DNA of 64,000 nucleotides from an uncultured Candidatus Saccharibacteria bacterium (lineage in GTDB: Bacteria; Patescibacteriota; Minisyncoccia; Phycocordibacterales; UBA918): positions 26,718 through 90,717 of the forward strand of contig CAYGTV010000003.1 of NCBI GenBank assembly GCA_964353135.1, read 5' to 3'. This document shows, in pieces, positions 1 through 64,000 of this stretch. The translations under genes were made by a program, and so were the position numbers. The notes beneath the pieces are model-generated. The model saw only the letters and a program-made list of their open reading frames with translations. It ran no database searches and was not told the DNA's origin. Numbering within the stretch: the stretch's first letter is position 1; each line of letters starts with the position of its first letter.

Positions 1-584
1 GCTGCTAGCAGCAATACCACCATCACAAAAAATGTTGTGCGCTCTACAGCGTTAATGATGTTGGTTAGGGTATCAATCGAATCCTTGTTCCGGGCGTAGT
101 TGACAACATCAATCACTGGTGAGCTCACATCTTCGAGGGCTTTTTGCTCATCAAGGTATCGGGCGACTTCTTCGTATTGTGATGTTTCTTTGGCCTGAAT
201 TGCAATAGTTGCTCCAAGTGGGTTTTCGTTGAGTTCTTCTAAGGCCTGTAGGGCAATTTCGTTACCTTGGTTTCGACCACGGTACTCCTCGAGCGCTTCT
301 TCCCGAGTAGTATAGGTGACCTGCTCTACTTCAGGTAACGCAGCTACCGCAAAGCGAATTCGGTCGATTTCTTCTGCGGAGGCGTCGGGTACGAAATACA
401 CGTTGATATCGACTTTTGACTGAATGGTGTTCAGTGACGTAGTCAAAAGTTGATCAAGGAACATAGTCGCTCCGATCACAAACAGCGCTACAGTCAGCAC
501 AAACACTGATGCTAGCGACACGTATGCATTACGCCAAAAACCAACAAATCCTGCTCGTACTATTCTGCGAAGTCCAGTTAACAT
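1..584 (-). CDS. ftsX: Cell division permease FtsX, N-terminal ~194 codons. The gene runs off the window edge; the ATG is at 582-584.
   Basis: Manual translation of the minus strand from ATG 584 gives MLTGLRRIVRAGFVGFWRNAYVSLASVFVLTVALFVIG... and stays open to position 1. It starts 9 nt downstream of the ftsE stop (ftsE-ftsX order). It is absent from the ORF track because it is truncated. Confidence 0.6.
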   Translation of the reverse strand, partial: MLTGLRRIVRAGFVGFWRNAYVSLASVFVLTVALFVIGATMFLDQLLTTSLNTIQSKVDINVYFVPDASAEEIDRIRFAVAALPEVEQVTYTTREEALEEYRGRNQGNEIALQALEELNENPLGATIAIQAKETSQYEEVARYLDEQKALEDVSSPVIDVVNYARNKDSIDTLTNIINAVERTTFFVMVVLLLA

Positions 585-593
585 ACAAAAATA

Positions 594-1277
594 TTACAAT
601 ACGTATTTACCATCTGCGTCGTCCCTGATAATTCGACCCTCGTCCATTGTGATCACTCGTCGCTCAATCTCATCGACAACCCCTTTGTTGTGGGTAGTCA
701 TGATCACTGTAGTACCAAGGTCGTTGATCTTTCGCAGAATTTGCACCACTTCATAGGTTGCAATCGGATCAAGGTTTCCAGTCGGCTCATCAGCAATAAT
801 AATATCTGGTTGGTTTACAATAGCGCGTGCGATTGCTACTCGTTGCTTCTCTCCCCCTGATAGTTCGTGTGGAAAGTTAAAGGCTTTATCCTCAAGGTCC
901 ACCAGGGCGAGCGCTTGGGGGACGTTTTCTGCGATCTCTGCATCGGTACGGCCATTGGCTTCCATGGCAAACGCAACGTTTTCGTAGGCGGTTTTATGAG
1001 GGAGTAATTTAAAATCCTGAAAAATAGTTCCAATCTTCCGACGGTAGCTTGGTAGCTTTGATCGCGGGATCCGGTGGATATCAAGTGATTCATAAAAGAC
1101 AGACCCGGTTGATGGTTTGTCTTCAGCAATGATCATTTTAAGCAGAGTTGTTTTTCCAGCTCCAGAATGTCCAACGATAGATACAAATTCCTTAGGAGCT
1201 ACCTGAAACGTAATTTCTTCTAAACCTGATGCACGACCATCGTTGTAGTGCTTTGAAACGTTATCAAAATAGATCAT
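594..1277 (-). CDS. ftsE: Cell division ATP-binding protein FtsE (ABC ATPase).
   Basis: Walker [13 protein letters not shown] signature [14 protein letters not shown], Walker B IIIADEP; 227 aa; followed by ftsX. Confidence 0.9.
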
Positions 1278-1298
1278 GCGAAACAGTATATCACGCTA

Positions 1299-2177
1299 TT
1301 AGGCAGAAGCAGAAGCTGCTATAAACTCTTCTATATCTCCTCCTAGCACAGCATCAACATTGCGTACCTCGGTGTTGGTACGATGGTCTTTCACCAGTTG
1401 ATATGGCTGTAGTACGTAGGAACGAATCTGACTTCCCCACTCAATTTTTACGCTCTTTTCGACTGATAAACCTTCCATGTCCCGTTTGCGTTGAGCCTCT
1501 TCAAACGCAAATATTTTTCCAGCCAATAGTTTCATACCCTCCTCACGGTTTTGTAGCTGCGAACGACCGGTCGAGCAGTTCACTGAAATGTTGGTTGGTG
1601 TGTGTACAATCCGCACGGCTGTTTCTCGCTTGTTTACGTTTTGACCACCAGCGCCACCAGAGCGGGCAAAACTAATTTCTAGATCATCTTCGTTCAAAGC
1701 AAAATCAGTAATATCATCAATGTGTGGCGAGACTTCTACCAACACAAATGAGGTCTGCCGTTTGCCATTACTGTTAAACGGGGAAATCCGGACTAACCGA
1801 TGTACACCAGATTCATGTTGCAGTGTCCCATAGGCACCTTTACCTTGAATTTCAAAGGTAATATTGCGGTAGCCATTGTGATCATTGGTGTTACTATCAA
1901 GCACCACGGCCGACCACCCTTTATTCTCAGCGTACTTCTGGTACATCTCGACTAGCATCCGGGCGAAATCTTCGGCGTCATCACCGCCAGCTCCGGCCAC
2001 AATCGTAAATACAGCGTCGTTACGGTCATACTTCCCTTTCCCTGCAGCGGCGTCTTTGAGGACTTCTAGCTCCTTGTACATTGCCTGTGCCGCTTTTGGG
2101 TCGTTCCAAAAATCAGGCCGCAGCATAGCGGCTTCGATTTCAATGATACGGGCTTGGATGTCGGTTTGGTTAGTCAT
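1299..2177 (-). CDS. prfB: Peptide chain release factor 2. It is short (292 aa) and lacks part of domain 1.
   Basis: SPF tripeptide motif ([10 protein letters not shown]2-type), GGQ motif [11 protein letters not shown], and C-terminal [22 protein letters not shown]. Confidence 0.85.
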
Positions 2178-2541
2178 GTGTTACTAGAAGCTCCAGCTGA
2201 TCTCTAATCTGTCTAGCCTCATCAGTAAGATCTACTGTGGTTTGTGAACCCATTTCTGTGTCTGACGCAAGTCTCGTGGCGATTTCGCTAAGTCGCATCA
2301 AAGGATCATATAAACTCCTCAGATCATCGAATTCATCTGTTAGGGCAGCCAGTTCACGAGCTGTCATATCTTCACTTTCAGCTTCGATCATCTTCTTCAA
2401 CTCATTATATTTCAGTGCTGCTAGTCTAAGTGCCTCCTTATAGTCATGTGCTGCAATTTTATTTTTAACATCATGTAGGAAAATTTCATGACCATACTCT
2501 TGTCGATCTGCAGCCTGTTTCTCTGGTGTGTACTCTTCCAT
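2170..2541 (-). CDS. Hypothetical coiled-coil protein whose 3' end overlaps the prfB start by 8 nt. Its C-terminal ~20 aa resemble the N-terminal helix of RF2 (see finding).
   Basis: ORF of 123 aa ending ...[23 protein letters not shown]. The prfB ATG is in the +1 frame inside the last codons (CAT GAC TAA / c ATG ACT AAC). Confidence 0.4.
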
Positions 2542-2564
2542 ATTTCAAGTATAGCTAAAAAATC

Positions 2565-3047
2565 CTAAATCGTCTTGACCCACATCACTGTTGGATTAGT
2601 AGAATCATGACTACGACTCGTCCAACCGAGCTTTTCGTAAAATCCGCCGTTCCCTTTTTGGGGGCTGTTTGAAAGCAACAAATTAACCGATCGCTTACCA
2701 TTATTTCCCCATTCTGCTTTCGCTACTCCTTCCAGTTCCTCCATGACAAGTCTTCCTAAACCACGACCACCAAAATCTGGATGTGTCACTACGTTGTTTA
2801 TATATGCTTGCAGTTGTGGAGGTGTCCAAAGCAGCGTTGCCTGCGCTGTCGCAACCAGCTGGCCATCAATCAACGCAAACGCAACCAATTCTTTTGGATC
2901 ATCAAGCAACACCTGGAACTCTTCTGGAGTGACATCAAACTGGTCTCCATGCAGTCGTTTTGAAACAGCAACATACTCATCACGTAATTCAGACACTTCT
3001 TTTACTGAACTGACTGTTCGGCTAGTATACAAAGCTGGCTTACTCAT
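2565..3047 (-). CDS. GNAT family N-acetyltransferase.
   Basis: Acetyl-CoA-binding motif region ...GGRGLGRLVMEELEGVAKAEWGNNGKRSVNLLL...; 160 aa. Confidence 0.75.
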   Translation of the reverse strand: MSKPALYTSRTVSSVKEVSELRDEYVAVSKRLHGDQFDVTPEEFQVLLDDPKELVAFALIDGQLVATAQATLLWTPPQLQAYINNVVTHPDFGGRGLGRLVMEELEGVAKAEWGNNGKRSVNLLLSNSPQKGNGGFYEKLGWTSRSHDSTNPTVMWVKTI

Positions 3048-3091
3048 ATATATAAAATACCACGTAATTTTGTAAATGGTATGATTAATTC

Positions 3092-3676
3092 ATGATTAAA
3101 GTACTGACCAACTTATCCAACAGACATATCCACCTGACTGACTGTGACATAGAAGTACTGTTTGGTGCTGGACATTCACTAACTAAAAAAGTTGATTTAC
3201 TGCAGCCCGGAGCATTTGCCGCAGAAGAATGTGTCGACATTGCTGGACCAGGTGGCACGATAGAACGAGTGCGGGTAGTTGGACCAACCAGGTCAGCTAC
3301 CCAATGTGAAATCCTGACTGGCGATACATATAAACTAGGCTACAAACCCGACGATGTGCCAGTTCGACTTTCGGGCGACGTAGCAGACAGTGCAGCATTT
3401 ACCATTAGTGGACCAGCTGGCAGCATTGAAAAGACTGAAGGATTAATCGTTGCCCGGCGGCACATCCACATTAATCCAGAACAAGCCACCGAACTCAATA
3501 TGACTGACAGACAATCTGTGACAGTACAAACCAAAAGCGACAAAGGGCAGACTGACTTCCACCACACTATCGTTCGTATCCAGCCAGGTGCTATCCTTGA
3601 GTGCCACATCGACACCGAAGAAGGTAACGCTGCCGGAATTAGTAATGGCTATACGGCGGAGGTGGTACGTAACTAG
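3092..3676 (+). CDS. PduL/EutD-family phosphate propanoyl-/acetyl-transferase.
   Basis: Two repeats of the PduL signature (SNRHIHL ... ARRHIHI) in a 194-aa protein. Confidence 0.7.
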   Translation: MIKVLTNLSNRHIHLTDCDIEVLFGAGHSLTKKVDLLQPGAFAAEECVDIAGPGGTIERVRVVGPTRSATQCEILTGDTYKLGYKPDDVPVRLSGDVADSAAFTISGPAGSIEKTEGLIVARRHIHINPEQATELNMTDRQSVTVQTKSDKGQTDFHHTIVRIQPGAILECHIDTEEGNAAGISNGYTAEVVRN

Positions 3677-3684
3677 ACGTGCGA

Positions 3685-3738
3685 AACCCCTGCAAGCAAT
3701 ATTCACGATGTACGTGAATATGGCATGCAGGGGTCTTG
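3685..3738. terminator. Long nested palindrome (cccctgca...tgcagggg) between the convergent pduL-like gene and the small minus-strand ORF.
   Basis: 8-bp GC-rich outer stem enclosing the inner hairpin attcacg/cgtgaat. Confidence 0.4.
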
Positions 3739-3747
3739 GTTAGTGCG

Positions 3748-3936
3748 CTAGACCAAACTGGGTCTGACAAAGCGTCCGTGGACTCTTCTTCGCTTAGGCT
3801 GTTCGACGGGCTGGTAGCAATAGCTGCAGACATGTCGCTTCTCCTTATGAGATTGGTTCCTGTTTCGGTCAAACACCACTACCACATATACATGTGACTT
3901 GTGGGGTTTATTTCTACAATAAGCATAATTACACAC
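3748..3936 (-). CDS. Possible small basic Cys4 (zinc-ribbon-like) protein of ~62 aa starting at GTG.
   Basis: Perfect Shine-Dalgarno AAAGGAGGTGA lies 7 nt upstream of GTG (3934-3936). Product contains CNYAYC ... CSYC and is Lys/Arg-rich. An alternative overlapping frame (3639..3872) also has an AAGGAG, so the call is uncertain. Confidence 0.3.
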   Translation of the reverse strand: MCNYAYCRNKPHKSHVYVVVVFDRNRNQSHKEKRHVCSYCYQPVEQPKRRRVHGRFVRPSLV

Positions 3937-4002
3937 TAGACGTTCACCTCCTTTCTGGAATGAGCTTACATTTATAATGTAGCACAACATCTAAAAAACA
4001 AA

Positions 4003-4028
4003 AAACTCCCTTGGGGAGTTTTTTGTTT
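4003..4028. terminator. Rho-independent terminator (bidirectional) downstream of tRNA-Thr.
   Basis: aaaaaactccc-ttgg-ggagtttttt, with A/T runs on both sides. Confidence 0.7.
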
Positions 4029-4031
4029 TTG

Positions 4032-4104
4032 AGCCAACACACAGAATCGAACTGTGGACCTCATCCTTACCATGGATGCGCTCTACCGACTGAGCTATGT
4101 TGGC
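4032..4104 (-). tRNA. tRNA-Thr (anticodon GGT).
   Basis: Reverse complement GCCAACA-TA-GCTCAGTCGGTAGAGC-G-CATCC-ATGGTAA-GGATG-AGGTC-CACAG-TTCGATT-CTGTG-TGTTGGC-U. Cloverleaf folds; CCA is not encoded. Confidence 0.85.
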
Positions 4105-4270
4105 AATATTTGGACCGTCGGTGGTACGGTCGCTATTTGGCTCAAGAACATGCGCAGCCGCGCAAACATGTCCAGGAATCACCGGCGGCCCACACTTGAG
4201 CGCAACGCGCATACATTCAACTCAAGTTGGGCTAGCATACCAAACACAGCGAAATAAATCCACAATTCTA

Positions 4271-4299
4271 TTGCAAAAAAGTTTCAAACTGGGTATACT
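4271..4299 (+). promoter_or_regulatory. Sigma-70-type promoter (TTGCAA-17 nt-TATACT) pointing at the tRNA-Asp leader.
   Basis: -35 at 4271-4276, -10 at 4294-4299, exact 17-nt spacer; ~210 nt upstream of tRNA-Asp. Confidence 0.55.
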
Positions 4300-4358
4300 C
4301 TTGCCACTTACTTTTGTAGGTAAACCAGAGTAAGCCTTCGGGTGTATGCGGACTGAAA

Positions 4359-4456
4359 AAAGTCTTTCCTTTCGACCGCTGCGTTCGAAAGAATTAAAAC
4401 AGGAGCATGGTGACAATGTATTGCGGAAAGAAAGGAAAAGTCTTTCCTTTCGACCA
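4359..4456 (+). repeat. Two direct copies of aaaagtctttcctttcgacc(g/a)c in the tRNA-Asp leader.
   Basis: Copies at 4359-4378 and 4437-4456, each next to ttcgaa-type short palindromes. Confidence 0.5.
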
Positions 4457-4507
4457 CTTCATTCGAGCCAAGGATTGAAAAGTAAACTTTTCGATCCGTC
4501 TCTCATT

Positions 4508-4581
4508 CGCGGTCGTAGCTCAGTTGGTTAGAGCGCCCGCCTGTCACGCGGGAGGTCGAGGGTTCAAATCCCTTCGACCGC
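4508..4581 (+). tRNA. tRNA-Asp (anticodon GTC).
   Basis: GCGGTCG-TA-GCTCAGTTGGTTAGAGC-G-CCCGC-CTGTCAC-GCGGG-AGGTC-GAGGG-TTCAAAT-CCCTT-CGACCGC-G. Confidence 0.9.
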
Positions 4582-4594
4582 GCAAAAAAGAAAA

Positions 4595-4628
4595 ACAAAA
4601 CGCTTCCTTTCGGAAGCGTTTTGTTTTT
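4595..4628 (+). terminator. Rho-independent terminator after tRNA-Asp.
   Basis: caaaacgcttcc-tttc-ggaagcgttttg followed by ttttt. Confidence 0.75.
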
Positions 4629-4629
4629 C

Positions 4630-4648
4630 TGCGGTCGAAGGGATTTGA
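4630..4648. repeat. Inverted copy of the tRNA-Asp 3' end (gcggtcgaagggatttgaa).
   Basis: Exact reverse complement of 4562-4580, placed just past the terminator. Confidence 0.7.
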
Positions 4649-4755
4649 AGGACGGAAGCTTTGCCTGGGAGGCAAAATAAGCTGAGTCAGGGTCGTGAGC
4701 GTATTGTTTTAATGAACAAAGTGAATATAAAACAAACGACTCCTGACCAAATTCC

Positions 4756-4986
4756 CTACCTCCTCCTAAACACATCATTGACCGAAAACAACAACCACAC
4801 GACATTCAATGCAACAAATGGCCAACTTTCAATAATCACCGAATACACGACCAACACACCACTTCCAATTGCATTGATAAAAAGATATACACCTTCGTCT
4901 GCTCGCCAGTAACGCAGCCGATTTCCAACAAAGCCTATCAGCACCAAAGAGGCACCAATAATCCCGAGTATCGTAATAAAATTCAT
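4756..4986 (-). CDS. Small hydrophobic membrane protein (76 aa), hypothetical.
   Basis: Two predicted transmembrane helices. It lies between the tRNA-Asp terminator and tRNA-Met; no homology recognised. Confidence 0.3.
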   Translation of the reverse strand: MNFITILGIIGASLVLIGFVGNRLRYWRADEGVYLFINAIGSGVLVVYSVIIESWPFVALNVVWLLFSVNDVFRRR

Positions 4987-5007
4987 GTGAGTAGTATAAC
5001 AACAAAG

Positions 5008-5028
5008 AAAACCGCTTTAGGCGGTTTT
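5008..5028. terminator. Terminator hairpin downstream of tRNA-Met and of ORF 4756..4986.
   Basis: aaaaccgc-ttta-ggcggtttt. Confidence 0.65.
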
Positions 5029-5037
5029 CTTAAATTG

Positions 5038-5111
5038 TGTCGACGGGAAGAATTGAACTTCCGACCTCAACTTTATGAGTGTTGCGCTCTAACCAACTGA
5101 GCTACGCCGAC
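5038..5111 (-). tRNA. tRNA-Met (anticodon CAT), elongator type, or possibly tRNA-Ile2 (lysidine).
   Basis: Reverse complement GTCGGCG-TA-GCTCAGTTGGTTAGAGC-G-CAACA-CTCATAA-AGTTG-AGGTC-GGAAG-TTCAATT-CTTCC-CGTCGAC-A. Py11:Pu24 marks an elongator-type D-stem; there is no GGG/CCC anticodon stem. Confidence 0.85.
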
Positions 5112-5247
5112 GAGTGAGTAAGCAAAGCCAAACTCGCTTGGACTTTGTTCTTACGAACGAAGTCGGCGCAAGGTGTACTGTTCAAATGCTTTGCTTTTGG
5201 ACAGTACACCTTTCAGCGACAAGTGGCTTTGTGCCGACCACAATACA

Positions 5248-5940
5248 CTATTTCCCCCCACTCTTCAATATCTCTTCTGCCCGTGCAATATCTTCTGGAT
5301 ACCCAACCGGAATCCACATTTCTTGCTCGACTACTCGGATTGGATATTTCTTTGCATACTCTTTTGTCATATCGGTATGATAAAACTCACCGTTTGTTTG
5401 AACAGTCGGCTCGTATTCAAAAATATGCTCATCAAATACAAACACTCCAGTCGACGCCAAATTAGAAGGCGGATGTTCGGGTTTTTCAACAAATTCAGCC
5501 ATCGTGCCATCTGGATGCTTGGTAACGATACCAAACCGCTCTGGAGTATCGGTCTGCAATACCAGCATTCCTCGGTCAAACGAAGTCACTCGCGCTAAGT
5601 CATTTTTCCCATGAATATCATCGGCGAACATAAAAAGAAAACGGCCTTTGATCAAATCTTTACATAGCCACAGTGCATGACCAGTCCCCTTTTGCTCCTC
5701 TTGATGAACGTAGGTGATTTTTCGACCAGCATATTCTGAACCACAGTGCTCTCTGATTTGTTCTTCTAAGTAGCCTGTTACCATGATAATTTCTTCTACC
5801 GCACTTGGTAGTGCATCGATAATATGATCGAGTAGCGCTTTGCCGTTTACTTTAACTAATGGCTTTGGAGTATGCTCTGTTAATGGTCGTAGTCTGCTCC
5901 CTTTACCTGCGGCGAGAATGATACATTGCATAGTACTCAT
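5248..5940 (-). CDS. Sugar-phosphate nucleotidyltransferase (NTP_transferase family).
   Basis: N-terminal LAAGKGSRLRPLT signature; 230 aa. Confidence 0.8.
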   Translation of the reverse strand: MSTMQCIILAAGKGSRLRPLTEHTPKPLVKVNGKALLDHIIDALPSAVEEIIMVTGYLEEQIREHCGSEYAGRKITYVHQEEQKGTGHALWLCKDLIKGRFLFMFADDIHGKNDLARVTSFDRGMLVLQTDTPERFGIVTKHPDGTMAEFVEKPEHPPSNLASTGVFVFDEHIFEYEPTVQTNGEFYHTDMTKEYAKKYPIRVVEQEMWIPVGYPEDIARAEEILKSGGK

Positions 5941-5974
5941 TTATACCATTCTCGACAGAAAAAGGTTATAACTA

Positions 5975-6301
5975 GTGTGTATGCAGCCATCTTTTAGCCA
6001 ACGTGTCTACGACCTTGTACTGACAATTCCACCAGGATATGTCACCACCTACGGAATACTGGCCAAGGCAGCCGGTGGAGGGGCGATGGCCGCGCGCAGC
6101 ATCACTAGCATTTTAGGAAAGGCACCAAACCAATCCAGTATCCCCTATCACCGGATAGTGTACAGTAACGGCACAGCCTGGCTTCCCACTGGAAACAAAG
6201 ACAAAAGAGAAAGGATAGACATGTACTCGGTTGAAGACATCACCGTCGACGACTCCGGACGCATCTATGACTTTGAAGAAAAACTCTGGCACTTTGTCTA
6301 A
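5975..6301 (+). CDS. MGMT-family DNA-binding domain protein, alkyltransferase-like. Tyr replaces the active-site Cys.
   Basis: TYGILA...IPYHRIV (PCHRV in true MGMT, PWHRV in ATL proteins); 108 aa; no N-terminal domain. Confidence 0.6.
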   Translation: MCMQPSFSQRVYDLVLTIPPGYVTTYGILAKAAGGGAMAARSITSILGKAPNQSSIPYHRIVYSNGTAWLPTGNKDKRERIDMYSVEDITVDDSGRIYDFEEKLWHFV

Positions 6302-6321
6302 AGTGTTTTACAATAAAGCAT

Positions 6322-6885
6322 ATGTCACTTCCAACCCATGCCGAAGCTGGAGTATTACTCGAACAGTACGTTACCGACCCATACCAACGCTTTCATGCGC
6401 TGATGGTTGGTACTGCCATGAAAGGCTATGCCGAAAAACTAGGCGAAGATACCAAGTTATGGTTTATGACCGGCTACTTGCATGACATCGACTACGACCA
6501 GTACCCGACCGAGCACCCAGGACCGTCTCTTGAATGGTTTAAAGACTGGGGTTACCCAACAGAACTAATTCATGCAGTCGAAGCACACGCCAATGGGTTT
6601 AACGGGTTCTCTACCCAGCCGCAATCACAGTTAGCAAAGGCGCTCATTGCTTGTGATGAAATTTGCGGAATCTTTTATGCCTACCAAAAACTAAACCCAA
6701 TTCCGTTTAGGAAAATGAAAGCTACATCAATCAAAAAACGTCTCAAAGAAGAACGGTTTGCCCCCGGAATTGATCGTGCCCATATCTACAACGGTGTAGA
6801 AGATTTTGGCATCACGATTGACGAACATGTAGACAATCTGATTGAGTTCTTTGCAGATTTGGATTCTCCAGTTTTAAATTCTTAG
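6322..6885 (+). CDS. HD-domain phosphohydrolase.
   Basis: HALMVG...YLHDIDY H...HD pattern; 187 aa. Confidence 0.7.
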   Translation: MSLPTHAEAGVLLEQYVTDPYQRFHALMVGTAMKGYAEKLGEDTKLWFMTGYLHDIDYDQYPTEHPGPSLEWFKDWGYPTELIHAVEAHANGFNGFSTQPQSQLAKALIACDEICGIFYAYQKLNPIPFRKMKATSIKKRLKEERFAPGIDRAHIYNGVEDFGITIDEHVDNLIEFFADLDSPVLNS

Positions 6886-7602
6886 TTCTAGCGGAAGCGA
6901 AGTCAGCTGCTTGTATCCATTCTCAGTGATCACAAACAGGTCCTCTAGGCGGACGCCACCGATGTGTTTGTAATACAGACCTGGCTCGACAGTAACAACA
7001 TCCCCTACCTGCAAGACATCCTCGCTGGCTGCGCCAAGCGAAGGTGCTTCGTGGACATGTTTCCCCAAACCATGGCCAACAGTATGAACAAATCCTTCAG
7101 CATATTTAAACAGTGTTCCAGTTCCTGATGTTTTGTATCCCAGCGACTCAAATACCTCTACAGATGCATTGTGAACGTCACTACATTGGACACCCGGACC
7201 AAGCATCGCTACAGATTTTGCATGGGCTTGTTTGACAGCATCATACATAGCGAGCAATTCGGGCGATGGTTCACCTAAACAAACCGTCCTGGTCATATCT
7301 GCATAAAAACCGGATTCTATTGACCTTGGATAGATATCAATGACAATCGGTTGATTCCACTCGATCACACCCGTTCCCATATAGTGTGGTTCATGAGTAC
7401 CGAGTCCACCAGCCACAATCCTACCTTCTGGTGATTCGCAGTTGTGTTCTTCTAGAGTTCGATCGAGCACTGCTTTAGCATCTTCTGAATTAGGACTCTC
7501 TGTTTGTTGCAGATACGAAATAACAGCAGTCATAGCTGACTCAGCCGCAGCAACACTTTGATTAATTGCCGTTATATCTAATTGGGTTTTATTTCGTGAC
7601 AT
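6874..7602 (-). CDS. M24-family metallopeptidase (MetAP / Xaa-Pro aminopeptidase-like catalytic domain).
   Basis: Pita-bread metal-ligand pattern ...DIYPRSIESGFYADMTRT... HTVGHGLGKHVHE ... VEPG; 242 aa. Confidence 0.75.
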   Translation of the reverse strand: MSRNKTQLDITAINQSVAAAESAMTAVISYLQQTESPNSEDAKAVLDRTLEEHNCESPEGRIVAGGLGTHEPHYMGTGVIEWNQPIVIDIYPRSIESGFYADMTRTVCLGEPSPELLAMYDAVKQAHAKSVAMLGPGVQCSDVHNASVEVFESLGYKTSGTGTLFKYAEGFVHTVGHGLGKHVHEAPSLGAASEDVLQVGDVVTVEPGLYYKHIGGVRLEDLFVITENGYKQLTSLPLELRI

Positions 7603-7605
7603 ATT

Positions 7606-8250
7606 TTACTGTGCCTTGGTTGCTAAAATCTCAACCCATTTAACTTCTTCACGCCCATACTTATCTCCTACAAATCGTTGCTCTGTAACTAAAAAACCTG
7701 CTAATTTCAGCATTTCATTTAATCCCTCTTGCGTGTAGTAGCGAAAGAAACGCTCATGGCCTGACAGAGAGTCACTCACTACTTCTGTTTCTTTATCACC
7801 TGTTTGCAACTTCACTTTCACAAACAATAACCCGTTCTGTGGCAAAACTCGATTAAACTCTTTCAATGCCTGAAGCACCTCTTCTTTCGTTTCCAAATGA
7901 ACTAAAGATGCTGTCGCAAACACTCCATCAAAAAACCTGTCTGCAAAGGGTATAGCTAGAAAACTACCTTGTATAAATTCAATCCCAGGGTTCCTCTTCC
8001 TTGCTTCTCCTAGTAAACCAATTGATATATCCAACCCTACTGGTACTGCCCCTCTATCAAGGAATAGTCCAGCATGCTTACCTGGACCACATCCTGCATC
8101 GAGGATTCTTGGGTTATCTGACAATTTTGACATAAACCAATCAACTGAATCAGATGACATGTTTGCATATGTTTTAGATGCATATTCATTAGCATTACTG
8201 TCGTACCACTCAATTGTATCTTTGAAATCCATATTAGTAGAGTATAACAA
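7606..8250 (-). CDS. Class I SAM-dependent methyltransferase.
   Basis: Motif I ILDAGCGPGKH; 214 aa. Confidence 0.8.
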   Translation of the reverse strand: MLYSTNMDFKDTIEWYDSNANEYASKTYANMSSDSVDWFMSKLSDNPRILDAGCGPGKHAGLFLDRGAVPVGLDISIGLLGEARKRNPGIEFIQGSFLAIPFADRFFDGVFATASLVHLETKEEVLQALKEFNRVLPQNGLLFVKVKLQTGDKETEVVSDSLSGHERFFRYYTQEGLNEMLKLAGFLVTEQRFVGDKYGREEVKWVEILATKAQ

Positions 8251-8366
8251 AACTAATCTTCTGAATAGAATTTTCTAAAAAAACGCCCGGAGGCGCTATA
8301 CATGTAGGAGCAAGAACAAATGAAAAAAGAAACCAGAAATGGCCCGCCGAGGCGGACCATTTGTTT

Positions 8367-9554
8367 TTAAGTACTTTTTGGTTTTTGAAGAATTGGCAAA
8401 CTCTCAAACATCGGAACTTGCTCTCCCGTAAACGGAGCAAGCAAACTCCTTGTTTTTTCATGCCTCTTTGTGGCACGAGCGAGTTTGGTGGGTATGATTA
8501 ATGACGGCTTGGTATCATGAATCAGACCCTGCACCAGCGTCTCTGGACTGGTTCGCTCACGCAACCAAAACTGTCCGATGTCATAATAGGTGCCAGCAGG
8601 CACACCATACTTACACCAAGGAGCAATGGCGCAGCCACCACAAGAGCGATCATGTAGTCGGCGATACGCCGGAACGGCCCAATCAACATCGTGCGGCACA
8701 CGCACCTTTTTATCCTTGATAATACGACCGTCGCCCATCTCAACATCCATGTACGTGACACGAGACTTTGTATACGGAGCCTTACGACACAACTTTAGCG
8801 ACCAGAGCCAAATCACATCACCATATTCAACAGCGGTGAGACTAAACTCTCTTTGCAGCCACTTTGCCAACTCAATTCCGAGGTGTTCTACCGCCTCGAA
8901 TCGTATACGCACAGTTCCAAACACAACTATCATCATAGTCGATAGATATACACGTAGATGATGAAAATCAACCGGAGCAGAAAGTTCATTGTGAGGAATC
9001 AGTCCAGTGGCAGCCAAAAAGTAGCTCAGCATACTAGACATTTTCATCTGAAAACCTTTAAACCCACGATATCCGTTACGGCCAATGATCCTGTCATACA
9101 GCTCTTGCTCAGAGACAGTACCTTTGAAGATATTTCTTGGATCTGCATCCCAATCTTCCAACAGAACTATTGAATTGTCGAACCAAAAAACACCAATTTG
9201 ATCAAATCGCCAAGAGATGTACCCATACAAAATCAAACCAATTTCCCAAGGATTACTTTTCGCGACTTGCACAGGATCAAACAACCAACGTTCATTTTTC
9301 CAAAGTCGAATGAGTTGTTTGAAAGCATCACTACTGACAACTGTGCCACGCATATACAAACATGCGTAGAAGAGGAACAAAGCGAATTGCAGTGGTTTTG
9401 ACGCAATTTCTTTTGGAACCAAATTTTGCGGCAAATCAGTCTCTGGCCGATCGTACGGATACTTACCTCTATGATAGAGGTCAAGCATAGGCTCAAACGC
9501 TTCTCGCGCTCTGGCCTTGTCTATTTTTCCTTCTATCATCTTGTTTTCTCCCAA
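8367..9554 (-). CDS. Hypothetical 395-aa protein. A C-terminal CxxCx5C cluster resembles the EndoIII-type Fe-S loop; a DNA-glycosylase-like role is only speculation.
   Basis: ...HDRSCGGCAIAPWCKYG... with no other recognisable domain; intrinsic terminator hairpins at 8283-8300 and 8338-8369 follow the stop. Confidence 0.45.
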   Translation of the reverse strand: MGENKMIEGKIDKARAREAFEPMLDLYHRGKYPYDRPETDLPQNLVPKEIASKPLQFALFLFYACLYMRGTVVSSDAFKQLIRLWKNERWLFDPVQVAKSNPWEIGLILYGYISWRFDQIGVFWFDNSIVLLEDWDADPRNIFKGTVSEQELYDRIIGRNGYRGFKGFQMKMSSMLSYFLAATGLIPHNELSAPVDFHHLRVYLSTMMIVVFGTVRIRFEAVEHLGIELAKWLQREFSLTAVEYGDVIWLWSLKLCRKAPYTKSRVTYMDVEMGDGRIIKDKKVRVPHDVDWAVPAYRRLHDRSCGGCAIAPWCKYGVPAGTYYDIGQFWLRERTSPETLVQGLIHDTKPSLIIPTKLARATKRHEKTRSLLAPFTGEQVPMFESLPILQKPKST

Positions 9555-9772
9555 GTTTTACATTTGACCTTCCGAGTATCTATTCTCCTGATTTACTTAA
9601 TAAAGTCAAGAAAGGCAGCAGCAATGTCGGCTTGGGTTCTTTTATATCTGTAGAGACGACACATTTGACAAAAAGTAAACTAATATGTTTTCCATACTTT
9701 TTGCTAGAGGCACGCGACTGGACATGCGATACTGAGTGTAGACACCTTTACAATTACATAGTGGAGCTACCC

Positions 9773-10543
9773 ATGAACGACTTCCTGAGTGAAGCAGACG
9801 CTTTCGAGCAAGCTAGCAAAGCGTCGCCAACAGACGACTTTTTGCCAGACTACTCAGAGAGCGCAACTGCCCTCTCTGATCCATTCTACGAGTTCAAGCT
9901 TGACCGCTACCAAGTCAGCGAGGATGAGTACGAAAAGTACGGTATCATTCCTCTAACAAGAGGCTACTTTGCCGTTGTGTCCCGCAAAGAATATAAATTC
10001 GCAACAAGTTCCAAGTTGTTTGCAAACGTTCAACTGTGTCGTAAGACTGGTCGCATAGTCAAAATCTACGCCGCCCGCCGTTCAACTTCTCAAGAAATAA
10101 GGAATGGTGCGCCTCAATACATTTATTTGCATCGAGCACTCACCAAGACAGTATTTGCTGGAAAGCGAGTAATCGTTGACCACCAAAATGGCCAGTCTCT
10201 CGATTGCAGAACCAAGAACTTACGCATAACCAACCAAAGTAGCAACGTTGGAAATATCTCTGATGAGGTAGTGAACAAAAGAACTAAATACCACGGTCTT
10301 CCAAGAGGGGTGGAACCCCTCAAAAGATCGTGGGGTACTGCTTATAGGGCAACCGTTCGCATCCGAGGTCAGAGGATTAGATCGAAAACCACGTTCACTT
10401 GTCCAGAGCGGGCAGGTCGCTGGTTCAAGCGCATGAATGCAGTGTTGCGACCAGAGGCTTGTCTGGTGAATCCTAACATGGATCCACCTTCACCAATCAA
10501 GTTTCCACCCTTGGTGGAAGTGCTGACCGATGTTCCGTTTTAA
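9773..10543 (+). CDS. HNH endonuclease with C-terminal AP2 DNA-binding domain (free-standing homing-endonuclease type).
   Basis: HNH core YIYLHRALTKTV...VDHQNGQSLDCRTKNLRITN. AP2 domain GLPRGVEPLKRSWGTAYRATVRIRGQRIRSKTTFTCPERAGRWFKRMN. Start taken at the Met with GGAG 7 nt upstream; the ORF track version starts 47 codons earlier. Confidence 0.7.
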   Translation: MNDFLSEADAFEQASKASPTDDFLPDYSESATALSDPFYEFKLDRYQVSEDEYEKYGIIPLTRGYFAVVSRKEYKFATSSKLFANVQLCRKTGRIVKIYAARRSTSQEIRNGAPQYIYLHRALTKTVFAGKRVIVDHQNGQSLDCRTKNLRITNQSSNVGNISDEVVNKRTKYHGLPRGVEPLKRSWGTAYRATVRIRGQRIRSKTTFTCPERAGRWFKRMNAVLRPEACLVNPNMDPPSPIKFPPLVEVLTDVPF

Positions 10544-10553
10544 CAAGTTCCTT

Positions 10554-10579
10554 GAAGCCGCGGTGTGAACCGCGGCTTC
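10554..10579 (+). terminator. Terminator hairpin after the HNH gene.
   Basis: gaagccgcgg-tgtgaa-ccgcggcttc. Confidence 0.55.
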
Positions 10580-10613
10580 TTCACCCCTTGGTGACAGAAC
10601 TTGTATCAATCAA

Positions 10614-10644
10614 ACAAAAACCGTTAGCTGATTGCAAACGGTTT
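10614..10644 (+). terminator. Second terminator hairpin.
   Basis: aaaaaccgtt-agctgattgca-aacggttttt, then gttta ttttg. Confidence 0.6.
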
Positions 10645-10663
10645 TTGTTTATTTTGTTGTGGG

Positions 10664-10712
10664 GTGAGAAAGTCTGTGAGACTTTTGCAAGACCTTTTGA
10701 GAAATTTATTTT
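10664..10712. repeat. Copy 1 of the hairpin element ggtgagaaagtctgtgagacttttgcaagacc.
   Basis: See 62040..62092. Confidence 0.55.
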
Positions 10713-10916
10713 CCAAAAGATGTATAGGTTCTGTAAGAACCTGAATCGTCCCAGAATAGCGGCTCGTTTATTTCACTTCGTTCATAAACCAGACTCGCTT
10801 TCTTGGACGGCTCCTCGAATTTTTATTCGCCTGAACAGCTCATAAAAATATACTCCGGAGCTTCGATTCCGGAAGAAAACAAAACTATTTGTTTTCTGCC
10901 CCGCACATTAAGCAAA

Positions 10917-10946
10917 GAAAAACACCAATATAAAATCGGTGTTTTT
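10917..10946. terminator. Terminator downstream (minus-strand sense) of the intron-containing tRNA.
   Basis: aaaaacacc-aatataaaatc-ggtgttttt. Confidence 0.6.
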
Positions 10947-10955
10947 CTTTACTTG

Positions 10956-11284
10956 TTGCGGGGCCCGGAATCGAACCGGGGTCTGGAGGTTCTGTTCTTC
11001 CAACACTTTCATGCTGGCATGGACTATCCCATATTCCTTAGCCTAACTAGTAGGAATTTTTCATTATAGTCTCTGAACCTTCCGTCCGCCTAGGCGGAGG
11101 GCTTGGCTGCCGATTGCCGAATCTTGTTTATTTTAAAGCATTCACGCTTACCCTCTCGAGTTACGTTGTAGCTAAACAAGCTCTCACGGTGTTCCAGCAA
11201 TTTCGAAAATTTTTCCACATAATATTTCTACTATGGGTCACAGTTACCCATGAGCCTCCCGAGATACCTCTTCTCTACCCCGCT
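10956..11284 (-). tRNA. tRNA-Met/fMet (anticodon CAT) split by a group I intron. Exon 1 is 11250..11284, exon 2 is 10956..10991.
   Basis: Exons join to AGCGGGG-TA-GAGA-AGAGGTA-TCTC-G-GGAGG-CTCAT|AA-CCTCC-AGAC-CCCGG-TTCGATT-CCGGG-CCCCGCA-A. The anticodon loop CTCATAA is identical to the tRNA-Met at 5038..5111. A11:U24 and a 1:72 mismatch are initiator-like. The intron sits directly 3' of anticodon nucleotide U36. Confidence 0.7.
10992..11249 (-). ncRNA. Group I self-splicing intron (~258 nt) inside the tRNA(CAT) anticodon loop.
   Basis: Follows an exon U and ends in G (..GAACAG|AA). Carries the canonical P7 elements: R GGTTCAGAGACTA (forward 11067-11079) and S GGATAGTCC (11021-11029). A P4/P5-like GGCAATCGGCAGCCAAGCC resembles GGCAATCCTGAGCCAA of cyanobacterial tRNA-Leu introns. 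No internal ORF. Confidence 0.7.
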
Positions 11285-11381
11285 ATATATTTATTCAGTT
11301 GTGACCGAGAGTGTAACACTACCAGATTCTATTGTCTAGCAAATAAACACACATGGTATAATTACCTCCGAACTATAGAGC

Positions 11382-12056
11382 ATGGCAAAAATAAAAGAAA
11401 AAGAATCTGCATTACAACTTCGCAAAGAAGGCACGAGCATAAAGCAGATAGCAAGACTGCTGAGTGTAAGCCCTAGTACAGTTAGCGTATGGTGTCGTGA
11501 TATCCAACTATCAAAAGAGGCTATTAGCAGACTTACCCTGTCAGGAAATGACCAAGCTACTGCTGCTTTGATTGCCTACTCACAAGCAAAACGCGAGACT
11601 AGAGAAAATAATACTAAAAATAATTACGCTGTAGGAGCAAAGTTGATCGGAGGGCTATCTGACAGAGACGTACTCTGTATTGGCCTAGGTTTGTACTGGG
11701 GTGAAGGTTACAAAAATGGTAATCGAGAATTTGGTTTCACTAATAGTGATCCAGCTATGATCCAATTTTATATACATTGGTTACAAACTGTATTTAACAT
11801 ACCTACCACAGATTTAACTTTACGAGTCAGTATTAACGATCAGCACACAAATCGAATAGATATTGTGGAGAAATATTGGGCAAAAATCACTAATGTTCCT
11901 CTGAATCAATTCACAAAATCGAGTTTGATTAAAACGTTATCAAAAAAACACTATTCAAACCATCATAGGCATTATGGCACTCTTAGAATTAAAGTAAAAC
12001 TTGGTAGTGACTACCGAGAGCAAATACTAGGTGCAATTGAGCATATAAAAATTTAG
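11382..12056 (+). CDS. Putative LAGLIDADG-type homing endonuclease with N-terminal HTH domain; moderate confidence.
   Basis: N-terminal HTH (TSIKQIARLLSVSPSTVSVWCRD). Central single motif ...VLCIGLGLYWGEGYKNG (GLxxxGDG-like, Glu in place of Asp) followed by an I-CreI-like helper region. Divergently placed ~100 nt from the 5' end of the intron-bearing tRNA. Confidence 0.4.
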   Translation: MAKIKEKESALQLRKEGTSIKQIARLLSVSPSTVSVWCRDIQLSKEAISRLTLSGNDQATAALIAYSQAKRETRENNTKNNYAVGAKLIGGLSDRDVLCIGLGLYWGEGYKNGNREFGFTNSDPAMIQFYIHWLQTVFNIPTTDLTLRVSINDQHTNRIDIVEKYWAKITNVPLNQFTKSSLIKTLSKKHYSNHHRHYGTLRIKVKLGSDYREQILGAIEHIKI

Positions 12057-12742
12057 TCTACGCCAAATTCTCGAAAAACGCGCATGTAGCGGGCAATGGT
12101 CTCATCCGCAATTCGGCGCGTTACCACAAAATCGGCTCCTTCGTGAGCAATTTTATTTCGTACTCGGTGAGCATCCCATACATCGTCGATACTAGTAAGC
12201 TGACTAGGTGTGATGCTGCGCAATCTTTCTCCAAGTGAGTTTCCAGCATACCCTCGATCTTTTAGGGTTTGATCGAGGATTATGTCAGCCTCAATAATCG
12301 CCAACTTCCAGTCATTGGGATTTTCTGAGAGTGCGTGCTGCTGGATGTCATCAAGTCGGCCATGTTTTTTAGAAGCTCCATACGTTTCGTTCCAAATTTG
12401 ATAGTCATCCTGCATTCGCTGTTCTATTAACCCTTCGTAGTACTCTTTTCGGATGGTCGCATAAATATAGAGAATGATGAAAATCAGCGAGAGCAAGTAA
12501 GCTATAAACGTGTAGATTGACCACAACCAAGCCAATACCCCCAAAATACCACCCCCAAACAACCAGGCCCAAAATTCATTTCCACCGAAAATGGCCGCCC
12601 AGAGATCGCCAAGGAAATTGGAAGACTCGAAACCAACGTCGCCACTAGGTATATTACCCTCAGGCAGGTCACCATCAATTGGCGGCGGACGTGGGATCAG
12701 CTCTTGTCGGGGGTCAATGTTATTTTGTAGAAAGCGTAGCAT
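12053..12742 (-). CDS. Membrane-anchored HEPN-domain protein (DUF4145-like); last gene of the ligA-gatC-gatA transcription unit.
   Basis: Two transmembrane helices (WAAIFGG...ILGVLAWLWSIYTFIAYLLSLIFIILYIY), then a cytoplasmic domain with the HEPN Rx4H motif in ...DVWDAHRVRNKIAHEG... Start taken at MLRFLQ (12742); the track ORF extends into gatA. Confidence 0.5.
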   Translation of the reverse strand: MLRFLQNNIDPRQELIPRPPPIDGDLPEGNIPSGDVGFESSNFLGDLWAAIFGGNEFWAWLFGGGILGVLAWLWSIYTFIAYLLSLIFIILYIYATIRKEYYEGLIEQRMQDDYQIWNETYGASKKHGRLDDIQQHALSENPNDWKLAIIEADIILDQTLKDRGYAGNSLGERLRSITPSQLTSIDDVWDAHRVRNKIAHEGADFVVTRRIADETIARYMRVFREFGVD

Positions 12743-14153
12743 CGTAGATTCGCACTCCAGCGTCGAACAGTCGTTCATCTCCGGCATGTGGTGCTATATA
12801 TTGTACCCCAACCGGGAGTGACTTACCGTCCCGCTGTACAGTACCCATCGGGAAAGAAATTGCTGGTACACCAGTTAGGTTCACTGGAACCGTGAAAACA
12901 TCTTGGCGATACATAGATAATGGATCTTCTTGCTCACCAATTTTAAATGCCGGAGTCGGCGCGGTTGGAGTCAAAATCATATCAACAGTTGCAAACACAC
13001 TAGCTAGCTCTTCTCGCATTTTTCGCCGGGCGATTTCCGCTTTTCCATAGTATGCATCATAGTACCCAGAAGAAAGCACATGGGTTCCAAGCAAGATTCG
13101 TCGTTTAACCTCAGCACCAAAACCTTCAGCTCGTGATTTTTCGTACACTTCAAGTAAATCTTTGGCTTCAGTGGTCGAGTGACCGTACCGAATTCCGTCG
13201 TACCGAGCCAAGTTAGACGATACCTCTGCTGGCATCACGATGTAGTATGCCGCCAGTCCTTTTTCAAATAGCGGTAATTCGATATCGACTACCTTGTGTC
13301 CAGCTACTTTGAGTGACTCAACATGAGTATTGAATGCTTCCAGCACATCAGGATCAATCCCTTCAGCTAGGAATGCTTTTGGTACACCAAACGTATAGGT
13401 TTCTTTTGTCTCGACTACCGGGTACGTATCATCCTCGATGGTTGTCCCGTCCATCGGATCTAACCCAGCCATTGTGTCATGTAGCAATTTTGCATCGGCC
13501 ACACTGTGCGTGAGTGGACCAGCCTGATCGAGACTCGACCCCATTGCCATCAAACCATACCGGGACACCGCACCATAGGTTGGTTTATATCCAACCAAAC
13601 CACAATAGCTGGCAGGCTGCCGGACTGATCCACCAGTGTCAGTTCCAATCGCTGCAGGAACCATGTTGGCAGCCACCGCTGCGGCTGATCCGCCTGATGA
13701 ACCGCCAGGCACCCGATCAGTATCATGTGGGTTTTTAGTTACACCAAACGCTGAATTTTCGGTCGAGCCACCCATTGCAAACTCGTCCATGTTGGCTGAT
13801 CCAATAAAAATTGCCCCTGCATCGCGCAAACGCCCGATAATAGTCGCGTCATAAATCGCAGTGTAATTTTCGAGCATTTTAGAAGCAGCAGTAGCAATAT
13901 GATCTTTGATCAAAATATTGTTTTTGATTGCCAGTGGAATACCAAGAAGCGGCTTACCTTCTGTATCACCAGCTGCATAAGCTGCGGTCGCTGCTTCAGC
14001 TGCTGCAAGTGCTTCTTCTTTATAGGTATGCAAAAAAGCGTGAATATTAGCATCCGTAGATTCGATTGTAGCGAGATAGTCAGTCACCGCCTGCGTTGGT
14101 GTATATGATCCATCTGTGTAACCAGCTATCAATTCTGAGATTGTTTTATACAT
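12720..14153 (-). CDS. gatA: Glutamyl-tRNA(Gln) amidotransferase subunit A (amidase signature family).
   Basis: Amidase signature GGSSGGSAAAVAA; 477 aa; follows gatC. Confidence 0.9.
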   Translation of the reverse strand: MYKTISELIAGYTDGSYTPTQAVTDYLATIESTDANIHAFLHTYKEEALAAAEAATAAYAAGDTEGKPLLGIPLAIKNNILIKDHIATAASKMLENYTAIYDATIIGRLRDAGAIFIGSANMDEFAMGGSTENSAFGVTKNPHDTDRVPGGSSGGSAAAVAANMVPAAIGTDTGGSVRQPASYCGLVGYKPTYGAVSRYGLMAMGSSLDQAGPLTHSVADAKLLHDTMAGLDPMDGTTIEDDTYPVVETKETYTFGVPKAFLAEGIDPDVLEAFNTHVESLKVAGHKVVDIELPLFEKGLAAYYIVMPAEVSSNLARYDGIRYGHSTTEAKDLLEVYEKSRAEGFGAEVKRRILLGTHVLSSGYYDAYYGKAEIARRKMREELASVFATVDMILTPTAPTPAFKIGEQEDPLSMYRQDVFTVPVNLTGVPAISFPMGTVQRDGKSLPVGVQYIAPHAGDERLFDAGVRIYDATLSTK

Positions 14154-14157
14154 AACC

Positions 14158-14457
14158 TTATTTTGCTTTCATGATTTTCTTAACCAGCATGTGTCGCCCA
14201 GATGTCTGAGGCATTTCTCGCAACGCTGCTTCTGTATACTCTTCTGGCTGATTAGTGACCACATCATCGCGTAGTACGTTATAGCGTGCTCCTACCTGAG
14301 GTTCAGCTGCAGCCTCGTCAGCCGCTAATTCAGACACCACACTAACGTAATCAACAATTTGCGCGATCTCATCTGTGTAGGCAGTTACTTCTGCGTCAGT
14401 AAGTTCTATTCGGGCCAAGCTGGCCAAATGTTTAGTATCATCAGCTTTCATGTGCAC
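14158..14457 (-). CDS. gatC: Asp/Glu-tRNA amidotransferase subunit C.
   Basis: 99-aa acidic protein immediately upstream of gatA with GatC-like C-terminus. Confidence 0.7.
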   Translation of the reverse strand: MHMKADDTKHLASLARIELTDAEVTAYTDEIAQIVDYVSVVSELAADEAAAEPQVGARYNVLRDDVVTNQPEEYTEAALREMPQTSGRHMLVKKIMKAK

Positions 14458-14484
14458 TAGCGTAGCATGATTTACATACCGTCG

Positions 14485-17076
<2,592 letters not shown>

Positions 17077-17096
<20 letters not shown>

Positions 17097-17682
17097 ATAA
17101 ATAGGTCACCGCCTGGACTTGCTGAGTACCACGCTGTCCATCGCTACGCCATGTTACCGTCGACACTACTTGCACCTGTCCGGTAGCAGTTTCTTCCATA
17201 GCTACAACCCGAGTGTACCGCGACGGAATATTACCAGCCCCTCCAACATGCGTGTAGGCGGAGCGTTGCTCAGGGGTACTATTAAAATACAATCGGCAGT
17301 TAGGGTGCTCGGCGGTAGGACAGCTATATACTCTCACTGAACCGACCAAATCAGTCGCTTGATCGATACCACATCCACCATTAAAACATTCTTGCAAAAC
17401 CCCAGAACTAGAAATATCTGTAAAATCATTCCACGCATTTCCACTTGGACGAGGGATGGCAAACTTGGGGATCAGGAGGTCATCTCGAACCGACTGAGCC
17501 AGCTCCAAGCCTTCTTGAGCTAAGAAAAATGCCATAACTTGATCGTTAGCAAAATTTGTACTTCGGGCAGAATTAGACACCAGGGTAAGTGGTCCCGTGA
17601 TCACGATTAGTAAAATTGTAATCGCCACCAGTGTTTCCACCAAGCTAAAACCAGATTGACTGTTTGTTTGTAAGTGGATCAT
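17077..17682 (-). CDS. Prepilin-type N-terminal cleavage/methylation domain protein (minor pilin).
   Basis: SQSGFSLVETLVAITILLIV class III signal. Confidence 0.65.
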
Positions 17683-18368
17683 ATGTCTAACGTTCGTTGA
17701 GTGACAGTTGTCTGGATCAGATACATACGATCCCTCGCACTGTCAGCCAAAAAATCTTCTTCTGAATTATAAGCCTCAATCACTATAGACATTTTAGGCT
17801 GCAATTGGTCTCCGGCACTGGTTCGTTCTGAACCAGACACAAAGAAATCAACATCACTAATATAGATACCATCAGATACGATTGACTTGGCATCCTCTCC
17901 ACTAAGCCGTCTATACAGCTTCCCTTCCTCCCGATCATGGAAATACGCAATTCTCGAACTACCTGTACCACCAGTCACACTACTGCCCCCCTCAGAGAAG
18001 GCAACCCCATGAAACCGAAAACCGTTTGGATTGCTAGAGTTCCCCACGTCTCCTGCGGGGCAATCACCCACCAAACTAGCTGTGAGTGACACTCCGTCCG
18101 TAAAAATCTGATTACTTCCCGATGTGGTACCGGCTGCACAATAATAGTTTGTACCCGTTCTGATTTCGCGAGTCATACTATCGAGTGCAAACGAGAGGTT
18201 GGACAAGACGCTTTGTTCGTTCTGTAGCTGACGGTTAGAAGCAATCAGGATGAGCAGTGCACCAACCGCAATAGTGATCACAACCGAAAAAAGTGCGAGT
18301 GATACGATGATCTCGATGAGAGTAAAGCCAGATTGTTTTTTTTGATTTGTACGCATATTTGTTAGCAT
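17679..18368 (-). CDS. Prepilin-type minor pilin.
   Basis: KKQSGFTLIEIIVSLALF. Confidence 0.7.
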   Translation of the reverse strand: MLTNMRTNQKKQSGFTLIEIIVSLALFSVVITIAVGALLILIASNRQLQNEQSVLSNLSFALDSMTREIRTGTNYYCAAGTTSGSNQIFTDGVSLTASLVGDCPAGDVGNSSNPNGFRFHGVAFSEGGSSVTGGTGSSRIAYFHDREEGKLYRRLSGEDAKSIVSDGIYISDVDFFVSGSERTSAGDQLQPKMSIVIEAYNSEEDFLADSARDRMYLIQTTVTQRTLDI

Positions 18369-18997
18369 TCTAGAACTGAGATCTGTCCAGCTGAACTCAC
18401 TTCGATCTGGCGAATATCTTCACCGCAGACAGTTCCGCTACCTCCACGCAACCCAATAGTGATTAGCACAACTGGCACGTTGGATATCGACCCAGGATTG
18501 TTGTTTCTGTTACGCACAAACACGGCGTCAAAGTTAGGGCGCTGAAATACGATCGATAATTCACTGCCGATTGAATTTGGTTCAATGCTGCGTATTTCAA
18601 ACCGTGGATCTAGTAAGCCGGAAAAGCCGATGTCTTCGCCCGGATCCCAAAAATTATTGTTGTTTGGGTCGGCAGCCAGTGTAGTATCACGGAACAAACG
18701 GTATTGCTGATTTTCTCCTTCATTGAAATACACCCCCTGAACCGCCCGAAATTCCCCACTACCATCACTCGCGGAACTAATTGCTCCAAGTTGAATTTCT
18801 CGCATTGCAAGTGCTATCTCATACGCTTGACTGCGAAGTAGCACTGCACCATTAAACGCTTGCTGCCTAGTCACAACCACTGAAAGCACCAGTACAACTA
18901 TGCCGATACTCACCATTAATTCCACCATCGAAAAACCGGCGTTTTTTGGAGTACGACTGTGTTTTTTGTTAAACAAAACTGAAAAGCGATAAAACAT
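18362..18997 (-). CDS. Prepilin-type minor pilin.
   Basis: KNAGFSMVELMVSIGIVVLVL. Confidence 0.65.
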   Translation of the reverse strand: MFYRFSVLFNKKHSRTPKNAGFSMVELMVSIGIVVLVLSVVVTRQQAFNGAVLLRSQAYEIALAMREIQLGAISSASDGSGEFRAVQGVYFNEGENQQYRLFRDTTLAADPNNNNFWDPGEDIGFSGLLDPRFEIRSIEPNSIGSELSIVFQRPNFDAVFVRNRNNNPGSISNVPVVLITIGLRGGSGTVCGEDIRQIEVSSAGQISVLEC

Positions 18998-19811
18998 CGA
19001 ATTGGGTAATATATACGAGCGTCGCGCCAGCGATCATAAATGGAGCAAATGGTACGGCACTTTTCATTGTAAGGGTTTCTGCTGATAAGTGTAAGCGACG
19101 TTTTCCCCGTTCGTACTTTTGCCAGGCTAAAATCAGTAGACTAATTACTGCCCCAATCCAAAAAGAAACTACAATAAACGAAAATATTGAAGTCGCGCCA
19201 ACCCATAAACCTAGTGGAATCGCCAGTTTTACATCACCAAACCCCAGCCACTGACCCCGGGATACAAACCACAAAAAGAAAAAGAACCCAGCTCCAGCAA
19301 CACTTGCTCCAACCAAAACAGTTAAAGAATATAACGTCACTGCTCCTAACCAGTATTGCCAACTCAGCCACAGTCCCATCAGAACAGTAAGCGCCGCAGT
19401 TAGCTCATCCGGGATAATAAAATGATAATAGTCGTACACGGTAATCAAAATCAAGACGACAAACATCCCAGTTAGCCAGGCAAACATTTCGATCGATTGC
19501 GACAAAGATAATGCAACCATAAACAGAACCGCTGTTAAAGATTCGACGACAAAATATCGCACCGGTACAAATGATTTGCAACCACTGCAGCGGCCTCGCA
19601 AAGCTATATACGAAAACAGAGGGAACAATTCAAACCAACGTAGTTGTTTTGCACATGACAAACAATGAGAACTGCCGTTAAGTGACCGGCCAGTATGAAA
19701 ACGATAAATCACGACATTCAAAAAACTCCCGATGATCGCCCCTAAAATAAAAATACTGAGGTAAAAAAACCAGATAGGTATCAGCAGGTCTGTACTTAGT
19801 TGTTCAACCAT
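18969..19811 (-). CDS. pilD: Prepilin peptidase (A24 family).
   Basis: Zn-binding CLSCAKQ...CSGCKS pair, polytopic membrane domain with GDVKL; 280 aa. Confidence 0.85.
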   Translation of the reverse strand: MVEQLSTDLLIPIWFFYLSIFILGAIIGSFLNVVIYRFHTGRSLNGSSHCLSCAKQLRWFELFPLFSYIALRGRCSGCKSFVPVRYFVVESLTAVLFMVALSLSQSIEMFAWLTGMFVVLILITVYDYYHFIIPDELTAALTVLMGLWLSWQYWLGAVTLYSLTVLVGASVAGAGFFFFLWFVSRGQWLGFGDVKLAIPLGLWVGATSIFSFIVVSFWIGAVISLLILAWQKYERGKRRLHLSAETLTMKSAVPFAPFMIAGATLVYITQFDVLSLFSFV

Positions 19812-19817
19812 ACATAA

Positions 19818-20249
19818 TTATGGACACAAGGTCACACCAGCAGGCAACGCTGCTCCAATTTCTTTTTGCTGACCAGAGCTATCTACACACCAATGAGTGA
19901 CCGGGTCCAGCTGAGCCGAAGCAGCAAAGGCGTCTATTGTACTGTTGCACACAAACAGATTTGAATTCGCTTTAATGCTGGTGACAACTTGCAGTAATTT
20001 AGTAGAAGTTGCTATGCCGTTTTGTCCACACACTACATTAAAGTTGGCGGACTGGATTTCTTCTCCCATTCCGTTTTTATAAAAACTATCCATACTTGTA
20101 ACCACACTCGCCTCGATTCCTTTTTCACGAGCCAGATCAACTCGCTGTAGCACCACCGCTGCTAAGAGTCCTACAATCGCAATAACCACGAGTAATTCTA
20201 TCAAGGTAAATCCAAGTCTGCTTTTCATACCCATAACTATAGCAAACAA
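19818..20249 (-). CDS. Type IV pilin (second pilin gene).
   Basis: SRLGFTLIELLVVIAIVGLLAAV. Confidence 0.75.
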   Translation of the reverse strand: MFAIVMGMKSRLGFTLIELLVVIAIVGLLAAVVLQRVDLAREKGIEASVVTSMDSFYKNGMGEEIQSANFNVVCGQNGIATSTKLLQVVTSIKANSNLFVCNSTIDAFAASAQLDPVTHWCVDSSGQQKEIGAALPAGVTLCP

Positions 20250-20273
20250 AAAAGCGCCAAAGGCGCTTTTTTG
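20247..20273. terminator. Strong intrinsic terminator after the major pilin gene.
   Basis: aaaaaagcgcc-aaa-ggcgctttttt. Confidence 0.8.
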
Positions 20274-20290
20274 TTAGATTACTGCCTCTA

Positions 20291-20776
20291 CTAACCACAG
20301 ACGGCGTCTTCTGTCGCGTCTGTCGTGTCTAGAGTGTCAACAGCGGCCGTCTCACCTGAGAACCCTGTACTGTCTACACAGAAGTAGTTTCCAGTTCGAA
20401 GGAGCACGTTGATTCCGTACTCTTCGTCATTGGCAACACAAGTTACAGTTCCACCGGTCTGGGTGTTTGCTGCATCCATAAGTCGGTCTACTTCAGTTGA
20501 GGCACAAATACCGTCAGGAGTACCATCATCATCAGCGGTTTCTGTTCCGTCAGCCGCCATATCTTCATCATCTTCACCATACGTAAATTGGTTTTCAGAG
20601 TAGAAAATCTCAGCTACGTTACGGACGTTGTTGATTGAAGTTTTAGCAGATGCGTCGTTGGCGTTATCTCGAGCGTCGTTGAGTGATCCAAGAACCACTG
20701 CTGCAAGGATACCGATGATCGCGATCACCACGAGGAGCTCGATGAGCGTAAAACCTCGTTGCATTACATTTTTCAT
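20291..20776 (-). CDS. pilA: Major type IV pilin.
   Basis: MKNVMQRGFTLIELLVVIAIIGILAAVVL; own upstream region and own terminator. Confidence 0.75.
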   Translation of the reverse strand: MKNVMQRGFTLIELLVVIAIIGILAAVVLGSLNDARDNANDASAKTSINNVRNVAEIFYSENQFTYGEDDEDMAADGTETADDDGTPDGICASTEVDRLMDAANTQTGGTVTCVANDEEYGINVLLRTGNYFCVDSTGFSGETAAVDTLDTTDATEDAVCG

Positions 20777-20876
20777 AAAATAAATTTATATTGCTTTTAA
20801 GTTTGTTTCAGATGTCAGCTGCACATCTCAAACGTTTTCTCTACGTTGTTGTAGATACTATCTATTATACGAAGAA

Positions 20877-20897
20877 GCGGGCGCCGATGGCGCCCGC
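20877..20897. terminator. Terminator hairpin after pilC.
   Basis: gcgggcgcc-gatg-gcgcccgc. Confidence 0.6.
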
Positions 20898-20921
20898 AGG
20901 TAACAAAGTGTGGACAACTAT

Positions 20922-22130
20922 CTAAAATCCTGATGTAAGGTTATAGATCGGCATGAGCACTGAGGCCAATAGGACACCAACCCCCAACCCGAGCATAACG
21001 ATCATAATTGGTTCAATCAGACCAATCATAGTGTCGATGGCGTTATTGGCTTCTCGGCGATAAAAGTTAGAAAGCGTTTTGAGGATGTTTGATAAACTTC
21101 CCGTTTCTTCACCAACCTTGGCCATCTGTGCTAGCACCCCTGGGATATGCGGATACTCAGCGATTGATTCAGCAAATGATCGCCCTCCCTTTACTTCGAT
21201 GAGGACTTCGGCCATGATTTGCTTGAAGACGGTATTATCAACCACATCACCAGTTACTTCAATCGCTTGCACCATAGATATACCACTACCAAGCATTGTT
21301 GAAAGGTTATCGCAGATACGAGTCAAAAGCAGCTTTCTTTGCAGGTCTCCTACGTACGGTAACGAGAGCATAAACTCATCAATTGTTCTCTTTCCAACAT
21401 CAGTTTGCATAAAGCGCCAAAAGAATGCAGCCCCACCACCTAGAACCAAAACGATATATCCGACATACCCAACTAAAAAGTCAGAAATACCAATTACAAT
21501 TTGGGTATATATTGGCAACTCTTGTCCAGAATCAATCAAAATAGTTGCAATACTTGGCACCACCTGAGTCATCATTAGAGTCATCACAACGACAAAAATA
21601 CCAACCACAAATGCCGGATAAATTAAGGCGTTTTTAGCCTTTGCTTGAATTTCATATTGTCGGTCTAAATAGTCAGCCAGGTAATCAAATGATTTATCCA
21701 GCGACCCCGACTCTTCACCCGCCTTAACCAAGTTTACATAAAATGATGAAAATATTTCTGGGTGTACAGCTAGTGAACGTGAGATCGAATTACCTGCCTG
21801 CAAATCCTCTACGATCTGATTCATAGCGGTAGCAAGTTTTTTATTTTCCACCTCAGCTGACAGTAGGCTGAAAATACGTAATGGTGAAACCTGTGCCTGA
21901 AATAGCGTAGCAATCTGCCGCGACAAAATAACAACATCTTTGTACGACACGCGCCCAAATAGATCGATTTCAATATCAAAAATTCCTGATTTTGCTGAGA
22001 CTTCATCGATTGATACTAGGGTGTAACCACGTTTTTGGACAGCTGTAATTGCAGCGTCTATAGACGGGGCCTCTACTGTCCCCTCGCGCTGAACGCTTGT
22101 TTGGTCGACGGCTACGTAGGAAAATAACAT
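20922..22130 (-). CDS. pilC: Type IV pilus assembly platform protein (GspF/PilC family).
   Basis: 402 aa, two T2SSF repeats, three transmembrane segments. Confidence 0.9.
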   Translation of the reverse strand: MLFSYVAVDQTSVQREGTVEAPSIDAAITAVQKRGYTLVSIDEVSAKSGIFDIEIDLFGRVSYKDVVILSRQIATLFQAQVSPLRIFSLLSAEVENKKLATAMNQIVEDLQAGNSISRSLAVHPEIFSSFYVNLVKAGEESGSLDKSFDYLADYLDRQYEIQAKAKNALIYPAFVVGIFVVVMTLMMTQVVPSIATILIDSGQELPIYTQIVIGISDFLVGYVGYIVLVLGGGAAFFWRFMQTDVGKRTIDEFMLSLPYVGDLQRKLLLTRICDNLSTMLGSGISMVQAIEVTGDVVDNTVFKQIMAEVLIEVKGGRSFAESIAEYPHIPGVLAQMAKVGEETGSLSNILKTLSNFYRREANNAIDTMIGLIEPIMIVMLGLGVGVLLASVLMPIYNLTSGF

Positions 22131-22133
22131 ATG

Positions 22134-23204
22134 CTAAATAAGGCGTTCTAGACCCTTTGGATTACTCGAGTAAGTAAAGGCGTTTTCGGTTGTGATCAAG
22201 CCGTTTTGCACCAGGCGAGCAAGCGATCGATTCATGTCGATCATACCGTGCTCCAGTCCGGTTTCGATCACAGAACCGATCTCGTGGATTCGGTTTTCTC
22301 GGATCAGGTTGGCGACAGCTGTGTTATTGATCAACAACTCGTACGCTGGGACCAACCCACCGTCAATTTTTGGAATCAGTCGCTGAGAGAAAATACCAAG
22401 TAGTGACCCAGCTAACTGCGACCTGATTTGGTTCTGTTGAGAACCTGGAAACACGTCAACAATACGTGTGATCGTTTGGGCGGCGTCATTGGTGTGGAGC
22501 GTAGACAACACTAGGTGTCCAGTTTCAGCAGCGGTAACAGCGGCCTCGATCGTTTCTGCATTTCGCATCTCGCCAACCAGAATCGCATCTACGTCTTGTC
22601 GAAAAGCAGCATTTAAGGCTGACTCAAATGATTTTGAATCAAGTCCGACTTCTCGTTGGTCAATCAATGATTTTTCTTCCTGGTAGATATATTCAATTGG
22701 GTCTTCGATGGTGACGATATGGTCTGCGCGCGTTTTGTTGATCACGTTAACCATAGCGGCTAGGGTGGTTGATTTACCCTGCCCTACTGGACCTACACAG
22801 AGGAAAAATCCCTGGGTGCGTTGAGTAAAACTTTCCAAAATTGGTGGCAAGCTTAGATCCTCAAATGAGCGAATCACATTAGGGATCAGACGCAGCGCAA
22901 TGCCCATTTGGCCTCTTTGGTAAAAAGCGTTTCCTCGAAATCGAATCCCTTCGGCATTCTCATATGAAAAGTCAACTTCATTAAACTCGATATACTTGGC
23001 GTACTGATCCTTTCGCATCAAAATCCGCGCAAAGGCATCTAGGTCGCGCTCATTTAATACCGGTTTTTTGAGCAAAGGAATAAGCGTCCCTGAAACCCGG
23101 ATCAATGGGTGAGACTCAACTGACAAGTGTAAATCAGATGCTTTTTCTTCCAAAATAACACTAACGATGGCATCAAATTCTTTTTTGTAATCCGTACTTG
23201 TCAT
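22134..23204 (-). CDS. pilT: Twitching motility / pilus retraction ATPase.
   Basis: Walker A GPVGQGKST, PilT-type His box; 356 aa. Confidence 0.9.
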   Translation of the reverse strand: MTSTDYKKEFDAIVSVILEEKASDLHLSVESHPLIRVSGTLIPLLKKPVLNERDLDAFARILMRKDQYAKYIEFNEVDFSYENAEGIRFRGNAFYQRGQMGIALRLIPNVIRSFEDLSLPPILESFTQRTQGFFLCVGPVGQGKSTTLAAMVNVINKTRADHIVTIEDPIEYIYQEEKSLIDQREVGLDSKSFESALNAAFRQDVDAILVGEMRNAETIEAAVTAAETGHLVLSTLHTNDAAQTITRIVDVFPGSQQNQIRSQLAGSLLGIFSQRLIPKIDGGLVPAYELLINNTAVANLIRENRIHEIGSVIETGLEHGMIDMNRSLARLVQNGLITTENAFTYSSNPKGLERLI

Positions 23205-23206
23205 AT

Positions 23207-23590
23207 CTAATTTTTACTACCAATAATGTCCGAAACCTGTTTTACTACATCCGAAGGGATCGCTTCTGCCTTTATTATATATCCATCTGCTCCGACTGAT
23301 TCTGCTTCTGCTATGTCTGAGTCTTGTCCTTGATTTGAAAGCACAATGCATTTTGCTTTCATTTTTGGAAAAGATTCTTTGATCTCTTTGATCAGTTCGA
23401 TTCCGCCAATACCAGGCATGACCATATCAAGCAGTATTACATCAAAGTCTGGGGACTGCTGAATCAGCGTTAGTGCCTGATGTCCAGTTTCAGCAACCTG
23501 TACGTCGAAGTTTGAGTCACCGAATTTGATTGCGTACATATCACGCAAAAACGCATCATCATCAACTAGCAAGAGCTTTTTGATCTTCAT
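23207..23590 (-). CDS. Single-domain response regulator (CheY/PilH-like receiver) embedded in the pilus cluster.
   Basis: LLVDDDAFLRDMY...DVILLDMVMPG...K; 127 aa; overlaps the pilB stop. Confidence 0.75.
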   Translation of the reverse strand: MKIKKLLLVDDDAFLRDMYAIKFGDSNFDVQVAETGHQALTLIQQSPDFDVILLDMVMPGIGGIELIKEIKESFPKMKAKCIVLSNQGQDSDIAEAESVGADGYIIKAEAIPSDVVKQVSDIIGSKN

Positions 23591-25406
23591 TACTATCCAT
23601 TATAGCCTGATCTGGCTCTACCAAGGTTTGGTTATCGACACGATCTGGCAGTTCTTCTTCTAGGAGTTCATCAATACCAATCTGCGTACCAAACGTCATC
23701 ATTTCCTCGTGAGGAATCTCGTGGTTTAATGCTTTGATCATTGCGTCTTCTTGGATAGTTGTAAATCCGTTTTTTCTGGCCGCCGCTAGAAAGGCTTCTT
23801 CGGGAGCGCTTTTTAGGATCAGCTCCTGTATTTCTGGTGTAATTTCTAAGACCTCAGTGACCGCCGTACGACCACGGTACCCAGTTGAACAGCTAGGTGT
23901 CGGTTCTGGGTGCAACATTGTTGTCTTGTCTGGAATACGAGCGTGAAACTTTTCTGGTATCAAATTTTTAATATTTTTAATTCGGTCAAGAGTGGCGGAG
24001 TTAATTTCTTTCTCAATACCGGTCCCATCACAAAGTTTTTTAGACAACCGTTGAGCGATCGCCATTTTAAGGGTCGGTGCAATTAAATACGGGTCAACCC
24101 CCATATCAATCAAACGCGGAATCACTCCAATCGAGTTGTTGGTGTGAATAGTAGACAGCACTAAGTGACCTGTTAGAGCGGCCTGGATCGCCAACTGGGC
24201 GGTTTCTTTATCTCGAATCTCTCCCACCATAATGATGTCAGGATCCTGACGCAGAGCAGCTCGCAAGCCAGTTGCGAACGTATACCCAATTTCTGGACGC
24301 ACTTGCGACTGACTTACTCCTTCCAGGTTGTATTCGATCGGGTCCTCAAGCGACATTACATTTTCTGTCAGGGTGTCCACCTCCCCAATCATTCCACGCA
24401 ACGTTGTAGATTTACCAGACCCGGTTGGACCAGAGATGAGGATGATCCCATACGGCTCCTTGACGATCTTTTTGATAACATCAAGGTTATACTTTGATAT
24501 TCCACTATCTTCGAGAGTCAGCACTCCCTTTCCAGTGTCTAAAATACGCATTACTACCTTCTCACCGTGATTAGTTGGAAGTACGGAGACACGAAAGTCG
24601 ATTTTGCGTCCATCAAAGGTTGCCGAAAAACGTCCGTCTTGTGGCTTGCGCCGCTCATCTAGACGCATAGCTGAGAGAATTTTTACCCGGGCCACCACAG
24701 CCATGTGCACATTTTTAGGTAGTTCCAAACTTGTAGCAAGTCCACCATCGACTCTAAACCTGACCCCGACCTTTTGAGGGGTTGGTTCAATGTGAATGTC
24801 AGATGCTTGACCATCAACTGCGTATCGCAAAATAGTTGCCACAATTTTAGTGACCGGAGCATCTTCCTCAATATGGTCTACCGATTCACGATCTGATTCA
24901 CTGACCCCTTCTAGGCTGGCGGCAATTTCGGCGTCTAATTCCGACTCTAGGTTTTCAAGCGCACTGTCCACCTCCCCTTCAAGGTTGGCATAAAACTTGC
25001 TTACTTCTGCTATCTCAGAACTAAGCATAAACACCATGTGATACGGCATGTTGTTTTTAGTACTGATGAAATTGAGTGCTTCTCGCATTCGCAAGTCGTC
25101 AGGATTATTCACCCCGACAACCAGTACATCCTGCTCAATTTTCAGCGGTACAATTTGGTAATGAGTAGCCGCAGTTTCTGGGACCATGTTAAGCACCTGC
25201 TGGGACACCTTGAAGCCTTCCGGCAAAGTGAAGTGTTCAACTTCATAGAAGTTTGCAAAAAATTCTGCAATCTGTGTACCAGGGATACCTTCCGCTATCA
25301 GGAGTTCCTCGAGACTAACTCCCTCTTCTTGAAAACGCACTTGTAAAGCTGCGGCCTGCTCTGCAGTTACCAAAGAAGATTCTTTTAAAGCAGCAAAAGG
25401 ATCCAT
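23562..25406 (-). CDS. pilB: Type IV pilus assembly ATPase (GspE family).
   Basis: Walker A SGPTGSGKSTTL; Asp and His boxes; 614 aa. Confidence 0.9.
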   Translation of the reverse strand: MDPFAALKESSLVTAEQAAALQVRFQEEGVSLEELLIAEGIPGTQIAEFFANFYEVEHFTLPEGFKVSQQVLNMVPETAATHYQIVPLKIEQDVLVVGVNNPDDLRMREALNFISTKNNMPYHMVFMLSSEIAEVSKFYANLEGEVDSALENLESELDAEIAASLEGVSESDRESVDHIEEDAPVTKIVATILRYAVDGQASDIHIEPTPQKVGVRFRVDGGLATSLELPKNVHMAVVARVKILSAMRLDERRKPQDGRFSATFDGRKIDFRVSVLPTNHGEKVVMRILDTGKGVLTLEDSGISKYNLDVIKKIVKEPYGIILISGPTGSGKSTTLRGMIGEVDTLTENVMSLEDPIEYNLEGVSQSQVRPEIGYTFATGLRAALRQDPDIIMVGEIRDKETAQLAIQAALTGHLVLSTIHTNNSIGVIPRLIDMGVDPYLIAPTLKMAIAQRLSKKLCDGTGIEKEINSATLDRIKNIKNLIPEKFHARIPDKTTMLHPEPTPSCSTGYRGRTAVTEVLEITPEIQELILKSAPEEAFLAAARKNGFTTIQEDAMIKALNHEIPHEEMMTFGTQIGIDELLEEELPDRVDNQTLVEPDQAIMDSNEDQKALAS

Positions 25407-25408
25407 AC

Positions 25409-25747
25409 CTATTGTGACACTGGTGTTGAATTAAACGATGGAGCAAACGGATTTGGTCGACCAACCTGGAAATCACTCGGTGGGGGTGAATACGATTTTA
25501 ATGAATTAAAAACTGGGTCATCAAATAACTCAGTATCCATTTGTATCTCAGAGAGAGTTCGGCTACGCTCGACAAACAGCTGGGACGATGACAGTAATTG
25601 CTGCAGCTGCTGATCAGATGGATTGGCGGTTAAAAACGGTGACGAATTCTGGGAAAAAAGAATATACCCAGCCACAGCTGTAATAACGATTCCTACCAAT
25701 ACAATTATGTTCGTGGTTGATTTATTCATATCAAAGTCATTATTCAA
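25409..25747 (-). CDS. Small membrane-anchored pilus assembly protein, possibly PilP-like.
   Basis: N-terminal transmembrane helix; C-terminal RPNPFAP motif; its position between pilO and pilB. Confidence 0.4.
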   Translation of the reverse strand: MNNDFDMNKSTTNIIVLVGIVITAVAGYILFSQNSSPFLTANPSDQQLQQLLSSSQLFVERSRTLSEIQMDTELFDDPVFNSLKSYSPPPSDFQVGRPNPFAPSFNSTPVSQ

Positions 25748-26309
25748 TCTCTATCCCAGTACTGGTAACGTAGGTCACGATAACTGCATCTACTGACAGT
25801 GAGACCCCGTCTGCCCCAGTAACCTCTAGAGTATAAATTTGTAATGGATATTCGTTTTGCTCGAGCATGCTAAAGAAATCCTTTAGGCGGTTATAACTAC
25901 CGTCTACTGATACGGCAAACTCATGTCCCAGAGGGGCTTCATCTGTTTGAGAGAGACGTGCTGCCGGACTGCTGTCTATCTTTTTTCCATTGTATTGGAT
26001 TACTGTATAGTTCACCCCTGCATTTTGTGCGATGATTTCAATATCACGAAGCACAGCAACTTCATCAAGCAAGGCTGGCATGTAGGTCGCAAGTCTCTCA
26101 CGATCATTTACAGAAACTGACTCTAATTCAGACACCCGCGCGGCCAAAATACGGTTTGTTTCTGTAACTCGTTCTCGCTCAACTGTATATTCTTGTACTT
26201 GGGTTTGTAGTTCACCGATTTCTGCAAATGTTGGACGTACAACAAGTGATACGATTGCAATCGCTAAACCTATTGCGCCAATTTGTGAAATTAATCCAAG
26301 CGGTTTCAT
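25740..26309 (-). CDS. pilO: PilO-like pilus assembly protein.
   Basis: Signal anchor plus coiled coil; position after pilN. Confidence 0.55.
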   Translation of the reverse strand: MKPLGLISQIGAIGLAIAIVSLVVRPTFAEIGELQTQVQEYTVERERVTETNRILAARVSELESVSVNDRERLATYMPALLDEVAVLRDIEIIAQNAGVNYTVIQYNGKKIDSSPAARLSQTDEAPLGHEFAVSVDGSYNRLKDFFSMLEQNEYPLQIYTLEVTGADGVSLSVDAVIVTYVTSTGIEIE

Positions 26310-27100
26310 ATAGTAGTTTCGTTATCTTCTAGACGGTCTTCGTCAAGGGGAATAATCTCGTCCGATAGTGAGCTGGTATCTTCAAAATCTGGCTCAGTAT
26401 TTTCTGTTGTATCAACCTCTGGAATGTTTAATATATCAGCCGCGTCGCTTGATTGATACACCCCAATATCTGTCCGACGAGCCTCCAACGGATCATAGAG
26501 CGCAGCTGAAAGTGGAATCGAGAAATCAGCTATAAATGTAACCGCTGGTGGTGTAGCTACTCCTTCAGCCAATACAGCTTCTGCGCCGCTTTGAATATCA
26601 ACCTCTGAGATTGTAACGTCCGAGAATAGAGCGCTGTTTGCAGTCAAAACTTTACGCTGGAACAAAGCAGCATCGAGGGTTTCAGTAGAAAAGTTAATCG
26701 TTAGGATTAAACGTTGGTCTCCTTCTCGTTCTAGTGCAAGGTCGTTAATCTGGATCGGCTGCGCAGTGATCCTATCCATTTCATCTAAGACAGCTACGAT
26801 GGAAACCGTATTGTCGACGCGATCTTTTGCCTTTTCCAACGACTCATTAAACTCTTGGACTTGTTTAAAATCCTGGATACTGAATGTGTTTACGGCACCA
26901 TCAAGTAGGATGGCTTCGTTCTCGAGCTGGGAAATTGTATAGTTTTTGTAGAAATAAGTACCCCCCGCAGCCAGTAATGCTCCAAAGAGCATGCTGTACG
27001 CAACAATCGTAATCAGGAAAATCTTCCGTGTAGGTCTTGAGCTTTGACGCTTGGAGTTGCGCCTTTTTGGTATAAAAGAATTGTTTGAGGAACCTTGCAT
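26306..27100 (-). CDS. pilN: PilN-like pilus assembly protein.
   Basis: Basic N-terminus, single transmembrane helix, periplasmic domain; follows pilM. Confidence 0.55.
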   Translation of the reverse strand: MQGSSNNSFIPKRRNSKRQSSRPTRKIFLITIVAYSMLFGALLAAGGTYFYKNYTISQLENEAILLDGAVNTFSIQDFKQVQEFNESLEKAKDRVDNTVSIVAVLDEMDRITAQPIQINDLALEREGDQRLILTINFSTETLDAALFQRKVLTANSALFSDVTISEVDIQSGAEAVLAEGVATPPAVTFIADFSIPLSAALYDPLEARRTDIGVYQSSDAADILNIPEVDTTENTEPDFEDTSSLSDEIIPLDEDRLEDNETTI

Positions 27101-27162
27101 CGTACTAATAGTATACGCTTTGTTTTGAGGAGAAAATAAAGCAGTGTGGAAAGCTTTTATAG

Positions 27163-28227
27163 CTATTCAAAGTGCCGTAAAGCTGCCCCTAGGGCAGGTA
27201 CAAATGATGGTCCGATTTCTTTCATAGCGTCTTCCATAAAGGCTGGGTATGCAACGTTGGTAAACGGATTAATATACTCAGCCTGAATACCAACTGAATC
27301 TTGGATCATTTTGTTCAGTCCGCTATACAGACTCGCCCCGCCACACACGTGAATCGCGTCAATTTCAATATCGTGGGCTGCCTGATGATGATCAATCACT
27401 TGACGGAATTCGCGTAGTGCCCGTCCATACACTTTGCTATACACCCCCTTGAGGCTACCATACTCTGGACTATCGGCCGTGATTTGTATTTTGTTAAGCT
27501 CTGCAGTTTCAAAATCAGTCTCTTGTAGTTCGGCAAATTGCTGTGTCACTTGTGTTCCGCCTACATTGATACGATGCATCCGGTTAAGTACCCCCTCACT
27601 TGAGATATACATTTTGGCTGAAGATGCCCCAAAATCCATAATGATGGTATGGCCACTAGAAGGGATCGTTCGACTGGTACTAAAACACTCAATTTCGGTT
27701 GGAGAACCCTGCAGACCAACAAACTGCATCAGTACATTTAATCGTTCGATCGCTGTGTTTTGGATTGCCGCAATTAAAACTGGCCGACCAGTTTGTCCGG
27801 GAGGAGCCTCTAACTCTGCCCAATCGAGCGTCACCTCACTGAGTGAGGCTGGGATAATTTTTCGAGCCTCAATACGAACCTGTGCACTGAGGTCAGCATC
27901 AGGTCCGATATCAAGTGACGTAGTACTGATAAAGCTTGCTGATAGAGGCATCGCAAATACTGCCTGCCTGGCTTTGACTGCTGACTCGCGAATGACATCA
28001 ACCAGGGCTTCTTGTTCCTGTTTTGGACCTAGTTGAACTACCGCACCAAGCGCTTTTTCATCATATGGACCCAGTTGGATTTCGCCGTACGTAACCAGTG
28101 TTAACACCCCACCCTTCTCCTCAAGCTCTACCACTTTGATTGAAGATGATCCAATATCAATACCCAGCACGTTTGGTGCTGACTGTGTTGCTTGGACAGA
28201 TTTGATGAGGTTAGATAAAAGTCCCAT
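27163..28227 (-). CDS. pilM: PilM (actin-like ATPase).
   Basis: LGIDIGSSSIKVVEL N-terminal phosphate-1 motif; 354 aa. Confidence 0.8.
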   Translation of the reverse strand: MGLLSNLIKSVQATQSAPNVLGIDIGSSSIKVVELEEKGGVLTLVTYGEIQLGPYDEKALGAVVQLGPKQEQEALVDVIRESAVKARQAVFAMPLSASFISTTSLDIGPDADLSAQVRIEARKIIPASLSEVTLDWAELEAPPGQTGRPVLIAAIQNTAIERLNVLMQFVGLQGSPTEIECFSTSRTIPSSGHTIIMDFGASSAKMYISSEGVLNRMHRINVGGTQVTQQFAELQETDFETAELNKIQITADSPEYGSLKGVYSKVYGRALREFRQVIDHHQAAHDIEIDAIHVCGGASLYSGLNKMIQDSVGIQAEYINPFTNVAYPAFMEDAMKEIGPSFVPALGAALRHFE

Positions 28228-28282
28228 AAAACGATAGCTACCAAAATAGTAGCACGACTCGGTTCACGATATACTAGTAATT

Positions 28283-28855
28283 ATGCGTGACCAGTGGAGA
28301 CTACTCTGTGAAACATTGTGGCCAGAACCACAAATATCAGATCTACCAGCAACCCTACCAGGGCGGTACAAACACACCCATTTCTTACTTCCGTACAAAA
28401 ACCCGATTGTAAAAAATAACATTCGCAATAACAAATTTCATTTTCATTCCAGCTCGGCCAAAGCTCTGGCAACTGTAGTCGACCAATTTCTAAAGCGGTA
28501 TCCTGACGCAACTATCATTCCTATCCCTAGCAGCACCAACCGGGAACGAAAGCGGGGCTACGACCATTTGCTAAACATTTTGCAGCATAGTCAGCACAGA
28601 AACCAAGTTCGCGTTAACATCCTCAAGAAGGAAATCAACACAGCACAACAAAGTCACGTATCTATACAGGTTCGACTGCGCCAGCAGGTAGGATCATTTA
28701 CTTGTGACATCCATAAAATATCTTCGCTACCGGCAACAGTCGTTTTGTTTGATGATGTTGTAACAACGGAAGCAACCATGAGTGCGGCGCGAGAAACACT
28801 CGCATCAACCCTTCCGACTGGAACCAAGATTATCTGCTTTGCGATTGCACATTAA
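28283..28855 (+). CDS. comFC: ComF family competence protein (phosphoribosyltransferase domain).
   Basis: PRT motif VVLFDDVVTTEATM; 190 aa; divergent from pilM. Confidence 0.7.
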   Translation: MRDQWRLLCETLWPEPQISDLPATLPGRYKHTHFLLPYKNPIVKNNIRNNKFHFHSSSAKALATVVDQFLKRYPDATIIPIPSSTNRERKRGYDHLLNILQHSQHRNQVRVNILKKEINTAQQSHVSIQVRLRQQVGSFTCDIHKISSLPATVVLFDDVVTTEATMSAARETLASTLPTGTKIICFAIAH

Positions 28856-28888
28856 AAAACAGGCAGTCCTATCGGACTACCTGTTTTA
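28854..28888. terminator. Bidirectional terminator between comFC and the DUF2853 gene.
   Basis: aaaaaacaggcagtcc-tatc-ggactacctgtttt. Confidence 0.65.
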
Positions 28889-28895
28889 AACCACT

Positions 28896-29216
28896 CTACT
28901 TTCCGTATTTTTTAGCTAGCAGATAGTAAACAACTGCTCGGTATTTTCGGTTGATACCTGACATCTGTTCTAGGACCTCAGCAATTGCTGCCATTCCTTT
29001 TGCTTCGTCAGTTTCAGCCAGCTCGTCTGCCACAAAATTTGTGTAGACTCGCTTTACTTCTGCTGGGTCTGTCGCTGCGACACACTGCCCATCGGCATCA
29101 TAGTTTGCTGGACCACACGCGTCGGTAGCCATTTCTAGCACGTCAGCATCAACCGAGACCTTGAGGTCTTTTAGTTGTGCTGTGTATTTCTCCATCATTT
29201 CAACTTTAGTAGACAT
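28896..29216 (-). CDS. DUF2853-family small protein.
   Basis: MEKYTAQLKDLKV...ACGPANYDADGQCVAATDPAEVKRVYTNF... matches the remembered DUF2853 pattern. Confidence 0.5.
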   Translation of the reverse strand: MSTKVEMMEKYTAQLKDLKVSVDADVLEMATDACGPANYDADGQCVAATDPAEVKRVYTNFVADELAETDEAKGMAAIAEVLEQMSGINRKYRAVVYYLLAKKYGK

Positions 29217-29286
29217 AACTTCTATTATTTTAATGAATAAGTCTGTTCATCATACTCCGGTAGGTGCTGATTAGCAAAATCAAATT

Positions 29287-30426
29287 TTAATGGTGATGTC
29301 CGTGCCCGTGTGAATGACCATGATGGTGGTGACCATGTTTTGGCGTATAGTCCCGCAAGAAGTACACCGCCAAACCGGTTACAATCGGAACCGTCATAAT
29401 CAATCCAATACTTCCAACAATTGCGCGAATGATTTCGGTCGCGAATAGTTCGGAGTTCACCAGCGACCAAAACGAAAGTGGTGACAAGTGAAAATACATT
29501 AGTAGCGGCAACGATGCGCCAACGTAGGCCAAAACGAGCGTGTTCACCAAAGCGCCCACATGTTCTCGTCCGACTCGGATAGCCTTTTGGTATACCTCGC
29601 GCGCCTTGAGAGTTTTGTTGCTGTTAAACAACTCGGTTACCACTGCTGCCTGAGTGACGGCAATATCATCGAGCACTCCAAGCACACCGATAATAATCGC
29701 CCCCAGTAGCAACCCGGTAAAATCAAGCGATCCGTTGGTGGCAAAATTAAGGAACACTGACTCATCAGTCACAAACCCACTTAACTTGGCTTGTGTTACA
29801 GCCACAAACGCCAGTATCCCCGTCAAAAACACCGCCAGCATTGTCCCTCCATACGCTACCGCTGATTCACGGTTAAATCCGTGAGTAAAGAAAATCGCTG
29901 CGAACAGAACCCCTGACGCAACCAGCGTACTGAGCACCAAGGGGTTGTATCCAGCCACCAACCCTGGAAGCAGAACATAGAAAATCGCTAGAAAGCTCCC
30001 ACCGAGCGCAACCAGTGATCGTAACCCCTGCCAACCACCGAACAGAATAATGGTTAGTACAAATAAACCAAAGAAAAACAAAAGTGAATCTCGCCGATCG
30101 ATGTTTACGACAAAATAAGACTCAGTCCCATCAATGTAAATATTGTGATTGAAATAAAATTTATCTCCCGGCTCTAGCTTCAGATACTCGTTTTCGATAG
30201 TTAGCGTCTGCCCTACTTTTGGACCATCAAGTACCTGAACCGAAATGGTTTGCAGCAGTGTGTCGGTACCCGTCCCTGGCACTTCTCGCAATTGCTGTTC
30301 CAGAACTGACAACACTTCCCCACGATAGGTTCCTTGGTATTCGTTGTAGACTTCTTGGGCATTACCAGCAAACGGAGTAACGAGCAAACAGACGACAAAC
30401 GCGCAGCGAATCAATTGAGCAAACAT
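29287..30426 (-). CDS. YibE/F-family membrane protein with C-terminal His-rich tail.
   Basis: Signal peptide, soluble N-domain, multi-transmembrane C-domain; ends KHGHHHHGHSHGHGHHH. Confidence 0.7.
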   Translation of the reverse strand: MFAQLIRCAFVVCLLVTPFAGNAQEVYNEYQGTYRGEVLSVLEQQLREVPGTGTDTLLQTISVQVLDGPKVGQTLTIENEYLKLEPGDKFYFNHNIYIDGTESYFVVNIDRRDSLLFFFGLFVLTIILFGGWQGLRSLVALGGSFLAIFYVLLPGLVAGYNPLVLSTLVASGVLFAAIFFTHGFNRESAVAYGGTMLAVFLTGILAFVAVTQAKLSGFVTDESVFLNFATNGSLDFTGLLLGAIIIGVLGVLDDIAVTQAAVVTELFNSNKTLKAREVYQKAIRVGREHVGALVNTLVLAYVGASLPLLMYFHLSPLSFWSLVNSELFATEIIRAIVGSIGLIMTVPIVTGLAVYFLRDYTPKHGHHHHGHSHGHGHHH

Positions 30427-30446
30427 TACGGTAATACTACCAAATC

Positions 30447-31277
30447 TTAATGATCATGCTCGTCGACGTATTCGTCTGCATGGTGGTCATGTAATTCAGC
30501 TTCATGGTCATCGTGACCATCATGATTGTGTCCATATTGCGCATGAGACCAGTCGAGAATAAACGTCATCACCGTAAACCCGATAACAATTGCCAGTGTG
30601 GCATACCAAATGTTGCCGTAGCTTTTCAGGTTCCCATGAATTCGCGGCAACATATCGCTCGCAGCAAGGAACAAGAGTGCTCCAGCTGCAATTCCAGTCA
30701 GCACCCACACCCATTCCCCACCTTCACTTGACACAACCATAATCAAAATCGTTCCAACGATAATAGAAGAAGCTGAAAGCAAGTTACGTGCGGCCGCTTG
30801 CCACCGGGTATACCCCGCTCGGATAAATACTCCGAACTCTACGATCTCTTGAGGGATTTCATGTAGTGCGAGTCCAATAGCAGTGGCAAACCCTACACTT
30901 GGATCAATTAGAAATGCACCACCAAGGATAATACCGTCAGCGAGGTTATGAAACGCGTCACCAACCAGCAGCAACCCGGCTGAGGTTTTTCGATTACAGT
31001 CGTCGGCATCAAGCGAATGAAATCGTTTATGTAAAAATTGTGCAAACACGTAGAACCCGAGGAACCCAAATGCAACTGCGACCCCTCCCCAGGTTGGTGC
31101 TGCCGCCAGTGTTTCTGGAATTAATTCAAACAATACTAGACTGAGGAACACCCCAACCGCCACCGGTATAACAAACCGTTCAATTCCAACTAAACCTTTG
31201 TGGTTACCAAAAACCAGCGCTCCGATAAGTGACACACCAGCCAGTGCAGCGGCTGTGATAATAGCTTCAATATACAT
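30447..31277 (-). CDS. zupT: ZIP-family divalent metal transporter (ZupT-like) with His/Asp-rich C-terminal tail.
   Basis: HNLADGI and HEIPQEIVEFGV ZIP signatures; C-terminal HNHDGHDDHEAELHDHHADEYVDEHDH. Start taken at MYIEAII (31277) rather than the longer track ORF. Confidence 0.8.
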   Translation of the reverse strand: MYIEAIITAAALAGVSLIGALVFGNHKGLVGIERFVIPVAVGVFLSLVLFELIPETLAAAPTWGGVAVAFGFLGFYVFAQFLHKRFHSLDADDCNRKTSAGLLLVGDAFHNLADGIILGGAFLIDPSVGFATAIGLALHEIPQEIVEFGVFIRAGYTRWQAAARNLLSASSIIVGTILIMVVSSEGGEWVWVLTGIAAGALLFLAASDMLPRIHGNLKSYGNIWYATLAIVIGFTVMTFILDWSHAQYGHNHDGHDDHEAELHDHHADEYVDEHDH

Positions 31278-31297
31278 ATAAAAATTAAAATAGATTA

Positions 31298-31357
31298 TGC
31301 AAGTAATTTGCAATTGCGAGTATAACAAGTATCTGCTATAATGCAAACTACTTGCAA
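31298..31357. promoter_or_regulatory. Divergent promoter region with two TGCAA-N5-TTGCAA inverted-repeat boxes overlapping -35 and -10 (putative Zur/Fur operators).
   Basis: Box 1 tgcaagtaatttgcaa (31298-31313); -35 TTGCGA (31314-31319), 17-nt spacer, -10 TATAAT (31337-31342); box 2 tgcaaactacttgcaa (31342-31357); zur ATG at 31366. Confidence 0.5.
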
Positions 31358-31365
31358 AATAAACT

Positions 31366-31722
31366 ATGACTTTTCGAATGACAACCAAGCGTCAAGAGAT
31401 CCTCGACGTTCTCAAGAAAAGACACGGTACGATGAGTGCGGCTGATTTGCATGCGTCACTTCCCCATACGGACCTAGTGACAATCTACCGTTCACTAGAA
31501 TTATTTGTAAATGAAAAGATAATTAAACAATTTCATCTGCAAAGCGGTGAAGCTCAGTACGAATACCAAACCGAGCCACACCACCATGCGGTGTGTACCA
31601 CTTGTGAACGTGTGATTCACTTTACCGCTCCTGATCAAAAACTAAAAAAGTTCCTAGGGATCGAGGATTTCGATGTCGATGAAATCGAAGTCACCGTTAA
31701 AGGCATCTGTCACAAACACTAA
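31366..31722 (+). CDS. zur: Fur-family metalloregulator, probably Zur.
   Basis: HTH then HHHAVCTTCERV...C..H metal sites; 118 aa; divergent from the ZIP transporter. Confidence 0.8.
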   Translation: MTFRMTTKRQEILDVLKKRHGTMSAADLHASLPHTDLVTIYRSLELFVNEKIIKQFHLQSGEAQYEYQTEPHHHAVCTTCERVIHFTAPDQKLKKFLGIEDFDVDEIEVTVKGICHKH

Positions 31723-31763
31723 CAACCAATGAGGTATACTAGTTTCCATAAGTACAAAAATTT

Positions 31764-32198
31764 ATGGAACAAGCACAACTACGAAATACGATTATTGAGT
31801 TTTTAAACAATCATCGTAAAGCCGTTTTTTCTATTTTAGACGAACAAGGCCTCCCAACAACGTCACTCATGCTCTATGTTATCGACGACGAGATGAATGT
31901 CTTTTTTGGCACCAGACGTGCATTTTCAAAATATGGGCACCTCAAAACCAATCCAGTAGTATCGCTTTCTGTGATCGAAGAAGTAATCGATCCACTTAAA
32001 GTAGTCGACATGCGCGGGGACGTCGAAGAACTGTCGGTCGACGATTGTAACAACGTACATGCTTGGTTTAAATCAAAAAACGATTCCAAATACTACGTCG
32101 AAGGAGCTGAAGATTTCACCATGTTTAAACTAGTCCCCCACTTTGTCCGTTGGCTTGACGCAGAGAGTGGGCAGCTTTCGATCGTTGACTTAAAATAA
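31764..32198 (+). CDS. Pyridoxamine 5'-phosphate oxidase-like FMN-binding split-barrel protein.
   Basis: 144 aa; PNPOx-like pattern (weak). Confidence 0.5.
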   Translation: MEQAQLRNTIIEFLNNHRKAVFSILDEQGLPTTSLMLYVIDDEMNVFFGTRRAFSKYGHLKTNPVVSLSVIEEVIDPLKVVDMRGDVEELSVDDCNNVHAWFKSKNDSKYYVEGAEDFTMFKLVPHFVRWLDAESGQLSIVDLK

Positions 32199-32214
32199 CT
32201 GTAGCAACCACATA

Positions 32215-32252
32215 TAAAAAATCAGACCAGCATTTGCTGGTCTGATTTTTTA
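32215..32252. terminator. Bidirectional terminator.
   Basis: aaaaaatcagaccagc-attt-gctggtctgatttttt. Confidence 0.75.
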
Positions 32253-32510
32253 TTTTTTGTAATACAAAATCACTAAGAATAGATACAGCGTAAACGTTAA
32301 GGTCAGCAAAAGTTGCCCAAGGATCAATGGTAGTTCACCCAACGTCCAGAACTTGTACAAAATAATTAAAATCGCTACATATCTGATACCTAGTCCGGTA
32401 ATCGATACATCGTGGGACGATTTATGCCTGTATACACAACGAATTTGAAACAACACATCAGCTGTAAGAGCAATGTAAGAAGCAAAGGTAATAATATCTA
32501 AAAATGCCAT
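32250..32510 (-). CDS. Small membrane protein (86 aa), hypothetical.
   Basis: Two or three hydrophobic helices; follows the terminator. Confidence 0.3.
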   Translation of the reverse strand: MAFLDIITFASYIALTADVLFQIRCVYRHKSSHDVSITGLGIRYVAILIILYKFWTLGELPLILGQLLLTLTFTLYLFLVILYYKK

Positions 32511-32551
32511 AGCGATATTTTACCCCAGACATAAAAACTGCCGAGGTGTTT

Positions 32552-32896
32552 TCAACCCTTGCTGCCCTGCAGCAATACTTCGTAGGCTAGTGCAACTAGC
32601 TCACCTCGATCTTCGAGAATCTCTTCTGGCACTGACCACCACGAACGAATCCTGACTGGACTCTCGCGATCTTTGCGGTCGTATTCAAAGGGATCAGAGT
32701 CCATCTGCGAGAATTTTTTATGAAGCTCAGGTTCTTTTACCTTGAAATATAAAGTGTCTTCGATAATTACCCCGAGTTGTTTATTCTCGACTTTCAGTAA
32801 TACCCCACTAAACATGCGAGATGTTTGAATCACACCCACTGTAGACAGTTGGTCGAGCACGTAATCAACGAATTCCGGTGAGGTTGCCATAGCCAC
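32552..32896 (-). CDS. TfoX/Sxy N-terminal-domain protein (competence regulator family).
   Basis: EFVDYVLDQL...SRMFSGVLLKVENKQLGVIIEDTLYFKV...YY..PEEILED pattern; 114 aa. Confidence 0.55.
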   Translation of the reverse strand: MAMATSPEFVDYVLDQLSTVGVIQTSRMFSGVLLKVENKQLGVIIEDTLYFKVKEPELHKKFSQMDSDPFEYDRKDRESPVRIRSWWSVPEEILEDRGELVALAYEVLLQGSKG

Positions 32897-32897
32897 C

Positions 32898-33662
32898 CTA
32901 TCGTTTCTTTTTCTCTCCGACTACACACAGACCAACCACCGCAACGATAAGCGCTCCTGCTAGTCCGACAAAAATCATACTGCCTCCGTCCAGGTTGGCT
33001 GAAATAACACCGATGCCAGCCCACACTAGCACTCCTCCATACCAAGCACTATAGCCAGACTTTTTAAAGTAGAACAATGTAAACGCTGCAATACAAGCAA
33101 ATAGAATCCCATTTGAAACCAGGTTAATTGTTTCGTCAGTAATGACTAGCTGGTCATTTAAGAGCGCCTGAACATTTAACCAACTGGCGATCCCTGTCCA
33201 CGCTGCATACGGTAGCAGAAATTTCTTTGATAGTAGCGTCTGAGTTTTCGCACCCGAGTCAGGAGTGTTGACCACATAGGTAAATGCTCCCGCCATCAGA
33301 AATAGAATCGGGATTGTCAGCCAAACCGTCCAGTCAGTCTGACCAGCGAAATACAACCAAGCAATCGAGCTAGAAAACCCAACTAAGGCGGGTAACCTAG
33401 TAGCGCGCAGGATTTTATTGTCGTTCTTCGGGATCACCTGGTACACCGCGTAGACAAACGACAACGTGTAAATCAGCCCCCAAATACTAAATGCCCACCC
33501 AGCTGGCTGGATAAAGACCGGCAGCGCTCGATCAGTGTTTTCAAACGCCCCGATGTTGATGAAGGCAGCTGCAGCAACTTGAGCAATCGCAGCCACCAGA
33601 AGAAATACTTTTAAAATCATACGGGTCAAAGTTACAGTAATAAGATCTATCAAGCGTACCAT
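32898..33662 (-). CDS. Polytopic Trp-rich membrane protein (possibly TspO/MBR-like).
   Basis: About six transmembrane helices; no firm homology. Confidence 0.4.
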   Translation of the reverse strand: MVRLIDLITVTLTRMILKVFLLVAAIAQVAAAAFINIGAFENTDRALPVFIQPAGWAFSIWGLIYTLSFVYAVYQVIPKNDNKILRATRLPALVGFSSSIAWLYFAGQTDWTVWLTIPILFLMAGAFTYVVNTPDSGAKTQTLLSKKFLLPYAAWTGIASWLNVQALLNDQLVITDETINLVSNGILFACIAAFTLFYFKKSGYSAWYGGVLVWAGIGVISANLDGGSMIFVGLAGALIVAVVGLCVVGEKKKR

Positions 33663-33726
33663 ATTATACGTTCACACACTGAAAAACACTAAAACCAGGA
33701 TCAAGTACATACTATAATATACAGAT

Positions 33727-34317
33727 ATGAACAACAAAAACATTATTATTGCACTTATCATTATCACTGTATCAGCCGGATTTGTGTTTCTCATTAACAA
33801 CGAACCAGCTGGAGAAACTAACGTTTCGTATATCGACCCTAACCCACCAGTTGAAAATACTGACTACATTGGAATGACAATATTTGACGCAGAAGCTTGG
33901 GCAGCAGCTAACGCTGAGATGTTCCGGGTCGTAGAAATCGACGGAGAACCGCAGCCAACCACCAGAGACTATCGACCAGGGCGGATAAACGCCACGGTAG
34001 AAAACGATGTGGTGGTTAGCTACACAGTTGAAGGATCTGAATCAGCAGCTATGGACAATCCTTATTTTCAAGACAACCAACTAGACGGCGACATGATTGA
34101 CCCCCAAACCCCACCTAACGGAACTGACTCAGATACAAACGACACAATCATTGGTATGACCACTGCAGAAGTAGAATCGTACGCTGAGGCAAATGATGTT
34201 ATGTTCCGAATCGGTGCCATCGACGGAGAGTTCCTTCCGGTTACCATGGACTATCGACCGGGTCGAATCACCGCTGAGATAGAAGATGACATCGTGACAG
34301 GTTATACAGTTGAATAA
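33727..34317 (+). CDS. Secreted protein with two tandem peptidase-inhibitor I78-like domains.
   Basis: Signal anchor; internal duplication IGMT..E.(W/Y)A.AN..MFR(V/I)..IDGE..P.T.DYRPGRI(N/T)A..E.D.V..YTVE. Confidence 0.5.
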   Translation: MNNKNIIIALIIITVSAGFVFLINNEPAGETNVSYIDPNPPVENTDYIGMTIFDAEAWAAANAEMFRVVEIDGEPQPTTRDYRPGRINATVENDVVVSYTVEGSESAAMDNPYFQDNQLDGDMIDPQTPPNGTDSDTNDTIIGMTTAEVESYAEANDVMFRIGAIDGEFLPVTMDYRPGRITAEIEDDIVTGYTVE

Positions 34318-34335
34318 TAGTCACCGACTGTATAC

Positions 34336-34365
34336 AAAACCACCACCCTTGAGGGAGGTGGTTTT
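34336..34365. terminator. Bidirectional terminator.
   Basis: aaaaccaccaccc-ttga-gggaggtggtttt. Confidence 0.7.
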
Positions 34366-34367
34366 GT

Positions 34368-35534
34368 TTATTTTTCTTTGCGTTCTTGCAACAGATTGGC
34401 CTGCCGTCGGATGAGAATCGGACTCAGCAACACCGTCACCACACTAAGCACCACGAGCGACGTCAGCAACGTCTGGTCAATCAAACCCAGGTTATACACC
34501 ACAAAAGCGGTAGCTAGTGTCGTCGATAACTGCGGTAGCGATGTCGCCGCAAAGAAATTGGATTCGGTGGTATCAAACCCGACCAAACGAGCAGCAGCAT
34601 ACCCACTGACGTACTTAGACACAACCAACGCCAGTACTAGTGAACACATCACTAGCAACACATCAGACACATCATCTAGCATGCTCAAGTCAGTCTGCAA
34701 TCCAACCACTACGAAAAACACCGGGATAAATATTCCGTAACTGATGGTTTTGATTTTATCTTTCAGTACCTTGCTCTTGATCGAGTCGGCGAGCACTAGT
34801 CCCGAGAAAAACCCAGCCACGATTGGATGCAAGCCCAACAGCTCAAAAGTGATCACTGTCCCAATCAGGATTAAAAATGTGGATCGAAACTCGAGTTGAA
34901 ACAAATCAGGCGCATCAGTTGTCATCCTAACCACCCATTCACGCAGTTTCGGGATCCCTAACCGCATCGCAATCAACACCCCAAGCAGTACCGGATAAAA
35001 TACGTATAGCGGCACCTCGGTCACCGGGTCAACGTTTTGTAGCAGTAGCGACAGCAACACCAAACTAGTGATGTCTTGCAGCACAGTAGTCACCACCACT
35101 GATTGACCCAGTTTCGTACGTAGCATGCCCGTCACCTCGAGAGTTGGAATTACCACCGCAATTGATGATGAGATAAATATAATTCCCACAATTAACGCAG
35201 TCAGTGCATCGTACCCTAGGGCATACACGGCTCCGGCTCCCACCAGAAAAGGAACAAATCCATTAATAAACGCCAGCGAAACCAGATTTGTCTTGTATTC
35301 ACTAAAGTGCGAGAACCTGGTTTCGAGCCCCGCCATAAACATGAGGAACACGAGACCAATTTGTCCCATAAACTCAATCGTTGGGTTGAGCGAGATTAGG
35401 TCGAGCAAACTTGGACCGACCACAATTCCACCAATAATCAACATCACCGCCCACGGGATATGAGTCCGGATTGAAAGCATCGAGAAAAATACTCCCGAAA
35501 AGACAATCAAGAAAAAAGTGTAAAATTCTTCCAT
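34368..35534 (-). CDS. Monovalent cation:proton antiporter (CPA family Na+/H+ exchanger).
   Basis: 388 aa, about 11 transmembrane helices, Na_H_Exchanger-like layout. Confidence 0.75.
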   Translation of the reverse strand: MEEFYTFFLIVFSGVFFSMLSIRTHIPWAVMLIIGGIVVGPSLLDLISLNPTIEFMGQIGLVFLMFMAGLETRFSHFSEYKTNLVSLAFINGFVPFLVGAGAVYALGYDALTALIVGIIFISSSIAVVIPTLEVTGMLRTKLGQSVVVTTVLQDITSLVLLSLLLQNVDPVTEVPLYVFYPVLLGVLIAMRLGIPKLREWVVRMTTDAPDLFQLEFRSTFLILIGTVITFELLGLHPIVAGFFSGLVLADSIKSKVLKDKIKTISYGIFIPVFFVVVGLQTDLSMLDDVSDVLLVMCSLVLALVVSKYVSGYAAARLVGFDTTESNFFAATSLPQLSTTLATAFVVYNLGLIDQTLLTSLVVLSVVTVLLSPILIRRQANLLQERKEK

Positions 35535-35540
35535 TACTAA

Positions 35541-35993
35541 TTAGTATACAGGCTCTTCTTCTGGATATAGATAGTCTTCGATTGATTCGATCAACCCTTC
35601 AATTGCATCTACCAGTGCCTGCCCACCTTCGGCAATTGCGCCGTTAATTTCAGCTGCTGCTGCGCGCATCGCTTCGTCGCGGGCGATAATCCCTTCCCCG
35701 GTCACCGCATGACTTTGCTCTAGCACCGACATCACTCGGTCAAAGTCACTCTGTAGTTCTTCTGCTTCTTTTTGCTCATTGATCACGTCCACCTTCATTT
35801 CTACCAACTGCACTTTGCTATATAAAAGAATTTGCTCTTCTTGATACTGAGCAGCCTGCTCATACGACTGCTGACTACCCTGTTGCTGACCAGCATAAAA
35901 CGCTAGACCAAACATAACACTAGTAAGCAGTCCGAGGATAAACGCTGTGCAAAATGACTTCCGGCAGATGTTGAGATGTAAGTTGAGACTCAT
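35541..35993 (-). CDS. Membrane-anchored coiled-coil protein, hypothetical.
   Basis: One transmembrane helix then Gln/Glu-rich helix; no homology. Confidence 0.35.
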   Translation of the reverse strand: MSLNLHLNICRKSFCTAFILGLLTSVMFGLAFYAGQQQGSQQSYEQAAQYQEEQILLYSKVQLVEMKVDVINEQKEAEELQSDFDRVMSVLEQSHAVTGEGIIARDEAMRAAAAEINGAIAEGGQALVDAIEGLIESIEDYLYPEEEPVY

Positions 35994-36078
35994 ATATATA
36001 AACGGTACCACCACCTATACCACTTGGCAATCAAATAATTCCCTCCACAACTCAATCATGAGATACTAGGGATTCACT

Positions 36079-37611
36079 ATGATGTACGAGACCCTCAAAA
36101 CCCACTTCGGCTACGACAAATTCCGCCCGTTGCAGGAGGAAATTGTGACACGGGTGCTCGAGAAAGAAGACTGTCTGGTACTGATGCCCACCGGTGGCGG
36201 CAAGTCCCTGTGTTTTCAGCTGCCGACCCTGATGCAAGACGGCCTGACGATTGTTATTTCACCGCTTATTTCCCTGATGAAGGACCAGGTCGATGCGCTG
36301 CGCCAGAACGGTGTCAACGCCGCGTACCTCAATAGTTCACTCACCACCGACGAGAAAGTACAAATCCTACGCGACGTCACCGACGGCACCACCAAACTGT
36401 TGTACATCGCCCCCGAGCGACTGGGTGTCCCACAGTTTGCTGCCCTCCTGCACAAACTGCCGATTAGTTTATTTGCCATCGACGAGGCACACTGTATTTC
36501 CGAATGGGGTCATGACTTTCGACCTGACTACCGCAACCTGAACCAGCTACGGACCAACTTCCCCTCCATTCCCATCATTGCGCTGACCGCGACCGCTACC
36601 CAAAAAGTGCGCGACGACATCGTCAAACAGCTCGACCTCCCCAAGCCACACATTTTCACCTCCAGCTTTAACCGCGATAACCTCAGCTACGAAGTGTTAC
36701 CGAAAAAAGAATCGTTTGGGACTATCCTGTCTTTGATCGAATTACACAGAGAAGAAAGCGTCATCATCTACTGCTTCTCCCGCAAAGATACCGAGAGCTT
36801 GGCTAAGAAATTAAATGACCAGGGACACAACGCCGGCACGTACCACGCCGGACTGACCGCCGATCAGCGCCGCGAGAACCAGGACAAATTCATCCGGGAC
36901 GAGATCCACATCATGGTCGCGACGATCGCGTTTGGCATGGGGATCGACAAACCCGACGTGCGCCTGGTGATCCACCACAGCCTCCCCAAATCAATCGAAG
37001 GCTACTACCAGGAAACCGGCCGCGCTGGCCGAGACGGACTCCCCTCCCGTTGTGTGTTGCTGTTTTCAGTCGCGGACAAATTCAAACAAGACTTCTTCAT
37101 CAGCCAAATCAGCGACCCCGAAGAAAAACGCCAAGCGCAACACAACCTCGACCAAACCCTCGACTATGGCCGACTCGATTCCTGCCGCCGCAAATTCCTC
37201 TTGCAGTATTTCAACGAAGACTACACCACCGATAACTGCCAAAATTGCGACCGGTGTATAGAATTCGAGGCCGTGGTGCCAGCCAAAACCACCACAAAAA
37301 CTCAGGCGTCCCACGCCGTCAGCACTCCCGGTTATTCGTACCTCGCTGAACGTGACGGACACACCAACAACGCCTCGGATACAGACTATGACACCGACCT
37401 CTTCGACATCCTCAAGCAACTCCGCCTCCGCGAAGCCAAACGCCTAGGCGTCGCCCCCTACATCGTCTTTGGCGACAAAGCCCTGCGCGGCATGTGTGTC
37501 ACCAAACCAACGACCAAAGCAGCCTTCCTAAAAATCAACGGCGTCGGCGACAAAAAGCTAAAGAAATTCGGCAAGAAGTTTATGGACGCGATTAAGGAGT
37601 ATGAGGGGTAA
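36079..37611 (+). CDS. recQ: ATP-dependent DNA helicase RecQ (helicase + RQC zinc module + HRDC).
   Basis: Walker A MPTGGGKS, DEAH (AIDEAHCISEWGHDFR), Zn module CRRKFLLQYF...CQNCDRC, HRDC tail (LFDILKQLRLREAKRLGVAPYIVF); 510 aa. Confidence 0.9.
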   Translation: MMYETLKTHFGYDKFRPLQEEIVTRVLEKEDCLVLMPTGGGKSLCFQLPTLMQDGLTIVISPLISLMKDQVDALRQNGVNAAYLNSSLTTDEKVQILRDVTDGTTKLLYIAPERLGVPQFAALLHKLPISLFAIDEAHCISEWGHDFRPDYRNLNQLRTNFPSIPIIALTATATQKVRDDIVKQLDLPKPHIFTSSFNRDNLSYEVLPKKESFGTILSLIELHREESVIIYCFSRKDTESLAKKLNDQGHNAGTYHAGLTADQRRENQDKFIRDEIHIMVATIAFGMGIDKPDVRLVIHHSLPKSIEGYYQETGRAGRDGLPSRCVLLFSVADKFKQDFFISQISDPEEKRQAQHNLDQTLDYGRLDSCRRKFLLQYFNEDYTTDNCQNCDRCIEFEAVVPAKTTTKTQASHAVSTPGYSYLAERDGHTNNASDTDYDTDLFDILKQLRLREAKRLGVAPYIVFGDKALRGMCVTKPTTKAAFLKINGVGDKKLKKFGKKFMDAIKEYEG

Positions 37612-37656
37612 CTATGACTCCAAATTAATACAACAAAAAATAATTTATCAACGTCT

Positions 37657-39384
37657 CTATTCGAGAAAATCTATAATTTCTTTGAAATTGTCTTTTGTCT
37701 CCTGGTCAATGAAATTTTCATCTTGGTTACATTTATCATAAAAATGCTTCGCAAAAATAAATTTACTGATCTGCTCAACATTTGCAACCATATTTTTATC
37801 AGGTAGAAATTCTTTCTCATAATCTGAAAGAATCGAAGTCACAATATTTACAGACAAGAAATCCTCTATACCCTTTTTTCCATCTGGCTTTAAGACTGTG
37901 TTCTTATACAAAAGATCTTCTGCATCACCAAAAAAGTTTTTCTTTATTTTATTTGCAGCCTTAGTTCCTTGAGAATCATCATCAACTAACACTTTTGCAT
38001 CAATACCCCAGCCATAAAGAATAGCGAATATATTCGGACACTGATCAACACCATTTGACGGAATCACTGAACACCCCTCTTCCAAAATAGGTTTCAAATA
38101 AAAATATTCTGTTATTCCTTCTACAATTAATGTCTTTTTGCTATTAAAAGGATCTGTTAAGGTCACAAGACCTAGTGCTGATTTAATTGGAGCGAGTGAA
38201 TCAAGAGATCCATTAGATGTAACTAGTGCAGAAATTGATTTGAACAGTGAACCTTTGTCATTTCTGTCAACAAGTAGCAGACGCGAAAAATCAACATTTT
38301 CTTTTCCCAATAAAATAGGTTGGTGTGTACTATAGATAATTTGTATACCAGAGTTTTTTGCCAATTCTTCTATAACATCTTTAACGTCTTGCTGTGCGAT
38401 CTCATGAAGACCTTGACCAGGTTCATCAATTAACAAAATTAAACCTCTAGAATCGAGCTCAACCTCATGTGCGCGTAATCTCAAATTAAAACCAGTAAAC
38501 CAGCGAAAACCTTGAGATTTTTGTGATATACGTAGCGGTTTTTCCTCCCCCTGACTTATGAAAAAATTTACTGTTGAGTTTTCACTATTACCCTCCTGGT
38601 GATTTATTTTTATATTATATTTATAATCAACTTGCTCATTTGATATAACCTGGTTCCAATATCCATTCAACGACTCAGCCGCCTGCCTCTCGACTCTCTG
38701 CTCTTCACTAGCTCTTTTTTGGTCGGATGTACTTGGACTCATCAACTCGGCAAAATCGATCTTGTACACTGTTTCAAAATCTCGAATCGCCTGATTGGTG
38801 TTTACTTCACTCTTAGTTGCCTTGCCGGGAAGATTATTTTCGGTAAATGAAGAATAAAAAACCATGGTTGGTCTCATTTTAGAAAAATACGTGTATGGCG
38901 AAAAAGCTTCAATTTCCACCATCTCTCCCTCTGAAGCTTCCTCACCTTCTGGTAACTCATTTAGCGACTTGTCATATTCTGCAACCAACTTTTTTAGTTC
39001 TTGAAAATTTATCCAGCTAAAACTATCAAAATCATCTTCGTCAGTTTCGCCCCTGACGAAAGTGAATCCATTTTTTCTTACACAGTCTGCAATATCGTTA
39101 TTGGTATCCTCCTTTAGTTTTTGGTATTCAGAGTCATTTAGGTAAAAAGTGCAATCAACCCTTGGATGCTCATCCATTCTCCTATCTTCATCTTCAAATG
39201 AGTCATATGACCCCTCTTCAAAGAATTTTAATGCGCTTAAAAAAGAAGTTTTTCCGGACTCATTCTGTCCAGCCAAAACAGTAATCAAATCACCTTTCGA
39301 TAAGTGAACCCATCCTGTATCTTGAATTGATTTAAAATTTTGTATTCTGACCTTGCCGAGTACCATAAACCAAAGTATACCCAC
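37657..39384 (-). CDS. OLD-family nuclease (N-terminal ABC/AAA_15 ATPase + C-terminal Toprim).
   Basis: Walker A LAGQNESGKTSFLSAL; Walker B/D-loop LLIDEPGQGLHE; Toprim TLIVEGITEYFYL ... VLVDDDSQG; 575 aa. Confidence 0.8.
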   Translation of the reverse strand: MGILWFMVLGKVRIQNFKSIQDTGWVHLSKGDLITVLAGQNESGKTSFLSALKFFEEGSYDSFEDEDRRMDEHPRVDCTFYLNDSEYQKLKEDTNNDIADCVRKNGFTFVRGETDEDDFDSFSWINFQELKKLVAEYDKSLNELPEGEEASEGEMVEIEAFSPYTYFSKMRPTMVFYSSFTENNLPGKATKSEVNTNQAIRDFETVYKIDFAELMSPSTSDQKRASEEQRVERQAAESLNGYWNQVISNEQVDYKYNIKINHQEGNSENSTVNFFISQGEEKPLRISQKSQGFRWFTGFNLRLRAHEVELDSRGLILLIDEPGQGLHEIAQQDVKDVIEELAKNSGIQIIYSTHQPILLGKENVDFSRLLLVDRNDKGSLFKSISALVTSNGSLDSLAPIKSALGLVTLTDPFNSKKTLIVEGITEYFYLKPILEEGCSVIPSNGVDQCPNIFAILYGWGIDAKVLVDDDSQGTKAANKIKKNFFGDAEDLLYKNTVLKPDGKKGIEDFLSVNIVTSILSDYEKEFLPDKNMVANVEQISKFIFAKHFYDKCNQDENFIDQETKDNFKEIIDFLE

Positions 39385-39401
39385 AATGTCATGTTTTTCA
39401 A

Positions 39402-39710
39402 TTAGAAATCAAGCATCTTCTTAAAAGCTCTAGCAATTTTAATTGCATCAGTCTCTACAATTCTGTTTGGAATATGGATAGTATGGAAGCCATCTTCAGT
39501 GGAGTAAGCGTCTCTTTTAAAATCATCGGCCATCTGTATATGATCAGTGTAGTGGTTTGGCCCATCTACTTCTATATAAATTTTTCCCTTGGGAATATAG
39601 ATGTCAATATGCTTATGTTTGTCATAATACTCAAGCTTTGTTTCAACACCAACTGAATTCAGAGCCTCATTAAGCATGGCTGCATGCTTGGTTGGTTTTG
39701 ATTTATACAT
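39402..39710 (-). CDS. DUF559 / Vsr-like (PD-(D/E)xK fold) small protein, 17 nt upstream of the OLD gene and co-directional with it.
   Basis: IDIYIPKGKIYIEVDGPNHY...DDFKRDAYSTEDGFHTIHI matches the DUF559 core (E.DG..H ... R...L...G). Confidence 0.55.
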   Translation of the reverse strand: MYKSKPTKHAAMLNEALNSVGVETKLEYYDKHKHIDIYIPKGKIYIEVDGPNHYTDHIQMADDFKRDAYSTEDGFHTIHIPNRIVETDAIKIARAFKKMLDF

Positions 39711-39760
39711 CCAAACATTGTATCAAAAACTAGTATCATCCTGACTTAGATTGTCATCAC

Positions 39761-39835
39761 CGAATTTAAACACCCAAAAATAACCAAAAAAGCCCAAGGT
39801 CAGTACCTCGAACTTTTGAATGAGTTTATTGCAAC
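39761..39835 (+). repeat. Conserved intergenic element, copy 1 of 6.
   Basis: cacccaaaaataaccaaaaaagcccaaggtcagtacctcgaacttttgaatgagtttattg. Confidence 0.8.
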
Positions 39836-39907
39836 AGATTGATTTTCTGACATAAATATGGCTTTATACAGTTAGAAAAGTAACCAATTCGGCTAAAAGG
39901 ATTCGCC

Positions 39908-40336
39908 ATGAACCGTGAACTTGAAACGAGCGACCCAACTAAAGACGTTCCGCAAAAACCGAAACCAGATTTGTTTTGTACATTTTGCGGCAAAAGCCGG
40001 CACGAAGTAGATAAGCTCATCGCTGGACCTGTGTGCTACATCTGTGACGAATGCGTTGATTTGTGTAGATCAATCTTGTACAAGCCACCTGAGACACCCA
40101 GTATAGCGATGGACTTTGACTTGCTCCATGCGTTTCCTGAGAGCTTTCGTTTCTCTGGCGCAGTCACAATTCTCAAGCGCGATTCTCTTGATACGAAGAT
40201 TAGTGAGAGGTATGTGAATTTTTATAACCTGACTGCAGCAGAACTTACTGTGTTTGTCTCAAATCATTCAGTCGGGTTTAACACCCACGCCACAAAAATA
40301 AACCTCTGTGATATACATCCAGAGACGACAAGATAA
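39908..40336 (+). CDS. Orphan protein with N-terminal ClpX-type C4 zinc ribbon and an unknown C-terminal domain.
   Basis: [32 protein letters not shown] matches the ClpX Zn-binding domain; no AAA+ domain. Confidence 0.55.
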
Positions 40337-40413
40337 CTGTGGTAATCAAAACAAAAAACCGGACCTTGAAACAGGCCCGGTTTTTGCATTATCAAAAACA
40401 AAGGCGTCATCAG

Positions 40414-40487
40414 TGAATTCGCCCACCCAAAATAACCAAAAAAGCCCAAGGTCAGTACCTGGGACTTTTGCATGGGTTTATTATGCC
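40414..40487 (+). repeat. Conserved intergenic element, copy 2.
   Basis: cccacccaaaataaccaaaaaagcccaaggtcagtacctgggacttttgcatgggtttattatg. Confidence 0.8.
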
Positions 40488-40503
40488 TAGTTAGAGAAAC
40501 TGA

Positions 40504-41424
40504 CTAAGCTACAAAATTGTCGATGTTGGCTTTGGTAAGTTTTAGTGCTCGTCCACGGTTTTCTTTGGTAAAGAAACCGGTGTGGGGAGTTACGTAAAAG
40601 TTTGGTAAGGCTAGAAATTTTTCTTTGCACTCTTTCCATTCTTCTGACTGATTTACGTCTGACCAACATTTTACGTCTACCCTCTCAACCAGAAAATCAT
40701 ACAGCTCGTTAATTTTTAGGACTTCAAATGTTCCCGGAATAAGAATTACACCGTCCTGGTTGAGGTTGACTAGATAGTCTTTCCCAAAACTATCTCGGGT
40801 TTCCAGTGTAATAGCAGACGTAATTGCCAACACATCTGTGTCTGTAGTTAGTTCTGCAACCGGTACAGATTGATACTCCACGTCTTTCTCATTTTGGCTG
40901 GCGTATTTTATAGACGCTCCAAAGAAGCTGCAAATTTCTGCAAACCTAGTACCGATTGAACCAAGTCCAAAGATCCCTACATTTTTAGAAGCAATTTCAC
41001 TTCCTTTAAAACCAGCAAAACTTTCACCACCTTCTTTTGCATACGTCATTGCTTCTGGAGTTTGGCGGATAAGGTTCAGGAGCATGTTGAGCATCAGTTC
41101 GCTAACACCATCGGTTGCCTGACCGTTGATGTTATCGATTGTAATATTGTTTTCTTTCAAAAATTCAAGATCAATCATCGACATACCAGTCCAATCGATA
41201 GCAATGTATTTTAATGTGTCCAAATCATAGTATTCGTTTTTGAAATCATCAAACACTCCTACTAGAAAGAAATCGACCCCCTTGAGATGATCAGCTGTGA
41301 GAACATTCTGATAATCGTCAGTTGCAGTGATAGTCGTCACCTCTTCGGCGTATTGTTGTGCCATTGTGGTCAGATCGTCAGACCCTTCAAATTCGTATAC
41401 CAACGCTTTCTTAAATGGTTTCAT
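40504..41424 (-). CDS. D-isomer-specific 2-hydroxyacid dehydrogenase family protein.
   Basis: NAD-binding GIFGLGSIGTRFAE; start moved to MKPFKK (41424) so the gene does not overlap element copy 3. Confidence 0.75.
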   Translation of the reverse strand: MKPFKKALVYEFEGSDDLTTMAQQYAEEVTTITATDDYQNVLTADHLKGVDFFLVGVFDDFKNEYYDLDTLKYIAIDWTGMSMIDLEFLKENNITIDNINGQATDGVSELMLNMLLNLIRQTPEAMTYAKEGGESFAGFKGSEIASKNVGIFGLGSIGTRFAEICSFFGASIKYASQNEKDVEYQSVPVAELTTDTDVLAITSAITLETRDSFGKDYLVNLNQDGVILIPGTFEVLKINELYDFLVERVDVKCWSDVNQSEEWKECKEKFLALPNFYVTPHTGFFTKENRGRALKLTKANIDNFVA

Positions 41425-41430
41425 ATTTTC

Positions 41431-41490
41431 CAGTATACCAAAAAAGCCCAAGGTCAGTACCTCGAACTTTTGAATGAGTTTATTGTGATG
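41431..41490 (+). repeat. Conserved intergenic element, copy 3.
   Basis: accaaaaaagcccaaggtcagtacctcgaacttttgaatgagtttattgtgatgg. Confidence 0.8.
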
Positions 41491-41496
41491 GAGTAA

Positions 41497-41922
41497 TTAT
41501 GACCAATCTGACAACTCAATTGGTTCACCTGACAAAATCAGCGGGAGTTTCTCATCTGGGATGATGCGGACTTTAAACTCGTTTGCACCTGCACTATGCA
41601 GTTTTACCAACCGGTGAAGACCATCGAGAATCATGTATTTACCGTGATTAAAATAAACGTCAATCGGATACGAAGTATCCGCCTGATCTACAGCCAACTG
41701 CTCTTTGCTGGTTCCCTCTTCTTTTTCTAGTACTTCGCGTGGAGTTACGGTATATCGCTCGCCATTGTCATGCTCCCAAAACGGACAATCCAAGTGCCAT
41801 TCTAGGTCAGCGAATGTAAGTGTGGTTACCGGCAGATCAACCGCCCACAATTTCTCCTCCTCCCAGTTACCGAAGTCAAGACCAACGGTGTTCCAATCAA
41901 ACTCTTTCGGGTCTTGTTTCAT
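41497..41922 (-). CDS. ParB/sulfiredoxin-like nuclease domain protein.
   Basis: KYMILDGLHRLVKL matches the ParB-N (DGxHR) core; 141 aa. Confidence 0.45.
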   Translation of the reverse strand: MKQDPKEFDWNTVGLDFGNWEEEKLWAVDLPVTTLTFADLEWHLDCPFWEHDNGERYTVTPREVLEKEEGTSKEQLAVDQADTSYPIDVYFNHGKYMILDGLHRLVKLHSAGANEFKVRIIPDEKLPLILSGEPIELSDWS

Positions 41923-41928
41923 ACAATT

Positions 41929-42483
41929 TTAATTAGCTGACAGCTCCCAAACTTTCTCAGGAACCCACTTACCATCTACTTTCTTTAGGACTGCAATATT
42001 GTCGAATTGCAGTTTCATATCTAGCTCCGGCAGTGTATGCAGGTAGTCCCACGTTTCTTTGAAATCAAACGGTTTGAGTGCTGCCATTGCGACAGTAGCG
42101 TGCAAGTCTCCTTCTATTTCATCATACTCGTCGAACGTCATTCCTTCTATATCGCGCATTGCGGTCATCACCGCACTAACTGTATCCAGCATTTTCTGCG
42201 ACGGTTCAACATCTACAAAAATAACCCCTTCACCAAAGTGGTTGTATCCGTGCAAACGATACGGACTTTGTTTATGCGTTTCAATAATTTTTTCTATTGC
42301 TGCATAAACAGCCTGTACCCCAACTTCATCAAGTTCAAACCAACGTTTGATAGTTAGATGTGGAACAACACGATCATGCACCGGAAACGCATCAAGTTTT
42401 TCTACCAGACTGCGAGTGATATTTTCATGTGCTTCTTTTGCTTCACCACGTATGAGGTGAACAATAATTCTTCGGTTATCCAT
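41929..42483 (-). CDS. 2H phosphoesterase superfamily protein (LigT / 2'-5' RNA ligase-like).
   Basis: Two H-x-T/S-x motifs (PHLTIK ... LHATVAM) at the expected spacing; 184 aa. Confidence 0.6.
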   Translation of the reverse strand: MDNRRIIVHLIRGEAKEAHENITRSLVEKLDAFPVHDRVVPHLTIKRWFELDEVGVQAVYAAIEKIIETHKQSPYRLHGYNHFGEGVIFVDVEPSQKMLDTVSAVMTAMRDIEGMTFDEYDEIEGDLHATVAMAALKPFDFKETWDYLHTLPELDMKLQFDNIAVLKKVDGKWVPEKVWELSAN

Positions 42484-42506
42484 TGTCTATGAGTATAGCA
42501 ATGATT

Positions 42507-42577
42507 CAACCACCCAAAAATCACAGCGAAAGTCTAATGTCAGTACTTCGGGCTTTTGCATGAGTTTTTTATTGCGG
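42507..42577 (+). repeat. Conserved intergenic element, copy 4 (diverged).
   Basis: caaccacccaaaaatcacagcgaaagtctaatgtcagtacttcgggcttttgcatgagttttttattgcgg. Confidence 0.7.
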
Positions 42578-42610
42578 TTAAGTAATAAACTCTTGCGATA
42601 TAATACAGAC

Positions 42611-43210
42611 ATGATGAGTAAACTATACAAAGGAGAAAAATCTTCTATTTTGTCGGCTTTGACATTTAATGATGGTGCATTTTGGGGTGCGGATATGTTT
42701 GCCGGAGTAGTGTTTGCACTTTATATAACCCAAAATATTCCCGGCGGGTCTGCCATCCATGTTGGTCTTGTATTTGGACTATATCGACTAATTCGTGCAA
42801 TTACTGCAATTCCTATTGGTCGTTTTTTAGACAAACATCGTGGACACTTGGATGAATACTACACCCTAATGACCGCTGGCGGTATTACCGGATTGGTATA
42901 CATTACACTTTTCTTTGCAACCGAATTGTGGCATGTGTACCTTGGTATCAGCTTTATCGCAATTGGTCACGCGTTAAATATTGGAGCGTGGAATGTATTA
43001 TTTTATGGAAATGTTTCAGAAGAAATACGCGGGCAAGCAATTGGTACGTACCAAATGTTTACGCAAATTATTTATGGATTAGCAATCATAATCGCCGGTT
43101 TCGTCGGAGAAATATTTGGATTTGAATGGACATTACTTTTTGCTGGCATAGTCACTCTGTTGAGCAGCCTCATTATGTGGTTTATATACGGAAGCAGAAA
43201 TAAGATGTAA
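42611..43210 (+). CDS. Half-size MFS-like membrane protein (six transmembrane helices); possibly a fragment.
   Basis: Resembles the C-terminal six-helix half of an MFS permease; start at ATGATG (42611) preceded by TATAAT. Confidence 0.45.
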   Translation: MMSKLYKGEKSSILSALTFNDGAFWGADMFAGVVFALYITQNIPGGSAIHVGLVFGLYRLIRAITAIPIGRFLDKHRGHLDEYYTLMTAGGITGLVYITLFFATELWHVYLGISFIAIGHALNIGAWNVLFYGNVSEEIRGQAIGTYQMFTQIIYGLAIIIAGFVGEIFGFEWTLLFAGIVTLLSSLIMWFIYGSRNKM

Positions 43211-43220
43211 ATATAGGATC

Positions 43221-43279
43221 ACCACACCAAAAAGCCCCGGGTCAGTACTTAGGGCTTTTACATGTGTTTATTGCGAGGA
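43221..43279 (+). repeat. Conserved intergenic element, copy 5 (best hairpin).
   Basis: caccacaccaaaaagccccgggtcagtacttagggcttttacatgtgtttattgcgagg; stem aaaagccc/gggctttt. Confidence 0.8.
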
Positions 43280-43290
43280 ATCAATTCTAG

Positions 43291-44628
43291 CTACACTAGA
43301 TGTTTTCGATATGCAAACACCAGCAACACTCCAAACCCAAAAACAAGAAAGCCAAATATAAGCGGTGCGGTCACCCCAAAACTAGCTGCAATTAGCCCAG
43401 CAAAAATTGATGGCAGGGCTTGACCAAGTGACTGCACACTAGCGTCGACTCCAAGTGCAGCTCCCTGGCTTTCTTTGTTGGCTTTGGCTGATACTACCGC
43501 TGTGACCGCTGTCCTCCCTACTGCGTTTGCGGCCGCAAAGAACACTATGATGAGCAGCAGCTCCCAGGTATTAGTACTCAGTGCAATCAAGAGCAAGGTG
43601 ACAGCTAGTGTGGCAAACGAAATATACAAAAGATTTACTTTTTGTACGAATTTATCGGCAAGTGGAACTAAGAGAACCTGAAACGGGATAATCAGAAAGC
43701 CAACATAGAAAAAGAAGAAACCAATTTGACTTTGACTATATCCCAGCCGACTGACCAAATATACTCCCAAGAAACTGGTAAACAAAGTAAAGCCAAAAGA
43801 GTAGACAAACGATAGTGAATATATACCTCTGGTTGCTGTGTTTGAAAACGCTCGCCCAATATTTCGCACCGCTCGAGCTGGCCTGATTTCGATAGTTGTG
43901 TCCATTGGTGATGTCTCGGGAAGAAACATATAAATAAACACCACATTCAAAAGAGATAAGATTCCTGAAATAACAAACACAAATGGCGCGCCAAAGAATG
44001 GCAGAATACTTGGATCAGAAAGTACCCCACCCAGCAACGGACCAAACATAAATCCAAACCCGAGTGAAGCACCAACTAAACCAAAGTTCTTGGCCCGGTC
44101 TTTTGGTTCAGAGATATCAGCCGCTACGGCTTGAGCAATCGCAATCGAACCACCGGTAATTCCGTCAAACAGACGAGCACCAAACAAGATACCTAAGCTA
44201 GCCACGAGAGCACCAAACGCAAATACAAAATTAGAAAGTCCTGTGCCTAAAATCGCTAGTCCTAAAATTAACCGCCGACCGTACCGGTCAGACAATTGTC
44301 CAAAAATTGGATTGGCAAAAAATTGACCAAAGGTATAAATAGCGAACAGCAACCCAAGCAAAATATATTGCATCTGTTGCGTCGTGTCTGGCGAGAGCAC
44401 ATAGATACTTGAATTTGGTTCGGTAAACATCAGCGGCAGTATAGGTATCACCAACGAAAAACCGATTACTTCAATAAAGACCGTCGCGCAAATCAGGTAG
44501 ATCGTATTGTTAGTTTTTCTCAAGACTGCAGTATAGCAAAATAGACAGAAAACGTACTGTTTTGAATCAGCAGTAACGGGTTTGACTAGCAAACACACTC
44601 TTTCACAACCGATATATACAAAAACCAA
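43291..44628 (-). CDS. MFS transporter (drug:H+ antiporter-like).
   Basis: Motif A GQLSDRYGRRLIL; about 12 transmembrane helices; 445 aa. Confidence 0.8.
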   Translation of the reverse strand: MVFVYIGCERVCLLVKPVTADSKQYVFCLFCYTAVLRKTNNTIYLICATVFIEVIGFSLVIPILPLMFTEPNSSIYVLSPDTTQQMQYILLGLLFAIYTFGQFFANPIFGQLSDRYGRRLILGLAILGTGLSNFVFAFGALVASLGILFGARLFDGITGGSIAIAQAVAADISEPKDRAKNFGLVGASLGFGFMFGPLLGGVLSDPSILPFFGAPFVFVISGILSLLNVVFIYMFLPETSPMDTTIEIRPARAVRNIGRAFSNTATRGIYSLSFVYSFGFTLFTSFLGVYLVSRLGYSQSQIGFFFFYVGFLIIPFQVLLVPLADKFVQKVNLLYISFATLAVTLLLIALSTNTWELLLIIVFFAAANAVGRTAVTAVVSAKANKESQGAALGVDASVQSLGQALPSIFAGLIAASFGVTAPLIFGFLVFGFGVLLVFAYRKHLV

Positions 44629-44668
44629 AAGTCAGCACCTTGAGCTTTTATATAGATTTATTGCGGTT
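44621..44668 (+). repeat. Conserved intergenic element, copy 6.
   Basis: caaaaaccaaaagtcagcaccttgagcttttatatagatttattgcgg. Confidence 0.7.
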
Positions 44669-44676
44669 ACATCATC

Positions 44677-45075
44677 CTACAAACAGCCTCTTCCGCGGAA
44701 TATTTCAGTGGCACTTGGTGTGTCACCGGCTTTGATTTCTTCTACCCGCGCGGCGCCGATGGCTTCGATAAAGCAGGCTTCTTGATCAGGGGTAATTTGC
44801 GAGGGCAAGCTAGCTGGATCAATCCCAAACGTTTCAAGTGCGGCTTCCTGACCAGCGTTTAACATTGGGTTGCTGTCAGCCGGTGCGCTAGCTGACTGAT
44901 TGGCAGGTTCACCAATTGCTGCTTCCCCGCTAGTAACAGTGCTTATAGTTTCTTGCATCGTTGTACCCGAACCACCTTGGAACGAGACATATAGCAGTAC
45001 TCCACCCAGGGCAATTAAAATACACAGGAAGATAACCCCGAGTCCGACGAAAAATATAGTTAGCGTTTTTTTCAT
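44677..45075 (-). CDS. Small secreted/anchored protein, hypothetical.
   Basis: Signal anchor MKKTLTIFFVGLGVIFLCILIALGG; 132 aa. Confidence 0.35.
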   Translation of the reverse strand: MKKTLTIFFVGLGVIFLCILIALGGVLLYVSFQGGSGTTMQETISTVTSGEAAIGEPANQSASAPADSNPMLNAGQEAALETFGIDPASLPSQITPDQEACFIEAIGAARVEEIKAGDTPSATEIFRGRGCL

Positions 45076-45109
45076 ATAGTCAGTATAGCAATATTACCTA
45101 TGCAGCACA

Positions 45110-45409
45110 CTATTTGAAAAATTCCCACACCACGTACACCGTCGCGAGGTTTTGCAAAATCAGTAGTGGAATCCCGATTTTGAAATACCATTTTTTGGTT
45201 TTGTGTCGAAAGGCCAGCATGCCAAGGTATACCCCAACACTACCAAACACCGTTGCCATAAAAAACATTCTCCCTTCGGAAATGCGCTGGACATTGTGCC
45301 CGCGAGTAGACCGACGTTTGTCATTCCACATGACTAGAAACGCCCAGAGGTTGACTAGTGCTAGAACTGCAACTAGTACCTGCCCAGTTGGTGTAGCTAG
45401 TAGCTGCAT
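45110..45409 (-). CDS. DUF1294 membrane protein.
   Basis: ...WNDKRRSTRGHNVQRISEGRMFFMATVFGSVGVYLGMLAFRHKTKKWYF matches the DUF1294 pattern. Confidence 0.55.
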   Translation of the reverse strand: MQLLATPTGQVLVAVLALVNLWAFLVMWNDKRRSTRGHNVQRISEGRMFFMATVFGSVGVYLGMLAFRHKTKKWYFKIGIPLLILQNLATVYVVWEFFK

Positions 45410-45411
45410 GA

Positions 45412-46659
45412 CTAGAGCACGAGTAGACTAGGAGCAAATACCAGTAGCGCACCAAGGGCTGCCATCAGCACCCCACCGATCAGTAACGACAGTTGGGCGT
45501 ATTTTTGTCCACTTGCTTCTAGCTTGCTGTAGCCCCAAATTGCTAGCCCAAAGACAATGACGTCATCAACCATGTATCCCAGCGTATACACCAAGATGTA
45601 CCACTGCCGTTCCATAAAGCTCAACATATTGAGTTCAAGGATTTTGGTATAGGCCTGTGGAATCCCAATTGAACATGCAAACTCGATCACGTTAACCGAA
45701 AACGCAATCAAAATAATCGCGCCAATAGTACCCAATGTCAGTGGCTGATTAACAATCGCTTTGAACCGGTTGATAGTTTTTGATTGTTGCTCGATATTAC
45801 TAATGTCACACACTAGTGCGGCGTCACGGTTTTTGTACCACCGGTACAGGAAAAATAGTCCCCCACCAAGAGCCAAGAACCCAACCAGTGGAGTCACAAT
45901 CTGATCGAGTGCTACAAAGTCCCAGGTTTTGTACCAAACGTTGAGGATCAAATTGTACATAATCCCCTCAGCCAAGATAAATAGTCCTGCTAGGAAAATC
46001 ATTTTCTTGCGACTCCCCGCCTGCGAGAGCAAAACCAAGAACGTGATCAGTACCCACATCGCACATGGGTTAAATCCATCTATTACACCCAATAAGGCTG
46101 ACAGTGTGAAAAGTGAAAATGATTTGAGGTCAACCACTCCGACAAAGGGCAGATCAAATATATACCCGGTCTCTTCCCCAGCGTCACACATCATATCGGT
46201 ACACCCACCACCTAGCTGTACGTCTTGCACGGGTGCCCGATCGAGATGCTCTTGGGGCGTACGGATGTCGGTATTAGCGGCGGCTGCTATCGCGGCTTTG
46301 ATACTGGCACCTGTGGTTTCTGGACCATTGAACCCCAGGATCACTCGCTCCCCAATGACTGTCAATGGAGTCACTTTTGACGTACCGTGTTTTTCTGCAA
46401 TAGCTGAAAACAGTCGTGCCGCCTCGTCGTCAGTGATTATATTTAAGTACTCGTACGCAATTCCTTCCTCTTGTAGCCACTCATGCTGTTTTTGACAAAA
46501 CCCACAGTCATCTCGACCCAGCATATATACAACCGCTGTATCAGTCGCACCTATCGCTTCTGGCTCTTGAGCGACAACTGTCGGTGTCACCATTACACTT
46601 GAAAAAATAACAGCACCAAACAGTAAGACCAACGAGGTGGCACGTAACAATGTATTCAT
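45412..46659 (-). CDS. Membrane protein with N-terminal glutaredoxin/thioredoxin-like domain (CGFC) fused to a CcdA/DsbD-like transmembrane thiol-disulfide domain.
   Basis: DCGFCQKQHEWLQEEGIAYEY (Grx CxxC); transmembrane domain with conserved Cys in GFNPCAMWVL. Confidence 0.55.
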   Translation of the reverse strand: MNTLLRATSLVLLFGAVIFSSVMVTPTVVAQEPEAIGATDTAVVYMLGRDDCGFCQKQHEWLQEEGIAYEYLNIITDDEAARLFSAIAEKHGTSKVTPLTVIGERVILGFNGPETTGASIKAAIAAAANTDIRTPQEHLDRAPVQDVQLGGGCTDMMCDAGEETGYIFDLPFVGVVDLKSFSLFTLSALLGVIDGFNPCAMWVLITFLVLLSQAGSRKKMIFLAGLFILAEGIMYNLILNVWYKTWDFVALDQIVTPLVGFLALGGGLFFLYRWYKNRDAALVCDISNIEQQSKTINRFKAIVNQPLTLGTIGAIILIAFSVNVIEFACSIGIPQAYTKILELNMLSFMERQWYILVYTLGYMVDDVIVFGLAIWGYSKLEASGQKYAQLSLLIGGVLMAALGALLVFAPSLLVL

Positions 46660-46701
46660 ACCAAATATAATACCAGATTTAAGTTATTGATGATATTATA
46701 C

Positions 46702-46725
46702 ATACCCCCTAGGGTATGCTATACT
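46702..46725 (+). promoter_or_regulatory. GC-cored palindrome ATACCC-cctA-GGGTAT abutting a TATACT -10; putative CsoR/CstR-type operator.
   Basis: Inverted repeat at 46702-46717; TATACT at 46720-46725; about 10 nt upstream of the CsoR-like ATG. Confidence 0.45.
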
Positions 46726-46734
46726 GTTGAACGT

Positions 46735-46986
46735 ATGCAAGATAAACAAACTAAACTTATTCACCATATTAGTCGCCTCGAAGGCCAGCTAGCGTCAGTC
46801 AAACGTGAACTACAACAAACCGAACCAAACTGTGAGAAAGCTGCTTTAACGCTCAAGGCTGCTTCCAGGTCATTCTCTACCCTGCGCATGTCATTTGTCA
46901 CCTGTTTCCTGGAGACTAAATATCTTTCCAAAAAACAAGAAACTGATGAAACCTACAAAGCGCTATTACAAGTAATCAACTCTTAA
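46735..46986 (+). CDS. CsoR/RcnR/CstR-family metal- or persulfide-sensing repressor.
   Basis: LIHHISRLEGQLASVKREL...C...H...C four-helix-bundle pattern (DUF156). Confidence 0.7.
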   Translation: MQDKQTKLIHHISRLEGQLASVKRELQQTEPNCEKAALTLKAASRSFSTLRMSFVTCFLETKYLSKKQETDETYKALLQVINS

Positions 46987-46988
46987 TT

Positions 46989-47510
46989 ATGAAACACATC
47001 AGCATCAACACGTTTAAAGAGGTAATCGAAAGTGAAGCCAGCAATCACACGGTTGCATTCATCAACGTCTGCACACCCGCAGAATACAAAGAAAAACACA
47101 TTGCAGGTGTACGCAACATCCCGCTCGACACACTCGAACAACACGCAAACGAACTTAACAATAAATCGACGGTGTATATCCACTGCCGATCAGGAAACCG
47201 TGGCCGACAAGCAATCGAAAAACTAGAAAAGCTTGGTGTCACCGCTGAACTAGTCAATGTAGAAGGTGGCCTAATGGCATGGCAAGAAGCGGGTTTTGCT
47301 ACCAAGTCTCTGACCAACCGACTACCAATCATGCGACAGGTGTTTATCGGTGCTGGAAGTATTGTGCTAGTTGGAACTGTGTTGACGTATCTGTTTGGTG
47401 AAATGTATCTACTCATTCCCCTCTTTGTATCACTAGGACTATTAGTTTCAGGACTAACCGGCTGGTGTGGAATGGCTCTATTACTTAGCAAGATGCCATG
47501 GAATAAATAA
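46989..47510 (+). CDS. Rhodanese-domain sulfurtransferase with C-terminal membrane (DUF2892-like) segment.
   Basis: Active-site loop YIHCRSGNRGRQA. Confidence 0.7.
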   Translation: MKHISINTFKEVIESEASNHTVAFINVCTPAEYKEKHIAGVRNIPLDTLEQHANELNNKSTVYIHCRSGNRGRQAIEKLEKLGVTAELVNVEGGLMAWQEAGFATKSLTNRLPIMRQVFIGAGSIVLVGTVLTYLFGEMYLLIPLFVSLGLLVSGLTGWCGMALLLSKMPWNK

Positions 47511-47519
47511 ATATAACTT

Positions 47520-48383
47520 ATGGAAAATAAACTACATATTCACCCTATTTTTGACCACGACTCACATACAGTGACGTACGTGGTGTGGGACCCTGCTACC
47601 AAAAAATCAGCTGTGATTGACTCGGTACTAGATTACAACCACAAAAACGTTGAGACTGACACAACGTTAGCTGACGAGGTTATTGCGTTTGTGAAAGAAA
47701 ATGGACTCGAGAATGAATGGCTCCTTGAGACCCACATGCACGCTGACCATATTTCTGCTTCTACCTACCTCAAAGAAAAAATTGGCGGCAAGAAAGCGAT
47801 CGGCAACCAAATCGTCGCTGTACAGAGTTACCTCAAAGAAGCCTTCGACCTCAACGATAACTTTAAAACCGATGGTTCACAATTTGACCACGTGTTTGCT
47901 GATGGTGAAGAATTTACCATCGGCACCATTCAGGCCAAAGCGGTACACTCCCCTGGCCACACCCCAGCGGACATGGTTTATGAAATCGACGGCATACTAT
48001 TTTCTGGCGACACCCTACTGGCACCTGACATGGGTACCGCTCGGTGTGACTTCCCTGGAGGCAGTGCAGAAACTATGTACGACTCAGTGAGAAATATCCT
48101 AGAGTCATACCCAAACGAAACAGTAGTTTACCTGTGTCATGACTACCCAGAAGGAAAAGATCGGGAACTACTCTATAAAACAACCATTGGTGAACAACGT
48201 GAGACCAACATTCATGTCAAAGACGGCATCACCAAAGAGGAATTTGTCACCTTGCGAGAAACCCGGGATGCCACCCTTGATTTACCAACCTATATCTTTC
48301 CTGCTGTACAAATTAACGGAAACGCTGGAAGTTTAACTCCAGGAGAATTTGTAAAACTGAGCTATAACAAAAAAGTCTTATAA
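47520..48383 (+). CDS. MBL-fold metallo-hydrolase, persulfide dioxygenase (ETHE1/CstB-like) candidate.
   Basis: HMHADH metal motif; 287 aa; operon context with the CsoR-like and rhodanese genes. Confidence 0.65.
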   Translation: MENKLHIHPIFDHDSHTVTYVVWDPATKKSAVIDSVLDYNHKNVETDTTLADEVIAFVKENGLENEWLLETHMHADHISASTYLKEKIGGKKAIGNQIVAVQSYLKEAFDLNDNFKTDGSQFDHVFADGEEFTIGTIQAKAVHSPGHTPADMVYEIDGILFSGDTLLAPDMGTARCDFPGGSAETMYDSVRNILESYPNETVVYLCHDYPEGKDRELLYKTTIGEQRETNIHVKDGITKEEFVTLRETRDATLDLPTYIFPAVQINGNAGSLTPGEFVKLSYNKKVL

Positions 48384-48400
48384 GACACAACTACTACAGT

Positions 48401-49165
48401 ATGAAATCACTCATTGCACTTATTGCCATCCTTATTATTGGCTGCGTTGGCGGATGGTCACTTGGCAACCAGCCAGGTCCACAAAACCAACAAGCTAACC
48501 AGATGGAACAGACGGACAACCGTAACGATATGCCGGCCGCTGCAGACTTTGTTTCACTGCGGCCAGCTCTAGAATCCTTACCAGCTGAAACGTTATCAGC
48601 TGATGAACGAGCCGGACTACTCTGGATGCGCGAAGAGGAAAAACTAGCCCGAGATGTATACACCACACTATACGAAGCGTGGGGTCTACAGATCTTTGCT
48701 AACATCGCGCAGAGTGAACAAACCCATACCGAAGCTGTTCGAGACCTGCTAGAAAAATATGAGTTAGCTGACCCAGTCACTGATGACACAGTTGGTGTCT
48801 TTACAGACCTAGAGCTGCAGCAACTCTATGACGACCTCACAGCCCGGGGACTAACTTCTGTTGGAGAAGCATTACAAGTCGGAGCATTGATCGAGGACCT
48901 CGACATCAACGACCTGAATCAAGAAATCGCAAAAACTGACAATCAAGATATTGTGCTGGTGTATGAAAACCTGACCCGAGGTTCTCGCAACCACCTGCGA
49001 TCATTCACCTCACAACTCAATCAACGTGGGGAAAGCTACACACCACAATACATAAGCCAAGCAGAATATGACGCCATCATTTCTGCAGAACAAGAACGAG
49101 GTGGTGGACACTCTTCTGGAGGTAACAGTGGTGGTGGTAATGGGCGCGGCTGGGGCAATCGATAA
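48401..49165 (+). CDS. Lipoprotein with ferritin-like DUF2202 domain and Gly-rich tail.
   Basis: Signal with ...LIIGC; DUF2202-like E...H..E pattern; ends GGGHSSGGNSGGGNGRGWGNR. Confidence 0.55.
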   Translation: MKSLIALIAILIIGCVGGWSLGNQPGPQNQQANQMEQTDNRNDMPAAADFVSLRPALESLPAETLSADERAGLLWMREEEKLARDVYTTLYEAWGLQIFANIAQSEQTHTEAVRDLLEKYELADPVTDDTVGVFTDLELQQLYDDLTARGLTSVGEALQVGALIEDLDINDLNQEIAKTDNQDIVLVYENLTRGSRNHLRSFTSQLNQRGESYTPQYISQAEYDAIISAEQERGGGHSSGGNSGGGNGRGWGNR

Positions 49166-49181
49166 GCTCATACCTGCCTTC

Positions 49182-49208
49182 AAAAAAGCACCTAGTAGGT
49201 GCTTTTTT
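49182..49208. terminator. Bidirectional terminator.
   Basis: aaaaaagcacct-agta-ggtgctttttt. Confidence 0.75.
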
Positions 49209-49231
49209 GATGTCGGATTGACTGGTTAGCT

Positions 49232-49630
49232 CTAGTCTTCAGTCGTCACTCCGTCAAACTCTTCTTCTACTTCGTCGGCCTTGGTGGTGTGAATTGTTTG
49301 ATCCTTGTGGTGAGCTGGTGAGTAGATAGTGTACAAGTTAAGTGTTTCACTATCTGAAACGTTAATCACGTTGTGTTGTGCTCCAGCTGGAACAATGACC
49401 GCGTCACCATCACCTACTTCGTAGGTAGTTTCGTTAATGACTACTTTCCCTGTTCCTGCTTCAAACCGGAAAAACTGGTCGGTATCTTCGTGTACTTCTA
49501 AACCAATCTCTTCCCCAGGCTGTAATGTCATGAGTACTAATTGGCTATGCTCCCCGGTATAGAGGACCTTTCGGAAGTTATCATTAGCGGTTGTGTCTGC
49601 TTCGATGTTTGTTTTGAATCCTTGTTTCAT
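49232..49630 (-). CDS. Cupin-domain protein.
   Basis: G(X)5HXH-like ...EVHEDTDQFFRFEAGTGKV... and second motif VPAGAQHNV. Confidence 0.6.
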   Translation of the reverse strand: MKQGFKTNIEADTTANDNFRKVLYTGEHSQLVLMTLQPGEEIGLEVHEDTDQFFRFEAGTGKVVINETTYEVGDGDAVIVPAGAQHNVINVSDSETLNLYTIYSPAHHKDQTIHTTKADEVEEEFDGVTTED

Positions 49631-49683
49631 AATCTAATTTTAACATGGTTACGTCTTTTGAATAAATAACGACATGATAGCCT

Positions 49684-50223
49684 TTAGCTGGCACGAGAAC
49701 TCCGAGCTTTCTTTTTGGCAGCTGCTTCTGCTGCTGCTAGTTCAGCAGCTTTTTTTGCAGCTTTTTTTGCAGCTTTCTCTGCCGCTAATTTTGTGGCAGC
49801 CAGCTCATCTGCTTGCTGTTTAGCTTTTAGAGTTGCAGCTTGTGCTGCTGCTACCCGGGCCGTCTCAGCGTCAGCCGCAGCTTGTTTAATTGCTTGTTGC
49901 TCAGCTACTGTGTGTGCGGCAGCAATCGCTTTTGCTTGTGCTGCTGCAGCAACTTCTTGCGCCACTTTTTCATCAGCCGCTTTGCGCTCTGCTTCGGCAT
50001 CCTGTAACATCTGCTCTTTTGCCGCTACTTGTTGATCCGACAACTCTTCGCGCTTTGCAAGAATCTCTTGCAGTATTTCATTACTAGCGACTAAAGCCTC
50101 TTCATAAATTACCTCAGCTTCTGATGCAGCTTCCGTTTGATAGCCATACCCAGCATAACTACCCAGTAGGACTATGATTACTAACCCAAATGTATATACG
50201 ACATTTCTAATTTCTGATTTCAT
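49684..50223 (-). CDS. Membrane-anchored Ala/Lys/Glu-rich low-complexity protein (TolA-/histone H1-like repeats).
   Basis: Transmembrane helix then AAEKAAKKAAKKAAELAAAEAAAKKKA-type repeats. Confidence 0.4.
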   Translation of the reverse strand: MKSEIRNVVYTFGLVIIVLLGSYAGYGYQTEAASEAEVIYEEALVASNEILQEILAKREELSDQQVAAKEQMLQDAEAERKAADEKVAQEVAAAAQAKAIAAAHTVAEQQAIKQAAADAETARVAAAQAATLKAKQQADELAATKLAAEKAAKKAAKKAAELAAAEAAAKKKARSSRAS

Positions 50224-50226
50224 ATG

Positions 50227-50397
50227 TTATCCAAGCTTTTGCCACATATGAGTGTCGCTCTTTTTCACCTCACAATCAGCACATTGAAAATCATCAGGCA
50301 GTGATTCCCAGGTAGTACCAGGTGCAATCCCTCGATCAGGGTCACCAATTGCTTCATCATAAATCCATCCACACTCCAAACATACATATTGCGCCAT
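50227..50397 (-). CDS. Rubredoxin (56 aa). Not in the ORF track because it is under 60 aa.
   Basis: Manual translation MAQYVCLECGWIYDEAIGDPDRGIAPGTTWESLPDDFQCADCEVKKSDTHMWQKLG. Classic CxxCG...CxxC(E) rubredoxin with the conserved Y, DP, G.PGT, W, DD residues. 4 nt upstream of the A/K-rich gene. Confidence 0.8.
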   Translation of the reverse strand: MAQYVCLECGWIYDEAIGDPDRGIAPGTTWESLPDDFQCADCEVKKSDTHMWQKLG

Positions 50398-50452
50398 ATA
50401 AATAATTCGTTAGTTACTATGACGCTAACTGTATACCCGTTAGATGAAGATT

Positions 50453-51478
50453 CTATGAAGGCAGTATTGGGAGAGAGACGGTAATAGTGGTACCGCTACC
50501 TGGTGTACTTGCCATAGCAACTGTGCCGCTATGAGCCTCGATTATTTCTTTAACAATACTAAGCCCTAGCCCTGCTCCTGTATCTACTCCTTGAGTCCTA
50601 GCAGCATCAAGTGTTTCGAATCGCTCAAAGACTGCTACATGTTTATCTGCCGGAATACCTACTCCGGTATCTTGTACGATTATTTGCACCTCATGGGAAT
50701 CGAGCTGCTTGAGAATAACTCTCACCCGCCCTTCTGCCCGATTATAGTCGATCGCATTTTTTAGTAGATTCTGCAATACTTGGACTAACCCATCACGATC
50801 TGCAGTAAGAGTGATGTGTGGCTGCACGTCAGTGTGTAGTTCAACATTGCGAGTCCTGGCGTAGGACTGCATCCAAGACACCTCTTTTTCAACTAGCTGT
50901 GAGATGTCACACACCACTCGTTCTTTGTGTGTCGAAACCCCCTTTAGCAGCTGCAACAATTGATTTGACAGTCTGGTCAGGCGCTCTGATTCTTCGTTAA
51001 CATCATGTATAAAATCTTTGTAGTCTGCTGCACTTCGGTCTTTGCGCAGCATCGTATCGCTCCCTGCTCGCATAACCGACAGTGGTGTACGCAGCTCATG
51101 CGCAACCGTACCCATAAAAGCCAACTGTCGTTCTTGATTATGTTTGATTGGCTGGAGCGTTCGTCGAGCAAGCATATATGCAAATCCAGACACTACTAGC
51201 AAGATCATGAGATCAATAACAACAATCACACCTAGCAAGTGCTCTCGAAATTCTTCCATACTCCACTCATCGTGTTCTTGTTCAAATTCTTGACCATCGA
51301 TAACCATAGCCACTGGTTCGGCGGGAGTATAGAGAAATAATAATGCAGCGCTCGACACGACCAAAATCAAGAACGTACCAGCGACGTAATACAGAGTCAG
51401 TTTAATAGCTGCGCGCTCAAATTCACTCTGTTGTAAATTTGTAGCCCACGCCACGAATGGTTGAAATATATGTTTCAT
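50453..51478 (-). CDS. Sensor histidine kinase.
   Basis: Two transmembrane helices, HisKA H-box AHELRTPL, HATPase_c G-boxes (DTGVGI, GLGLSIV). Confidence 0.85.
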   Translation of the reverse strand: MKHIFQPFVAWATNLQQSEFERAAIKLTLYYVAGTFLILVVSSAALLFLYTPAEPVAMVIDGQEFEQEHDEWSMEEFREHLLGVIVVIDLMILLVVSGFAYMLARRTLQPIKHNQERQLAFMGTVAHELRTPLSVMRAGSDTMLRKDRSAADYKDFIHDVNEESERLTRLSNQLLQLLKGVSTHKERVVCDISQLVEKEVSWMQSYARTRNVELHTDVQPHITLTADRDGLVQVLQNLLKNAIDYNRAEGRVRVILKQLDSHEVQIIVQDTGVGIPADKHVAVFERFETLDAARTQGVDTGAGLGLSIVKEIIEAHSGTVAMASTPGSGTTITVSLPILPS

Positions 51479-52091
51479 GAGTACCTCCTAATTTATGCCT
51501 TAATTGTTTGATATACACATCAGTTATATTACTAAATGCACTATACGCGAAATCCCAACAGTGGTCGATCAATTGCTCCCTGGTCACAACCGTACCAGCG
51601 TTACGCATCAAGTACTCCAAAATGGCATACTCTTTGAGTGTCAATGCAACAGGAGTTCCAGCGACCGTGACACTGTGGGATACACAATCCAACACCACAT
51701 CACGAATCACAATCTCATCACTCAGCCTGGTTGCCGGCCGTCGCAGCAACGACCGTAATCGCGCGAGTAACTCCTGCATCTCAAATGGTTTAACCAAATA
51801 ATCGTCAGCACCGCTATCGAGACCTTCTATCCTGTCTTCAACTTCACCCCTAGCAGTCAACATTAGAATCGGAGTAACATTTCCTTCTGCTCGGATGTCT
51901 CTACAGATACTGATACCATCTTTTTCTGGCAACATAATATCGAGTACAATAGCATCGTACGAATTACTCAAAATCCGTCGCTCACCAGTAGCACCATCGC
52001 TTACAACATCTACTGCATACGCTTCTTCTTCCAAGGTTTGCTTGATGTATTTAGCAAGTTTTTCATTGTCTTCTACGACTAGTATCTTCAT
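51423..52091 (-). CDS. OmpR-family response regulator.
   Basis: Receiver MKILVVEDNEKL...D, winged-helix output domain (GYKF at the end); start at MKILVV. Confidence 0.85.
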   Translation of the reverse strand: MKILVVEDNEKLAKYIKQTLEEEAYAVDVVSDGATGERRILSNSYDAIVLDIMLPEKDGISICRDIRAEGNVTPILMLTARGEVEDRIEGLDSGADDYLVKPFEMQELLARLRSLLRRPATRLSDEIVIRDVVLDCVSHSVTVAGTPVALTLKEYAILEYLMRNAGTVVTREQLIDHCWDFAYSAFSNITDVYIKQLRHKLGGTHETYISTIRGVGYKFTTE

Positions 52092-52128
52092 ACGATATTC
52101 ATAGTAGCACTGTATACATGAATAGAAC

Positions 52129-53025
52129 ATGAATGAATTTTCTTACCAAGAACGACACATGGGGACCGATGTTTCCCTGTCTTTTGTGTGCCCAGAGCGA
52201 ACCTACGCTGACCAGATCGCCAAAGCGGTGTACGACATTGTCACTCAGTATGAGCAAGAATTTTCCCGGTTTTTACCCCACAGCGCGCTCTCGACCCTTA
52301 ATAAAACCGGTCAGCTTACAATCAGTGACCGGTTTGATTCAGTACTCAAAACCAGCCTCGCTTTACACAGACAAACCAACGGTGTGTTTAACCCACTAGT
52401 GCAAGTAGCTACGCTTGGTTACGACACCACATTTGTAGACATTAGTAATCGCACCCTTAGCAACCCACCGCCCTACAACACAGACATAGACCAACTTCAG
52501 TTTAGTGACAACGCTAAAACCTTACAACTTGCACCAGGCCAACAGCTCGATTTTGGCGGTATTCTCAAGGGCTACTTGGCTACCGAGCTAGCAAACAAGG
52601 TCATGAATACGTACCCCAAATGTACTGGCTGCATCATCAACATCGGCGGTGACCTGGCAACCAGGGGCACTGACCCGCTTCATGAACCCTTCATTTTTAT
52701 GCTCTACAATCCGGTCACTGGTAGCGAAGTGCCAGTAGCACTTACCGACACAAGCTTGGCCACCAGCGGTACATACGCCAGGCAGTGGCAGACAAATGCT
52801 GGTATACGCAACCATATTGTAGACGTTACCAGCCAGCAAAATCCAACCAGTGATGTAACTGCAGTCAGCATCATTCACCCAGACGGCGCTACAGCTGAAG
52901 CCTTAACTAAACTATTTATCATCACCGGAATCGACAAGGCAACAAAACTCACCCCGCCAAAACAGCACGAGTACCAGTACTTTTGCATTACAAAGAACGG
53001 ACTAACTCACACCAATATCGTATGA
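52129..53025 (+). CDS. apbE: FAD:protein FMN transferase (ApbE family).
   Basis: ApbE-like HMGT start and DFGGILKGY...GD fold; 298 aa. Confidence 0.75.
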   Translation: MNEFSYQERHMGTDVSLSFVCPERTYADQIAKAVYDIVTQYEQEFSRFLPHSALSTLNKTGQLTISDRFDSVLKTSLALHRQTNGVFNPLVQVATLGYDTTFVDISNRTLSNPPPYNTDIDQLQFSDNAKTLQLAPGQQLDFGGILKGYLATELANKVMNTYPKCTGCIINIGGDLATRGTDPLHEPFIFMLYNPVTGSEVPVALTDTSLATSGTYARQWQTNAGIRNHIVDVTSQQNPTSDVTAVSIIHPDGATAEALTKLFIITGIDKATKLTPPKQHEYQYFCITKNGLTHTNIV

Positions 53026-53648
53026 AATTATATTTCTCAATTATCAAAATCAGTCAAGAATTACTACTAGCAGTTTCAGTAGTTATTCTGGCAGTGTTAC
53101 CGGGTGCTCTACTACTCACTCCAGATTGGTTTAGCGGACAGCGAATTACCCTGCTTTATTTTGCCGCGCACCTGTCACTTTTTTTTGTAATGCTTATTCG
53201 ACCACTAGCAGATTTATTCAAAGAAATTACCTGGATTCGCCCACTAGTGATTTTACGTAAAGGAATGGGAGTATTTTCCGCAGCAATCATTGTTTCTTTC
53301 ATCCTAGAAAAAAATATGATCGATGGCGTAGGCTACTTTACCAGCATGTTTGAAGCCAGCTACTGGTCGCTCAGTACCCTCGCGTTATTTGCCCATGCAG
53401 CCGACATTTCTGCCATCCTGCTTTTAATCACCTCCAACAACCTATCTAAAAAACTGCTCGGTAAAAATTGGAAGCGGATCCAACGATTATCCTACGTCTA
53501 TTTTTACGGCAGCGGTATCTATGTCTGGCTGATACTCGACGAAGTCTACGTCTTTTACTTCCTCGCTATTGTGACTGTAGCTACCAGCCTGGCTTGGCTA
53601 CGTAATCACAACTATCTTTTTATCATAACTAAACCTCAAACATCATGA
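53022..53648 (+). CDS. Ferric-reductase-like transmembrane protein (YedZ/MsrQ-like haem-binding membrane subunit).
   Basis: About six transmembrane helices with spaced His pairs; ATGA overlap with apbE. Confidence 0.45.
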   Translation: MKLYFSIIKISQELLLAVSVVILAVLPGALLLTPDWFSGQRITLLYFAAHLSLFFVMLIRPLADLFKEITWIRPLVILRKGMGVFSAAIIVSFILEKNMIDGVGYFTSMFEASYWSLSTLALFAHAADISAILLLITSNNLSKKLLGKNWKRIQRLSYVYFYGSGIYVWLILDEVYVFYFLAIVTVATSLAWLRNHNYLFIITKPQTS

Positions 53649-54343
53649 ACAAAATCATCCAAACTACCGGTGTAATCAGCCACTCTCACGACCTCTCACC
53701 AACCGCCCGTGAATACACTATACAACCGTCAGAGCCGATGCCGTTTGTCGCCGGAAGTTTTGTAAACATGTTTGTCGAAGATGGTGGAGAAAATATCAGA
53801 CGAGCGTTCTCAATGTCATCAAGCGATACTAGTACTGATGCATTCACCCTCACCATCCGACTGAGCCCTGGTGGCAAGCTCACGCCACTGATGTGGAACA
53901 AAGATTTTACCGGACGTGAGGTTAAACTCATGGGACCACTAGGGCTCAACACTGCCAACAAAATGACGAGTCGAAAAGTCTTCCTCTTTGGATTTGGGGT
54001 CGGAGCAGGTGTAGTTAAATCCTTGGCAGATCATTTTATCCGACGTTCAAACAAACCAGCCCTGACCATAGTTACAGGGAACCGTAGTGTGGAAGAAATT
54101 CTGCACCAAGACTACTTTGATAGCATTGCAGAAAATGACAACGTCACAGTCCAGTACGTCGTTTCAGACAAAAACCAAAATCAATATCCAGTTGGATACA
54201 TTCAAGACCACCTAACAGACTACGATTTCTCAGACAGCGATGTGTACGTCTGTGGTCAGACAGTTGCCTGCGACGCACTGGTTGCAACTGTAACTACCAC
54301 CAATCCAACCAACTGTAATTTCTTTGTCGAAGATTTCCATTAG
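53645..54343 (+). CDS. FNR-like FAD/NAD(P)-binding oxidoreductase.
   Basis: RAFSMSS (RxYS FAD motif), GxGxxP-type NAD fold; 4-nt overlap with the upstream gene. Confidence 0.65.
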   Translation: MNKIIQTTGVISHSHDLSPTAREYTIQPSEPMPFVAGSFVNMFVEDGGENIRRAFSMSSSDTSTDAFTLTIRLSPGGKLTPLMWNKDFTGREVKLMGPLGLNTANKMTSRKVFLFGFGVGAGVVKSLADHFIRRSNKPALTIVTGNRSVEEILHQDYFDSIAENDNVTVQYVVSDKNQNQYPVGYIQDHLTDYDFSDSDVYVCGQTVACDALVATVTTTNPTNCNFFVEDFH

Positions 54344-54352
54344 AAGCTATCG

Positions 54353-55252
54353 CTATCGAAATACCACAACTCTGTTTGAACTTTCAAGTAGCAGTTCACC
54401 CTTAGTTGTAAAAGAAAATGACTGCACCTCGGCTAAGTCAGCCGCAAACTTTTGTTCTTGTGAATCTTCGCAAAACATCTCTGTTGCGAACATTGGACCA
54501 AAGGTAAGAGTACTTCCCTGCACCGTATAAGAACCACCCATGGTGTTGCAGTCGGTCGTAATCGAGACACTATCGTCAGTACCAAACGTCACTGTAAAAG
54601 CATCAGCTTGGTTTGGAGTGAGTGTTTCTTGATCGTTGTACGTAGTTTCAACCCATGTCCAAGTCTGCATATCGAGTGTCATGATGTCCGGATTTGCTTC
54701 ACCCTCAAAATCTGTCATCACTTCCCCAAACTGCATCGTCTCTGGATCGAGGAGCAGCCGCAGCGAAGTACCAACAGAAGGCGGCGTTGTCATTGGTTCG
54801 TCCAGTGCTCTAGTTGCGTAATTAACAATCACCTGATTTCCTGGACCAGATTCAGTTGTTTGCGGTGCAATCCGATCTCCTAGAAAGAGCGCTTGTGAAC
54901 CAACATAACCGCTATCGCTAGCCAGTGCCGCCACGACGTAAAAGAATGTCCCACTACCGCCAGGATTTTGCGTTAGTAGAAACACCACGTCATCAACCCC
55001 ATCACCGTTTAAATCTTTGACTAATTCGTTACCAAAATAACTGGTCGTTACCTGGACCCCATCAACATCAGTCTCGGCCACACCATCAACCAAAGCGACC
55101 ACCTGCCCGTCGATCACGTAGGTCGCATTTTTATAATCAGTAACCACCACTGGATCAGCTTGTTTTTCGTTGTAGATGTAGGAATTAAACACAAAGAAAC
55201 CTACAACCAGAACCGCAACGCTTGCCAGAACACCAAAAGCTATTTTATTCAT
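54353..55252 (-). CDS. Secreted protein with C-terminal META/HslJ-like (DUF306) domain.
   Basis: ...WTWVETTYNDQ...FTVTFGTDDSVSITTDCNTMGGSYTVQGSTLTFGPMFATEMFC... Confidence 0.55.
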   Translation of the reverse strand: MNKIAFGVLASVAVLVVGFFVFNSYIYNEKQADPVVVTDYKNATYVIDGQVVALVDGVAETDVDGVQVTTSYFGNELVKDLNGDGVDDVVFLLTQNPGGSGTFFYVVAALASDSGYVGSQALFLGDRIAPQTTESGPGNQVIVNYATRALDEPMTTPPSVGTSLRLLLDPETMQFGEVMTDFEGEANPDIMTLDMQTWTWVETTYNDQETLTPNQADAFTVTFGTDDSVSITTDCNTMGGSYTVQGSTLTFGPMFATEMFCEDSQEQKFAADLAEVQSFSFTTKGELLLESSNRVVVFR

Positions 55253-55317
55253 ATCTATAGTATAGACCATATAGTTGAAATCAGTATCACGGTTGATTAC
55301 ACTGTAGAATACATAGT

Positions 55318-56274
55318 ATGCATCCAACCCAAACAAACGGCATCCACCACATCACCGCAATTACGACTGACCCACAGGCAAACCTCGATTTCTACGAGGG
55401 ATTTTTAGGACAAAAGTTGGTTAAGAAAACCGTCAACTTTGACGACCCTACCGCATATCACCTCTATTATGGTGATGCAGTTGGTACTCCTGGAACCCTC
55501 ATTACCTTTTTCTACTGGAAAGGTATGCCCCAAGGTATGCGTGGTTGTGGTGAGGTAGAAAGTATTTACTACACCATTAAACCAAACTCTCTCACCTACT
55601 GGAAAGACCGGGCGCTCGAGTTTGACGTAAGTTGTGAAGAAAAAGTACTACCGTTTGGTGAAGCAGTACTGATGATTAGTGACCCTGATGGTTTGAAAAT
55701 TGGGTTAGTAGCCAGCGATGTTGAAACCAATATTGTACCGTGGGAAGCGGGACCAGTACCAGCAGAACACGTACTGTATGGATTTTACGGTGCATTACTC
55801 AACCTACCTGAACACCGACCAATCGAACCAATTCTCGAAGAAGGACTCGGATACACCCTAGTTGACACCAAATCAGACATTACCCGGTACGAAGCAACCA
55901 GCTGGCCCGGAAAATACCTCGCAACCCAGGTGCGAGCCGACCTGCCGCAAGCGCGCCAAGGAGCTGGTTCGGTGCACCATATCGCATTTCAAGCAGATGA
56001 CGACAGTGTCCGCGAGGGACTGGAATTCCAAGTCAATGAATTAGGGATTGCTTCAACCGGACTAGTCGACCGATTTTACTTTCACGCGACATATTTCATG
56101 ACTCCAGCCGGAATATTGTTTGAACTTTCGACCAACGACATTGGAATGACCATCGACGAGCCCGCAGAAGAACTAGGTGAACATCTGCTCATCCCTAGAC
56201 ATCACGAAGCCAACCGAGCAGCGATCGAAGCATCACTGACGACGCTCGTGCTTCCTCGTAACAAAAATAGATAA
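55318..56274 (+). CDS. Two-domain VOC-family ring-cleaving dioxygenase (MhqE/MhqO-like).
   Basis: GIHHITAITTDPQANLDFYEGFLGQKLVKKTVNFDD; tandem glyoxalase folds; 318 aa. Confidence 0.7.
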   Translation: MHPTQTNGIHHITAITTDPQANLDFYEGFLGQKLVKKTVNFDDPTAYHLYYGDAVGTPGTLITFFYWKGMPQGMRGCGEVESIYYTIKPNSLTYWKDRALEFDVSCEEKVLPFGEAVLMISDPDGLKIGLVASDVETNIVPWEAGPVPAEHVLYGFYGALLNLPEHRPIEPILEEGLGYTLVDTKSDITRYEATSWPGKYLATQVRADLPQARQGAGSVHHIAFQADDDSVREGLEFQVNELGIASTGLVDRFYFHATYFMTPAGILFELSTNDIGMTIDEPAEELGEHLLIPRHHEANRAAIEASLTTLVLPRNKNR

Positions 56275-56278
56275 ATCT

Positions 56279-56926
56279 ATGAATATCCCTCACAGCTCAC
56301 TTCCCCATGGAGATCAAAACGTAGCGATCACTGGTAATACCAGCGATCCAAAGAAAGCTATCGTGCTAATCCACGGTCGCGGTGCCAGTGCTGACAGCAT
56401 CATGCAGCTAGCAGATGAACTTTCTATACCTGATGATTATATCGTACTCGCTCCGCAGGCTGCAGAACACGTCTGGTACCCAGAACGTTTCATTGTTCCC
56501 CAGGCCGATAACCAACCATCTCTCGACTCTGCTCTGAATCGGATTCATAGTATTATTAATTTTCTTGAAACTGAATATAGCATTCAAACAGAGAACATCG
56601 TCCTGTCCGGTTTCTCACAAGGGGCGTGTCTGGTGTCTGAATACCTCAAACAACATCCAGACAAATACCAAGGGGCAGCTATTTTTAGTGGTGGCCTAAT
56701 AGGAGGTGATATAGAAATTATCGGTGGTGATTTGGGCGACTTGCAACAAACACCGATCTATATCGGCTGTGACGTCACAGACTTTCACATCCCAAAAGAG
56801 CGAGTGGTCGCAACCAAAGAAGTCCTAACAGCAATGGGAGCAACCATTGACTTGCAACTCTACCAAGGGCTCGGTCACACCATTCACAAAGATGGACTAG
56901 AAGCCTTGCAAGATTTTATTGGCTAA
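56279..56926 (+). CDS. Phospholipase/carboxylesterase-family alpha/beta hydrolase (MhqD-like).
   Basis: Nucleophile elbow GFSQGA; His near the C-terminus; 215 aa; directly after the VOC gene. Confidence 0.7.
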   Translation: MNIPHSSLPHGDQNVAITGNTSDPKKAIVLIHGRGASADSIMQLADELSIPDDYIVLAPQAAEHVWYPERFIVPQADNQPSLDSALNRIHSIINFLETEYSIQTENIVLSGFSQGACLVSEYLKQHPDKYQGAAIFSGGLIGGDIEIIGGDLGDLQQTPIYIGCDVTDFHIPKERVVATKEVLTAMGATIDLQLYQGLGHTIHKDGLEALQDFIG

Positions 56927-56974
56927 GTCACTAGGGCTAAAATCAGTGGTGATGCTGCTGGGGCTATTGAAAAT

Positions 56975-57277
56975 TTAAGCACTTTCATTATCTTTTGGTT
57001 CTCCCCACTGCCACTTTGGTTTTTCTCCCTTGGTGTAACAAATTCTTATCAATGTAATAGTCAGCAGAACTACCGGCAATGCAAAAGTGAACATAACCTC
57101 GTTTATTGGTGATTGATCATCAAGTGTCAATACAAACCCTATCACCAAGGCCAAGTACAGTCCTGTAACTAACCAACCCTGCCAGGTGGCCGGTGTCCAA
57201 CCCCAGCCGTATAGTTTTCGCTTAAACCAGTATCCGTTTGGATTATCTTGCAGATAGGCGATGTATTCTTTAATCAT
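56975..57277 (-). CDS. Small membrane protein, hypothetical.
   Basis: Two transmembrane helices, Trp-rich. Confidence 0.3.
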   Translation of the reverse strand: MIKEYIAYLQDNPNGYWFKRKLYGWGWTPATWQGWLVTGLYLALVIGFVLTLDDQSPINEVMFTFALPVVLLTITLIRICYTKGEKPKWQWGEPKDNESA

Positions 57278-57315
57278 AGTTGTATTATACGCGAACTACA
57301 GCTTATGTAATGGAA

Positions 57316-57936
57316 CTACTGTCTATCGACTAACAATGGGTACGGGTTGATTGCCCCACCTGGACGCTGATACATCCCCATATGCAAGTGTGGTGGTGTC
57401 GTTTCTGCATTACCAGTAGTACCAACAAACCCGAGTACAGTGTCGGTCGTTACAGCCGTCCCCACACGCATACCATCAGCCACCCGATCAAAGTGTGCGT
57501 AGTAGTACCGCATATTGCCTGGACCAGTCACAAATACAAAATTACCTCCTCGTTCACCAAACCCAACTCGTGTCACATACCCAACGGTAGAAGAAAACAC
57601 AGGCGTGCCCCTACCGGCAAAAATATCTACCCCTTCGTGGGTGCGCCCCTCACTCCGAGCTGCTCCCCAGGTGTCAGCAATCTGACTAAGCGGGACCCCG
57701 TAGACAGGCACTGGTAATTCCGATACTGGTTCCAGATCAGCCAACTGTGACAACCTGAACGGCAAGCTGGCCAACTCGACCATCTGTTGCAACTGACCCG
57801 AAACGGATGTTGTTTGTTTGTTGAATTGGTCAATCACATAGAGTGATAACCACCCACAACTAGCTATTACGGATAATATAATTGTCCATCGCACCAACAC
57901 TGCTACACCCCTGCTTCTAGAATTATCTACCAACAT
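57316..57936 (-). CDS. M23 (LytM-type) peptidoglycan endopeptidase.
   Basis: HEGVDIFAGRGTPV ... HLHMGM metal ligands. Confidence 0.8.
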   Translation of the reverse strand: MLVDNSRSRGVAVLVRWTIILSVIASCGWLSLYVIDQFNKQTTSVSGQLQQMVELASLPFRLSQLADLEPVSELPVPVYGVPLSQIADTWGAARSEGRTHEGVDIFAGRGTPVFSSTVGYVTRVGFGERGGNFVFVTGPGNMRYYYAHFDRVADGMRVGTAVTTDTVLGFVGTTGNAETTPPHLHMGMYQRPGGAINPYPLLVDRQ

Positions 57937-58000
57937 ATTATAAGTACTACACGATCTTTTGAAAAAAATTTCAATTTTGAAGAGAAAATTTATATTTGAT

Positions 58001-58035
58001 GCAGGCAGTGTGGGACAAAATCAGAACTATTTTAT
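58001..58035. repeat. 35-bp motif gcaggcagtgtgggacaaaatcagaactatttt, copy 1.
   Basis: Matches 60641-60675 at 30 of 35 positions. Confidence 0.6.
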
Positions 58036-58123
58036 CTAGGTACTTCTTCATGAAAATAATTGGTCTCACTCTACTTCAAAATCTTTCATTTCACGTACTT
58101 GCTCTATGGCTGCGGCTGCGACG

Positions 58124-58963
58124 CTACTCAAATATCGAAGAACCACTATCAAATTCAAGGTTAAACACTACTTGTCCTTCGTCATTTATAAAATAAGATT
58201 GCACCTGATCAAGCATTGCGGAGAACGCTTGTTCGTATGAATCTACACAGTACATTTGCGTCGCAAATAATCCACTAAAGGTTAGTCGATTTTCGTCTAC
58301 TACATAACTACCTCCCATTGCGTTGCAGTCGGTACTGATACTAAGTGAACCATCGTCACTGAAAGTCATAATGAACGCTTGATCAGTAGAAGTGGCTGGC
58401 GTGATAGATGTGCCGTCGCTGTAGATGGTCTGCACCCACGTCCAGCTCTGACTGGTAAGAGTCGGTGTGCTGGTGGCCCTATCATCGGTCTCCCCCATAG
58501 GGGTTGTAGTGGCGGTGCCATCAATTACGTCAGGTATACCGACGACATCTTGAATAGAAGAAATAGTAGCAGTCAGCGCGGCAATAGTTTCGCTTGAAGG
58601 TGCATTGTCTGCCGGTCCTTCATCTTGGTCGAGTGCTAGTAAGGTTGCCTGGTACTCAGTCAACATGCGTTCGAGTCCAACTAGCCCGTCATCCAACATC
58701 TTGGCTTGAGCTGCTGTTAGATTTCGCTCTTTACTCGCGTCAAGCGAAGCGTTGATTGTGTCCAACCTGGCAGCGATTTTAGTTCGGGCAGCAGCAACGT
58801 CTGCTGGCGAGAGCTCGGTTGTGTCCAAGTTTGCCAATTCTGATTCTAGTTTGGCCAGCTCATCGTCAACGGTAGCCACGTAATCAATCGAACTTTCATG
58901 CACCACAAACCACCCGATAGCACACAGTCCGATAACCCCGACCAATATCCCTAGCTTTTTCAT
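58124..58963 (-). CDS. Secreted protein with C-terminal META/HslJ-like domain; paralogue of 54353..55252.
   Basis: ...SWTWVQTIYSDG...FIMTFSDDGSLSISTDCNAMGGSYVVDENRLTFSGLFATQMYC... Confidence 0.55.
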   Translation of the reverse strand: MKKLGILVGVIGLCAIGWFVVHESSIDYVATVDDELAKLESELANLDTTELSPADVAAARTKIAARLDTINASLDASKERNLTAAQAKMLDDGLVGLERMLTEYQATLLALDQDEGPADNAPSSETIAALTATISSIQDVVGIPDVIDGTATTTPMGETDDRATSTPTLTSQSWTWVQTIYSDGTSITPATSTDQAFIMTFSDDGSLSISTDCNAMGGSYVVDENRLTFSGLFATQMYCVDSYEQAFSAMLDQVQSYFINDEGQVVFNLEFDSGSSIFE

Positions 58964-59000
58964 ACAGTATGTCTGTCCCCCAAGTGTAGCAAACTATTGT

Positions 59001-59465
59001 ATGATTGAGAAAGCCATTATGAGACTCACCCGCAAACTACAACAAGAATGGAGCCAACTATTGTTGGGTGAATTTACCCCACACAGTATCGCGCTTGGGC
59101 TCGCCATTGGGACACTAGTGTCGCTCCTGCCGACGTTTGGGTTTAGTGCTCTGTTAGCTTTGCTGCTTATCTTTATTTTTCCTAGTATCAACCGCCCAGC
59201 AATTTTTGTCTCTTTGATTATTTGGAACCCTCTGATTCAAATTCCGATCTACGCCGCTAGTTTTCAATTGGGTTCAATCCTCTTTGCCGACGCAACGCTG
59301 GTTAAATACGACATCGAAATCCTCAACCAGCTATACAGTTTCACCAGACGATTCCTGGTTGCTCATCTGATTATTGTTTCAATAATCACTATGCTGACAT
59401 ACGTAATAGCGAGAGTGACACTTACATACCGCAACACCAAACAGGCTATATTAACGCAAGACTAG
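59001..59465 (+). CDS. DUF2062 membrane protein.
   Basis: ...FTPHSIALGLAIGTLVSLLPTFGFSALLALLLIFIF... typical of DUF2062. Confidence 0.5.
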   Translation: MIEKAIMRLTRKLQQEWSQLLLGEFTPHSIALGLAIGTLVSLLPTFGFSALLALLLIFIFPSINRPAIFVSLIIWNPLIQIPIYAASFQLGSILFADATLVKYDIEILNQLYSFTRRFLVAHLIIVSIITMLTYVIARVTLTYRNTKQAILTQD

Positions 59466-59526
59466 ATTGTAAAGGAGTGTACAAGCAGTATGGGTCATCC
59501 AATGCTAAGCATTTAGTCCTGCCGCT

Positions 59527-60558
59527 CTAAAGGGTTGCAAACACTCGCCTTTCTTTTGAATCGAATCGGATATTGTTACCGTACGGCATTGGAATTTGTG
59601 GTTCAGTATGACCAAAATCCATATTCTGTACTACAGGTATAGTCTTGTTGTAGTTACGAACTGTTTTGAGTATCGCTTCTTGCTGGTCTTTCCTATACCT
59701 CACCCTCTCTTCTGATGTTCTTACCACATCAAACTCACGCGCTTTTGCTCTACCGACACAAACTCCTTGTATGCGTTCTAAAATACCTCTTTCTCCAAAG
59801 GCACGAAATACTCTACTAACGTAATCTGCTGAAGGAATCTCTTCTGAAGTTTCCATCATCAGTACAATATTTGCAAATTGTTCTAGTGATGGAATCTGTA
59901 CTCCATGTCGTAACATTTCGTCGACCGACTCTACACACCCTCCCCATAATAAACCTTCAGTATCTTTGTCTCCATCCCAGCTCCAGCCTTCATTGGTTTC
60001 ATACTCACGCTCCTTGTCGAGCTGTGATTCATCACCCCAATCCAAACCAATATCATTGAAAGATTCACTCGGCAGTAATTCAAATTCACCTTCGTCAAAA
60101 AGAGCATGTTTTATATATTTAACAGTGTACGGATTCATTTCTTTTTGATGCGCGAACTGAGTAAAAAGTGCAGCTCCATAAAATGATGGAATTTCCTTTA
60201 AAAACAAAAAGTTTGAGAAGTGTGAGTTGTCACTAAAACCAAAGAAAGGTTTTGAATTATTGATAAACGGCTCACTCGGTAGATTCTTTATGTATGTAAC
60301 CTGAATGTCTCCTCCTAGAGTTGATATGACTCCCTTAATATCTGGGTCAGAAAATGCAGCAATTAAATCATTTGCTTTTTCTTCTACTGTAGCATCAAGC
60401 TTATCTGCTGCCGGATACACAACCGGTTCAAGTTCAAATTCTTCGCGGAGTCTTTTTAACCCTAGTTCATGTACATGTGGCCACACAGCGGACGCAGCGA
60501 AGCTGGGTGAAACTATCGCAACTTTGTCTCCTTTGGATAATTTAGACAACTTTTTCAT
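59527..60558 (-). CDS. LD-carboxypeptidase (peptidase S66, MccF/LdcA-like).
   Basis: LSKGDKVAIVSPS N-terminus; nucleophile motif FFGFSDNSHF; 343 aa. Confidence 0.6.
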   Translation of the reverse strand: MKKLSKLSKGDKVAIVSPSFAASAVWPHVHELGLKRLREEFELEPVVYPAADKLDATVEEKANDLIAAFSDPDIKGVISTLGGDIQVTYIKNLPSEPFINNSKPFFGFSDNSHFSNFLFLKEIPSFYGAALFTQFAHQKEMNPYTVKYIKHALFDEGEFELLPSESFNDIGLDWGDESQLDKEREYETNEGWSWDGDKDTEGLLWGGCVESVDEMLRHGVQIPSLEQFANIVLMMETSEEIPSADYVSRVFRAFGERGILERIQGVCVGRAKAREFDVVRTSEERVRYRKDQQEAILKTVRNYNKTIPVVQNMDFGHTEPQIPMPYGNNIRFDSKERRVFATL

Positions 60559-60640
60559 AGTCTGAGTATATCAAAGTTCGAATCTCTTACTCTCGCGCTC
60601 GCACAAACGAAAAAAGTCTTTCGGACTTGTTTCGGTGCTC

Positions 60641-60675
60641 GCGGGCAGTGTGGGACGAAATACGAACTATTTTGA
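60641..60675. repeat. 35-bp motif gcgggcagtgtgggacgaaatacgaactatttt, copy 2.
   Basis: See 58001..58035. Confidence 0.6.
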
Positions 60676-60678
60676 CAT

Positions 60679-60710
60679 AAAAAACCCCGAACCATTGCTG
60701 ATTCGGGGCG
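60679..60710 (-). terminator. Terminator for the tRNA-Ser transcript, about 165 nt past the tRNA 3' end.
   Basis: Minus strand cgccccgaa-tcagcaatgg-ttcggggtttttt. Confidence 0.6.
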
Positions 60711-60877
60711 TGTCGTCTTATTTCTACTCATGCTATCGCCTTCTGACACATCTGGGCTATAGTTAACTGCATGAGGGGCAATATCAAGATGTCGCACGTT
60801 ACGACATACCGCGCTGCTACCACACGTTTACTCGGCTACCAATAAGATAGCACATTTAATTAAATTGTCAATAGATG

Positions 60878-60964
60878 CGGAGAGTAAGGGATTCGAACCC
60901 TTGGAACCCGTAAAGGCTCGGCAGTTTAGTAAACTGCTGCTTTCGACCACTCAGCCAACTCTCC
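60878..60964 (-). tRNA. Class II tRNA, Ser-like (discriminator G, long variable arm) with apparent anticodon ACT (unusual).
   Basis: Reverse complement GGAGAGT-TG-GCT-GAGTGGTCGAA-AGC-A-GCAGT-TTACTAA-ACTGC-CGAGCCTTTACGGGTTCC-AAGGG-TTCGAAT-CCCTT-ACTCTCC-G. The anticodon arm is a perfect 17-nt palindrome. Confidence 0.6.
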
Positions 60965-61300
60965 ATAATATTGTTTTGTAAGAACGCTTTGTTTTTGCCA
61001 GGCGTTCGACCTGGTTTCCTCCTTCGCTCTGTTCAGCTTCGCTTCACAACGAGCGATCTTTCCGCTACGCTCCAAGACCGGATGAAAAGTGAAATTGTTC
61101 ACTTTTCATCCACTCAGCCAACTCTCCAATTATTTATCTCTGTAAGAACGCGTTATTTCTGTCAGGCGTTCGGCTTGGTTTCCTCCTTTGTCCTGTTCGC
61201 TTCGCTTCACAACGGCCAATTCTGACTTTTGTCAGAACCGGATAGATTGAGACGAAAGTCTCAATCTATCCAAAATGGTGCGCCCATCATTGTAAACTAA
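60965..61300. repeat. Tandem ~170-bp structured repeat (two units) upstream of tRNA-Ser. The second unit carries a duplicate of the first 18 nt of the tRNA.
   Basis: Units of about 60965-61131 and 61132-61300 share tgtaagaacgc...caggcgttcg.c.tggtttcctcct...cttcgcttcacaacg. Copies of cactcagccaactctcc lie at 60948-60964 and 61115-61131. Contains AAGGAGG and several perfect hairpins (e.g. 61248-61283). Confidence 0.7.
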
Positions 61301-61318
61301 ATTTGAAATTAAAAAAGT

Positions 61319-62071
61319 CTATTCTTGCAGCACTACAGCTGTAAGAAACCGAGCTTCTGGTTCACCAGTCCGAACCGACCGGTAGTGTGAGAAACGATCG
61401 GCCGAGGTCGCTGTATCGATCAAACTGGTGGTAATGTTTTTCAGCAGCACCCCTTCCCCTGTCAGTTGCTCCTGGATGTACGCAGCTAGATCTATCGAGA
61501 TTTCGCCACTAGGCAAATCGGTTATAAATGGCTGCCACTCTGGCTTTTCTTTTTGCACTGCGGTTTCAAACACGTATGAATCAGGTCCAATACCTGAACC
61601 GATGTACACCTCGATGTCAGATGGGTTTGATCCGTACACCTCCGCCATTTGTTGCACTACCTTTGCAGCTAGTTGACGATCAACTGGCTTCCAGCCCAGG
61701 TGTGCCAGAGCTACCACACCAGCAACCGGATCATGGTACGAAACTGGAAAGCAATCACCGGTAAGAAGCAGTAGAACAACACCGGGTGTATTTGTGATTA
61801 ACGCTTCGGTTGCAAACGTCATAGCCTTTTGTGCTTCACCAACATGAGTGACTTTGTCTGCATGCTCACACGCAATCAATACACAATTAGATAATGACAA
61901 TCCCTGCGAATCCAGAAATGCACGAGTGTGCTTTAAAACAACGTTCGGTTTGCCATGTTGAATAGCCAGGTTTCCATCAGCTACAGTGGATTCGGTGTGG
62001 AAGAAAGTGGTCATATGGTGAGTATAGCAAAATGGAGACGAGAGGTGAGAAAGTCTGGGAGACTTTTGCAA
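61319..62071 (-). CDS. YfiH/PgeF-family (DUF152) purine-nucleoside phosphorylase / polyphenol-oxidase-like protein.
   Basis: TGDCFPV and ALAHLGWKP motifs; the true start may be the internal MTTFF (62014). Confidence 0.65.
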   Translation of the reverse strand: MQKSPRLSHLSSPFCYTHHMTTFFHTESTVADGNLAIQHGKPNVVLKHTRAFLDSQGLSLSNCVLIACEHADKVTHVGEAQKAMTFATEALITNTPGVVLLLLTGDCFPVSYHDPVAGVVALAHLGWKPVDRQLAAKVVQQMAEVYGSNPSDIEVYIGSGIGPDSYVFETAVQKEKPEWQPFITDLPSGEISIDLAAYIQEQLTGEGVLLKNITTSLIDTATSADRFSHYRSVRTGEPEARFLTAVVLQE

Positions 62072-62092
62072 GACTCATTGAGAATTATTGTG
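62040..62092. repeat. Copy 2 of the hairpin element gagaggtgagaaagtctgggagacttttgcaagac.
   Basis: About 85% identical to 10664-10712; inner palindrome aaagtct/agacttt. Confidence 0.55.
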
Positions 62093-62261
62093 AGTGAATA
62101 CGAAACAATAAGTCCAATGAGTGGACAGGTCCTGTAAGGATTCGGTCGCCTCCGCATCAATATATTCTGCGACTACGTCTTGAATCTATTATGCTACCCG
62201 ACCCCGTCGCTTCTGTGTGGACAAAAATTCTTTTGTCCGGCTTCGCCAGAAGCTTTTTTCG

Positions 62262-62279
62262 AATCCTCTCGTCTCGCGC
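62262..62279. repeat. Inverted copy of the tRNA-Ser(GCT) 3' end (ttcgaatcctctcgtctc) just beyond its terminator.
   Basis: Reverse complement of 62327-62344; terminator aaaacctaaag-acatg-ctttaggtttt lies between them. Confidence 0.7.
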
Positions 62280-62324
62280 AAAATGCAACAAAACCTAAAG
62301 ACATGCTTTAGGTTTTGGCATTTG

Positions 62325-62409
62325 CGGAGACGAGAGGATTCGAACCTCCGGGGGCGTGAACCCCACTTCCTTAGCAAGGAAGCACGATAGACCACTCTGA
62401 CACGTCTCC
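62325..62409 (-). tRNA. tRNA-Ser (anticodon GCT), class II.
   Basis: Reverse complement GGAGACG-TG-...-CTTCC-TTGCTAA-GGAAG-TGGGGTTCACGCCCCC-GGAGG-TTCGAAT-CCTCT-CGTCTCC-G. Confidence 0.85.
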
Positions 62410-62462
62410 GTAATTATGCTTCTGTGCGAGACAGAATAGCACAATTGGCAGTTGAGAAAAAG

Positions 62463-63611
62463 TTATTTGATTGCACTTGCTACCGCTTTTACCAACCCTG
62501 GTTCGTTGTTGGTTGGGACGATTTTGTCGGCCGTTGGTTTTTTAACCAGACCAGCTATTTTTTTCGCTGCCGCTAGTTTCATATCGTCAGTAATATCACG
62601 CACCCCTTTATCTAGAGCACCACGGAAAATCCCTGGGAACGCCAGCGAGTTGTTGATCTGGTTTGGCATATCACTACGGCCAGTGGCACAGATGAGAGCT
62701 CCTGCCCGTTTGGCATCTTCGGGCATGATCTCTGGGATCGGGTTAGCTAAGGCAAACACGATCGCGTTGTCTGCCATCTTTTGGATATGGGCTGGTGCAA
62801 TGGTACCCGGACCAGACACTCCAACCACCACATCCGCACCAGCAATCACCTGCATCAAGTCACCGGTCACCTGGTCTTTGTTGGTCAGCTTGGCCAACTC
62901 TTGCTTATACGCAGATAGACCCGACCGTCCCTGGGCAATTGCCCCCTGACTATCAGTCACAATCACATTGGAAATCCCCGCCTTTACCAGCAGCAGAGTG
63001 ATTGCCCGCCCGGCTGCCCCCGCACCAACTACCACCACTTTCATTTCGTCTAGTCGTTTTTTGACGACTTTGGAAGCGTTGATTAGACCAGCCAGTACCA
63101 CAATCGCCGTTCCGTGTTGGTCGTCGTGCATAACCGGGATGTCGAGCTCCGCTTTGAGTCTTTCTTCGATCTGGAAACACTTTGGAGCCGAGATGTCCTC
63201 GAGGTTGATCCCACCAAACCCCGGCGCGATGGCCTTTACTACCGCGATGATTTCTTCTGGCTCATGTACATCGAGCACAATCGGAAATGCATCCACGTCA
63301 GCCATGGCTTTAAAAATCGCACACTTTCCCTCCATCACCGGTAGCGCTGGAATCGGACCTAGGTTGCCAAGGCCCAGGATTGCCGAACCGTCGCTAATGA
63401 CCGCAACCATATTTCGCTTCATGGTGTATTCGCGAGCGTCCTTTGGGTTTTTAGCTAAATGAGCAGATACCGCCCCAACTCCTGGTGAATACATCGTACT
63501 CCAGTCAGTTTTTGTCTGAAGCTTGCCTTTGGGAGCAATTGAAATTTTACCCTTTAGCTTTTTATGTAGTTCAAGGGCAAGGCGATTATAGTCTGGTTTT
63601 TTAGCTGGCAT
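62463..63611 (-). CDS. NAD(P)-dependent malic enzyme (short ~380-aa form).
   Basis: Malic enzyme N-domain (..YSPGVG..) and NAD-binding VVVGAGAAGRAI; 382 aa. Confidence 0.85.
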   Translation of the reverse strand: MPAKKPDYNRLALELHKKLKGKISIAPKGKLQTKTDWSTMYSPGVGAVSAHLAKNPKDAREYTMKRNMVAVISDGSAILGLGNLGPIPALPVMEGKCAIFKAMADVDAFPIVLDVHEPEEIIAVVKAIAPGFGGINLEDISAPKCFQIEERLKAELDIPVMHDDQHGTAIVVLAGLINASKVVKKRLDEMKVVVVGAGAAGRAITLLLVKAGISNVIVTDSQGAIAQGRSGLSAYKQELAKLTNKDQVTGDLMQVIAGADVVVGVSGPGTIAPAHIQKMADNAIVFALANPIPEIMPEDAKRAGALICATGRSDMPNQINNSLAFPGIFRGALDKGVRDITDDMKLAAAKKIAGLVKKPTADKIVPTNNEPGLVKAVASAIK

Positions 63612-63661
63612 GGGATATATGTGGATTTAAAATAATAGTCCTAGTATATCGTACGTGAAAA

Positions 63662-63709
63662 GGCCGGCAACATTTCATTCGAAGACTATCGAAATAAATG
63701 TTGCCGGCC
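63662..63709. terminator. Long perfect hairpin (14-bp stem) between the small ORF and the malic enzyme gene.
   Basis: ggccggcaacattt-(20-nt loop)-aaatgttgccggcc. Confidence 0.55.
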
Positions 63710-63734
63710 TCCTCGCCCTGCTCGACGGTTATAT

Positions 63735-63854
63735 CTAGCGTTCTGCATACTGTTGATACGCTTTTTTGGAAGCTTCAAGCATAGCAGCTCGATCATTCGA
63801 GCCCGAAATCATAACAGCGGCAATGACGAGGACGATGAAGGGAATGAATTTCAT
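63735..63854 (-). CDS. Possible 39-aa secreted or membrane peptide.
   Basis: AGGAGG 6 nt upstream of ATG; MKFIPFIVLVIAAVMISGSNDRAAMLEASKKAYQQYAER. Confidence 0.3.
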   Translation of the reverse strand: MKFIPFIVLVIAAVMISGSNDRAAMLEASKKAYQQYAER

Positions 63855-64000
63855 CGTATCCTCCTGGTTGTGAGCACCGGTAAACTCAAGGTATGTACAA
63901 AATATGCCCCGGTTAACCATGTTATAACCCATGACCTATAATTTTGGCAAAGGATAACTTTTTTCAGACATATAAAACAAAACGACCTACGCGCTTTGCG

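Follow-up and report, generated by a model that had tools for sequence, protein, structure and literature searches.

Which elements occupy the initiator tRNA gene at this locus, and do any of them act together? In the window, the 64,000-nucleotide stretch of DNA analysed here, a tRNA(CAU) gene is split by a group I intron and flanked by two protein-coding genes, ORF1 and the divergently oriented ORF2. The preliminary description of this DNA had proposed this arrangement, and we recovered each of its parts: the intron matches Rfam, the tRNA forms an ARAGORN cloverleaf, and both ORFs are real. The block is bordered, as had also been described, by a hypothetical gene (8367-9554) and by p244-gatA-gatC-ligA. 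Its features are as follows.

7603 to 10955: variable block, missing in the empty-site relative L128, containing a methyltransferase gene (7606-8250), the hypothetical gene p395 (8367-9554), ORF1 and a duplicated tRNA 3' end
9773 to 10543, plus strand: ORF1, 256 aa, free-standing HNH_3-type (His-Me finger) endonuclease-like gene (sub-threshold Pfam, PHROG_99 and phage HNH matches)
10544 to 10955, minus strand: non-coding stretch from the tRNA to ORF1, with hairpins, an insert, a copy of the tRNA 3' end and the ORF1 terminator
10956 to 10991, minus strand: 3' exon of the tRNA (AACCUCC...CCCCGCAA), CCA not encoded
10992 to 11249, minus strand: ORF-less group I intron (Rfam RF00028), 258 nt, between U36 and A37 ('class A36')
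11250 to 11284, minus strand: 5' exon of the initiator-type tRNA(CAU), ending in GGCUCAU after anticodon position 36 (ARAGORN -i and sequence reading)
11285 to 11381: divergent spacer between the tRNA and ORF2, 97 bp, with a promoter-like site for the tRNA
11382 to 12056, plus strand: ORF2, 224 aa, diverging from the tRNA across the spacer; candidate free-standing tRNA-targeting endonuclease
11385 to 11531, plus strand: N-terminal HTH of ORF2 (about aa 2-50), followed by a long helix
11643 to 12053, plus strand: C-terminal domain of ORF2 (aa 88-224), with no family match and the motif GLGLYWGEGYK...FTNSD

The split initiator tRNA gene and its variable surroundings

The tRNA gene lies on the minus strand, where ARAGORN with its intron option finds a cloverleaf at 10955-11284. 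Group I rules place the exon and intron borders at 11284-11250 (5' exon), 11249-10992 (intron) and 10991-10956 (3' exon). The tRNA is of the initiator type, with a 1x72 mismatch (A1xA72 in the window, C1xA72 in L001), A11:U24 and G30-C40/G31-C39. Its spliced exons give CTCGGGAGGCTCATAACCTCCAGAC. The split tRNA at this locus is missed by ARAGORN in default mode.

The intron matches RF00028 over model positions 1-253 of 253 (60.1 bits, gathering score 50, E=1e-12). The splice sites agree with the group I rules: a U precedes the 5' splice site, P1 (GGCUCAU/GUGACCC) includes a U.G pair and the intron ends in G. Because the Rfam match is complete and the splice-site rules are correct, the intron is predicted to be removed by RNA self-splicing. 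It contains no conserved ORF within its 258 nt, as previously described. It shares 93% identity with the intron of L208 and 82% with the introns of L003 and L001. The introns of relatives score 39-88 bits against RF00028, and Rfam classes every intron type as group I; those inserted between U33 and C34 are missed at the Rfam gathering threshold and were seen in E-value mode (39-58 bits). Exon ligation gives back the GGCUCAUAACC loop in every one of the 61 homologous split genes, of which 60 have U as the terminal base of the 5' exon.

A consensus scan of the spacer identified a promoter-like site for the tRNA (TAGACA-17-TACACT, extended TG, 11338-11310, minus strand). This site is only suggestive, as such sites are no more numerous than expected from shuffled sequence. 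The AGTGTTACAC element of the spacer is also present in L128. On the opposite flank, a tRNA terminator hairpin (at about 10908-10954) is followed by an insert of roughly 300 bp. A second, degenerate copy of the tRNA 3' end is present at 10653-10667, followed by a second hairpin (10612-10650) and the ORF1 terminator. L208 and L002 carry a near-perfect version of this duplicated 3' end.

We ranked relatives by the identity of their GatA to that of the window and compared the content of their loci.

L208, GatA 93%: intron present, ORF2 absent, HNH gene present
L128, GatA 86%: intron absent, ORF2 absent, HNH gene absent
L003, GatA 83%: intron present, ORF2 present, HNH gene present
L001, GatA 82%: intron present, ORF2 present, HNH gene absent
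L162 and L207, GatA 78%: intron absent, ORF2 absent, HNH gene absent

Close relatives thus vary in all three elements. L128 represents an empty-site allele, in which a homolog of window gene 6874-7602 (76% identity) directly follows the intron-less tRNA. The intron and ORF2 come and go jointly among the relatives. L208 departs from this pattern: its intron is present, but it lacks ORF2 within 10.7 kb and has an upstream spacer that resembles the empty site. The synteny of ligA-gatCA-p244 recurs among relatives, and in L002 the module of tRNA and ORF2 is intact though inverted relative to gatA.

This presence/absence polymorphism supports the earlier suggestion of an invasion hotspot as far as the intron, ORF2 and the HNH gene are concerned. 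The suggestion had extended to p244, described as a HEPN gene. That part does not hold: p244 belongs to the core syntenic genes rather than to the invaders, has only an R-x4-H motif, and matches nothing in Pfam, NCBIfam or PADLOC. A defence-island reading was also rejected, since PADLOC returned no match for ORF1, ORF2, p244 or p395. The locus is best explained by three independent selfish or optional elements, the intron, ORF2 and ORF1, that occupy the initiator tRNA gene.

The HNH-like gene at the tRNA 3' flank

ORF1 starts at the ATG at 9773 and not at the TTG at 9632, as its homologs begin at the same ATG. All five members of the ORF1 family match Pfam HNH_3 (PF13392) at 17 bits, below the cut-off of 24.8 (E about 0.003). 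ORF1 also matches PHROG_99 'HNH endonuclease' (E=1e-8) and, by tblastn, annotated phage HNH genes (E=1e-4). A DH..N..N motif is invariant in the family (VDHxNGxSLDxRxxNL...N). These weak but consistent matches suggest that ORF1 is an HNH_3-type endonuclease. ORF1 had been called an HNH-AP2 protein; the HNH part of this call is retained in part, and the AP2 part is dropped, since no member of the family matches the AP2 domain (PF00847) in Pfam at E<=10. A YRG/RAYD-like pattern can be seen in ORF1 by eye only.

Only five homologs of ORF1 were identified among 5.8 billion proteins, all at this locus. ORF1 is 61% identical to the L208 copy, whereas GatA is 93% identical. These properties recall the free-standing HNH (HNH_3/I-HmuI-like) and Seg/Mob genes of phages, including those in T4/T5 tRNA clusters. 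ORF1 shares their DH..N..N motif and matches PHROG and phage HNH entries; it is likewise inter-genic and sporadic, lies beside a tRNA gene and diverges fast relative to its neighbours. Unlike the phage genes, it falls below the Pfam threshold, resides on a bacterial chromosome and has few known homologs (five). ORF1 is a sporadic gene, unrelated to ORF2 and probably mobile on its own, and its site is a variable island that flanks the 3' end of the tRNA. The two flanking genes contrast in this respect: the HNH gene is rare and lineage-restricted, whereas the ORF2 family is large and under purifying selection.

The ORF2 family and its linkage to split tRNA genes

The HTH of ORF2 matches HTH_23, HTH_7 and HTH_38, all above Pfam cut-offs, and is of a DNA-binding resolvase/transposase type. 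We identified at least 578 close homologs of ORF2, and a profile of the C-terminal domain retrieved 3037 cluster representatives (a family of about 3000 clusters). LYWGEGYK is nearly invariant in 38 sequences down to 23% identity, with the preceding GLG stretch less conserved. The Glu of the GEG motif, which ends a Gly-rich helix, is unchanged across clades at 25% identity. Residues on the strands adjacent to the motif helix vary between clades with different tRNA partners. The existence of tandem two-domain homologs (P0266 and P0270) suggests that the domain works as a dimer. ORF2 is best explained as a dimeric DNA-binding protein that combines an HTH with a new 'YWGEGYK' domain.

The preliminary description had called ORF2 LAGLIDADG-like, a call that it rated as weak, and this was not borne out. 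None of 38 diverse ORF2 C-terminal domains matches a LAGLIDADG Pfam family (LAGLIDADG_1, _2, _3, WhiA, Hom_end) at E<=10. A PDB profile search with the domain returned nothing, hhalign against I-CreI gave a probability of 0.5%, and Foldseek with two confident ORF2 models found no LAGLIDADG structure. These AF2 models (pLDDT 88 and 82, with the lowest confidence exactly at the motif hairpin) have OmpA-like or IspF folds as their best Foldseek matches (TM <0.45).

The one part that resembles the LAGLIDADG family is the invariant GLYWGEGYK motif. We compared ORF2 with LAGLIDADG homing endonucleases (alpha-beta-beta-alpha-beta-beta-alpha fold), which include single-motif homodimers such as I-CreI, and with WhiA, a domesticated relative of theirs that has a LAGLIDADG domain and an HTH. 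In both cases the motif, x-G-L-h-x-(G/A)-(D/E)-G in ORF2, ends a helix. A hairpin and a helix follow this motif helix in the same order, and one acidic residue is invariant. The ORF2 family likewise includes single-domain and tandem forms and combines the domain with an HTH. Unlike LAGLIDADG proteins, ORF2 is predicted to have an additional helix and strand, inserted after the third strand and before the last, and unlike that of WhiA, its HTH is N-terminal. The likeness is at the motif level only and is not proof of homology.

No nuclease family in Pfam, NCBIfam, PHROGs, PADLOC or PDB profiles matches ORF2, and no relative of its C-terminal domain is detectable in Pfam, PDB or BFVD. Other candidate identities were rejected. 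An 'LRVSIN' sequence recalls the RVS of resolvases but is not conserved in the tRNA-Phe clade; the absence of Resolvase or DDE matches and of flanking terminal inverted repeats further argues against a serine recombinase or IS transposase. The PD-(D/E)XK fold, to which I-Ssp6803I belongs, does not fit the order of acidic and Lys residues and gave no PDB match. A phage origin was not supported by tblastn against 50,697 phage records, which returned no match. Full-text literature searches found no description of the ORF2 family, or of a tRNA-fMet intron paired with such a gene in CPR bacteria.

The family tracks split tRNAs. In an nhmmer census of about 80 Patescibacteria genomes, 79 of 85 ORF2-like ORFs have an intron-containing tRNA no more than 450 bp away. 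Of the remaining six loci, three are contig ends, two are 'type 2' paralogs and one is L083. Regex and nhmmer searches attributed ORF2 loci that had no ARAGORN-called split tRNA to missed calls or contig ends, and these were discarded as exceptions. In most loci the gap between ORF2 and the tRNA is 67-125 bp. The partner is mostly tRNA-fMet, split at U33|C34 (about 60 loci) or U36|A37 (12 loci). Both positions lie in the same 25-nt sequence, beside the same ORF2 clade. Distant ORF2 clades (25-32% identity) adjoin intron-split tRNA-Phe (8/8) or tRNA-Arg. With two positions and different tRNAs accompanying the family, the link is to the interrupted site rather than to a single lineage of introns. 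Most of the other split tRNAs in these genomes have no ORF2-like neighbour (Asp 6/8, Arg 4/5). The loci were collected through ORF2, which biases the probability of finding ORF2 given an intron and may inflate the association.

The anticodon arm CTCGGGAGGCTCATAACCTCCAGAC occurs uninterrupted in at least 120 metagenome contigs, in tRNAs identical to the spliced exons. Among the 80 contigs with enough flank, ORF2 family members near this uninterrupted sequence amount to 3 intact genes of a different subfamily and 1 pseudogene. No ORF2 locus carries an uninterrupted copy of the arm.

These distributions bear on the possibility that the intron and ORF2 have no functional connection. ORF2 would then be an ancestral neighbour of tRNA-fMet in Paceibacteria-like lineages and the intron a separate, ancient feature, with an association that reflects shared ancestry and is inflated by locus collection. 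The recurrent ligA-gatCA-p244 synteny, an ORF2 divergence that roughly tracks host divergence and the retrieval of loci via ORF2 are in line with this scenario. We nevertheless consider it very unlikely. The association recurs with fMet, Phe and Arg tRNAs and in both orientations, and the tRNA and ORF2 stay joined when inverted relative to gatA (L002). Moreover, neither the intron nor ORF2 is present in relatives as close as 78-86% in GatA identity, while more distant ones have both, and intron-less alleles with identical exons lack ORF2.

Proposed collaborative homing and its alternatives

We tentatively prefer to read ORF2 as a homing-endonuclease-like gene of a new family, free-standing and aimed at tRNA genes, which would act in collaboration with the ORF-less intron, the HNH gene being a separate invader. 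A pairing of this kind had been proposed at the outset with both flanking genes as possible collaborators. The synteny and the tracking of the intron by ORF2 agree with it, while the endonuclease identity given to ORF2 at that time finds no support in the profile searches.

The most likely target, which ORF2 would recognise and cut, is the anticodon stem-loop DNA of tRNA-fMet alleles without an intron, where this palindrome-like sequence is uninterrupted. When the break is repaired from the occupied allele, the intron would be copied along with the neighbouring ORF2, as 'collaborative homing'. An intron at U33|C34 or U36|A37 would split the recognition sequence and so protect the carrier genome. 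The anatomy of the locus, the family-wide linkage, the joint patchy distribution, the abundant uninterrupted alleles and the purifying selection on ORF2 are observed, whereas DNA cleavage, the target site and co-conversion are inferred. The layout is that expected of collaborative homing if ORF2 is assumed to be an endonuclease: an ORF-less intron, with ORF2 97 bp from the tRNA 5' end in the window and the same arrangement in 79 of 85 loci. The intron and ORF2 are gained and lost jointly except in L208, L128 is empty, and the intron-less alleles (at least 120) are nearly all devoid of ORF2.

Other observations count against this reading, among them the lack of a detectable nuclease fold, the low model confidence at the motif hairpin, the split Asp and Arg tRNAs that mostly have no such neighbour and the collection of loci through ORF2. 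'Type 2' paralogs and actinobacterial tandem homologs adjoin uninterrupted tRNA-Met(CAU) and tRNA-Gln, where a tRNA-targeting nuclease would be hazardous. The family is also old, uniform in length and strongly conserved, and its divergence is largely host-like, a pattern that would suit a domesticated cellular role as well. Protein features in favour of the reading are the DNA-binding HTH, the invariant acidic residue, the tandem homologs and the purifying selection on ORF2 (dN/dS 0.09-0.11), together with a minority of decayed copies: an internal stop interrupts L045, L155 is a pseudogene, and the N-terminus is truncated in L053, L061, L074-76 and L079.

ORF2 could be a domesticated DNA-binding protein that lacks nuclease activity and regulates or organises transcription of tRNA operons, for example through autoregulation at the divergent tRNA promoter. 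Its link to the intron would be historical, that of a former homing endonuclease that lost cleavage. WhiA provides a precedent for such a loss. This alternative, which we regard as unlikely, accommodates the HTH as the sole recognisable domain, the lack of a detectable nuclease fold, and the uniform length and strong conservation (dN/dS about 0.1). It also accommodates the fact that no sampled family member is more than about 120 bp from a tRNA gene, including uninterrupted tRNA-Met and tRNA-Gln, beside which the spacing is operon-like (5-45 bp). A plain regulator, however, leaves unexplained the near-perfect coupling of the window subfamily to intron-split genes and the absence of ORF2 beside identical uninterrupted tRNA-fMet genes. 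Nor does it readily account for the patchiness of ORF2 in close relatives, unusual for a needed regulator in such small genomes, or for the invariance of the GEG Glu across clades at 25% identity.

Maturases derived from homing endonucleases are known (PMC3984707), and ORF2 might similarly be a maturase or chaperone, a trans-acting splicing cofactor on which the intron of the initiator tRNA depends in vivo, encoded beside its substrate for co-expression. The co-occurrence of ORF2 and introns, the purifying selection on ORF2 and its divergent transcription from the same spacer as the tRNA are compatible with this role. We find it improbable, as L208, the closest relative (GatA 93%), retains a 93%-identical intron and has no ORF2 within 10.7 kb. 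In addition, one ORF2 clade serves introns at two insertion sites, family members occur beside intron-less tRNAs, introns of Asp and Arg tRNAs lack such neighbours, and the HTH is of a DNA-binding resolvase/transposase type, with no RNA-binding domain present.

Collaborative homing, the reading we favour, and a tRNA-fMet-specific endonuclease have both been described (PMC3984707). As in phage collaborative homing, an ORF-less intron lies in a conserved gene with a separate gene immediately adjacent; intron and gene are found together with a patchy distribution, and uninterrupted targets circulate in the population. Unlike the phage systems, the locus is on the chromosome of bacteria of a small-genome phylum, and its target is a tRNA gene. 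ORF2 further differs in that it matches no known endonuclease family (its cleavage is predicted only), accompanies two alternative intron positions, 3 nt apart, within the same clade, and belongs to a very large family under strong purifying selection.

A second precedent comes from cyanobacteria, in which a group I intron of tRNA-fMet encodes the endonuclease I-Ssp6803I (Bonocora and Shub, 2001, as cited in PMC3984707). Both this intron and that of the window are group I introns that interrupt the initiator tRNA in its anticodon loop, immediately following CAU. In contrast to the I-Ssp6803I system, the window intron is ORF-less and the candidate enzyme is encoded outside the gene. Neither sequence comparison nor Foldseek relates ORF2 to a PDB chain, that of I-Ssp6803I among them, and a second insertion site, U33|C34, predominates among ORF2 relatives.

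A bolder proposal is possible but doubtful: 'HTH + YWGEGYK' proteins might represent a new structural class of homing endonucleases (about 3000 clusters) specialised in the palindrome-like anticodon stem-loop DNA of tRNA genes. Group I introns at 33|34 or 36|37, symmetric about the anticodon, would confer carrier immunity, and the endonuclease family would explain why tRNA introns are so common in Patescibacteria.

If ORF2 is an endonuclease, the system would be the first case of chromosomal, phylum-wide collaborative homing in bacteria, and a previously unrecognised family would join the handful of homing-endonuclease folds. The family would comprise natural variants for different tRNA genes, which could serve as programmable rare cutters. 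It would also offer a concrete and testable explanation of why tRNA group I introns abound in CPR/Patescibacteria, an abundance so far mentioned only in passing (PMC8172020). If ORF2 is instead a splicing factor or regulator, translation initiation in many of these minimal bacteria would depend on a protein linked to the split initiator tRNA, which would be equally unexpected. Either way, the ORF2 family is a reliable genomic marker of split tRNA genes overlooked by standard tRNA finders.

A group I intron in the initiator tRNA gene

We identified a tRNA(CAU) gene in the window that is split by a group I intron (full-length Rfam match at 11000-11262, minus strand; 60.1 bits, gathering score 50). 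Default ARAGORN called no tRNA in the 9.6-12.1 kb interval, and its intron option recovered a cloverleaf at 10955-11284. As the preliminary description had stated, the 258-nt intron contains no conserved ORF. Exon and intron boundaries were placed on the sequence by group I rules.

Features of the split tRNA gene and its surroundings
7606-8250, minus strand: class I SAM methyltransferase gene, within a block absent from L128 (an intron-less related locus)
8367-9554, minus strand: p395, gene for a 395-aa hypothetical protein, within the same block
9773-10543, plus strand: ORF1, HNH-like gene
10544-10955: region with a duplicate of the tRNA 3' end
10991-10956, minus strand: tRNA 3' exon, CCA not encoded
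11249-10992, minus strand: intron, P1 GGCUCAU/GUGACCC, terminal G
11284-11250, minus strand: tRNA 5' exon, ending ...GGCUCAU
11382-12056, plus strand: ORF2, HTH and C-terminal domain
12053-12787, minus strand: p244, membrane protein gene

The split tRNA carries initiator hallmarks, including a 1x72 mismatch (A1xA72 in the window, C1xA72 in the ortholog at related locus L001), A11:U24 and the anticodon CAU. Of the three G-C pairs that mark the base of an initiator anticodon stem, it has two. The window's second tRNA(CAU), at 5037-5111, is an elongator type. The promoter call for the split tRNA is a consensus match that is not above chance. A 42-codon GTG-started ORF lies within the intron on its own strand (11090-11218, minus); an endonuclease would need a longer one. 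Elsewhere in the window, ARAGORN calls a tRNA-Ser with the anticodon ACT (A34), unusual for bacteria (60877-60964, minus strand), beside a normal tRNA-Ser(GCT) (62324-62409).

Linkage of ORF2 homologs to intron-split tRNA genes

The linkage of the ORF2 family to intron-split tRNAs is the main result of our analysis. Among 80 species-level Patescibacteria genomes collected through ORF2 itself (and searched with ARAGORN using the intron option, regex inspection and nhmmer), 79 of 85 ORF2-like ORFs lie no more than 450 bp from an intron-containing tRNA. Of the other six, three are contig ends, two are paralogs of another subtype and one is an Omnitrophota locus. The usual partner is the initiator tRNA, in divergent orientation across a gap of 67-125 bp.

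All intron types are group I (Rfam). Two insertion sites fall within one 25-nt anticodon arm, U36|A37 (12 loci, including the window) and U33|C34 (about 60 loci). Splicing there restores GGCUCAUAACC in 61/61 split genes, with U as the last base of the 5' exon in 60/61. The two site classes are interleaved on a neighbor-joining tree of ORF2 (built without bootstrap or support values), which indicates that ORF2 follows the interrupted site rather than a single intron lineage.

Distant clades of the family (25-32% identity) lie just downstream of an intron-split tRNA-Phe (8/8). One distant member is directly upstream of an intron-split tRNA-Arg, and another sits between intron-less tRNA-Thr genes. 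Every sampled member of the whole family adjoins a tRNA gene, and within the subfamily of the window's ORF2 all members that could be assessed adjoin an intron-split one. Group I introns of relatives also occur in tRNA Thr(GGU), Asp(GUC) and Arg(GCG) (L009 6397-6678, L043 4926-5209, L044 3518-3797, L045 560-847, L047 2242-2527, L055 2743-2997, L138 1807-2115, L174 5150-5438 and 6934-7209); two of these are backed by Rfam, and most of the intron-split tRNA-Asp and tRNA-Arg genes have no ORF2-like neighbor.

A paralogous 'type 2' subfamily (GEG[VIS]K, YYGVLALRV) is followed 5-45 bp downstream by a tRNA-Met(CAU) that is uninterrupted and of elongator type (L018 1839-2522, L030 940-1719, L129 2005-2685, L138 867-1544, L203 2601-3311, L214 2501-3013, L215 257-930). 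The called start of the L215 gene is too late, as the HTH is encoded upstream of it. Both types occur together in two genomes. In actinobacterial homologs of high GC content (71-73%), two HTH + YWCEGAK-domain units are fused in tandem (L212 4001-5801, L213 4001-5631). About 40 bp downstream of these genes is an uninterrupted tRNA-Gln(UUG), itself ahead of glmU-prs-rplY-pth, a placement identical in the two genomes.

ORF2 as a candidate partner of the intron

The description of ORF2 as HTH + LAGLIDADG-like holds for its N-terminus, a resolvase/transposase-type HTH (HTH_23, HTH_7 and HTH_38 all exceed Pfam cut-offs), and finds no profile support in its C-terminus. The ~135 remaining residues had zero matches in Pfam, NCBIfam, PHROGs and PADLOC and none in the PDB by phmmer or two profile searches, and a Pfam scan of 38 diverse C-terminal domains of the family returned none. 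An hhalign comparison with I-CreI (sequence checked against the PDB) gave a probability of 0.5%. The LYWGEGYK motif stays essentially invariant among homologs as distant as 23% identity and closes a helix followed by hairpin-helix-strand, in the order seen in LAGLIDADG; clade-variable residues fall on predicted strands, and tandem two-domain homologs exist. Because the likeness is at the motif level only, with no profile, hhalign or Pfam match, we did not assign ORF2 to LAGLIDADG.

The family includes at least 578 close homologs and 3037 cluster representatives (C-terminal profile, E<=1e-3). ORF2 is under purifying selection (five close pairs, dN/dS 0.09-0.11), and a minority of copies are decayed.

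Synteny with relatives, a comparison proposed in the preliminary description, is variable: intron, ORF2 and HNH gene are each present at some loci and absent from others.

Presence of the intron, ORF2 and the HNH gene at related loci, ordered by GatA identity to the window
L208, GatA 93%: intron yes, ORF2 no, HNH yes
L128, GatA 86%: intron no, ORF2 no, HNH no
L003, GatA 83%: intron yes, ORF2 yes, HNH yes
L001, GatA 82%: intron yes, ORF2 yes, HNH no
L162 and L207, GatA 78%: intron no, ORF2 no, HNH no
L019 and L025, GatA 72-73%: intron yes, ORF2 yes, HNH no

L128 is a clean empty site, in which the p244 stop is followed by 90 bp, an intron-less tRNA carrying AGCGGGGTGGAGGAGAGGTACCTCGGGAGGCTCATAACCTCCAGACCCCGGTTCGATTCCGGGCCCCGCAA, a terminator and a homolog of the window gene at 6874-7602. 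Relative to L128, the window has three insertions: ORF2, the intron and a 3.35-kb block (7603-10955) containing the methyltransferase, p395, the HNH gene and the tRNA 3'-end duplicate. In L208, the spacer that precedes the tRNA is similar to that of the empty site and unlike ORF2, indicating that on at least one occasion ORF2 was acquired or lost independently of the intron. The uninterrupted arm CTCGGGAGGCTCATAACCTCCAGAC occurs on at least 120 metagenome contigs (exact-pattern scan), with tRNAs identical or nearly so to the spliced exons. On the 80 such contigs with at least 800 bp upstream, the only nearby family genes are three intact type-2 genes and one pseudogene.

These patterns suggest collaborative homing, in which ORF2 would be the endonuclease partner of an ORF-less intron and the two would spread together. 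We advance this reading tentatively, at somewhat below an even chance. It draws on the tight linkage of ORF2 to the intron, their joint patchiness among relatives, the abundance of uninterrupted target alleles, the DNA-binding domain, and the company ORF2 keeps with whichever intron splits one short pseudo-palindromic sequence. We rate it no higher because ORF2 has no recognizable nuclease fold, homologs also lie beside uninterrupted tRNAs, and the conservation of ORF2 would also fit a domesticated DNA-binding role, itself an unlikely explanation. That ORF2 is a dedicated maturase of the intron is less probable still, given that L208 has the intron without ORF2, that two intron sites accompany ORF2 and that its HTH is of DNA type. 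Mere shared ancestry of ORF2 and intron is very improbable, as the association recurs with different tRNAs and presence and absence are interleaved among relatives. As pure speculation, the symmetrical position of the two insertion sites about the anticodon is that expected for the cuts of a dimer sitting on the stem-loop palindrome.

Collaborative homing, as reviewed in PMC3984707, predicts such a pattern; the review also cites a cyanobacterial tRNA-fMet-specific intron endonuclease, a parallel to the pattern seen here. For CPR bacteria, PMC11270868 and PMC8172020 describe rRNA-intron LAGLIDADG endonucleases and mention in passing that tRNAs often have group I introns. Our full-text literature search returned nothing on the ORF2 family or its coupling to split tRNA genes. 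In our reading the locus is a putative case of collaborative homing in which both the protein family and the setting are new.

ORF1 and the variable region

ORF1 had been described as HNH-AP2. Its HNH part is supported by a sub-threshold Pfam HNH_3 match (17 bits, cut-off 24.8) seen in 5/5 family members, by PHROG_99 'HNH endonuclease' (1e-8), by tblastn matches to annotated phage HNH homing endonucleases (1e-4) and by an invariant VDHxNG...NL...N motif; no AP2 profile in Pfam matched the family. The gene starts at the ATG at 9773, as in its homologs. ORF1 behaves like a fast-evolving, sporadic free-standing endonuclease gene, because only 5 homologs were found among 5.8 billion proteins, those with context all at one place downstream of the split tRNA, and because the HNH proteins of the window and of L208, the closest relative, share 61% identity, compared with 93% for GatA, 90% for p244 and 93% for the intron.

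The suggestion of an invasion hotspot agrees with the L128 comparison, with a reverse-transcriptase (RVT_1) gene in the same region of L003 and with a bracketing tRNA 3'-end duplication. The 'HEPN gene' is p244, which encodes a membrane protein. Near its C-terminus the protein has an R-x4-H (RNKIAH) HEPN-like motif, it has no family match in Pfam, NCBIfam or PADLOC, and the stop of its gene overlaps that of ORF2 by 4 bp. As a core gene, p244 follows gatA in more than 150 loci, including intron-less ones, and is thus not an invader.

The p395 protein is 79% identical in L003, and relatives elsewhere reach only 28-33%. The RVT_1 gene (316 aa, L003-L006 3469-4419) lies beside a p389 homolog and is absent from the window. 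The duplicate of the tRNA 3' end is found 200-330 bp beyond the tRNA on its downstream side, past the terminator and ahead of a second hairpin (regions L208 5750-6060, L002 5400-5640, L003 6780-7069). It is near-perfect in L208 and L002 (ATTCCGGGCCCCGC[A/C]ACAA); the window's copy (10653-10667) is degenerate. In several relatives the duplicated 3' end brackets a partly conserved 200-300-bp insert. The duplication occurs both at loci that have the HNH gene and at loci that lack it, and looks like an old att-type duplication or a small insert at the tRNA 3' end.

Follow-up and report, generated by a model that had tools for sequence, protein, structure and literature searches.

A 258-nt group I intron at position 36/37 of an initiator-type tRNA(CAU) gene in a probable member of the Patescibacteria

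The split tRNA gene and its surroundings

The window, by which we mean the whole 64-kb stretch of DNA that was analyzed, has a GC content of 44.7% and carries on its minus strand a tRNA(CAU) gene whose anticodon loop is interrupted by a group I intron (Table 1). The neighbors of the split gene are bacterial and include LigA, GatC/GatA, and a type IV pilus cluster, and the gene lies approximately 1.5 kb downstream of gatA, as it does in related Patescibacteria loci. Among GTDB species representatives, the best match to GatA was a Candidatus Parcubacteria MAG (72% identity), followed by Paceibacterota, Nomurabacteria, and similar groups, and the closest relatives were nearly all Patescibacteria (top 21 of 80). 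Given these nearest relatives, the GatA sequence places the host among the Patescibacteria (CPR), probably as a Paceibacteria- or Parcubacteria-like member.

Read on the minus strand from 11284 to 10956, the gene runs AGCGGGGUAGAGAAGAGGUAUCUCGGGAGGCUCAU / GGGUAACUGUGACCC ... GGAAGAACAG / AACCUCCAGACCCCGGUUCGAUUCCGGGCCCCGCAA, with slashes at the two splice sites. The last base of exon 1 is U36, the 5' splice-site U; the intron begins with GGGUAACU and ends with AACAG, its omegaG lying at 10992; and exon 2, which has the variable loop AGAC and the discriminator A73, does not encode CCA. When the exons were joined in silico (11284-11250 plus 10991-10956), ARAGORN recognized a canonical 72-nt cloverleaf tRNA-Met(CAT), and the restored anticodon loop, CUCAUAA, is also that of the tRNA at 5038-5111. 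A search with Rfam RF00028 (Intron_gpI) matched 11262-11000 on the minus strand at 60.1 bits, above the gathering threshold of 50 (E value, 9.8e-13); the match is full length (model positions 1-253 of 253) and is the sole intron match in the window. Only the 36/37 junction yields a U at position -1, a terminal G, and a class I tRNA with the 7-nt loop CUCAUAA. Exon 2 begins with AACC and not CAUAACC, which speaks against a 33/34 insertion of the classical fMet.2Ug kind. No homing endonuclease gene was found in the intron, whose longest same-strand open reading frame is 42 amino acids. The original prediction had proposed a group I intron that interrupts a tRNA(CAU) in its anticodon loop, from 11249 to 10992 with a U before it and a G at its end, and had named the RF00028 search as a check and the tRNA at 5038-5111 as the source of an identical loop. 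The Rfam score, the covariation described below, and the spliced 72-nt tRNA bear out the intron, the proposed boundaries proved exact, and the two loops are indeed the same.

Table 1. Features of the split tRNA gene in window coordinates; all lie on the minus strand
Feature	Coordinates	Strand	Observations
Promoter-like site, TAGACA-17-TACACT	11310..11338	-	Match to consensus only; count of such matches not above shuffled expectation
Exon 1	11250..11284	-	Acceptor 5' strand, D-arm, anticodon-stem 5' strand, C32 U33 C34 A35 U36
Group I intron, 258 nt	10992..11249	-	Rfam RF00028 and covariation in 23 homologues
P1, exon UCAU (11253-11250) with internal guide GUGA (11241-11238)	11238..11253	-	Four pairs invariant in 23/23
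P2 hairpin, 7 bp, GNRA loop	11218..11235	-	Two-sided changes in all 7 pairs; also in MFE fold
P3 5' strand, UUUUC (pairs with 11062-11058)	11205..11209	-	Compensatory changes in 3/5 pairs; 100% of cells paired
P4-P6 domain	11077..11199	-	P5, P5a, P5c, and P6 rich in compensatory changes
P4	11199-11194 with 11113-11108	-	Invariant or one-sided variation only
P5 and extension (P5a, P5b, P5c with GAGA loop)	11189-11117	-	Extension of ~60 nt
P6	11107-11077	-	Covaries at nearly every pair
P7 5' strand, G-(bulged A)-GACUA, in R element GGUUCAGAGACUA	11067..11073	-	Invariant in 23/23; matches Rfam consensus
P3 3' strand, GAAAA	11058..11062	-	Preceded by invariant 4-nt J7/3 (UAAU)
P8 hairpin, base UUCC/GGAA	11034..11056	-	Distal part variable; pair 229:251 covaries (U-A, A-U, C-G), rest invariant
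P7 3' strand, UAGUCC (S element)	11021..11026	-	Invariant in 23/23
P9.0 (UG/CA, 2 bp, abutting terminal G) and P9 hairpin, invariant GAAA loop	10993..11019	-	Covariation
Exon 2	10956..10991	-	A37 A38, anticodon-stem 3' strand, variable loop, T-arm, acceptor 3' strand, A73
A/U-rich hairpin, 15 bp	10914..10950	-	Read from sequence; begins a few nt past the discriminator base

The gene is flanked by two candidate expression signals. The promoter-like site has a TG ahead of its second hexamer and ends approximately 25 nt upstream of the tRNA 5' end. On the other side, the A/U-rich hairpin is likely to be a transcription terminator or a processing hairpin, judging from its sequence and position, and in homologues a hairpin is also found directly 3' of the tRNA. 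The terminator scan did not call this hairpin because it has few G-C pairs.

Fold of the intron and its covariation

The structure was drawn by hand on the window sequence, and covariation was counted on an alignment of 23 sequences. Homologues were retrieved by scanning metagenome contigs for the exact 20-mer AGGTTCAGAGACTATAATGA, which runs from P7 through J7/3 into the beginning of P3'. This pattern occurred in 59 contigs, and in 40 of these the intron of the window recurs in the same tRNA at 36/37; such recurrence, together with the strong covariation, excludes chance. The other 19 contigs have a low GC content (17-38%) and no tRNA and were set aside as other group I introns with a common core. 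The alignment comprises 23 distinct pre-tRNAs with 68-89% identity to the window, in which the invariance of P7, J7/3, and P3' is partly by construction, since the homologues were retrieved by an exact 20-mer there.

Across the 23 sequences, standard pairs fill 98.0% of the cells, compared to 85.6 ± 0.4% in shuffles and 38-44% when the partners are slid; derivation of the structure from the window sequence favors it over the slid controls and leaves the compensatory counts unaffected. Two-sided changes were present in 45 of 89 pairs (27.4 ± 2.4 in shuffles), the covariation score was 0.368 versus 0.128, and the observed values for pairing, two-sided changes, and covariation were each reached in 0/500 shuffles. 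Covariation extends to nearly every pair of P2, P5a, P6, and P9, and compensatory changes also occur in P3, P5, P5c, P8, and P9.0. The invariance of P1, P4, and P7 is expected of a catalytic core and is partly due to the search pattern. An independent MFE fold recovered P2, P4-P6, P7, P8, P9, and the tRNA arms (z = -3.3).

The fold by hand, which had been proposed as a further check, could be drawn with P1 (U·G with the guide) and all of P3-P9, with support from covariation. In P1, which has only four secure base pairs, the splice-site U stands in a U·G wobble in 23/23 sequences, and the 8-nt loop L1 consists of the first nucleotides of the intron. The loop of P2 is GAAA in the window and GUAA in most homologues. 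Both the R element GGTTCAGAGACTA and the S element GGGATAGTCC are present and, as the original prediction had it, pair as P7, which does not vary in the 23 sequences; the 5' strand of P7 presumably contains the guanosine-binding G-C pair, and P7 and P3 together make up the core pseudoknot. The 4-nt J7/3 (UAAU) leaves no room for P7.1/P7.2. Toward the 3' end, P9 shows compensatory changes in 6/7 pairs, the G-C pair of P9.0 becomes U-A in five sequences, and the terminal intron G is invariant in 23/23. In one natural variant (L126), the P5 extension is missing entirely and L1 contains a 20-nt inserted hairpin, so that both the P5 extension and L1 are peripheral.

Several alternative pairings were considered. 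The Rfam registers for P1 and P3 contain several mismatches each and were replaced by the covariation-supported hand registers; for P3, the hand register is offset by one from that of Rfam and agrees better with the covariation. Extension of P1 by G29:C50 was refuted, given that position 50 covaries with position 67 as part of P2. P1 could possibly be extended by G30:C49 across a C·C mismatch, and P2 could possibly be extended by C48-G70 and C49-G69; the bases involved in all of these alternatives are invariant. A canonical P10 would amount to at most 1-2 bp, and a P10 formed by the first three nucleotides of the intron (AGG/GGG) with the CCU of exon 2 was not adopted, its conservation being only partial. 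Tetraloop-helix contacts of the common type may be present, as suggested by the GAAA of L9 and the CC:GG base of P8, both invariant, and by the GNRA loop L2.

Membership in the group I family suggests that the intron is self-splicing. The precursor would be transcribed as a single RNA in which the loop nucleotides UCAU and the guide GUGA form P1, putting U36 in the U·G wobble. Free guanosine held in P7 would attack after U36, and the terminal G of the intron (10992), placed by the 2-bp P9.0, would then occupy the guanosine site; attack of the 3'-OH of U36 on the 3' splice site would join CUCAU to AA and restore the loop CUCAUAA. P1 takes up loop nucleotides only and so leaves the anticodon stem of the tRNA (G27-G31 with C39-C43) free to form in the precursor. 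As a canonical P10 is also nearly absent, we infer that this stem could align the exons in place of a real P10, which would resemble the situation in the Azoarcus pre-tRNA-Ile intron at the same site after CAU.

Orthologous genes and identity of the host tRNA

In many related loci, a single initiator-type tRNA(CAU) gene of 72 nt lies shortly downstream of gatA, and the split gene of the window is its orthologue. The intron is patchily distributed, and this gene was found in one of three states. It is uninterrupted in L005 (2547-2618), L008, L004, and L007, where it reads ...GGGAGGCUCAUAACCUCC...; exon 1 of the window matches the 5' halves of these four genes exactly or almost exactly, and the L005 gene agrees with the spliced product of the window at 70/72 positions, the two differences forming a compensatory D-stem pair. 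L002, the closest relative, shares the 36/37 intron, which is 262 nt long there and scores 60.2 bits with the Rfam model. In L006, L011, L013, and L017, an unrelated intron of IC3 type interrupts the gene at 33/34 (GGCU/CAA...G/CAUAACC, with slashes at the splice sites). The best match of these four introns is an IC3 tRNA-fMet intron of an Omnitrophota genome (46-111 bits), and by sequence they are of the classical fMet.2Ug class. With three gene states in close relatives, the locus offers a compact natural system in which to study how group I introns that lack an endonuclease gene are gained and lost.

The spliced tRNA has an A1·A72 mismatch, an A11:U24 pair, the acceptor stem GCGGGG/CCCCGC, and A73, and this stem and discriminator are those of E. 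coli tRNA-fMet. A11:U24 is A-U in 23/23 sequences, and position 72 is A throughout the family, mismatched with C1 or A1 and in a Watson-Crick U1:A72 pair in members with U1. The second tRNA(CAU) of the window (5038-5111) has a paired G1:C72, and relatives encode further elongator-like CAU tRNAs nearby. The anticodon stem (A29:U41, G30:C40, and G31:C39) has two of the initiator's three consecutive G:C pairs, and the A29:U41-type departure is common to most of these Patescibacteria initiator-type genes. The host tRNA is likely to be the initiator, its role in formylation and initiation being presumed; A11:U24 and the 1:72 mismatch had also been the grounds on which an initiator-like host was first suggested, and both are present.

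The same intron could sit in an elongator tRNA-Met or in tRNA-Ile2 (CAU, lysidine), which we consider unlikely in light of the initiator hallmarks at 1:72 and 11:24 (the latter invariant in the family), the fMet-like acceptor stem and discriminator, and the existence of separate CAU tRNAs in the window (G1:C72) and, of elongator-like form, near the orthologues. An Omnitrophota tRNA whose gene carries an IC3 intron at 33/34 has a similar acceptor stem and anticodon arm and was assigned as fMet by best hit (92% identity) to a Patescibacteria tRNA labeled fMet. An elongator or Ile2 host would still account for the anticodon CAU, which is common to all three tRNA species, and for the two out of three G:C pairs at 29-31:39-41; tRNA-Ile2 is indeed the host of the classical Azoarcus-type intron (Ile2.5Ug), which follows CAU at 36/37, and similar Microgenomatia genes were labeled "Met" by best hit in Nakagawa et al. 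(PMC13011429). A different isotype altogether is suggested by tRNA-finding software. In default mode, ARAGORN called five tRNAs in the window and missed the split gene; in intron mode, it found a 258-nt intron with the boundary shifted by 2 nt and called the gene tRNA-Leu(CAG), and ARAGORN -i likewise gave tRNA-Leu(cag) with a reported 258-nt intron for L002. The expectation that standard tRNA finders would under-call this gene was therefore correct. Taken literally, the intron-mode output would make the host a tRNA-Leu(CAG) with its intron two or three nucleotides further 5' (33/34 or 34/35), to which we give practically no credence: the 5' exon and the intron would both end in C and not in U and G, the variable loop of the host is only 4 nt, compared to the long variable arm of bacterial tRNA-Leu, and every intron-less orthologue reads CUCAUAA. 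Both the boundary and the isotype were rejected on these three grounds. The call also matches a 2-nt boundary shift that is a known ARAGORN/tFind artefact for Patescibacteria tRNA introns, as described by Nakagawa et al. (mSystems 2026, PMC13011429).

A further consideration is whether the split gene could be a decaying relic, with a ribozyme that has lost splicing and an initiator tRNA that comes from another gene. P1 is short, and with a window of 64 kb, a second initiator gene may lie outside it. However, the core elements are all intact, the gene lies at the syntenic site where the initiator gene is conserved, and in the 23 diverged copies compensatory changes have preserved every helix and both exons are perfectly tRNA-like, which indicates purifying selection on ribozyme and tRNA and makes a relic very improbable. 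Sequence, boundaries, fold (by covariation), and orthology to intron-less genes are direct observations here. Taken together with the probable identity of the host, they argue strongly for an initiator-type tRNA(CAU) gene of a Paceibacteria-like member of the Patescibacteria, split at 36/37 by a compact 258-nt group I ribozyme.

This arrangement has consequences for genome annotation and possibly for the cell. The initiator tRNA gene, here and in many environmental relatives, is invisible to default finders and appears as Leu(CAG) in intron mode, and without intron-aware mapping by the U(-1)/terminal-G rule, genome completeness and tRNA repertoire would be misestimated in Patescibacteria. Should the organism have no other initiator gene, every start of translation from its very small genome would depend on the ribozyme.

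Relation to known tRNA introns

[quoted passage not shown] Williams (2020 preprint) describes four classical bacterial classes, all IC3 (Leu.3Ug, Arg.5Ug, fMet.2Ug, and Ile2.5Ug), to which 17 new classes were added, and gives a frequency of 0.49 interrupted tRNA genes per genome for metagenomic assemblies of unnamed phyla. A survey of 95 complete Patescibacteria genomes by Nakagawa et al. (mSystems 2026, PMC13011429) identified group I introns in 22-25 tRNA genes, mostly in Asn/Asp at 35/36 with two in Met(CAU) at 33/34 from Microgenomatia; nearly all are classed as IA and none as IC, and in vitro self-splicing was shown for some related Patescibacteria tRNA introns. The suggestion that a tRNA group I intron would be new in this lineage fails, since GatA places the host in the Patescibacteria and such introns are already known there (Williams 2020; Nakagawa et al., PMC13011429). 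Current understanding is unchanged in this respect, as the phenomenon is already published for Patescibacteria.

The combination of an fMet host with the 36/37 site is possibly new, and an earlier listing as "fMet.5Ug" is conceivable. No Patescibacteria entry in Tables 1 and S3 of Nakagawa et al. has a 36/37 site in an initiator-type tRNA, and in the part of their Table S5 that was covered, the fMet entries are all 33/34 and IC3. We tentatively propose, at somewhat less than even confidence, that the intron represents an undescribed class, "fMet.5Ug," a non-IC3 ribozyme of the Patescibacteria lineage that is specific for the initiator 36/37 site, is widespread in environmental Paceibacteria, and coexists in one clade with intron-less alleles and an unrelated IC3 33/34 intron. 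If so, the single initiator gene of a reduced genome would have been colonized independently by two ribozyme lineages, and the dependence of splicing on guanosine or GTP could let it gate initiator tRNA supply.

A profile HMM of the window family was compared to labeled introns. The closest were Patescibacteria Asn "IA" introns (50.4 and 45.6 bits), followed by an Actinomycetota Lys "IB2" intron (23 bits), and three labeled IC3 introns scored lowest (10-13 bits). By this sequence comparison, the core is not of IC3 type, and the resemblance to cyanobacterial tRNA introns noted in the original prediction was misleading, the profile being lowest on IC3 and highest on Patescibacteria "IA" tRNA-Asn. 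Subgroup IA is defined by P7.1/P7.2 between P7 and P3' (the definition of Michel and Westhof), and the window intron departs from this definition as well, its J7/3 being a 4-nt UAAU that is invariant in the 23 sequences. The blastn matches to group I introns of Staphylococcus, Bacillus, and Vibrio phages have 70-79% identity over approximately 115-140 nt of the P3-P7 core; they cover the conserved core only, in some cases under annotated protein-coding genes, and have no exon context in common with the window intron.

The window intron resembles the classical fMet.2Ug introns (33/34, IC3, first found in cyanobacteria) in the type of host gene, the anticodon-loop location, the U at -1, the terminal G, the sporadic occurrence among relatives, and the group I assignment, with self-splicing inferred for the window intron. 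It differs in lying 3 nt further 3', at 36/37, and in its guide, which pairs with UCAU, whereas that of fMet.2Ug pairs with the stem and U33. The R element is GGUUCAGAGACUA in the window intron and GGUGUAGAGACUA in fMet.2Ug, and the family profile gives approximately 13 bits on the IC3 fMet intron compared to 50 on the Patescibacteria Asn introns. In the Azoarcus-type intron, P1 involves the same CAU/GUG pairing with a U·G wobble as in the window intron. This tRNA-Ile2(CAU) intron (Ile2.5Ug, IC3, 205 nt) also occupies the same 36/37 site directly after CAU and has a likewise minimal architecture with GNRA loops on P2 and P9 (Williams 2020; PMC13168695). The window intron differs from it in having an initiator-type and not an Ile2 host, a core that is not IC3-like, and an extra P5a-c extension of approximately 60 nt.

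Within the same phylum, the tRNA-Met(CAU) introns at 33/34 in Microgenomatia (GCA_001029755.1 and GCA_013426185.1; Nakagawa Table S3) have a similar host tRNA (NGCGGGG...CCGCAA), and one of them ends in ...acagaacag, compared to ...agaacag in the window intron; however, they have the 33/34 site and no significant match to the family HMM or the window sequence. The closest labeled relatives by sequence, also of the same phylum, are the Patescibacteria tRNA-Asn/Asp introns (35/36, IA), which have P4', P6, and the R element GGAAGGUUCAGAGACUA in common with the window intron. These introns are likewise missed or miscalled by ARAGORN, and they self-splice in vitro, as described by Nakagawa et al. 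(PMC13011429). They are distinguished from the window intron by their site at 35/36 in Asn/Asp as opposed to 36/37 in fMet, by a P7.1-like hairpin between P7 and P3' where the window intron has the 4-nt UAAU, and by the HNH endonuclease genes that some Asn introns carry and the window intron does not.

Other features in the window

The intron and exon 1 of the interrupted initiator-type tRNA gene are crossed in antisense by two mechanically called open reading frames (Table), which are probably not genes. Either could be annotated as a hypothetical protein, which would hide the tRNA. Elsewhere in the window, the tRNA-Ser with anticodon ACU carries an A at position 34, within the anticodon loop UUACUAA; outside tRNA-Arg(ACG), a bacterial tRNA with A34 is, as far as is known, uncommon.

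Table. Locations of the features described in this part
Location	Strand	Feature	Remarks
Window 10803-11069	+	ORF, 88 aa, TTG start	Antisense to the intron of the tRNA gene
Window 11114-11476	+	ORF, 120 aa, TTG start	Antisense to the tRNA gene
Window 60877-60964	-	tRNA-Ser(ACU)	Rfam tRNA, 57.9 bits
Window 62325-62409	-	tRNA-Ser(GCU), ordinary	~1.4 kb from tRNA-Ser(ACU)
L126:580-852		Natural minimal variant of the 36/37 intron	202 nt
L011:9648-9932		Interrupted tRNA gene	Close to gatA
L012:12888-13177		Interrupted tRNA gene	Close to gatA
L005:6658-6923		Interrupted tRNA gene	Close to gatA
L006:4854-5139		Initiator tRNA orthologue	IC3-type intron at 33/34
L011:6230-6507		Initiator tRNA orthologue	IC3-type intron at 33/34
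L013:4460-4739	-	Initiator tRNA orthologue	IC3-type intron at 33/34
L017:8189-8510	-	Initiator tRNA orthologue	IC3-type intron at 33/34

A minimal variant of the intron and tRNA-less contigs that share its core

The metagenome contig L126 carries a homologue of the window's intron that wholly lacks the P5a-c extension and holds a 20-nt hairpin insertion in its P1 loop; the anticodon stem of its tRNA contains a U31·G39 wobble. The exact 20-nt P7-J7/3-P3' core is also common to 19 metagenome contigs without a tRNA (GC, 17-38%; L085, L087, L088, L092, L093, L103, L106, L107, L109, L117, L118, L119, L124, L127, L128, L133, L134, L139, and L140), and four of those tested gave an Rfam group I intron match at 64-75 bits.

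Interrupted tRNA genes in related Patescibacteria

Additional tRNA genes near gatA are interrupted in relatives. Two of the three are tRNA-Asp(GTC) with an intron of ~210 nt, and the other was called by ARAGORN as "Arg(gcg), 192-nt intron," a pattern corresponding in Table 1 of Nakagawa et al. (mSystems 2026, PMC13011429) to tRNA-Thr(GGU) with a divergent group I intron at 36/37. The IC3-type introns of the four initiator tRNA orthologues, all from metagenome-assembled genomes (MAGs) of related Patescibacteria, had an Omnitrophota IC3 fMet intron as their top match (46-111 bits). Among the 95 complete Patescibacteria genomes surveyed by Nakagawa et al., no tRNA intron was reported to be of IC type, so the IC3-type introns in these MAGs indicate that draft genomes broaden the picture.

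Follow-up and report, generated by a model that had tools for sequence, protein, structure and literature searches.

Two nuclease genes in tandem

Two genes lie in tandem on the minus strand of the window (the whole 64,000-nt stretch of DNA that was analysed, from an uncultured Candidatus Saccharibacteria bacterium), a small gene for a DUF559/Vsr-like protein upstream and a gene for an OLD-family protein downstream (Table 1). Both open reading frames had been placed correctly in the preliminary description, and a check of the sequence recovered every motif quoted there, as well as the same-strand arrangement and the convergent recQ gene. The OLD protein had been given as 575 aa and the gap as 17 nt. 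The longest open reading frame (37657..39384, minus strand, GTG start) does encode 575 aa, but the start was moved to the ATG at 39366 because M7 of this frame is invariant in an alignment of 36 family members and NCBI calls a protein of 569 aa. This leaves a gap of 35 nt.

Table 1. Positions of the genes, conserved motifs and candidate signals in the window
Feature	Position	Strand	Remark
OLD-family nuclease gene	37657..39366	-	569 aa from conserved ATG; N-terminal ABC ATPase, C-terminal Toprim
Region with invariant K541	37756-37770	-	C-terminal helical region of OLD protein
Region with invariant E507	37858-37875	-	C-terminal helical region of OLD protein
Toprim core, TLIVEGITE (E422) to LVDDDS (D468, D470)	37972..38133	-	Pfam, alignment, AF2
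LVDDDS	37972-37989	-	Toprim D468, D470
TLIVEGITE	38107-38133	-	Toprim Glu motif, E422
H-loop YSTHQ	38320-38334	-	H354 invariant among 36 homologues
Walker B ILLIDEP and D-loop GQGLH, ILLIDEPGQGLH	38404..38439	-	D320, E321, H327 invariant
Walker A/P-loop AGQNESGKTS	39244..39273	-	K45 invariant
Intergenic gap, 35 nt	39367..39401	-	No terminator, no Shine-Dalgarno-like sequence
Sigma-70-like TTGAAA-N16-TATACT	39401..39374	-	Inside gap; ends 7 nt before OLD ATG
102-aa minimal Vsr/DUF559-fold endonuclease gene (predicted)	39402..39710	-	Pfam, homologues, profile, AF2/Foldseek
Extended -10-like TGaTACAAT	39717..39725	-	6 nt before small-gene ATG; read from sequence
68-nt repeat, first copy	39774..39843	.	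Border of repeat-punctuated region; part of neither gene
Terminator-like hairpin in first 68-nt repeat copy	39817..39788	-	Upstream of small gene

The GC content of the two genes is identical (0.356, with GC3 values of 0.295 and 0.33) and that of the window is 0.447; on this composition both genes appear to be foreign, AT-rich imports. The shared strand, the short gap without a terminator and the matching GC content make a shared arrival possible, and the two genes may be co-transcribed. An operon that had formed only recently would present the same picture. Each gene is also preceded by a -10-like element at leaderless spacing. That of the small gene is possibly its own promoter, giving a leaderless transcript. 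The sigma-70-like site in the gap is taken as suggestive only, since promoter-like matches were no commoner in this region (8 found) than in shuffled sequences (8.4 expected).

Upstream of the small gene, six copies of a 68-nt repeat are spread over positions 39774-44674. The repeat shows weak covariation and was absent from all other loci fetched. Integron attC sites and a known RNA family were both considered, but an integrase is present at neither end and Rfam gave no match, which makes either identity doubtful. When ten neighbouring proteins were searched with PADLOC, only RecQ was matched, and then only by RecQ-like helicase models; the products of the remaining flanking genes are of the kind of transporters, a dehydrogenase and a LigT-like protein. 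The tandem is bounded by recQ and a gene for a ClpX-zinc-finger protein. The defence-island setting claimed in the preliminary description thus has little to recommend it.

The OLD-family protein

The domain assignments made from the sequence alone held for both proteins. The larger one matched AAA_15 (5.8e-22) and OLD-like_TOPRIM (PF20469, 24.5 bits against a cutoff of 23.2 bits) in Pfam, and its top PADLOC model was Old (1.6e-26). Secondary PADLOC matches were to AriA (2.2e-24), GajA (2.3e-15) and PtuA, with the AriA model covering only residues 7-358, the ATPase part. The reading frame is full length and the catalytic residues are all intact: K45, D320, E321, H327, H354, E422, D468, D470, E507 and K541 were invariant across the 36 aligned sequences.

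An AF2 model of the protein (pLDDT 85.2) was used to search solved structures with Foldseek. The OLD protein of Thermus scotoductus (TsOLD, PDB 6P74) was the top match at 4.3e-13, followed by GajA (8U7I/8X5I), and 6P74 also led the solved structures in the sequence-profile search. The fold search scored GajA about level with TsOLD and so does not discriminate between the two classes, 1 and 2, to which these belong. In the model, helices extend over residues 506-574 (about 70 aa) and carry the invariant K541. Class 1 proteins are marked by the absence of the C-terminal helical domain or Toprim helical insert of Class 2, and the modelled helices may or may not be a counterpart of that domain. 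Relatives of the protein were found mostly in metagenome-assembled genomes of Patescibacteria/CPR. The protein appears to be a divergent Class-1-type member of the family from a poorly sampled lineage.

The small Vsr-like protein

The match of the small protein to DUF559 (PF04480) is marginal at 21.0 bits (cutoff 20.6 bits, E 3e-4). The assignment was accepted because PF04480 is carried by 23 of 38 homologues, the family profile matches PDB 3HRL (5.7e-4) and the predicted fold agrees, as had been expected from the sequence. The AF2 model is confident (pLDDT 91.1), and Foldseek matched it to 3R3P (the catalytic domain of I-Bth0305I, 2.4e-4), to 3HRL (NGO0050, 2e-3) and to PvuRts1I and Vsr (1VSR). 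Residues D36, E47, D49, G50, H53, D63 and R66 do not vary across the family. The protein consists of the catalytic domain alone, without a DNA-binding extension; in its distant phage relatives the domain forms the C-terminal part of open reading frames of 250-330 aa.

Two other identities were set aside. A homing endonuclease of the EDxHD/I-Bth0305I type, whose catalytic domain is fused to a DNA-binding region and which is encoded in an intron, an intein or as a free-standing phage gene, does not fit a 102-aa protein that is a catalytic domain only and is encoded on a cellular contig. A dcm-vsr arrangement, in which the gene for very-short-patch repair accompanies that of a cognate C5-cytosine methyltransferase, was rejected because there is no DNA methyltransferase gene among the scanned neighbours in the window; likewise, no methyltransferase cluster recurs beside homologues. 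The gene for this predicted nuclease is most probably selfish or associated with mobile elements.

Conservation of the gene pair

The preliminary description had proposed that the two genes form one system. When the loci of relatives were examined, 72 OLD loci with at least 500 nt of upstream sequence contained no relative of the small gene, and in 43 small-gene loci with 1.8 kb or more of downstream sequence no OLD gene was adjacent. No such pair was present among the viral loci examined. These figures draw on about 130 informative loci, not an exhaustive census, and the metagenome scan retained 80 of 223 relatives. The sole second copy of the pair (L165) matches the window with 100% identity over 2604 nt and was therefore assigned to the same organism, with the adjacency counted as a single event. 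A Logan contig of run ERR3534985 was the sole match in exact-sequence look-ups. Outside the identical DNA of L165, OLD homologues were never linked to the small gene in the loci examined, the very outcome that the preliminary description had named as refuting the proposed system. Weak DUF559-like reading frames were also sought in the OLD loci by a relaxed HMM search (E<=10, filters off), which returned only noise (bits <9), and a 102-aa reading frame in one R-M/OLD locus (L005, 2675-2983) has no similarity to the small protein.

For both genes, the nearest relatives lie in other surroundings. The closest OLD relative (74% identical) lies beside the genes of a serine-recombinase/Rep (SerRec-Rep) element and the next (64%) between tiny open reading frames and a SET gene. 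Downstream of the small-gene homologues that are 86% and 75% identical, the encoded proteins are unrelated and measure 199/271 aa and 217/119 aa, respectively. DNA homology to the relatives ends at the borders of each gene itself.

Across the 72 loci the OLD homologues have no conserved partner. They are either solitary or lie inside restriction-modification (R-M) operons in the order HsdS-OLD-HsdR (type I) or Mod-OLD-Res (type III). In about one-fifth of the related loci the homologue is translationally coupled between HsdS and HsdR or Mod and Res, its start and stop codons overlapping the flanking genes. Most of the homologues, including the two closest, are outside R-M operons. A close same-strand reading frame follows the small gene in 37 of 58 loci, and these frames are mutually unrelated. 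Among their products are L10 (rplJ), GreA (greA), YchF (ychF), a carotenoid synthesis protein, a phosphodiesterase, Mrr_cat, DUF3800 and PycTM; of these, rplJ, greA and ychF argue against a conserved operon with the small gene at its head and a variable effector behind it.

The two families do share cargo slots, namely those of the SerRec-Rep element and of R-M islands, but in the other genomes they never occur there together. Genes common to the slots of both families include a serine recombinase (75% identical), Rep (61-66%), an XRE HTH gene, HsdR (75%) and a GmrSD-like gene (73%). In the SerRec-Rep element the small gene occurs in the absence of an OLD gene in at least six copies, and an OLD gene in the absence of the small gene in one, so that neither depends on the other for its maintenance. 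OLD and DUF559 genes serve as interchangeable cargo of one SerRec-Rep element family. Remnants of the SerRec-Rep backbone were not detected in the window by tblastn (E<=1).

Interpretation of the locus

The locus is best explained, with a good degree of confidence, as two independent single-gene nuclease modules that happen to lie side by side and not as one system. The OLD protein would be a stand-alone, Class-1-type nuclease in no need of a dedicated partner, and we infer a role in defence because its relatives are solitary or inserted in type I/III R-M operons. By analogy with characterised family members, the ABC ATPase head, probably dimerising, would control or license the C-terminal Toprim site, and a two-metal centre formed by E422, D468/D470, E507 and K541 would nick or degrade invading phage or plasmid DNA. 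The small gene appears to move as a single-gene unit that lands beside unrelated housekeeping and defence genes. The adjacency would then reflect an insertion hotspot or cargo pool common to both genes, or possibly their joint delivery by one element that has since lost its backbone.

The pairing of OLD and DUF559 genes in tandem is undescribed, as the preliminary description had supposed; a literature search returned no paper combining 'OLD family' and 'DUF559'. This novelty favours a lineage-specific two-gene anti-phage system, with the Vsr-like nuclease acting with the OLD protein as a second effector or sensor, comparable to GajB with GajA. So do the shared strand and terminator-free gap, the identical GC content, which suggests co-acquisition, the frequent occurrence of both families in the same mobile-element and defence slots, and the nature of the proteins, both nucleases of defence-associated folds (the small one also weakly matches the PADLOC models mREase_II and DpdF). 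Against it stand a linkage that does not recur in any independent locus examined, closest relatives and SerRec-Rep copies that have one gene without the other, and the promoter-like site in the gap. We therefore regard a multi-gene OLD-DUF559 system as unlikely. The same low probability attaches to a very young, lineage-specific version of it, a two-nuclease module in the SerRec-Rep cargo slot with both proteins acting together; if true, this would add a fifth to the genetic contexts of OLD proteins. The locus cautions that a defence-flavoured tandem seen in one genome counts as a system only when its linkage recurs, which it does not here.

Coupling of OLD homologues to HsdS/HsdR or Mod/Res raises another reading, that the OLD gene is the orphan of an R-M operon which has lost its type I/III subunits, and is possibly inactive or decaying. 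It is an improbable one, as the position of most homologues outside such operons, the full-length frame and the intact catalytic residues speak against it, and tblastn detected no R-M genes or remnants in the window. An ordinary Gabija, retron or PARIS system with an overlooked partner is effectively refuted, in agreement with the preliminary description, which had seen no UvrD, retron or PARIS context. The secondary PADLOC matches to AriA, GajA and PtuA and the fold score of GajA are what it has in its favour. The gene directly downstream of the OLD gene encodes RecQ, an SF2 helicase with an HRDC domain, and not UvrD, PcrA or Rep; being convergent, very different in GC content (0.541) and recurrent at just 1 of about 77 OLD loci, it was rejected as a Gabija-like helicase partner. 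No SF1 helicase (UvrD/PcrA/Rep) was found among the six reading frames of at least 430 aa in the window, no reverse transcriptase among the scanned neighbours and no Rfam family above noise in 37000-45500, and the ATPase and Toprim domains are fused.

Comparison with known systems

The small protein shares its size of about 100 aa, the order of helix, three strands, helix, strand and helix, and the pattern D...ExDG..H...D..R with the NGO0050/Vsr fold. NGO0050 (3HRL), the I-Bth0305I domain (3R3P), PvuRts1I and Escherichia coli Vsr are its top fold and profile matches, at 16-17% identity. It differs from I-Bth0305I and PvuRts1I in lacking a DNA-binding or modification-reading domain, and from Vsr in the lack of a dcm-type methyltransferase gene among the neighbours scanned.

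Gabija GajA (Class 2) has the same two-domain architecture and fold as the OLD protein (Foldseek about 6e-13). However, the window lacks the adjacent same-strand UvrD-like gene (GajB) that defines Gabija, and the score of the GajA model is far below that of Old. Retron-associated OLD proteins (Class 3) have an adjacent reverse transcriptase and msr/msd, for which the neighbour and Rfam searches gave no match, and PARIS (Class 4, AriA/AriB) has separate ATPase and Toprim proteins, whereas here one reading frame holds both domains.

[quoted passage not shown] The Toprim glutamate, DxD and second glutamate with a basic residue are those of Class 1, and the histidines of the D-loop and H-loop correspond to those of TsOLD; for the Walker B, D-loop and H-loop motifs the equivalent TsOLD residues E276, H283 and H310 have been described (PMC7049728). 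Identity to TsOLD in the fold alignment is only 14%, the characterised members being very distant in sequence. TsOLD also lacks a helical bundle and uses R487, in contrast to the helical C-terminus with K541 modelled here.

Reviews place Class 1 away from defence genes, whereas the subfamily found in the window is often located in R-M operons. On a modest reading, this recurrent coupling could mark the clade as a distinct, R-M-embedded class of OLD proteins, and wiring of this kind bears on the question of what triggers the single-gene OLD proteins. Single-gene OLD/ATPase-Toprim proteins such as P2 Old, Vc OLD and HEC-04 defend alone (PMC10568477, PMC12392090, bioRxiv 10.1101/2024.01.29.577857). 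HEC-04 (Payne et al. 2024), which is embedded in Hma systems, has the same fused ATPase-Toprim single-gene architecture; as it is not among the best 25 PADLOC matches listed for the OLD protein, the relatedness is one of architecture only. The copy in the window is embedded in nothing, but its relatives in type I/III R-M operons parallel HEC-04, a single-gene defence that was itself found by 'guilt by embedding'.

Identification of the two genes

Both ORFs were found on the minus strand where the preliminary description had placed them, every OLD motif it quoted was confirmed (AGQNESGKTS, ILLIDEPGQGLH, TLIVEGITE and LVDDDS), and its identification of the products as OLD-family (Pfam, PADLOC, motifs) and DUF559/Vsr-like (profiles, AF2 model) was correct. 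In Pfam, the large protein matched AAA_15 at 5.8e-22 and, with 24.5 bits (cutoff 23.2 bits), OLD-like_TOPRIM, and the top PADLOC model was Old (1.6e-26), with AriA (ATPase part only) and GajA below it. Residues K45, D320, E321, H327, H354, E422, D468, D470, E507 and K541 were invariant over 36 aligned OLD homologs. As M7 showed no variation either and the gene as called by NCBI encodes 569 aa, the start is probably the ATG at 39366, the GTG at 39384 of the longest ORF being wrong, and the intergenic gap is then 35 nt rather than the 17 nt claimed earlier.

Table. Coordinates of features in the window and of restriction-linked OLD genes in other loci
Feature	Sequence	Position	Strand	Description
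OLD ORF, longest form	window	37657..39384	minus	575 aa from GTG
Small gene	window	39402..39710	minus	102 aa
recQ	window	36079-37611	plus	convergent downstream neighbour of OLD; canonical DEAD, Helicase_C, RecQ_Zn_bind and HRDC domains
ClpX-zinc-finger ORF	window	39908-40336	plus	142 aa; C4 zinc finger (1.2e-15), uncharacterised C-terminal part
Repeat copies	window	39774-39843; 40426-40494; 41431-41497; 42514-42582; 43218-43285; 44607-44674		~68 nt
tRNA-Ser (ACT)	window	60877-60964	minus	ARAGORN call
tRNA-Ser (GCT)	window	62324-62409		normal
HsdS-OLD-HsdR	L005	5319-7019		type I
HsdS-OLD-HsdR	L017	8001-9680		type I
HsdS-OLD-HsdR	L019	6939-8651		type I
Mod-OLD-Res	L028	8001-9728		type III-like
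Mod-OLD-Res	L034			type III-like
OLD after GmrSD/HNH gene	L022	2469-4319		

The closest solved relative of the large protein, both by profile and by fold, was the Thermus scotoductus OLD (TsOLD, PDB 6P74), and the fold match of GajA was nearly equal. In published definitions, Class 1 OLD systems comprise one gene and lack a UvrD-like helicase directly downstream (PMC7049728, PMC10568477, PMC12392090); on these definitions the large protein classifies as a Class-1-type OLD nuclease. In its AF2 model, residues 506-574 form a helical C-terminal region, possibly equivalent to the Class 2 helical domain, that bears the invariant K541, whereas TsOLD uses R487 and lacks a helical bundle (PMC7049728). 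On the model of TsOLD, P2 Old and Vc OLD, the large protein would be an ATPase-gated Toprim two-metal nuclease, expected to nick or degrade replicating foreign DNA without a partner.

The small protein alone scored 21.0 bits for DUF559, barely above the 20.6-bit threshold. PF04480 was present in 23 of 38 homologs, and the family profile matched the stand-alone DUF559 structure 3HRL (NGO0050; 5.7e-4), PvuRts1I and 3R3P. The AF2 model (pLDDT 91.1) matched the catalytic domain of the homing endonuclease I-Bth0305I (2.4e-4, TM 0.68) as well as 3HRL, PvuRts1I and E. coli Vsr, and D36, E47, D49, G50, H53, D63 and R66 were invariant in the family. Judged by profiles and model, the DUF559 assignment is sound despite the marginal individual score, and the protein consists of a Vsr/EDxHD-type catalytic domain alone, predicted to be a nuclease.

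The 35-nt gap contains TTGAAA-N16-TATACT ending 7 nt short of the OLD ATG (leaderless spacing), and TGaTACAAT ends 6 nt short of the ATG of the small gene. Together with the absence of a Shine-Dalgarno-like sequence at either gene, these -10-like elements suggest separate leaderless transcripts. Promoter-like matches in the AT-rich stretch were, however, no commoner than in shuffles (8 against 8.4 expected), and the two genes may still be co-transcribed.

Genomic contexts of the two families

The OLD alignment was scanned against GTDB species-representative genomes, yielding 71 loci, and the small-protein alignment against JGI metagenomes, from which 80 of 223 loci were retained. Exact-match contexts of the closest homologs and viral contigs were added, and six-frame ORFs of each locus were searched with HMMs of both families. 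No small-gene relative was found in the 72 OLD loci extending 500 nt or more upstream, a relaxed search returning only noise, and an adjacent OLD gene was absent from all 43 small-gene loci with 1.8 kb or more of downstream sequence; in L164 a weak OLD-like ORF lay at a distance of 5.6 kb. The pair recurred only in L165, which was 100% identical to the window across 2604 nt and thus comes from the same organism. Judged by the linkage test that came with it, the earlier proposal of a two-gene OLD + DUF559 anti-phage system is therefore unsupported.

For each gene on its own, DNA similarity to relatives ended at the gene boundaries. The nearest relatives likewise lacked the pairing: the OLD homolog sharing 74% identity (P0002, four contigs) had divergently oriented mobile-element genes upstream, and the 64% homolog was flanked by tiny ORFs and a SET-domain gene. 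Small genes 86% and 75% identical to that in the window were followed by unrelated proteins (199/271 aa and 217/119 aa, respectively) with no informative Pfam family. A same-strand ORF started within 150 nt downstream of the small gene in 37 of 58 non-redundant loci, and essentially all of these downstream proteins were mutually unrelated, those assigned by Pfam including ribosomal protein L10, GreA, YchF, a carotenoid synthesis protein, a phosphodiesterase, a CYTH protein, a methyltransferase, Mrr_cat, DUF3800 and PycTM. This diversity is the signature of a promiscuously inserting gene rather than of a dedicated partner. Distant relatives in IMG/VR phage contigs (L171-L190) formed the C-terminal domain of 250-330-aa ORFs, with three such ORFs in one phage (L180) and two in another (L188), consistent with an I-Bth0305I-type homing-endonuclease architecture. 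A selfish or element-associated nuclease is the most economical reading of the small protein.

The two families nevertheless share insertion contexts. Directly upstream of the closest OLD homolog (L001-L004; L001 2274-7725), in divergent orientation, lay a backbone of a serine recombinase, a Rep-like (Viral_Rep-like) protein and two further proteins of 73 and 282/291 aa. The same placement was seen beside small-gene homologs in L110 (690-4844) with L100, contigs that share a 153-nt overlap (99.3% identity), in L149 (4533-8309) and in L099 (66-3863), and a partial backbone in L086, L087 and L167. Between OLD- and small-gene-carrying elements the recombinases were 75% and the Reps 61-66% identical, pointing to a single family of small elements, integrative or replicative, that carry one gene or the other in an equivalent position and in divergent orientation to the backbone. 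Related XRE-type HTH genes were also common to both sets of loci, in five cases lying 47-50 nt upstream of the small gene and divergent from it, as were HsdR genes (75% identical; L005 compared with L009 and L109) and GmrSD-like genes (73%; L022 compared with L127). Neighbours at 50% identity or more were common to 12 of 82 small-gene loci and 8 OLD loci, and every one was a mobile-element or defence gene.

Origin of the adjacency in the window

Both genes have a GC content of 0.356 (GC3 0.295 for OLD and 0.33 for the small gene) against 0.447 for the window; they are therefore imports, and a joint arrival is possible. That they form a functional pair, young and lineage-specific, is considered very improbable. 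No OLD gene was found downstream in the small-gene-carrying element copies, and no backbone remnants or restriction-modification (R-M) genes were found in the window. We attribute the adjacency to chance or a shared hotspot. The two products are new, divergent representatives of known types, one a Class-1-like OLD nuclease and the other a stand-alone DUF559 protein.

The defence-island context first suggested was not borne out, as a PADLOC scan of ten neighbours matched only RecQ, and only to RecQ-like models; the immediate surroundings are no recognisable defence island. Other flanking genes encode a Na+/H+ exchanger, a 2-hydroxyacid dehydrogenase, a LigT-like protein, MFS transporters and a ClpX-zinc-finger protein without an AAA+ domain, the last divergent from the small gene with the first repeat copy between them. 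The recQ gene scored very highly on the PADLOC DpdF and PsyrT (RecQ-like) models, with no Dpd or PsyrA partner seen. Its composition deviates strongly from the window average, on the other side from the pair (GC 0.541, GC3 0.70), and the gene may itself have been horizontally acquired. RecQ was rejected as a Gabija-like partner on its convergent orientation, its GC content and its presence near OLD in only 1 of ~77 OLD loci, and none of the six window ORFs of at least 430 aa encoded an SF1 helicase. Elsewhere in the window, a tRNA-Ser has the anticodon ACT, which is unusual in bacteria, and a normal tRNA-Ser(GCT) is also present.

The ~68-nt repeat beside the pair occurs in six copies in a single orientation (39774-44674), one per intergenic gap irrespective of the direction of the flanking genes, separating 'cassettes' of 0.65-1.4 kb. 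It forms a 13-bp hairpin in which changes are mostly one-sided, with G.U pairs on the minus strand, and has conserved flanks (CAATAAAC..CAT and TTTTTGG). Rfam gave no match, no integrase was found near the repeats, and none of the other ~190 fetched loci contained a copy. A terminator-like element and a recombination site are both candidate roles.

Comparison with known systems

Class 1 OLD genes are described in textbook accounts as isolated, whereas about one in five of the 71 loci of this OLD clade are R-M- or GmrSD-linked, the remainder being solitary. Neighbour clustering and Pfam checks placed the linked genes within R-M operons (see Table), where they are translationally coupled, with codons overlapping or nearly so, or, in L022, after a GmrSD/HNH gene. 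This provides strong guilt by embedding for a putative defence role of the clade. It parallels the situation of HEC-04, a single-gene ABC ATPase-Toprim fusion that is embedded in Hma systems and defends alone (Payne et al. 2024).
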